DNA of 64,000 bases, from NCBI GenBank assembly GCA_964016885.1, contig OZ024754.1:11718001-11782000 (forward strand). Direction: 5' to 3'. The notes below the pieces were generated by a model. It worked only from the letters and a program-made list of their open reading frames with translations. It was not told the origin of the DNA and did no database searches. The DNA comes from Eledone cirrhosa. Taxonomy: Eukaryota. Shown here one piece after another: positions 1 to 64,000 of the stretch (position 1 is its first letter; each line of letters starts with the position of its first letter). Made by a program: the position numbers and the translations under genes.

Positions 1-160
1 CTTATGCTAGTCAATATATATTTTAAATTATATAAATATATATACACACACAATATATAGTTGAAAATGAACGAACAAAACACAGGAAGCAATTGTACAT
101 ATAAGTATTGAGTACTCTGGTGCGTTATGGTCCATCTGGTTCCTTACCACACTTCCTTCG

Positions 161-196
<36 letters not shown>

Positions 197-203
<7 letters not shown>

Positions 204-526
204 TGTAATAAACAACATAAGGCAATTATTTCATTTACCAGTGGTTTCTTAAAAGCAAAAAAATGTTGCTTTCAATCATCAGAATGAAAAAAATCCTGGC
301 GTATTTATTGACGTTGGATTTTAAAATCCTTAGGTTTTTAAAATCCAACGTCAATAAATACGCCAGGATTTTTTCATTCTGATGATTGAAAGCAAACATT
401 TTTTTGTTTTTAAGAAACCACTGGTAAATGAAATAATTGCCTTATGTTGTTTATTACATAACTATTAAGCTCTGTTACCTACATAGAGCACTCTTTTTTC
501 CTGGACTCTTCCGACAGAATTACTTC

Positions 527-530
<4 letters not shown>
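197..530. mobile_element. Fold-back palindromic element (arms 197-~330 and ~332-465, plus a 65-bp one-sided extension) between (TA)n tracts
   Basis: About 130-bp near-perfect inverted arms centred on cct-t-agg; (TA)n on both sides. Confidence 0.75.
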
Positions 531-561
<31 letters not shown>

Positions 562-685
562 TAACAGATTAAAGTTTAAGCAAAGATTCGCTGCTTTCAC
601 CCTTAACGGTTCTTAATATTTGATATATATTTATCCTTATCGAGCCCTCTTTGGATTTTAGTCTTCAAATTTATTATTATTATTA

Positions 686-868
686 CGTGGATTGGCAGTA
701 TCGGTAGAGGGTCGGACGCCATGCTTTCCAGCATAGTTACGTCCCTTTACGATCCGAGTTCAAATCCCGCCGAGGTTGACTGTCTTTCATCCTTACGGGG
801 TCGATAAAATAAAGTACCAGTAACGCACTGGTTAATTGCTGACCTTGTGCTAACGTAGAAACAATTAT

Positions 869-871
<3 letters not shown>
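686..871 (+). mobile_element. tRNA-derived SINE (MetaSINE-like core); further copies at ~3880-4185(-), 8490-8592, 11578-11762, 21650-21790(-), 28075-28270(-), 34597-34740(-), 35115-35213(-), 50476-50662(-)
   Basis: A-box-like tggcagtatcggtag, B-box gagttcaaatccc, core gcctttcatccttacggggtcgataaaataaagtaccag, tail ccttgtgc..agtagaaacaattatta. Confidence 0.8.
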
Positions 872-939
<68 letters not shown>

Positions 940-3900
940 TATATATACACATAATATATTTACATAGAATACATATATATTCTAAGAAGGGCATCCTGCC
1001 GTAGAAAACTAGCCAGAGACATTTCTATATGATTAAGACACGGTCACCTGACCCAACTTGCCTCAAATGGGTCAACACGTCTAACCCATGCTAGCATGGA
1101 AAATGGACGTTAAACGAGAATGAATATATATATATATATATAATAAAATGTGTAAGTTTTTTGGGGGGAGGGGGTCCTAATTACATAAGGAAATTAAATT
1201 AATAACAGAAGACATGTCCAATCAGTTGTAAACTATGACAAGGAATGTTGGCGTTTCGAGGCCAACCAAAAAAAAAAAACCTGAATGTGCTGCCGCGGGA
1301 GATAGCGAGGCTAAGACACAAAATGAGTATCACCTGATACTTCAGTAAGGTGAGCCACCACTAACAATAATGGGAAATACCTCGTTGTCAGCGACCCAGC
1401 TCTTCCAAACCTCTCGAATGCCACAGGCTGGGGGGGGGGGGGGGAATAGTCGATATTACAACAGACCTGGTGTACAAAATAATATATGCCTACTCTATCT
1501 GCCTAACTATCCATCACACACAGCCATATACACACACACAATGAATGAATAAACTCAGCATTCAAGTGTCTGCATGGCTATATATTCTTCTCTGCATAGA
1601 TTAATTACTTTTTCTTCAACAGAATCTAAATCATACGAACTGTGACAGAGCGTTTAAATGATAATAACGAGCCACCAAGGATGTCAGTTTCTATGATGTG
1701 GGAAATTGACATGTTAGAGATTGTAACCAAATCACAAGTGTCAATGACGTGGTCACTCAACATGCTAAAGATAGAAGCCAAATCTTCCTTCAAATCACAA
1801 CACCCTAAACATGTTTAAACAAGACAAAACATTAAATAGTGTTGACCCAGGTATTTAAATGAGATGGATGAGCCAACAAGGGTATCTATGATGTGGTAAC
1901 ATAACATGCTAGAGATAATAGCCAAACCACACACCTTGTTAAACAAGACAAAACATATCGGATAAGGTACGCAATGTCTAAATTAAACAGCACATTAGAC
2001 CATTGGCCTGCTCCTTAATTAAGGTTGACCTGAGAGGGATCAACAACGAATACAAAAATTAGGGAAGATCAACGTTTGCTTACCTTGTATAGAACCTTCA
2101 CGTCAACAGTTTAACATCAGTATAGAGTAGTAGTAGTAGTAATGATGTTATTTATTAATAGTAGTAATGGTGGTGGTAGTAGCAGCTGTAGTGTGTGCGT
2201 ATATATATATATTTATTTATAATAAGTAGTTAATAAAAATAGTATGTGGTGCAGAGACAGAAGAAGAAAAAATATGATAATAGTACAGAATAATACTATT
2301 ATTATTGTTGTTGTCGTTATTAAGTGCTGTGGTAGCGGGTGTATTTTCTATCCGTCTATCTCTCCCTCCCTATCTTTATTTATTTTTTTCCACGATCACC
2401 TCCCTTTCCTGAGACTCTCCTTTATCGTTCAATATCCTGCTTTCTTTTCTCTACTCTCTTCTTTGTGTAATGCATTATCTCTTTCTTTCTCTATTCCTCC
2501 TACCCTCTGCTTTATATGCCTTTTCACTTTTTCACCACCCAACAATTCCTTGCTTTATAAAATGTGTTATCTCTCTTTCTTCTCTCCTCCTACTCCCTGC
2601 TTTATGCCTACTCGCGTATATAGCGTGGGAGGAAAAGAGATGTTAAATTTTGCATTTGCCCCCTCTCTCTCTCTCTCTTACTTTCAGTATTACACACTTT
2701 TTTCTTACCTCTCACCCTCTCTTTTTCTCATTCTTTTTTCTCCTTGTATCTCTTACACAACACGCAATACAAAATGGTAGCTACAAAAAAAGCAGACGAT
2801 TTATAAACTATTCTACGGAAGGACACAAAGGGTTTAAAATACTAATTGTGTTTATGTTAATTTAATTTCTTTTACCAATTTACCTATAAAATTGAATTAT
2901 TCTCCCCAGAATTTCAGCTCTCATCTAACCTCACTCTCGTCAATGATGTTTTCTGCAAAACTTCAGAACCCAATTTGAACTGGTAACTCGAGTCAGCTTT
3001 TGTCTTTTGGGTTGACAATGGCCTCCCTGTACGCCAATATGCAAAATGGCAACGCAACCAGGATGACATCAAGTGCAGTTCAACCTGCACTCAGATTGTG
3101 TATTCTTTGGACTAATACTGTCTTGTTTGCCTCTGGGCTGCCTCACAGCCAAAAAGTGGCTACATTTGGTGCTCTCTTTATCAACTGGTATCCTTCTTGA
3201 TGAGTTCACCTGAATCAAATTGAGCCTGCAGATTGGCCTCTGCATCACAAATGCCGTTGTAAAGCTATGGTCAATGAGTTGAGACTACATCTGCCCTCTA
3301 GTTGTCACAGTGCAGATTGGTTCTCTCAGCAAACTACTTTCGATAACATCCATGAGAAAGAGCCTGAATGGACACTACCAGTTTTCCATCACAACTGGAG
3401 TCTGCTGACCTGATGGCAGTGCTGGGACTTACCTAAAAGCTATAGCTTAGGGCCACGCACCATCGGGGGATTCATTTAAAAAAATATATTTTCATTTTAT
3501 CATAAGTTTTTATTCTTTGATACTAAATTATATATACATATATACATATAGTGAAGTTTTTGCTCCGACATAGCTGTAAAAAGCACCCAGTTCAAGCTGT
3601 AAATGTGGATGGTGTAAGGAAGGGCATCAAGCTGTAGAATCCAAGCCAGAGACAGTTCTGTGCAAGCAAGACACAGTCACCTGATCTGACTTGTCTTACA
3701 ACAGGACCACTCGACAAACCCAAACTAGCGTTGAAAATGGTCGTAAAACCGTTACGATGTGGATGATCATGACAAAGGGGGAAAAGACCCCCTTCAGACA
3801 CGACTGACCATTTGTTTTGCACCTACAAAGTTCCCCTCCAAGCACAAACCCGGGCAAGGTGTTTTGTGGAAGACCAGCAATCGCTCATGCATTACTGGTG

Positions 3901-4671
3901 CTTTATTTTATCGACCCCGTAAGAATGAAAGGCAAAGCTAACCTCGGCGGTATATGAACGCAGAACGCAAAGGGCCGTAGCTCTATGTTGCGAAGCATGC
4001 TGTCCGACGCTCTATCGATAGAGCCAATCCATCCACCTCTAGTATTCTTAATAATTGTTTCTACGTTAGGCACAAGGCCAGCAATTACTCAGTGTATTAC
4101 TGGTACTTTATTTTATCGACCCCGTAAGGATGAAAGGCAAAGTTTAATAATTGTTTCTACTTTGGGCACAAAGCCAGCAATTACATACCAGTCTCCCCTC
4201 TCTATGCCACTGATGTTGTCCAAGGGCCGAGATAACTTGGCACCAGTACGTCATAACTAATTTTTACTGTTGAGTGAACTGGAGCAACGTGAAATAAAGT
4301 GTCCTGCTCAACTCAACTGTTTTTGTGTGCGTTGATGTGTCCTTGTCTATGTTTATATCCCATAAACAGCAGTTCAACAACAAGAGATCGATAAAATATA
4401 TACTAGACTTGAAAAAACAAGTGTTGGCGTCAGTATGATTGACTTCAACAAGTTCGTAGTCTAATGATTGAAACCAGTAAAAGAAAATCACCCCGAGTAA
4501 TTTATTGTGAAAACGTGATTATAATTTAATTCCCTTCAAGCTTTCCGTAGAAAAATCTGCTTCAGTTAGTTACCCACTCATGTTCGCAGTGAGCTATGAC
4601 GTAGACAGCCAAGGACTATAACTCTGGCATTATTTCCGTTTGGTGATATAATCTTTATTAATTTCACGTGT

Positions 4672-4686
4672 CGTCTAGAAATTTCT
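4672..4686. promoter_or_regulatory. Putative heat shock element (three alternating nGAAn units, one mismatch)
   Basis: cGTCt aGAAa tTTCt lies about 140 bp upstream of the Hsp110 ATG. It is next to a CACGTG E-box (4665-4670) and two GGAAGT motifs in a locally CpG-retaining stretch. Confidence 0.55.
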
Positions 4687-4826
4687 CTTTTAATATTTAA
4701 GGAAGTCTCTTGATGGAAGTCGCATCCTGATATCGCGTAAAAAGGATTATTTTCTTTTGTTTTTGCATTTGATATATTTTACTTCTATTATAATTCCATT
4801 TACAAACCTGTAACTATTATAAGAAT

Positions 4827-7319
4827 ATGTCTGTGGTCGGCATAGATTTCGGAAGCCAGTCTTGTTACATATCGGTGGCTCGTGCTGGTGGTATAGAGAC
4901 CATATCCAACGAATACAGCGATAGATGCACGCCAAGTTATGTTTCATTCAACGAAAACTCCCGATGCATGGGGAATTCATCAAAAAACCAGGCCGTAAGT
5001 AATTTCCGTAATACTCTGTTTGGTTTTCGTGGTTTACTTGGCCGTAAATTCAATGACCCTCAAGTTCAAGAAGAGATAAAACATTTCCCATTCACTGTTC
5101 GATCGGATAATAAAGGTAATATTCTTATTGAAGTTAACTACATGAATGATGTTCACCCATTCACACCAGAACAAGTATCTTCTATGTTATTAACAAAGCT
5201 AAAGAAAACCGCAGAAATAGCATTAAACGCCAAAGTTGTTGATTGTGTTATATCAGTTCCATGCTATTTCTCAGATGCCGAGAGGCGTGCCCTCCTCGAC
5301 ACGACGGGAATGTGCGGTCTCAATTGCTTGCGCCTACTTAACGATACTACAGCCGCATCTCTTGCTTATGGTATTTACAAACAGGATTTACCCGACGAAA
5401 AGCAAAAATCAAGAAATGTTGTATTCGTCAACATGGGTTATTCTTCACTCCAGGTGTGTGTATGTGCTTTCAACAAAGGTAAACTTAAAGTACTTGCTGT
5501 GGCCTTTGATTCTCATCTTGGTGGGCGGGATGTTGATCAGGTTCTCGTTGATTATTTCATAGAAGATTTTAAACAACGTTACAAACTGGATGTTCGCAGC
5601 AAAGTTAAACCCCTCATTCGCCTCACGTCTGAATGTGAAAAAATTAAAAAGCTAATGAGTGCCACCGCGCAACCCGTACAGCTAAATATTGAATGCTTTA
5701 TGGAAGATAAAGATGTATCTGGAAAATTAGACCGGGAGAAATTAGAAGAAATGTGCCAACCTTTGTTTAAAAGAGCCGAAGACACAATGCGTTCGATTCT
5801 GTCGCGATCAAAATTACATCTAGATGATATTCACTCAGTGGAAGTCGTTGGCGGTTCCACGAGAATCCCTGCTGTAAAGGGCCTCATTAAAAAGATATTT
5901 GGAGTTGAAGCAAGCACCACATTGAATGCTGATGAAGTGATTGCTCGTGGTTGTGCATTACAATGTGCTATACTATCGCCAACTTTCAGAGTAAGAGATT
6001 TTTCAATAGTTGATTGCCAGCCTTATGGTGTTTCAATGAAATGGCAAGGATGTGTTAGCGAAGATAACGTTCTTGAGGTTTTCCCAAAATTTCACGTTTT
6101 TCCATTTGCTAAAATGATGACGTTTTATCGAAAAGAACCTTTCCAACTCGATGCTTACTATACCCAGCAAGAAACGGTTCCTATTTTTCAACCCACTATT
6201 GGGTCTTTCAGAATTCAAAATATTACTCCTCAGACGACTGGAGAAAGTTCCAAAATAAAAGTCAAAGTAAAAATTAATATTCATGGAATATTCAACGTCC
6301 CTTCTGCTTCAATGGTGGAAAAGTCTGATAGCACTGATTCTAACAGTGAACCGATGGATTTAGATGAGAAAAAAGAAGCAGAAGATGAGATGGAAACTCA
6401 AACTAATGTCACTGCTAAAACTCCTGAAACATTGGAGTCATCCTCTGAAACATCTGTGCAAAGTGATGAAAATGGAAAACAGTCGACCGAAAAGAAAGAA
6501 CAAACCAATAAGAAAGTGAAAAAAGTAAAAATGATTGATTTGCCTGTGGAAAGCATTGTTCCACAACTTAGTAAAACCCAGCTTCATGGATACTTTGAAA
6601 AGGAAAACCAAATGATTATGCAAGACAAGCTTGAGAAAGACCGTGTGGATGCTAAAAATGCTGTTGAAGAGTACGTTTATGAGATGCGTGATCGTCTGTA
6701 TGGTCCGCTTGAGCAGTTTGTTGAAGAAAATCATCGAAGTGACTTCAGTAAAATGTTGGATGAAACAGAAAACTGGCTTTATGATGAAGGAGAAAATCAG
6801 TTGAAACAAGTATACATTGACAAACTGGCTCATCTTCAGAAATACAGTAACCCTATTTGCAGAAGATATCAGGAAGCTGTAGGCAGGCCAACAGCCTTCC
6901 AAGCACTGGGTGGTGTGCTACAACAGATACGTAAGTTTTTAGATGTATTTTCTAAGAAGGATGAACAATATAGCCATATTAGTGATCAAGATGTTAGTAC
7001 AGTGACAAAGGCTTTAAAAGAAAAGAGTGAATGGTTTGAAAAAAGTCAAAATCAACAGAACCAAAGAAAACCTTTTGAAGACCCTATTGTCACTTGCTCT
7101 GAGATCAATTCTCAAAGACAGAGCTTGGAATCAGTATGTATACCAATTATAAATAAACCAAAGCCTGAACCAAAGAAAGAGGAGCCTCCACCAACTCCTG
7201 AAAATCCAGAAAAGAATTCTTCTGTTCCAAATGAGCCATCTACACAGCAACAGGGCCAAACTGACCCAACTTCTCAGACCAAAGCTGCAGAATCAGATCC
7301 AACTATGGAAGTTGATTAA
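4827..7319 (+). CDS. HSPA4: Hsp110/HSPA4-type heat shock protein (Hsp70 superfamily nucleotide exchange factor), 830 aa, uninterrupted ORF
   Basis: N-terminus MSVVGIDFGSQSCYISVARAGGIETISNEYSDRCTPS; motifs VEVVGGSTRIP, TLNADEVIARGCALQCAILSPTFRVRDF and DAKNAVEEYVYEMRD; acidic loop; C-terminus MEVD. These are diagnostic of Hsp110 (HSPA4/HSPA4L/HSPH1) rather than canonical Hsp70. Confidence 0.96.
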   Translation: MSVVGIDFGSQSCYISVARAGGIETISNEYSDRCTPSYVSFNENSRCMGNSSKNQAVSNFRNTLFGFRGLLGRKFNDPQVQEEIKHFPFTVRSDNKGNILIEVNYMNDVHPFTPEQVSSMLLTKLKKTAEIALNAKVVDCVISVPCYFSDAERRALLDTTGMCGLNCLRLLNDTTAASLAYGIYKQDLPDEKQKSRNVVFVNMGYSSLQVCVCAFNKGKLKVLAVAFDSHLGGRDVDQVLVDYFIEDFKQRYKLDVRSKVKPLIRLTSECEKIKKLMSATAQPVQLNIECFMEDKDVSGKLDREKLEEMCQPLFKRAEDTMRSILSRSKLHLDDIHSVEVVGGSTRIPAVKGLIKKIFGVEASTTLNADEVIARGCALQCAILSPTFRVRDFSIVDCQPYGVSMKWQGCVSEDNVLEVFPKFHVFPFAKMMTFYRKEPFQLDAYYTQQETVPIFQPTIGSFRIQNITPQTTGESSKIKVKVKINIHGIFNVPSASMVEKSDSTDSNSEPMDLDEKKEAEDEMETQTNVTAKTPETLESSSETSVQSDENGKQSTEKKEQTNKKVKKVKMIDLPVESIVPQLSKTQLHGYFEKENQMIMQDKLEKDRVDAKNAVEEYVYEMRDRLYGPLEQFVEENHRSDFSKMLDETENWLYDEGENQLKQVYIDKLAHLQKYSNPICRRYQEAVGRPTAFQALGGVLQQIRKFLDVFSKKDEQYSHISDQDVSTVTKALKEKSEWFEKSQNQQNQRKPFEDPIVTCSEINSQRQSLESVCIPIINKPKPEPKKEEPPPTPENPEKNSSVPNEPSTQQQGQTDPTSQTKAAESDPTMEVD

Positions 7320-7438
7320 ATTTTTTCTCATTTTCTTCCAAATCAAAAGTTGCTGTTAGTTGCAATGATGTAAGTTTGTATTGTTTATCTCAAGTTTTTT
7401 TAAAATTACTATTCAGCTAGATCAACATATATTTTCAG

Positions 7439-7444
7439 AATAAA
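7439..7444 (+). terminator. Candidate polyadenylation signal for Hsp110
   Basis: First AATAAA about 120 nt after the stop codon. Confidence 0.4.
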
Positions 7445-7838
7445 TTTACATTTAAAACTGAAAGAAATAGAAATCTCACAATGCAGAAAATAGCCATTCT
7501 CTTTTGTTTTAAATTTCATCAAGATTTTTAGACTTCATCTTAAATCTTGTGAAAATGACTGAAAATATATTTAGAACATTTTTTTAAAGATATCTAGAAG
7601 AAAAAAGAAAGAATGCTTCTAAAGTGGTGAGAAAAACAATTTGGAACATTGCACATGTAACAAGTTTCCTTTGGAAAATATATTCTATGAAAATGTATCA
7701 GCTTTAATTTAATGTTTTTTTTTTCGTTTCAAAGACTTTTCATTTTTTTCCATGCTAGCATGGGTTGGATAATTACACAATTTGACTTATTTGTAAAAAA
7801 ATTTATACTATGTCTATATGTATATATATGTGTATGTA

Positions 7839-7885
<47 letters not shown>

Positions 7886-10647
7886 AGTTTTTGTCATTAC
7901 ATATTGAAAAGAAAAAATTATAAATTAAAAAAGATATTAAAAAAATTGTTAGTTCATGTTGGAAGTAGTGTTTGACAATATTTTATTTTTATTAAGGCTA
8001 AAAATAATTTAATTTTTCCTGAAAACTTAAAAAAAAAAATGCCAAATTAATTACATCAATAAAATTAGTGATTATTAAATATTGCAATCCTATGTGTTTA
8101 GTAATTTATTGCTGCACTTGGTTGTTGTAAGAATATACAGATCGAGAATCCTTTATCATCTAAAGTGCATGGAGTTGGTGCCACAACAAAAAGAACCCAC
8201 TCCATACTGTAAGTTTGTTTTGCTGGTACCACAAAAGAAAGTTCCCAGTACATGCTATAATGTGGTTTGCATTAGGAAGGGCATCCAGCCATAGAAAACC
8301 AAACCAAAAACGAACTCTATGAGCAAGGCGTAGTCACCTGATCTGTCTAGCCTCGTAACTTGACAACCTGTCTCACCCATACAAGTATGGAAAACAAGCA
8401 TTAAACAACGTTGATGATGATGGTATATGAAATGAGATAACTGAGGGATGGAACAGAAGCTTAAACACATCCATTATACATATACCATGGTCTGAGTTCA
8501 AATCCCGCCGAGGTTAACTTTGCCTTTCATCCTTACGGGGTCGATAAAATAAAGTACCAGTAATGTACTTGTGCCAAAAGTAGAAACAATTATACATATA
8601 CCATAAAGGTAGTTTTATATTAATTACATTTAATTCTACTTGTAAAAAAAAAATATCCCCTAAGAATGCATGATGACCCCCTGCTTATAAAATGTATAAA
8701 ATAATCACTAAACACTATCTAAGTCATGTCAGCACTTGAAAAACTTTGGGGTTTTGGAATTTCAATTCTTAACCTGTCCCAACAATATGTATCAAACAAA
8801 ACTACAAGCTAAAGTAAGGGAGACCACTAGTTCACCATGTGGTACATCAATTACTAAAAGACTGGAAAATCATAACACTCACCTAACTTCAAACATTTTA
8901 AGGCCATTCTCCCTGCTAGAGCCTGTGAAGAGCTGTTTCCTAGTGGCTCAGTGTTGGACTCAAGATTATAAGATCTTGGGTTCTATTCCTGGACTGAGTA
9001 ACGTGTTCTTGAGCAAGATCCTACATTTCACATAGCTTTTCATGATAGGACAAAGACCTCTATCATTAAAACACACCCAAAAAATTTATGAAATGCAACC
9101 TTATAGTGGGCCAGCTAAACCTGTTGCAGGTGCAAGCTGTAAATATCATTTTCATTAGCCTTACAGGTTCTTGTGGGGTCCTTTTTAAGGCAATATTTAA
9201 CAGCTAGTTATCTTTCCTGGCACCAATACTTTTAGTTGTCTCCGACATGCAGGAATATAGTGTATCTATTCTAAATCAGTTATGATGAAAAAACAAACAA
9301 ACTATAAGGTGGGAAAATTAGCAACAGCAATAACAGAACTATCTGGAATTGAATTTTATGTTTATACAATTTAACCCTTTTGTTACCAATCTGGCCAAAA
9401 CTGGCTCTGCTTCTATGGAACAAAATCACCTGTTTTAAAGAGATCCTATGTAATTTAAAATCTTCCAACCTAATGTTATATAAGAATATTTCTGCTTAGC
9501 ACAGAGTAGGAAATGTCGCAAATATATTTCTATTGGTATTTGAGATTATCGATTATCATTTTTTTTTTTAAAGCCAGTTATTTTCCATGAAAAGCCAGCC
9601 TCAGTGGGTGTTATTAGAAATATGGTAACAAAAGGGTTAATAATTGTTTCTGCTTTTGGCACAAGGCCAGCAATTAGCCCAGTGGTACTTTATTTTATCG
9701 ACCCCCCCCCCCCCCCCCCCCCCCGTAAGGATGAAAGACAAAATGATAACTTCACAGATTCAGTCTTGCATAGTTTCCTTTAAATGACATTCATGGAAGT
9801 AATAAGTATGACAATCTTCTTTGCCCACTTATTCCTGAGAGGGACAGTCCTCAAACACTCTCTCCAGTGGGTCCTCTCAGAAGCAACTGATCTGGCTGGA
9901 TCCCCAAGTGAGACCAGCCAAGCTCATGGATGTTATCCAACCATCTTTCTCGGGGACTACCCCTGGGTCGCCTACCTGTTGGTTTCACCTGTAATATCTG
10001 TTTAATTCTTTCCTGAGACATTCTAACCACATGCCCATAATATCGGAGTTGTGATCTCTCAATTCTGAGAAGTAGTGGCTCTATCTGGAATGATTATCTG
10101 AGCTACGCACTTTATTGTGTAACTTACTCCAAAGACCCTTCCAAGGAATCCCATTTCGGCTGCTTGTATTCATGATTGGGTAATAACCAAAAGAATACAA
10201 TGTTTTGTGAAATAATCTCACTATCTTTGCTACTCTGAGAGTCTCCTGCTTGGTAAACAGTACTGTCATGAAATCAAGAATTGAGTCATGAGTGTTACTG
10301 AGTTGGAATTGGTAAGTCTGACTCTACAGCCAATAACCACTTCACCCGGAAATGTTGTGACATTGTGAAAGATCACTGAGGCCGTCTCTATTTGCCCATT
10401 ACTTTATTGAACAAGGGCAAACCTGTCATTACTTTGCAGTTGTTCACCTCTACTAAAGGATAACTTTTGCATATGTGTACATGTTTTTTTTTTTTTTTAT
10501 AAGAACAGGTCTAAGAGAAACTAACCAAGAAGGTAGAGTGATGTTACTTGGAGACCATCTAAAAAAAAAAAAATAGTCATGAGGAGTCACATTGGCCACA
10601 ATTGACAGCAGAGGATGAATTGAGTGAAGTATTTAAAAAAGAACTTG

Positions 10648-11053
10648 CTTCCCTGGGCATGGATTCATTGAAGCTCCGACGCCTGGCAACTGACTTGGTA
10701 AACACCCACAAAATTGTTAACCATGTTGCCAACAACAACCCTGAGTGCCTTTTCGATTTCCATGTGTCTAACACACGTGGACATGCCCACAAAGTAAGAA
10801 AACAGCACAGTTCCCATGACTTTCGGAAACATTTTTTCACGCTCAGAGTTGCTGAAGCATGGAACAAACTACCTGCATCAGTTGTTAGCTGTCGAGACAC
10901 TGCATCCTTTAAGGCCTCCATGCTTCCCGAGATCCGCTAACACATACAAACATGTACTTCCCTGGCATTTGTGTATTATTCTATGTACTATATTGACGAG
11001 TTGTAGTGCACCTGAGCACTTTACACAATAATTTCATTATTATTATTATTATT
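10648..11053 (+). mobile_element. CR1/L2-clade LINE 3' end (RT C-terminus plus (ATT)n tail); other copies 11288-11575, 23035-23143, 35585-36031
   Basis: LGMDSLKLRRLATDL...TRGHAHKV...RKHFFTLRVAEAWNKLP motif; (att)n tail. Confidence 0.85.
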
Positions 11054-13887
11054 AAATTTTGGAAGATTCAATGACTTTAAAATTTAAATCGGCCATATCC
11101 AGCCAGAATTCTCTCACCTCTTTCTGTTCAAACTGGCCGCTCATACTGATGTTAAGGTATTGTTCTCAAAATAAATATCAAAATCTCATAGATTCGATAT
11201 GTAAGATAATTATGTGAAATAAAGACTTTACTGTGAAAATACAATAGTATAAATAGAGTAATGTGAATGCTAAAGGGTTAAAGCTAGACTTTCGGAAACA
11301 TTTTTCATTCTCAGAGTTGCTGAAGCATGGAACAAACTACCTGCATCAGTTGTTAGCTGTTGAGACACTGCATCCTTTAAAACCTCCATGCTTCCTGAGA
11401 TTCGCCAACACTGCACTTGATGTCCCTCCTCCATACACACACACAAACAATGTATTTCATGACTTGTACACTGTTCATTTTCCTGACATTTGAACATTAT
11501 TCTTCTTTTTATTATTATATATACTATACATGCACCTTTGATGAATTGTAGTGCACCTGAGCACTTTACACAATTTCGTGGATTGGCAGTATCGGTAGGT
11601 CTGAAACCATGCTTTGCAGCAAAGAGTTACGGCCCTTTATGGTCTGAGTTCAAATCCCTCCGAGGTTAACTTTGCCTTTCATCCTTACGGGGTCGATAAA
11701 ATAAAGTACCAGTAATGTATTGGTTAATTGCTGGCCTTGTGCCTATATAAGAAACAATTATTATTTAATACTGAGTTCCATATTGTCTTATTTGTTCTCT
11801 CACATTGCACATTTCATCTAACCTTAGAGAGGATGGCTATTCTGCTTTGCCCAAATCTTTTGAAAGTTCTGTGGTTGTTCTACAAAGGTGCTAGACTACT
11901 GATCTTGTAGTTTTGCTTTGATTAAATGCCTCAATATTTGTTCAAGTTATGTGCACTCTGTGTTCAAATCCCACCAAGATCAATTTTGCCTTTCGTCCTT
12001 TCGGGGTCAATAACCTAAAGTACGAGTCGATTTAAACAACTTCCCCCTCCCTCTCCAAACTGCAAGACTTGCACCTAAATTAGAAATTATTTGTCACATT
12101 CGAAGATGATGATGATTCATGAAAAATTATGGTAAAAATATATTATATGGCAGTATATAGTGTTATTTCGAGAACTGAGGGAGAAACTAGGTTTAAGAGG
12201 AATATGAAGTGGTGTGCAAGAGAGAAGACTACATTGGTACAGGCATATGATGTACATAAATGATGATTGCTGAGTGAAGAAGTGTCAGGAAATCCCAGTG
12301 GTAGGAAGTTGCAGTAGAGATAGACTAAGGAAGAGATGGTGAGAGCTGATCTTAAATCACTGAGATGACAAAGGAACACGATGAGTGGAGAGATGCTGTA
12401 CTGAAAAGGACCCATGGCCATGCAAGCATATAAAAAATTATATATATATATATATGAAGGCGTTGCAATCGAAAGGTTGTGAGTTCAATTCTCAGATCGG
12501 GTTATGTGTTGTTTCCTTGAGCAAGACACTTTATTTCACATTGCTCCAGTTTAATCAGCTGTAGAAATGAGATGATAGGGACTGGGGTCTATATCATTCC
12601 ACTGTAAAGTGGTCGTGTAGGCGCCATGGAAAAAAAAGCACCCAGCACTCACTGTAATTGAGGTTGGTGTTAGGAAGGGCATCCAGCTGTAGACATCAAG
12701 CCAGAAACAGTTCCCGTCCCACCCTTACAAGCAGGGAAAAGTGGACGTGAAATGAAATGAAAGGCGATGAATTGGCAGTTGTTAGGTCAGATAGACTGCT
12801 TTGCAGTATTCGTTTCAGTTCGCTGTGGTCTCATTTCAAATCCTGATGTGATCAGCTTTGCTTTTCATACTTTCAAGGTCAATCAATAAATACCAGCTCA
12901 GTACTGGTTCGATTATTTTATATCTCCTTACTTTCTTTCTATCATTCTTGAGAGGAAATTGGCTGTGTTCAGATCTGGAGAGGGAATGGGCTCTGCCAGG
13001 TTTATAATTTCCAAGGTACGTATGTCACTATGTTACCTCTACAACTCCATCATGAGTTATTTGAAAATCATAGGCAGTCTTTCATTAGGAATATTGATTA
13101 AACCAACCACAAACCTTGACAGATACTTTATTTTGTCAACCCCAGCAAGATGAAATGCAAAGTTGACCTTGGGGGGGGATTTGAATCCAGTGTATATCAT
13201 CATAATCACCGTTTAACATCTATCTTTCCACACTAGCATGGGTTAGACAGGTTGTCCTGCTCTGAGACAAGTCAGATCAGATGACTGTGTCTTGATCATA
13301 CAGAACTGTTTCTGGCTTTACTAATGCCAACCACATTTACAGTGTGGAGTGGGTGTTTTCTTTATTGTGGCACCAAAATGACTACTTTACAGTGTGGAGT
13401 GAGTGTTTTTTGTCATATATATATTTATGTAAAAACCTTTGCTAAGTTACATTATGAAATTCTTCCAAATATTCTTGATTATTTCCAAGACACTAAAAAT
13501 CAATGTCAGCTTTCACTAGAAATATCATCATTTCTTGACACACACGTGATTCTGAGTGGATGGGTTGAATAAATTGTTTAGAGGTAGTTTTGTGTATTGC
13601 AGCAATACTTTAACTCTTTAGCATTTAAACCAGCTGTATCCACTCACGTCTTTCTGTTCAAACCAACTGTAAATGGCCACTCATACTGATGTTAAGGTAT
13701 TGTTCTCAAAAGAAATCTCAAAATCTCATAGATTTGATATGTGAGATTAAAGTCTTTACCATGAAAATATAATAGTATAGAGTAATATAAATGCTCAATG
13801 GTTAAACAGGTTAGCTTATGTTAAACTGAATGCCAATTTCTGAAAAACAACATACACATTAATTGAAATAGTAAACAATCTTTATTA

Positions 13888-13923
<36 letters not shown>

Positions 13924-15713
13924 TAATTCAAATAAAAAGGGGGGAGCTTAGATTTTGGTTTTTTAAATAAGCAAATATAAAACCATAGAAGAAAGAAAGC
14001 AAGCTATATGTATTTTATAAAAAAAAAAAAATTAAAAAAAATTATAATACAAAATGAGAAATGTCAATAGACTTTACTTAGAGTGCCTGACTCTATAAGT
14101 ATAATTGGTAGTTTCACGGAGGATTGTAGATTGTTGAAATAGTTTATCCTTTGCTTCATTTAAAATAAGGAAAATACTATACATCAAACGTTTTGCATAT
14201 AATATAATATATTGAGAATAAATTAATATGTTGGAAAGACATAAAGACAGTAGTACTAGTAGCAGCAACTTAAAATTTAAATTTCGGAGAGCTGCAATAA
14301 GGTTTTTAAATTAAAACAAATGGGAGCGCAGCACATAATTTCAAAATAAAACTTAAAATATCCAATATTTGGTGAATAACAAAAAAGAGAATTTGTATAA
14401 GTGCGTGTTCTCAGAAATCTGCAACCAATATTTATGAAGATTGGTGTGTGTATATGTATGTATATATATATTAACAGTTCCCAACCTGGGGTCTGCAAGC
14501 TAAGTTCAAAATTTCAAGTACTTTGTTAAAAAACATACGCACATGCTTTTGGGCATCCATCCCTATTTTTTTTTTTAATTTTACAATTGTTATTCTCACT
14601 ATATAACAATCTGGGGGTGGGGTGGAGAGGTCCATTGGAAAATTCATTTAAATGATAGGGACCCTAGGAGTGAAAAGGTTAGGGACCACTGGTATATATA
14701 TATATATATATTATATATTATATATATATATACACACACACACACAATATATATATATAATATATTATATTATATATATATATATATTAGATATGGAAGA
14801 CAGGCATAATTTGCGCTATCAAGAGGTTTACAAAAAAAATCTCTATGATCATAGCTAAGGCAACCTAATACTTGGCAAGTTTCAGTAAAGTTGACTAGAT
14901 CACTATGCTTGCAATGTTCTACTAAAACACACTATTAATAACTTCTTGAAATGCTTATTTGTATTTATTTAACATTTATCACATTGTAATCTTAAACAGA
15001 TCATTAACCACAATAACAATTTTATTTAATTCTTTCGTTGCTGATTGTAAATATTCTCAACAGCAGAAAAATACTTTATTCCACTCATTCAAGTTTTAGA
15101 ACCAGATTTCTGAAGGGTTGGATGCTGAATGCTATAAATTAGAGATTTCCCTGATACTAAATTTCAGCCCCATATGACTAGTAACTGGCCTCATGTAGCA
15201 GTGAAAGTATTTATTGTCAAATGGAAGATGTGTGTGTGTGTGTGTGGGGGGGGGGTTATGAGGATTGATATTAGAGCTAAAAAGATTGGAATTAGACATC
15301 ATTTATGACAACAATGTTGTTTAATCAACAGAACAACCTGCTTGAAGAATTAATGTGTAAGTGGCTGAGCATTTCACAGATATGTGTATCCCTATCATAA
15401 TTCTTAGAGATTCAAAGCTGGCCCTTTAAATTACATGACATTTTTATGAGCAAGTGGCTGAGCATTCTGCAGACATGTGTATCGTTAAGGTAGTAATTCT
15501 TAGAGATTCAGCATAGCACAACGTATAACAAAGCTGGCCTTTTGAATTACATCCAATAGTTTCCATTTACGTAATTTCAATCACAATGCTTGGGTCATCC
15601 CAAGACTGTAATGTGTTAATGGTAAATAACATAACCAAGATGAAACACTGGGAACTAATGACCTTGAAGTGAACTTCTTTAAACCTTTCTACCATACTGT
15701 GAACACTCTAGTA

Positions 15714-16135
15714 TAGGGGTGGCCAAACTACGGCCCGCTAAAGAATTTTGTGTGGCCTGTGGAAACATTTGACAAAAGAAAAAAAAAAACAAAAAAAAAA
15801 ATCAACAAATTTTCCTATATAATACTTAATCCGAGACTAGATCTAGTTACATTTTTGTTCAGGTATGTTCTGTGATGTACAGACACAAATTAAAAGAAAA
15901 CTGTTATAAGATTTTTGTATTTAATCATTGTATTAATTTATGTATTATAATGATGCAGTTTATATTTTATATTTTCTAAATTCTAACTGAAGAAAAATAA
16001 GGTTACTGGCACACTATATCCAATACTATCTAGTACTGTACTATACTATATCCAATACTATTAAATGGTGTGGTCCTCTGGTGTTCATCACCCAGTCAAT
16101 GTGGCGCCCCAATCCAAAAAGTTTGCCCACTCCAG
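15714..16135. mobile_element. hAT (Charlie-type) MITE with 8-bp target site duplication
   Basis: TIRs taggggtggccaaact / agtttgcccactccag; TSD ctctagta at 15706-15713 and 16136-16143. Confidence 0.85.
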
Positions 16136-16898
16136 CTCTAGTAGATAAATAAATAGAATATGGAGGCTAGACAGATCAGGTGACTACGTCTTGCTCATGC
16201 AATTCATTTTTGGTTTGGTTTTCTACGATTGATGCCCTTCATAATGCAAACCACATTACAACATATACTGGGAACTTTTTTTGTGGCACCAGCAAAACAA
16301 ACTTAGAGCTACTGAACAATTTTCAATAAAAACTCAAGTGGGACAAAATTTGTTTATACAGGATCCTATTGTTTTTATATTAGGATTTTAGACAAATAAC
16401 AGAGAGGGGAAGTCGATAATATTGATCACAGTGCTTGACCGGTACTTTATTTTAACAACCCCTAGAAGAATGATAGGCAAATTTGACCTTGGACCGATTT
16501 GAACTCAATGTAAAGAGCTGGAACAAATACTTTTGTTCACAACTCTGGAGTAGCAAATAATTCTAATGTAGACACAAGGCCAGGGGTTTGGGGGTGGATA
16601 AGTAAATTACATTGACTTCAGTACATGACTGGTACTTTATTTTATTAGAGTAGCAAATAATAATAAAAATAATAAATATTCTTTAATTTAGAATTTTCAA
16701 CTAATGAAACCATTCTTTTTCATTTAAATATTTATGAGTTTTTATCAAGAATAATTTACATAATATTGAAAAAGAAAAATGTACTGTGTGCTTGCAATCC
16801 ATGTGTATATATATATCATTCATTATATATATTGTTCATTATATACAGTTAAATTATAAAGGCAAAATTCCAATCAGATATTTAGAGAACTCATTTCA

Positions 16899-17286
16899 TT
16901 AACTCTTAACATCCTGTAATGATTTAGCTGAAAATAACTAAAAACGGGTTTGTTAATTCAAATGTTTATATCTTTACTAGTGGACAAATTGTTGTGAAAA
17001 TTTGCAGTAAACTAAAGACTTTGGGATGCAGTCAAGGTGATGTTTTGTACTTTTCAAGAATGTTAAGCTATAGTGGTTTCATTTGATATTAGAGTTAAAT
17101 ATTAGAATATCTAAAATTGGGTTTGTTTATTCAAATGTTTATGGTGTCTTCACGAGTAAACACATCACTGAAAGTTTACAGTAAACTAAATAATTATTAA
17201 TGTGATGCAGTCATGATACTATTTTGTACTTTTCAAGAATGTCTTGCTAATGTGGTTTCATACGGTACAGGATGTTAAAGAGTTAA
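16899..17286. mobile_element. TTAA-flanked MITE (TIR ctcttaacatcctgta); relatives at 24911-25424 and ~27480-27883
   Basis: ttaactcttaacatcctgta...tacaggatgttaaagagttaa. Confidence 0.7.
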
Positions 17287-18496
17287 AGGGAGAAAGAATG
17301 CCAAAAGCCAATAATGATTCTTGGTCCCAATACAATGTCATGTATATTTATTTATATTTTTTTGTTCCTGTTTAAGCAGACTCATCCCCACAACTGAATA
17401 ATGCCAGTATTTTGAAATAAATAAAAATAAACTTACAAAGATCAAGCACACATTAGACTAGATTTAAAGAAAGATAAAAAAAATTGGTTTTTACATAGGC
17501 ATAAAGTCACAAATATTTTTGGGAAGAGAAACGCGATTGTACGATGTTCATGCCTTTCCCAAGGGTACAAATTAAAATGTAATATACAGCTCACTTGTGT
17601 ATGTTTAGCTGGTCTCCTACAAAGTTGCATCCCATTGGAGGTTTCATGGATGTTTTAAGAATAGGGACAAACCCAGTCCTATAATGAAAAGCAATGTGAA
17701 ATGAAGTGTCTTGCTCAAGAACACAATGCGTTGCCTGGTCAAGAAATTGAACCCGCAATCTTATGATTGTCAGTTGAACACCCTAACCACTAGGCCATAT
17801 GCCTTCACAAGGGAGGAGAGGAGTCTAGTAACTGGAGTGATGTGATGGAACTACAGTTGGGGAATTAAAACCAGTTCTTGGTGTTAGTTCAACAGAGAAA
17901 GAGAGAGAGAGAAATATAATTAGAATAGAATATTAGATACAGCTGGAGCATAAAAAACAAACATTTATAAAGGAGATATAATTTCTTTGGCAAAAAAAAA
18001 AATGTTCCACTTAATATAGAACAAAATTTGTTGAGCAAAATAAAATAAAAATCATGCCTATATACATATATAGGCATACAAACATGGAAAAAACAGACAA
18101 AAAACAATGATGATACATACATGTATTAATTTATGTATGTATACATATACATATATATAAGTACCAGTCCAATACTGGGGTCGATTCTTCCTTAATAGAA
18201 AAAATCGGCTGTGTTCAGACCTGGAGAGGGTTGGGCTCCACCAAGTTTAAATGTGCCCTAGACGTGCCATATGACAGTGCCGCTACAACTCCACAAGGAG
18301 TTATGGGATCTTTATTAGACACACACACATACTGGATATTAAACAATTATTTTTTTCCACTGTTACAAAAACAATACATGAGATTAACATAAAAAATAAA
18401 TATATAATCAAAACTAATAAACAAAAAAGAAAAAAAAAATCACAAAGGCAGAAACATAAATGTTATTAATACTGGTTAGGTTGAACGACTTAATAT

Positions 18497-18711
18497 TAAC
18501 CCTTTAGCATTTAATCCAGCCATATCTGGCCAGAATTCTCTCACCTCTTTCTGTTTAAACTGGCCATAACCAGCTGCACATACTTATGTTAAGGTATTTT
18601 TCTCAAAATAAATAGTATCAAAATCTCTTAGATTCGATATTATGTGAGGTAAAGCCATTACCGTGAAAATACAATAGTAAATATAGAGTAATGTAAATGC
18701 TAAAGGGTTAA
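18497..18711 (+). mobile_element. piggyBac-type MITE (~210 bp; TIR CCCTTTAGCATTTA, TTAA target); copies at ~11077-11281, 13611-13805, 29247-29461, 36239-36468, 39676-39890(-), 39891-40671 (interrupted), 46709-46916(-)
   Basis: ttaaccctttagcattta...taaatgctaaagggttaa; conserved interior gccagaattctctcacctctttctgttcaaac. Confidence 0.85.
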
Positions 18712-21198
18712 ATCATTTTTGATTAATGTTTTCTTAATAAAAACATCCAAAATATACCTTTTTTCAGTAGCAATTCCTTATTTTGTGTTGATTTTAAGAT
18801 GATATGAATGAGACCAAAAAACGAAGGGAGGATTAACTGTAAATTCACACAGTGAGATACATTTTTATCATTAAATGAGCAGTTTAAGTTACAGGGGGTA
18901 CTAAAGAAAATAATACTATCTTAAAGACAGGGCTGGCACCTGGGTATTTATCACCCTAGGCTAGCTCTACTATGTGCACCTGGGTATTTAGCACCCTAGG
19001 CTAGCTCTACAAAATAATTTTAACTTGCAGTTTGGCAAGCTAATGATGCTAGTTTTTGACAATTTTTGTTCTGACCACACTAAGAAAATTACTAAGCCTG
19101 AATTGTCCACTGCACAGTCCACATTCACTCATGCTACACCATACAAACCCTCTCTGCAGCTTTTGATAATTCCACAATGCTGCTCTGCAGTGAATATATT
19201 GATCACAGGAAATTATATATTTAATTTAATTATACTGATCCTTTAAAGGTCCAGAATGGGTCTCTCTCTGAGGTCTACACCCTAGACAGCTGCTTAGGTG
19301 GCCTTAATGATAATGCCAGCCCTGCTTATTCAGACAGTGAGTCTTGTCATTAAAAAAAACATTCACTCAATCTTTTTAAAAGCAGTTTACACAATTAAGG
19401 AGGAGACAATAAAAAGAAATGACCCATTTCATTGATGTAATAAGTTAATGTAGTATAATATATATATATATATATATATATTAATATGGTCAGCTGAAAT
19501 GCTCATAGGCTGACCACAGATATTCTCATTTAATGACCAAATGAGGTTTACTTTTCAGCAATGCAGTTAATAAGATTTGAAATTAATGTATGCAAGATTT
19601 CACAACACTAGCATCACTCCTTCATAGTCAGCCTCTGAACATTTCAGCCAATTCTCATATATATCATCACCGTTTAACATCTATTTTCTATGCTTGCATG
19701 GGTTAGATGGGTTATGTTATGTTATGGAGCTAGCCAGATCAGGTGACCACGTCTTGCTCATACAATGTTTTTTGGCTAGGTTTTTTTACAGTTGGATGCC
19801 CTTCCTAATGTCAGCCATATTGCAATATGGCTGGCATTAGAAACAGCATCCAGCTACAGAAAAGCAAGCCAATATATATGTATATATATTATACATACGT
19901 ATATTAATTTTTATGAAAACTATAATATCCTCATTTAAAAATTCAGTTTGTGGCAGATGAAAATAAAAAAAAAAATCATTGAAATATTGATTAAACAAAA
20001 AATATATATAAAAGCTATTTCAGTAATCTGACGCGTATATGTGTGTGTGTGTGTATGAGTATGTGAGTGTTTTAGAAAGACAAAAATATTTAATTATATA
20101 AGAAGCAGTTTCAGGGTTGAAAATGAAAAAAAAAAATTGTTTAATTAAATTAAAAAGTAGAAAGGAATTTTTAAGAGACTTGATATTGATATATACACCC
20201 TTACACACACATCTGTGCATAGAATGCATATATCTTTAAAGAAAGTATATGTATACATACATAAACAAAACGAAACCAAAGAGTAGTTATACAAAACAAT
20301 GATCTGGTGATTCACTTGCACATTCTTACATAGATATACATCTGTACAGACTGAGAAAACCAGCTCTCATCACTAATAAACAATGTTTATATTCAGTCTT
20401 TAAACACAGCTAGCTGGCTTCTTTTGTACATATTTCTTTTGTACAATTTTATTTAAATACAAGTTAACGTTGAAGGTATTTTTCTTTGTGGAAGTTCATA
20501 GAAAAATACAAAGCATGTTCGTATAAACATCAAAATCAAATTGATGTCAAATTGTTTTGTTTTTTTTATAATATAGTTATCAGTCTTATTTTTTCTGTCT
20601 CTTAAATTTTAAAACATCCAACTCCAACCAATTTTCTTTACTTTCAAGAATGGAATGGATGAAAAGCAGAAAAGAAGAAAGAGTGAGAGAAATGTATGCA
20701 AATATATGATATATAACATATATAGTATATATAAAATATATTTAGTGCATATGATATATATGATATATAATATATATAGTATATATGATATATAATATAT
20801 ATAGTATATATGATATATAATATATATAGTATATATGATATATAATATATAATATATTATATATATAAATATATATATATATGATATATATATGATATAT
20901 ATATATATATATAGTATTCTATTATTAACAGGCACAGCAAATATCAAATATTTCTAACTCGATACTCTATAACTGAGCAAGATATTTTTTGTGGGGAAAG
21001 GAAAAAAAAAAACACCCAAAACATTTGCATGCATCGTAGCACACAATAAGTGGGGGATGGTGGCTGGAATTTACGATGTAGGAATTTCTTTTTTTTTTTA
21101 CTTTATTTTATTTATTTATTTATTTATTTATTCATTTATTTATTGTCTTAATAAAGAGAAGAGAATAAAAGAGACAGGTAAGCAATATTTTGGGATAC

Positions 21199-45448
<24,250 letters not shown>

Positions 45449-48400
45449 CTGAAAAATTTAATAAAATAATTGATACATTATAAAACAATACACCACTGTC
45501 TCATCACTGATACAATGACAAACCATTTTATGGTCATATTTCTAATGAAATACTGGTTATGTGCATAAATTAATTTTTAAAATAGTCAATGATAGAGAGA
45601 GTACGATGGGTTATCAAACAAGAATGTTTCAATGGCAGACACAGTATAAATAAGGAAGACTTGGGGTGGGGGAGGAGGATTTAATTGAAAAGGGGTAATT
45701 ATGATAGGATGGGTAGGATGATGGTGGGGAGTAGGGGGGGGGAAGAAGGCGATAAATAGTAGAAGTGGGTGTAGCCATAGAAAATTAACTGGTCAGTGGA
45801 AGGCAGGTGGTGAATGTGGAGGTGGATGTATAGGAGGGTTAGTGATAAATGTTAGTGGGATTGGCAGGATAAAGTGGTGGATGGAATATACATCCTGGAG
45901 CAGATGATACTTTATAATCTGGAACAAGACATTTCATTTCATGTTTTTCATGACAGGTCTATGGCTCTTTCATTTAAAAACACCCAAGAAAACCTTTCTG
46001 TGTGGTGCAACATTGTAGGAAGCCAGCTACACCTGTATAGGTGTAAACTGTAAAGTTCATTTTTCACATCTATTGTTTGTTTAGTGAGCAAATGTTTTTA
46101 GCCTAGTTATATAGATAGTGGTCTAAAAAACATCTATGAGCCATTGTGTATATAGTTCATGCATCACTGAGTATGAATACAGACATTCTATCTCTGTAAT
46201 TATATACCCTTTTTATTAAACTAAAAATAGCTCTAATGGAAACAGTAACTGATTATTTCACTCAATGCGACTTCCTAAGTATAAAGTTTAAAATGTATTC
46301 TTTTATTAAATGGCTTCAGTCATTAGACTGCAGCCATGCTAGGGTACTCCCTTGAAAGGATTTTAGTTCATCAAGTCCAGTACATATTTTTTCGAAGTAC
46401 TGGTTCTTATTTTATCAATCACTTTTTTTATTGAACCCCTGAATATTGGGACATAAACACTACCACAGATACATACCCTCCTCATACATACACAGGCAAC
46501 AGTCTCTGCAGTTTCTACAAACCAAATGTCACTCACAAGGCATTGGTCAACCTAAGGCTATAGTAGATGACACTTGTCCGACGTGATACCACACAGTGGG
46601 ACTAAACTTAGACCCAAATGGTTGCAGAACAAACCCTTTAACCACCCAGCCACGTCTATACATTTATAAAACTAAAAATATAAGGCGAGCTAGAACCATC
46701 ACATAATTTAACCCGTTAGCATTTACATTACTCTATATATACCATTGTATTTTTGTGGTAAAGGCTTTATCTCACATAATATCGAATCTATAAGATCTTG
46801 ATATTTATTTTAAGGACAATACCTTAACATCAATATGAGTGGCCACTTACGGCTGGTTTGAACAGAAAGAGATGAGAAAATTCTGGCCGGATACAGCCAG
46901 AATGCTAAGGGGTCAAGGAGAAAATATGTAAAATATCAAAGTAGTAATTAATATACCAGACATAGCTGAGTGGTTAAGAAATTCACTTAGCAATCATGAG
47001 GTCCTGGGCTCAATCCTACTGCACGGCAACTAGGGAAAGTGTCTTTACCATAGGTAGCCTCAGGTTGAAGCCTTGAGTGAAACTGGATAGGGAGAAGATA
47101 TGTCGAAACCTATAGATTGTACCTACACTTCAATTGTATGGCCTTGTCCTATAGTGTTGTGGAATACTCAACCACACACACATCAATTCCAGAGGTGGAC
47201 ATTCAGTTGATCAAATGGTCATCATGCTCAGTGCTCAATGATGGAGTGCTGACTGTTGGAAGATTCCTCATCAATATAATCAAGAATTTAAGAGATTTTT
47301 CTCACCATTCATGGCTATATTTCTCATGAAACATTTTGATACATTCATGAGAAATTTGAAAGAATATGCTAAATTATTATTTCATTAATTATTTGTTAAG
47401 TTTCGAAACAAAATTCAACAAAAACTTTATGAAATTTTAAGTTGGAAGATTATAATTTAAATAGGAATGGGTAATTTTGTTTCAGAGAATCAAAGGAGAA
47501 TTAAGTGAGTTGATATAAGTTCTTAAGTAAAATGATGGAATGTTTTTAGATAAATATAAACACTTTCAGCGGCAATTTCAGGCAGTTTGAAATCAATAGG
47601 GTTAACCAATATAGGAAAGTGAGCGGAGACAGAGGATATTTCTAATCATGTTTCACAAGCAGCAAAACTAATCTTCAGAGAGATTCAGAATTTAGCAAAT
47701 TGTAAAGCTGTGATGCTGATGCAAAAATGTCTGGTGTTTACTGTAGCAAGCAGACAGTGCAGCTACTAAACAGCTTATATTACACAGATCTACAAAGTTA
47801 AGCAGCAATACCAAAGTAAGAATGAAGACATTAAATCATGTAATGAGGAATGATGATTTAAAACATTTAAGTGGTTAGAAGAGAGGCATGGTAACTGGAG
47901 ATGTTACACTCATTGTAGAAATATGATTTCTCCTGATCTGGGAGTGTAATAAGCATTGGCAATCAAATTACACACACACACATGTATGTATTTATGTATA
48001 CACATATGTATATATTTATGTATATGTATGTTAAACTAATATATTTCTTCATTGTACTGAGTTTGCTTTGCTGTTCCCGTTTACTTTTAGCATAATGTGC
48101 ACCCCACCTACACACAAACACGTCGTCCTCCCTCACCATGACGCTGGACAACTAACCCCCCCCCCCTCCTCCTCATTATTATTATTCTTATTTATTTTTG
48201 TAATTTCTTCTTAACATTTTCTTTGCTATTTTCCTTTTGTGTTATTTTACTGATGAAGGACACATGCCCGATACGTTGACTGTGTTAACTTTCTCCAAGC
48301 GTAAAACTAATACACTTTGTTATTGCATTCTTTTCTTTGTTTGTTTTGTGTTTCCTTGATGTACTCTGTATGTGTGTGTGTGTGTGTATGTAAGTACACA

Positions 48401-48769
48401 CACATACTTATGCTATGTGTGTGTGTATATATATATACACACACACATACTCTGTGTGTATATATACACACACACACATACTGTGTATATATATATACAC
48501 ACACACAGTGTGTGTGTGTGTGTGTGTATGTAAGTACACTTGGTGCATTTTCTCAGCACTAAGGAGGTTGTGGTGTCTTTGAAACAACTGAAGAGTCATC
48601 CAACACTAGAGAGGTTGTTGTGCTCTTGACACAACTGAAGAGTCCCTTTGATCCCATTTTGGCATAATTTCAACAGCTGGATGCCCTTCCTATTGCCAAC
48701 TCCCTTACAGAGTGTTTTGAGTGCCTTTTTTGTGACACCAGCACTAGAGAGGTTGTCAAAATAAGAAAA

Positions 48770-50255
48770 TCTTCTCAGTGATTCTTTCCCGAGACATTCT
48801 AACTACATGCCCGTAGTATCTGAGCTGTGATCTCTCAATTCAAAGAAGTAACAGCTCTACTTGGAGTGACTTTCTGAGCTATGCACTATCGAGTAACATT
48901 ACTCAAAAGACCCTTCGGAGGAACCCCATTTTGGCTGCCTGTATTCGCAATCGTATTATTACAGTCATTACCCAAGATTCATGACCATAGGTAAGGGTTG
49001 GCATGAATACCGAATTGAAGATAGCAAGTTTGGCTTTCACACCTATCTCCCTTCTGATTACTGAATGCTGAAGCTGGCACATTACTGCACCAGCTCCAGC
49101 AATTCTTGCACTTAAGTCAGCCTCCTGCCTGCCATCACTTGTGAACACAGCCCCAATATACTTGAACTTCTGCACCTGCTTCAGTGAAACTCCATTCACA
49201 TGTCATCACTTGTGAACACAGCCCCAATATACTTGAACTTCTGCACCTGCTTCAGTGAAACTCCATTCACATGTCATCACTTGTGAACACAGCCCCAATA
49301 TACTTGAACTTCTGCACCAGCTTCAGTGAAACTCCATTCACATGTCATCACTTGTGAACACAGCCCCAATATACTTGAACTTCTGCACCAGCTTCAGTGA
49401 AACTCCATTCACATGTCATCACTTGTGAACACAGCCCCAATATACTTGAACTTCTGCACCAGCTTCAGTGAAACTCCATTCACATGTCATCACTTGTGAA
49501 CACAGCCCCAATATACTTGAACTTCTGCACCAGCTTCAGTGAAACTCCATTCACATGTCATCACTTGTGAACACAGCCCCAATATACTTGAACTTCTGCA
49601 CCAGCTTCAGTGAAACTCCATTCACATGTCATCACTTGTGAACACAGCCCCAATATACTTGAACTTCTGCACCAGCTTCAGTGAAACTCCATTCACATGT
49701 CATCACTTGTGAACACAGCCCCAATATACTTGAACTTCTGCACCAGCTTCAGTGAAACTCCATTCACATGTCATCACTTGTGAACACAGCCCCAATATAC
49801 TTGAACTTCTGCACCAGCTTCAGTGAAACTCCATTCACATGTCATCACTTGTGAACACAGCCCCAATATACTTGAACTTCTGCACCAGCTTCAGTGAAAC
49901 TCCATTCACATGTCATCACTTGTGAACACAGCCCCAATATACTTGAACTTCTGCACCAGCTTCAGTGAAACTCCATTCACATGTCATCACTTGTGAACAC
50001 AGCCCCAATATACTTGAACTTCTGCACCAGCTTCAGTGAAACTCCATTCACATGTCATCACTTGTGAACACAGCCCCAATATACTTGAACTTCTGCACCA
50101 GCTTCAGTGAAACTCCATTCACATGTAGAGTGCACTGCACAGGCTTCCTTGAGAGGACAAATGTCTCAGATTTCACTGCACTGATTTTCATTCCAGCGAT
50201 GCAGCACCCAGCCTCAAACACACCGAGTGCAAGTTGGAGATCACCTTCTCTCGAG
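48770..50255 (-). mobile_element. RTE-like LINE RT fragment containing an internal 14 x 71-bp tandem amplification; related decayed copy at ~9880-10270
   Basis: GMKISAVKSE...VQKFKYIG...PTLTYGHESW...IQAAKMGFLRR. Confidence 0.85.
49133..50126. repeat. 71-bp tandem array, 14 near-identical copies, derived from LINE RT coding sequence
   Basis: gtgaacacag recurs at 49141, 49212, 49283 ... 50064. Confidence 0.97.
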
Positions 50256-50956
50256 TTATTTATTGATTGCAGAAAATTAATGCACTGGATAATTGCTGGC
50301 CTTGTGCCTAACGTAGAAACAATTATATATTTAATTATACAAATTTGTATCAAACTGTGATCCCTTAAGGTTCGGTAATGTGCCTCTCTAAGGTCTGTGC
50401 CCTAGGTAGCTGCCTAGTTGGCCCTCATGGTAGCACTGGCCCTGGTACAATGATAAATATAATAGTGAGAATAATAATAATTGTTTCTACTTTTGGCACA
50501 AGGCCAGCAATTACCCCAGTGCATTACTGGTGCTTTATTTTATCGACCACGTAAAGATGAAAGGCAAAGTTAACCTCAGCGGCATTTGAACTCAGACCGT
50601 AACGGGCCATAACTCTATACTGTAAAGCATGGCGTCTGACCTAGTTATACTGGCAATCCACCGTGACAATAGTAATAATATTGATTGAATGTATGTAGGC
50701 TAAATGTCACATCTTGCTAGACAGTCACTTTACACAGAGGATCAATATGGAGTGGTAGATGTGTGTAACAGTGAGGGCAAGTGTAACAGAGAGGACAGGT
50801 AAGGAAGGATACTTAAGAGGAGTATATTGACTACCTTGCTTGTAACAGTGATTGGGTCTCCTCTGGCACCATGTGCCACCACTCACTACAGTCTTTTGTC
50901 ATCTATAATGTGTTTCAACATCTTCAGGTTAGTCTCCAACACTATATATGTATATA

Positions 50957-51545
50957 TGAAAGACAACAGCTGCATAAAAAAGTGCAGGGCGATCAAAATT
51001 GATGGTAGTAGGCAGACCTAGAAAAACCTGGGACGATCTGATAAATTCCGACCTTACACACATGCACCTCTCTAAGACAATGTCACTGGACCGAGATCTT
51101 TGGCGCTACGCAGTAATACAGAGGACCCGCCTTGCCTATGTACAAAGCGAAACCTACAGTCAGTAGGCACCTCCTAACCAAATATACACCCCAATCCACT
51201 ACCCCTACCCTATCCTCCCACTCCCACCAACACCACACCCTCTCTCTATAAAGTTGGTACCACAACATCCAGTCCAAATAAATGAGATAATGAGATCGAG
51301 ATAAAAAAAACACACAGTCCACGCTGTAATGTGGCCGTGTAGGTAACATGGTAAAAAGTTCCCAGTTCCACACTGTAAATGTGGTTGGTGTTAGGAAGGG
51401 CATCCAGTCGTAGAAAACCTGCTAGATAGTCCTATATGAGCGAGACACAGTCACCCGAGCAACCTTGCCTCAAGTGGCACAACACCCGTCTAACCCATGC
51501 TAGCGTGGAAGATGGACATTAAACGATGATGATGATGATGATGAT
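50957..51545 (+). mobile_element. RTE-clade LINE 3' fragment (same subfamily as 59600-60590)
   Basis: KDNSCIKKCRAIKIDG; shared 3'UTR and (gat)n tail. Confidence 0.8.
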
Positions 51546-51802
51546 ATGTGTATGTGTAAATGTATATATATATTACTGTCTCCTCAATCTTTCTATTTCT
51601 TCTTTAATTTCTCATTCTTTTTCCTGATGGAGGATTAGTGTCCAAAACGTTAAAACCCTCTTCCTGCTATTTCAAGCGTTAAACTAATATATTCCTTCCA
51701 TGTACTGTGCTGTTTGTTTTGTTATTTCTGTTTACCTTTTACATACATATATAAAGTGGATCAATGATGACAATAATGACAGCAACAGCATTAAACATTA
51801 TA

Positions 51803-51839
<37 letters not shown>

Positions 51840-51899
51840 GCATATATATATATATGCATATATATGCATATATATATATATATATATGCATATCTCTAT

Positions 51900-52477
51900 G
51901 AGAGAGAGACTGAGCATAAGAGGAATCAAATGCTGCGTGCAGGAGAGGCGGTTACGCTGGTATGGACATGTGATGCGTATGAAGGATGACAGCTGCATAA
52001 AAAGGTGCAGAGCACTAGAAGTTGATGGAAACCGCGGAGTGGGGAGACCCAAGATGACTTGGGATGAGGTGATAAAAGCCGACCTTACCCAACTACACCT
52101 CTCAAAGTCAATGACACACGACCGTGACTTCTGGCGTCACGCAGTAATACAGGGTACCCAACCTCCCATGGGTACATGCTGAAGAATATAAACAATATGC
52201 CCCCCCCCCCCCACCGCAAGGTGGTCGTGGAGGTGCCACGGCAAAAAAGCACCCAGCCCACACTGTAAAGTGGACGTGTAGGCGCCACGAAAAAGCTCCC
52301 AGCACTCACTGTAAATGAGGTTGGTGTTAGGAAGGGCATCCAGCTGTAGAAATCAAGCCAGATCAGTTCCTGTATGAGCAAGGCATGGTCAGCCGACCAG
52401 ACACTGCCCACAACAGGGCAACCCGTCTAACCCATGCTAGCGTGGAAGAACGGACGTAAAACGGTGATGATGATGAT
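51900..52477 (+). mobile_element. RTE-clade LINE 3' fragment
   Basis: RRLRWYGHVMRM...GRPKMTW, conserved 3'UTR (ggtgttaggaagggcatccagc...aacccatgctagc), (gat)n tail. Confidence 0.88.
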
Positions 52478-52570
52478 ATATATATATATATGCATATATA
52501 TATATATATGCATATATATATATATATATATATATATGCATATATATATATATATGCATATATATATATA

Positions 52571-52647
<77 letters not shown>

Positions 52648-52776
52648 GCATATATATATATATATATGCATATATATATATATATATGCATATATATATA
52701 TATATATGCATATATATATATATATATATATGCATATATATATATATATATATGCATATATATATATATATATATG

Positions 52777-53303
52777 TAGATAAATCTACCAAGAGTTTAC
52801 GGTAGTGTCCAATCCGTATGAAGAACTCAATGTATTCCGGATATCATGGAAAGAAGAGATGTAATGAAAATCCACTTTCGGTGAAAGATAAACGGTATAC
52901 AGAGTCAAGATAAAATATTAAACAAATAATGAACAAACAATTCCTTATATTAAACAAAAAAAGTTCACTATTTAACGATCGTTTCTAGGGTATATATGTG
53001 TTATAATTGGTATGCATATTTAACAGATCTATGTACAAAATTATACAAAATTATACAAATTATCAAGATTAAATATACATACCTAACTCATATATACGCA
53101 GTCTTCAGAAAAATGAAGACGGCGTATATATGAGTTAGGTATTGTATATTTAATCTTGATAATTTGTATAATTTTGTATAATTTTGTACATAGATCTGTT
53201 AAATATGCATACCAATTATAACACATATATACCCTAGAAACGATCGTTAAATAGTGAACTTTTTTTGTTTAATATAAGGAATTGTTTGTTCATTATTTGT
53301 TTA

Positions 53304-53312
<9 letters not shown>
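52777..53312. mobile_element. Fold-back palindromic element (arms 52910-53312, left extension 52777-52909) in (TA)n
   Basis: About 198-bp inverted arms around gtcttca-gaaaaa-tgaagac. Confidence 0.75.
52971..53111 (-). ncRNA. Hammerhead-like motif with very long stem II
   Basis: ttt CTGAAGA c tgcgtatatatgagttagg...(about 115 nt, self-complementary)...taacacatatatacccta GAAA c-gatc-g TT aaa; the base of stem II is imperfect. Confidence 0.45.
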
Positions 53313-53336
<24 letters not shown>

Positions 53337-53377
53337 GCATATATATATATATATATATGCATATATATATATATATA

Positions 53378-53413
<36 letters not shown>

Positions 53414-53508
53414 TATATATATATATATATATATGCATATATATATATATATATATATGCATATATATATATATATATATGCATATATATATACTATATA
53501 TATATATA

Positions 53509-53688
<180 letters not shown>

Positions 53689-53758
53689 TATATATATATA
53701 TATATATATGCATATATATATATATATATATATATGCATATATATATATATATATATA

Positions 53759-53904
<146 letters not shown>

Positions 53905-54122
53905 TATATATATATATATATATGCATATATATATATATATATATATATTGCATATATATATATATATATATATATGCATATATATATATATATATATAT
54001 GCATATATATATATATATATATGCATATATATATATATATATATATGCATATATATATATATATATATATGCATATATATATATATATATATATGCATAT
54101 ATATATATGCATATATATATGC

Positions 54123-54158
<36 letters not shown>

Positions 54159-54425
54159 GCATATATATATGCATATATATATATATATGCATATATATAT
54201 ATATATATATGCATATATATATGCATATATATATGCATATATATATATATATGCATATATATATGCATATATATATGCATATATATATATATATATATAT
54301 ATATGCATATATATATATATATATGCATATATATATGCATATATATATGCATATATAAATGCATATATATATATATATATATATATATGCATATATAAAT
54401 GCATATATATATATATATATATATA

Positions 54426-55048
<623 letters not shown>

Positions 55049-55164
55049 ATATATATATATATATATGCATATATATATATATATATATATATGCATATAT
55101 ATATATATATATGCATATATATATATGCATATATATATATATATATACATATAAATATATATGC

Positions 55165-55199
<35 letters not shown>

Positions 55200-55305
55200 C
55201 ATATAAATATATATGCATATATATATATATACATATAAATATATATGCATATATATATATATACATATAAATATATATGCATATATATATATATATACAT
55301 ATATA

Positions 55306-55346
<41 letters not shown>

Positions 55347-55353
55347 ATATATA

Positions 55354-55389
<36 letters not shown>

Positions 55390-55446
55390 TATATGCATAT
55401 AAATATATATGCATATATATATATATATATATATTATAAATATATA

Positions 55447-55484
<38 letters not shown>

Positions 55485-55488
55485 TATA

Positions 55489-55524
<36 letters not shown>

Positions 55525-55528
55525 TATA

Positions 55529-55614
<86 letters not shown>

Positions 55615-55673
55615 ATATATATATATATATATATATACATATAAATATATTATATATATATATATATATATAC

Positions 55674-55711
<38 letters not shown>

Positions 55712-55776
55712 ATATATATATACATATAAATATATATATACATATAAATATATATATACATATAAATATATATGCA

Positions 55777-55816
<40 letters not shown>

Positions 55817-55830
55817 CATATAAATATATA

Positions 55831-55877
<47 letters not shown>

Positions 55878-55916
55878 TATGCATATATATATATATATAT
55901 ATATACATATATATGC

Positions 55917-55957
<41 letters not shown>

Positions 55958-55968
55958 CATATATATGC

Positions 55969-56002
<34 letters not shown>

Positions 56003-56009
56003 ATATATA

Positions 56010-56058
<49 letters not shown>

Positions 56059-56104
56059 ATATATATGCATATATATATATATATATACATATAAATATAT
56101 ATGC

Positions 56105-56136
<32 letters not shown>

Positions 56137-56143
56137 ATATATA

Positions 56144-56178
<35 letters not shown>

Positions 56179-56226
56179 TATACATATAAATATATATGCA
56201 TATATATATATGCATATAAATATATA

Positions 56227-56285
<59 letters not shown>

Positions 56286-56963
56286 ATATATATTATATAT
56301 ACATATATACATATATATATATACATATATACATATATATATACATATATATATATATACATATACATATATATATATACATATATATATATACATATAT
56401 ATATATACATATATATATACATATATATATATACATATATATAATATACATTATATATATACATATATATAATATATACATATATATATATATACATATA
56501 CATATACATATATTATACAAATACATATACATATATTTATACATATACATATACATATATATACATATACATATATATACAATATACATATATATACATA
56601 TACATATATATATATACATATACATATATATATACATATATATACATATATATATATACATATATATATACATATATACATATATATATACATATATATA
56701 CATATATATATATACATATATATATACATATAATATACATATATATATATACATATATATATACATATATATATACACAATATATACATATATATATACA
56801 TATATATATACATATATATACATATATATATACATATATATATAACATATATATATACATATATATATACATATATATACATATATATATACATATATAT
56901 ATACATATATATATACATATATATATACATATATATATACATATATATACATATATAATATAC

Positions 56964-57030
<67 letters not shown>

Positions 57031-57055
57031 CACATATATATATATATATATACAC

Positions 57056-57101
<46 letters not shown>

Positions 57102-57140
57102 ATACATATACATATACATACATATATGTATATATATACA

Positions 57141-57215
<75 letters not shown>

Positions 57216-57217
57216 AT

Positions 57218-57253
<36 letters not shown>

Positions 57254-57339
57254 TATATATATATACATATACATATATATATATACATATACATATATAC
57301 ATATATGTATACATATATATATACATATATATACATATT

Positions 57340-57373
<34 letters not shown>

Positions 57374-57520
57374 ATATATATACATATATACATATATATA
57401 TATACATATATATATATACATATATATATATACATATACATATATTATATAATATATATACATATATATATATATATACATATATATATAATATATATAT
57501 ACATATATATATATACATAC

Positions 57521-57591
<71 letters not shown>

Positions 57592-57870
57592 CATATACAC
57601 ATGTATATACATATACACATATATATACATATATACATATATATACATATACACATATATATACATATACACATATATATACATATACACATATATATAC
57701 ATATACATATATATATACATATACATATATATATACATATATACATATATATACATATATACATATATATACATATATACATATATACATATATACATAT
57801 ATACATATATATATATACATATATATATATATACATATACATATATATATATACATATAAATATATATGC

Positions 57871-57904
<34 letters not shown>

Positions 57905-57944
57905 ATATATATGCATATATATATATGCATATAAATATATATGC

Positions 57945-57998
<54 letters not shown>

Positions 57999-58481
57999 AT
58001 ATATATATATATACATATATACATATATATATATACATATATACATATATATATACATATATATATATATACATATACATATATATATATATATATATAC
58101 AATATATATATTAACATATATATATATATATATACATATACACATGTATATACATATACACATATATATACATATATACATATATATACATATACACATA
58201 TATATACATATACACATATATATACATATACATATATATATACATATATACATATATATACATATATACATATATATACATATATACATATATACATATA
58301 TATATACATATATACATATATACATATATATATATACATATATATATATATACATATACATATTGAGCTCAGCTGTCGGGGGTCTTACTGGTTCCTATTA
58401 CCCACTCTACTACTTCAAGTATTGAGTACTTTGGTGCGTTATGGTCCACCTGGTTCCTTACCACATTTCCTTCGTTATATA

Positions 58482-58513
<32 letters not shown>

Positions 58514-58555
58514 ATAAATAACAAAGAACGCTTATAGCATATGCATATCTTTACT

Positions 58556-58601
58556 TGCTAACATTGTTTCATCCGCACTATAAGTGGGACTCATCAGAGC
58601 A
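58556..58601 (-). ncRNA. Minimal type I hammerhead ribozyme motif
   Basis: Reverse complement: tgct CTGATGA gtcccact-tat-agtgcggat GAAA c-aat-g TT agca. Stem I tgct/agca, stem II, GUU triplet. Confidence 0.72.
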
Positions 58602-59115
58602 TAAAGGTTAATTACATACCATACAAGCAATAACAAATCCAAGACATTGAAGAATGAAAGGTAATAATAGACGATAAAGGATAAGAATAAAAATAAAAGT
58701 AAAAATAAAAATAAAAATAAAAATAAAAATAAAAATAAAAATAAAAATAAGGGGTGCTATCAGTCACAGTTGGGCGGGGTGCTGTCAACATATAGTTACA
58801 TACAAGCATACACATGGATAAGAGAACAGACAAGAGTAGACACATGGATAAGAGAACAGACAAGAGTAGATAAGATAATGGGATTAGGTAAGAGTAGGTA
58901 AAAAATAGGTAAAAAATAGGTGAAAAACAGACTTATAATATATATTAAAAAGAAATACAAATACAAATACAAATATGCATATATATATATGCATATATAT
59001 ATATACATATATATATGCATATATATATATACATATATATATGCATATATATATATATGCATATATATATATATGCATATATTTATATGCATATATATAT
59101 ATATATATATATGCA

Positions 59116-59147
<32 letters not shown>

Positions 59148-59325
59148 CATATATATATATATATTTCGTTTCTGAATTTGTTTAGCAAGATTCTTTATCT
59201 GAAATCGTGTGTTGAAACCGATATTGTTATACATGACCCTCCCAAAGTATAACAATATATATATATACATATATATATATACATATATATATACATATAT
59301 ATATACATACATATATATATATACA

Positions 59326-59436
<111 letters not shown>

Positions 59437-59450
59437 ATATATATACATAC

Positions 59451-59493
<43 letters not shown>

Positions 59494-59599
59494 TATGCAA
59501 AGTATGGGTGCATAAAAGATGTAGTGGGATCACAGGTAAGCTAACTAAGAACATAGATTTTATGTGGCCGGTGTTCTGGTGCAATAAGTAGCAGCAAGT

Positions 59600-60590
59600 G
59601 CCCACAAAATACTAGCTCTTTCAATTGTGCAGAGGGTTCTATAGAAATAGTGGACAGCTTCCGTTACCTGGGCGATAAAATCAGCAGTGGGGGAGGGTGC
59701 TCTGAAAGTACTGTAGCTAGAGTCAGAACTGGTTGGAAAAAGTTCAGAGAGCTTATACCACTATTAGCTGCTAAAGGGTTCTCCCTAAAAATGAAAGGCA
59801 GGTTGTACGATGCCTGCATACGAACAGCAATGTTGCATGGCAGTGAGACCTGGGCATTGTGTGCAGAGGATATACGCAGACTAGAGAGGAACGAAGCTTG
59901 CATGCTCCGCTGGATGTGTAACAGTAATATACGTGAACGGCAAAGCATAAACGAACTAAGGAAAAAATTAGAGATAAGAGGGATCAGATGTTGTTTACTC
60001 GAGAGAAGTCTACGTTGGTATGGACACGTGATGCGCATGAAAGTCGATAGCTGTATAACAAAGTGCAGGGCAATAAAGATAGACGGTAATCACGGAATAG
60101 GCAGACCTAGAAAAACCTGGGACGAGCTGATAAACTCCGACCTCTCACACACTTACACCTCTCCAAGACAATGTCACTGGACCGAGACCTTTGGCGGTAC
60201 TCAGTAACAGAGAAGACCCGCCTTGCCAGTAGGCATCTCTAACAAAATACACCCCGAACCGCCACCACCCCCACCCATCCACACCACCCCGTCCTATGTA
60301 AAGTTATGTTGGTGCCGCGCCATCCAGGCCGAAACAAACGAGATCGTGTAGGTGTCACGACAAAAAAACAACACAGTCCACGCTGTAATGTGGCCGTGTA
60401 GGCAACACGGTAAAAACCTCCCAGACCCACACTGTAAATGTGGTTGGTGTTAGGAAGGGCATCCAACTGTAGAAAACCTGCCAGACAGTCCTATGCGAGC
60501 AAGACAATCACTCTTGCCTCAAGTGGGACTACCCCCGTCCAAACCCATGCAAGCGTGGAACACGGACGTTAAACGTTGATGATGATGATG
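59600..60590 (+). mobile_element. RTE-clade LINE 3' fragment (RT C-terminus, 3'UTR, (GAT)n tail)
   Basis: DSFRYLGD...MLHGSETW...LRWYGHVMRM...GRPRKTW; tail ggacgttaaacgttgatgatgat. Confidence 0.9.

Positions 60591-64000
<3,410 letters not shown>

Follow-up and report, generated by a model that had tools for sequence, protein, structure and literature searches.

The window analysed here is a stretch of 64,000 nucleotides from Eledone cirrhosa (contig OZ024754.1). It carries the gene for Abi on its minus strand, with residues ~40-443 of the Octopus protein mapping to 45490-21202 and an Abi exon 97% identical to those of Octopus vulgaris and Argonauta. A 10-kb TA satellite in the same window holds an island of about 465 bp, on whose minus strand a hammerhead ribozyme motif was read. 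No match was found in the window for Abi residues 1-33, and the island, which lies in sense orientation to the gene, is therefore probably situated in the first coding intron. The earlier note had placed the island on the Abi strand and within a presumed large first intron; the strand assignment holds, while the intron placement is a probable one, inferred from the residues that could be mapped, with exon 1 outside what matched. Elsewhere in the window we observed an uninterrupted 841-codon HSP110/HSPA4-like frame (4794-7319), whose closest matches are from cephalopods (86% in O. sinensis and 79% in Argonauta). With a second octopod paralogue that is only 53% identical, the frame suggests an old intronless duplicate. 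The best identities of this frame and of the Abi exon both mark the host as an octopod. Three homogeneous minisatellites at 31417-33258, 37895-39036, and 49133-50126 have units of 40, 56, and 71 bp in 46, 21, and 14 copies, respectively, and the 71-mers are 99% alike. On the plus strand, 59557-60207 resembles the C-terminal fragment of a LINE reverse transcriptase without Pfam support, which by its motifs we take to be RTE-like.

Table 1. Features of the hammerhead-bearing island, in window positions.
Feature	Position	Strand	Basis
Type I hammerhead motif	58556..58601	-	Sequence, pattern scans, fold
Predicted cleavage site after GUU	58559..58560	-	Sequence; a contig passes into (TA)n at 58560
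Helix III region, odd palindrome ACA-A-UGU	58561..58567	-	Monomer pair probability at most 0.01; two-copy fold
Extended helix I, enclosing the ribozyme in a ~100-nt hairpin	58530..58628	-	Fold prediction
Repeat unit of ~465 bp, likely a 3'-terminal unit (pLTR equivalent)	58514..58975	-	Sequence; depth in run X1
(UUUUUA)n tract inside the unit, (AAAAAT)n on the plus strand	about 58687..58750	-	Sequence
Exact 30-bp tandem duplication	58811-58840 / 58841-58870		Sequence
38-nt (TA)n at the 3' side, likely insertion target	58476..58513		Sequence
(TA)n/TGCA tract at the 5' side	58974..59163		Sequence

The features of the island are collected in Table 1. Read along the ribozyme strand, the unit ends at 58513/58514, while its 5' end is blurred by repeats at about 58972-58980. 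It has a GC content of 28%, and 50% of the minus strand is U. The internal A-rich repeat, the short duplication and the flanking (TA)n described earlier are all present in the sequence, and one contig from run X6 contains a single unit of the 30-bp duplication. The ribozyme does lie near the 3' end, its predicted cut being 46-47 nt away, as is typical of sense-strand hammerheads of Penelope-like elements. No target-site duplication could be read in the 38-nt (TA)n (58476..58513). At the end of the segment 58757-58815, the 5' arm of the extended helix I is nearly repeated.

The 46 letters quoted in the earlier note correspond exactly to the minus strand of 58556-58601. All of the core nucleotides claimed there could be read from the sequence, namely CUGAUGA at 58597-58591, GAAA at 58570-58567, U16.1 at 58561, and U17 at 58560, and the predicted cleavage after GUU, between 58560 and 58559, agrees with these letters. 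The type I hammerhead core (C3-U4-G5-A6-N7-G8-A9, G12-A13-A14, A15.1-U16.1, H17) is complete, and the pair probabilities indicate that helices I and II are able to form around it. Helix II has 4+4 bp, a bulged C, and a 3-nt loop, and its pair probabilities are 0.92-1.0. Its closing pair is G10.1·U11.1 (58590/58571) and not G-C as in the first reading; the G10.1-C11.1 pair is highly conserved among hammerheads, not absolutely so. A perfect 4-bp stem I had also been claimed. The inner helix I, UGCU/AGCA, indeed has 4 bp (pair probabilities 0.27-0.66), but helix I extends well beyond it, continuing after a 2-nt bulge with 5 bp and then two 7-bp helices to 58628/58530. The outer helix I duplex has a predicted energy of -15.9 kcal/mol; when the 3' arm was shuffled 2000 times, 31 of the shuffles paired at least as well and the remaining 1969 did worse. 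Helix III of the motif amounts to one pair with the loop AAU.

The description of the motif as a canonical minimal hammerhead did not survive comparison with the definitions of Cervera and de la Pena (2014, PMC4209133). The minimal hammerhead ribozymes (min-HHRs) defined there have no loop 3 and carry an extra base between A9 and G10.1, whereas the island motif has a helix III with its AAU loop, no base after A9, and G·U instead of G-C at 10.1-11.1. Nor is it canonical by the same definitions, as it lacks the canonical helices of 6 bp and 4 bp. The two do share a long 8-bp helix II, a 4-bp inner helix I, a U-rich 5' flank, and a palindromic helix III region, and the min-HHRs are mostly dispersed single motifs (PMC4209133). 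A bulge in helix II is found in the min-HHR variant of Drosophila virilis, GUU and U before GAAA also occur in min-HHRs of other species, and the island motif resembles variants in the same article whose helix III is small and palindromic.

In the predicted fold of a single copy, the palindromic helix III is practically absent (pair probability at most 0.01), and the hammerhead fold of the monomer lies 4.5-5.4 kcal/mol above the predicted minimum. For two copies, a double-hammerhead fold reaches -20.0 kcal/mol in comparison to -14.6 kcal/mol for two monomers, while the unconstrained minimum of the two-copy chain is lower still at -27.3 kcal/mol. By these models the helix III region would be unstable in the monomer and could pair between two copies. 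A G·U pair at 10.1-11.1 slows hammerhead cleavage. Almost no ribozyme activity is predicted for a copy on its own. GUU is among the cleavable triplets, with GUC and GUA being cleaved fastest (PMC3138052).

The island had been called unique. This is true inside the window, where a search for dispersed copies found no second one, but the sequencing runs show a high-depth repeat. Sampled words from the island, or from a part of it, were found in 20 of the 24 listed runs, four of which contained at least half of the words. Contig-level alignment to the island covered four of the 24 runs and 108 contigs. In run X1, 86 contigs matched the island and covered both of its halves, 52 of them at an identity of at least 99%. 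Single contigs free of differences had depths of 2,655 (58592-58652) and 2,804 (58763-58839), and variant contigs had depths of 5.8 and 11.2 against 1,000-2,800 for the deepest contigs. Such contig depths cannot be read as copy numbers, and X1 is a run of unrecorded kind. Only one substitution at a level of at least 5% was present in the whole unit (58880), and none fell inside the ribozyme. Even so, the depth gap of two to three orders of magnitude, together with genomic-looking TA junctions, suggests that the family is young and has many nearly identical copies. Because the family is homogeneous, the G·U pair and the GUU triplet would be family letters and not the decay of one copy. The depth in run X1 was 9,400-23,600 over 58513-58656 and 4,800-12,000 over 58769-58928; this step fits 3'-anchored copies, but it also depends on contig fragmentation and was not counted as evidence.

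The loose ends of the contigs carry information on how copies are truncated. In the contig comparison, 58671-58756 and 58941-58980 were skipped as repeats, which places the true 5' end outside its view. Six of the seven loose ends keep the 3' side in the ribozyme sense and lose the 5' side, and the opposite polarity was seen in one (run X6, 58589). Three run straight into TA repeats, at 58548, 58560, and 58583, one turns back on itself perfectly at loop II (58582), and two, from runs X1 and X4, pass into a sister sequence that diverges at 58815. Multiple copies, including 5'-truncated and inverted ones, as known from Penelope-like elements, are thus indicated by the contigs, though by a small number of ends. 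The junction at 58560 coincides with the predicted cut within one letter shared with TA, a coincidence expected by chance in 6-8% of cases for three junctions, and is a lead only. The sister sequence shares 58757-58815 with the island (59 bp with 4 differences) before it diverges, has a depth of 270 in run X1, and may belong to a longer partner element.

Near-identical pieces of the island were also present at low depth in runs X4, X6, and X7, which are labelled as three other organisms. One X4 contig continues for 81 letters past the 3' end of the island, and the X6 and X7 pieces are records of 151-172 letters with depths of 2-8. Two other samples of organism C contained next to none of the island words. 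We make no claim of horizontal transfer, as carry-over, diet or a close relative would fit the low-depth pieces equally well. Word shares of 0.09-0.19 in further runs were not counted as evidence, and RNA runs, compared like the others as contigs throughout, contained at most 0.11 of the island words. Exact-pattern scans revealed no relatives in metagenome contigs, viral contigs or prokaryote genomes, which is unsurprising for an animal repeat.

The (TA)n target, the position of the ribozyme, the U-rich strand, the depth, the polarity of truncation, and the one fold-back junction lead us to a Penelope-like reading: the island is quite probably one copy of a highly repeated, homogeneous unit of ~465 bp, likely the 3' end of a Penelope-like element placed in (TA)n. 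The earlier note had proposed a solo pLTR of such an element. As a lone 3'-terminal unit this is still the best reading, but no copy was found joined to a frame for a reverse transcriptase and GIY-YIG endonuclease, either among the window frames scanned or in the run contigs, which are short. Pfam gave no match to a reverse transcriptase or endonuclease in 195 of the 345 frames of at least 45 aa (those from 21666 on) or in five short extra frames. Two further islands, 59164-59252 and 60800-61021, which were candidates for upstream coding remnants, likewise had no Pfam match. Craig et al. (2021, PMC8557442) describe Penelope-like insertions that form partial tandems or are inverted and 5'-truncated, sometimes with a tail on one side, most insertions are solo 3' ends according to a 2026 preprint (10.64898/2026.07.22.740005), and 31 recently active Penelope-like families are reported from O. 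vulgaris (PMC13282606). Whether the unit is a dedicated short non-autonomous element or belongs to a pile of 5'-truncated longer copies is about an even choice.

The closest published case is the Hydra clade of Penelope-like elements, although the clade assignment is only a lead. Members of this clade target (TA)n and carry a hammerhead near the 3' end, and they include Hydra-1_Obim of Octopus bimaculoides, which is described as having no pLTR but a common end; the clade itself is defined by its proteins, a reverse transcriptase with RWK and DKT motifs and an endonuclease without CCHH (PMC8557442). The (TA)n target is shared by the island in its flanks and at three contig junctions, but it is not diagnostic, as Naiad and Neptune share it. 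Like Hydra-clade elements such as Penelope-17_HM, the island has a single type I hammerhead, located near its 3' end, and its helix III is an odd palindrome that starts with AC and ends with GU, as in that clade. According to the table of Craig et al., U stands at the cut in 10 of 25 Hydra families, compared to GUU in the island, and the cut is 30-50 nt from the end in 10 of 24 (one family with a 5' motif left out), compared to 46-47 nt. Counted by eye, U before GAA occurs in 17 of the 25 families and its combination with G after A9 in 3 of the 25; the island has both. U at 11.1 is common among Hydra-clade motifs, as in the G·U pair of the island. On the other hand, helix III spans 9-10 nt in all 25 families in contrast to 7 nt here, and a by-eye comparison with the published 3' UTR of Hydra-1_Obim gave no likeness outside the core. 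The island also differs from Hydra elements in having no reading frame, a longer, microsatellite-expanded unit, and possibly its long extended helix I. We found no published description of the island family in a search that covered sources other than subscription papers, Repbase, and Dfam. For two motifs of its ribozyme, the O. vulgaris supplement (PMC13282606) contained no match and the Craig supplement (PMC8557442) a single unrelated one.

Further elements of interest were observed in the window. An inverted pair at 200-463 (centre 331, arms 97% alike) is followed by a one-sided tail of 66 nt, and the whole, 200-529, lies between (TA)n tracts. Its arms contain type I hammerheads at 236-282 (minus strand) and 379-426 (plus strand), with a 7-bp helix I, a 9-nt palindromic helix III, and a GUA triplet, and here the hammerhead fold is the predicted minimum. 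The cut is 36 nt from the end, as in the published Hydra-1_Obim. This pair is closer to Hydra-clade elements than the island is, and its arrangement is that drawn for Penelope-like elements; the pair and the island belong to different families. Penelope-type elements therefore occur in the genome of Eledone cirrhosa. A motif of 10 letters in the tail (484-493) is by eye also found at the ends of Hydra consensus sequences and is not rarer than chance in the window. In the TA satellite, a palindrome of ~450 bp (54557-55008, 97-98%) has min-HHR-like arms with a change of U4 to C in the core; the hammerhead fold is not the predicted minimum, and the palindrome may be a further inverted pair of the Penelope type whose ribozyme is dead or variant. 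Another palindrome of ~310 bp (52913-53221, 97%) at the edge of the TA satellite contains a CUGAAGA half-core near its centre. A (TA)n-flanked repeat is present in three copies (58363-58475, 103-161, and 33503-33705). Between two of these and the 3' end of a hammerhead unit, the island in one case and the 200-529 pair in the other, the (TA)n spacer is exactly 38 nt long, and the 33503 copy has its own inverted front end. This repeat is likely another TA-targeting element whose tail served as a target.

Several other explanations of the island were weighed against the Penelope-like reading. A chance match to the hammerhead consensus could be argued from the covariance models: this check, which the earlier note had proposed, called no hammerhead from Rfam at the gathering score, where the window gave no match to any family, or at E-values up to 10, where any matches were noise from the TA repeats, even though the island has the same catalytic core letters and three-way topology as the Rfam hammerhead families, and the folding energy of the 46-mer is ordinary (z -0.85). 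The motif nevertheless exceeds chance. The core pattern matched once in the window against 0.03 matches expected, with matches in 3 of 100 shuffles, and when the helices were also required, 1 of 300 block-wise dinucleotide shuffles gave a match of the strict class and 23 of 300 gave some looser one. The motif is moreover placed as in Penelope-like elements and has their unusual letters, which leaves the chance reading largely refuted and very improbable. Equally hard to credit is a ribozyme kept by the host for cutting the Abi pre-mRNA, in the manner of the conserved intronic hammerheads of amniotes. The sense orientation and the probable location in the first coding intron would suit such a role, but the copy does not differ from the majority sequence of a repeat with high depth, it sits in a 10-kb TA satellite, and its helix III is not formed in the monomer.

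The remaining alternatives concern the type of mobile element. The island could be a dispersed monomer of a non-LTR retrozyme, in which tandem arrays are transcribed, hammerheads release monomers of ~465 nt that form circles, and these are reverse-transcribed back into the genome. Non-LTR retrozymes are likewise short non-coding units of low GC with a type I hammerhead and a dimer-type helix III (Cervera and de la Pena 2020, PMC7229834; Li et al. 10.64898/2026.07.22.740005). The weak palindromic helix III and long helix I, the GC content of 28%, and a size near the published 150-450 bp (PMC7229834) all speak for this alternative, which is known from a mollusc (PMC7229834) and for which solo monomers are described (10.64898/2026.07.22.740005). 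Against it, the helices of the island are not of 6 bp and 4 bp, and no tandem copy was found in the window and no joint between copies in the 108 contigs, a weak argument given that the contig comparison passed over the repetitive ends. The unit is also not highly self-paired, its circular form having 37% of its bases in pairs (z +0.7 circular, 60 shuffles, and +0.5 linear), in contrast to the highly self-paired circles published (PMC7229834). We consider a retrozyme unlikely, and since the 2026 preprint derives retrozymes from Penelope pLTRs (10.64898/2026.07.22.740005), this alternative grades into the Penelope-like one. A composite SINE-like or other non-LTR unit with a borrowed hammerhead end, moved by a LINE and not a Penelope enzyme, would account for the sister sequence of runs X1 and X4, where sharing of 58757-58815 followed by divergence indicates that parts are swapped between families, and on the plus strand (AAAAAT)n resembles an A-rich tail. 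However, neither ARAGORN nor Rfam detected a tRNA head in the unit (0 hits each), both sides of (AAAAAT)n are covered at similar depth without differences, and the truncations have the polarity of the minus strand, where (AAAAAT)n reads as an internal U-rich tract. Such a composite is decidedly improbable.

Returning to the Penelope-like reading, published work on these elements offers a possible course of events. According to Frangieh et al. (2024, PMC11167929), AT-rich DNA is cut by the Penelope endonuclease, and the 3' end of an insertion is set by the point, internal to the RNA and downstream of the ribozyme, at which reverse transcription begins. By analogy, the GIY-YIG endonuclease of a partner element would nick AT-rich DNA, and its reverse transcriptase would start ~46 nt downstream of the ribozyme cut and copy towards the 5' end. 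Early stops or fold-backs may leave solo 3' ends and inverted pairs. Help from a dimer or a protein has been reported for the activity of related hammerhead motifs (PMC4209133, PMC11167929), and the ribozyme of the island is predicted to cut after GUU only as a double hammerhead formed by pairing of the palindromes, or with protein help. Tandem transcripts would thereby be cut into RNA of unit length. On its own and in sense orientation within the presumed Abi intron, the island copy should cut poorly and would be a tolerated passenger.

Penelope-like elements that target (TA)n and carry a terminal hammerhead are known already, including one case in an octopus (PMC8557442). What the island would add is one more hammerhead-bearing repeat family of the Penelope type. 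A stronger claim, to which we give only a small chance, is that of a young, dispersed, non-autonomous octopod family that parasitizes Penelope elements, with hundreds of near-identical copies, some of which start exactly at the ribozyme cut. If this were true, mini-copies of 46-47 nt would be a DNA record of Penelope-type hammerhead cutting in vivo, with reverse transcription starting inside the RNA and running off the cut 5' end. The function of the hammerhead in Penelope-like elements is described as unclear (PMC8557442), and in an anole element, the only one tested, no RNA ends were reported at the cut site (PMC11167929). A homogeneous family with many truncated copies is well suited to the counting of 5' junctions, in which a pile-up at 58559/58560 would show cleavage in vivo. 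Likewise, the family-wide G·U pair and GUU triplet suit the study of weak, dimer-dependent ribozymes that may be tolerated in sense orientation in host introns.
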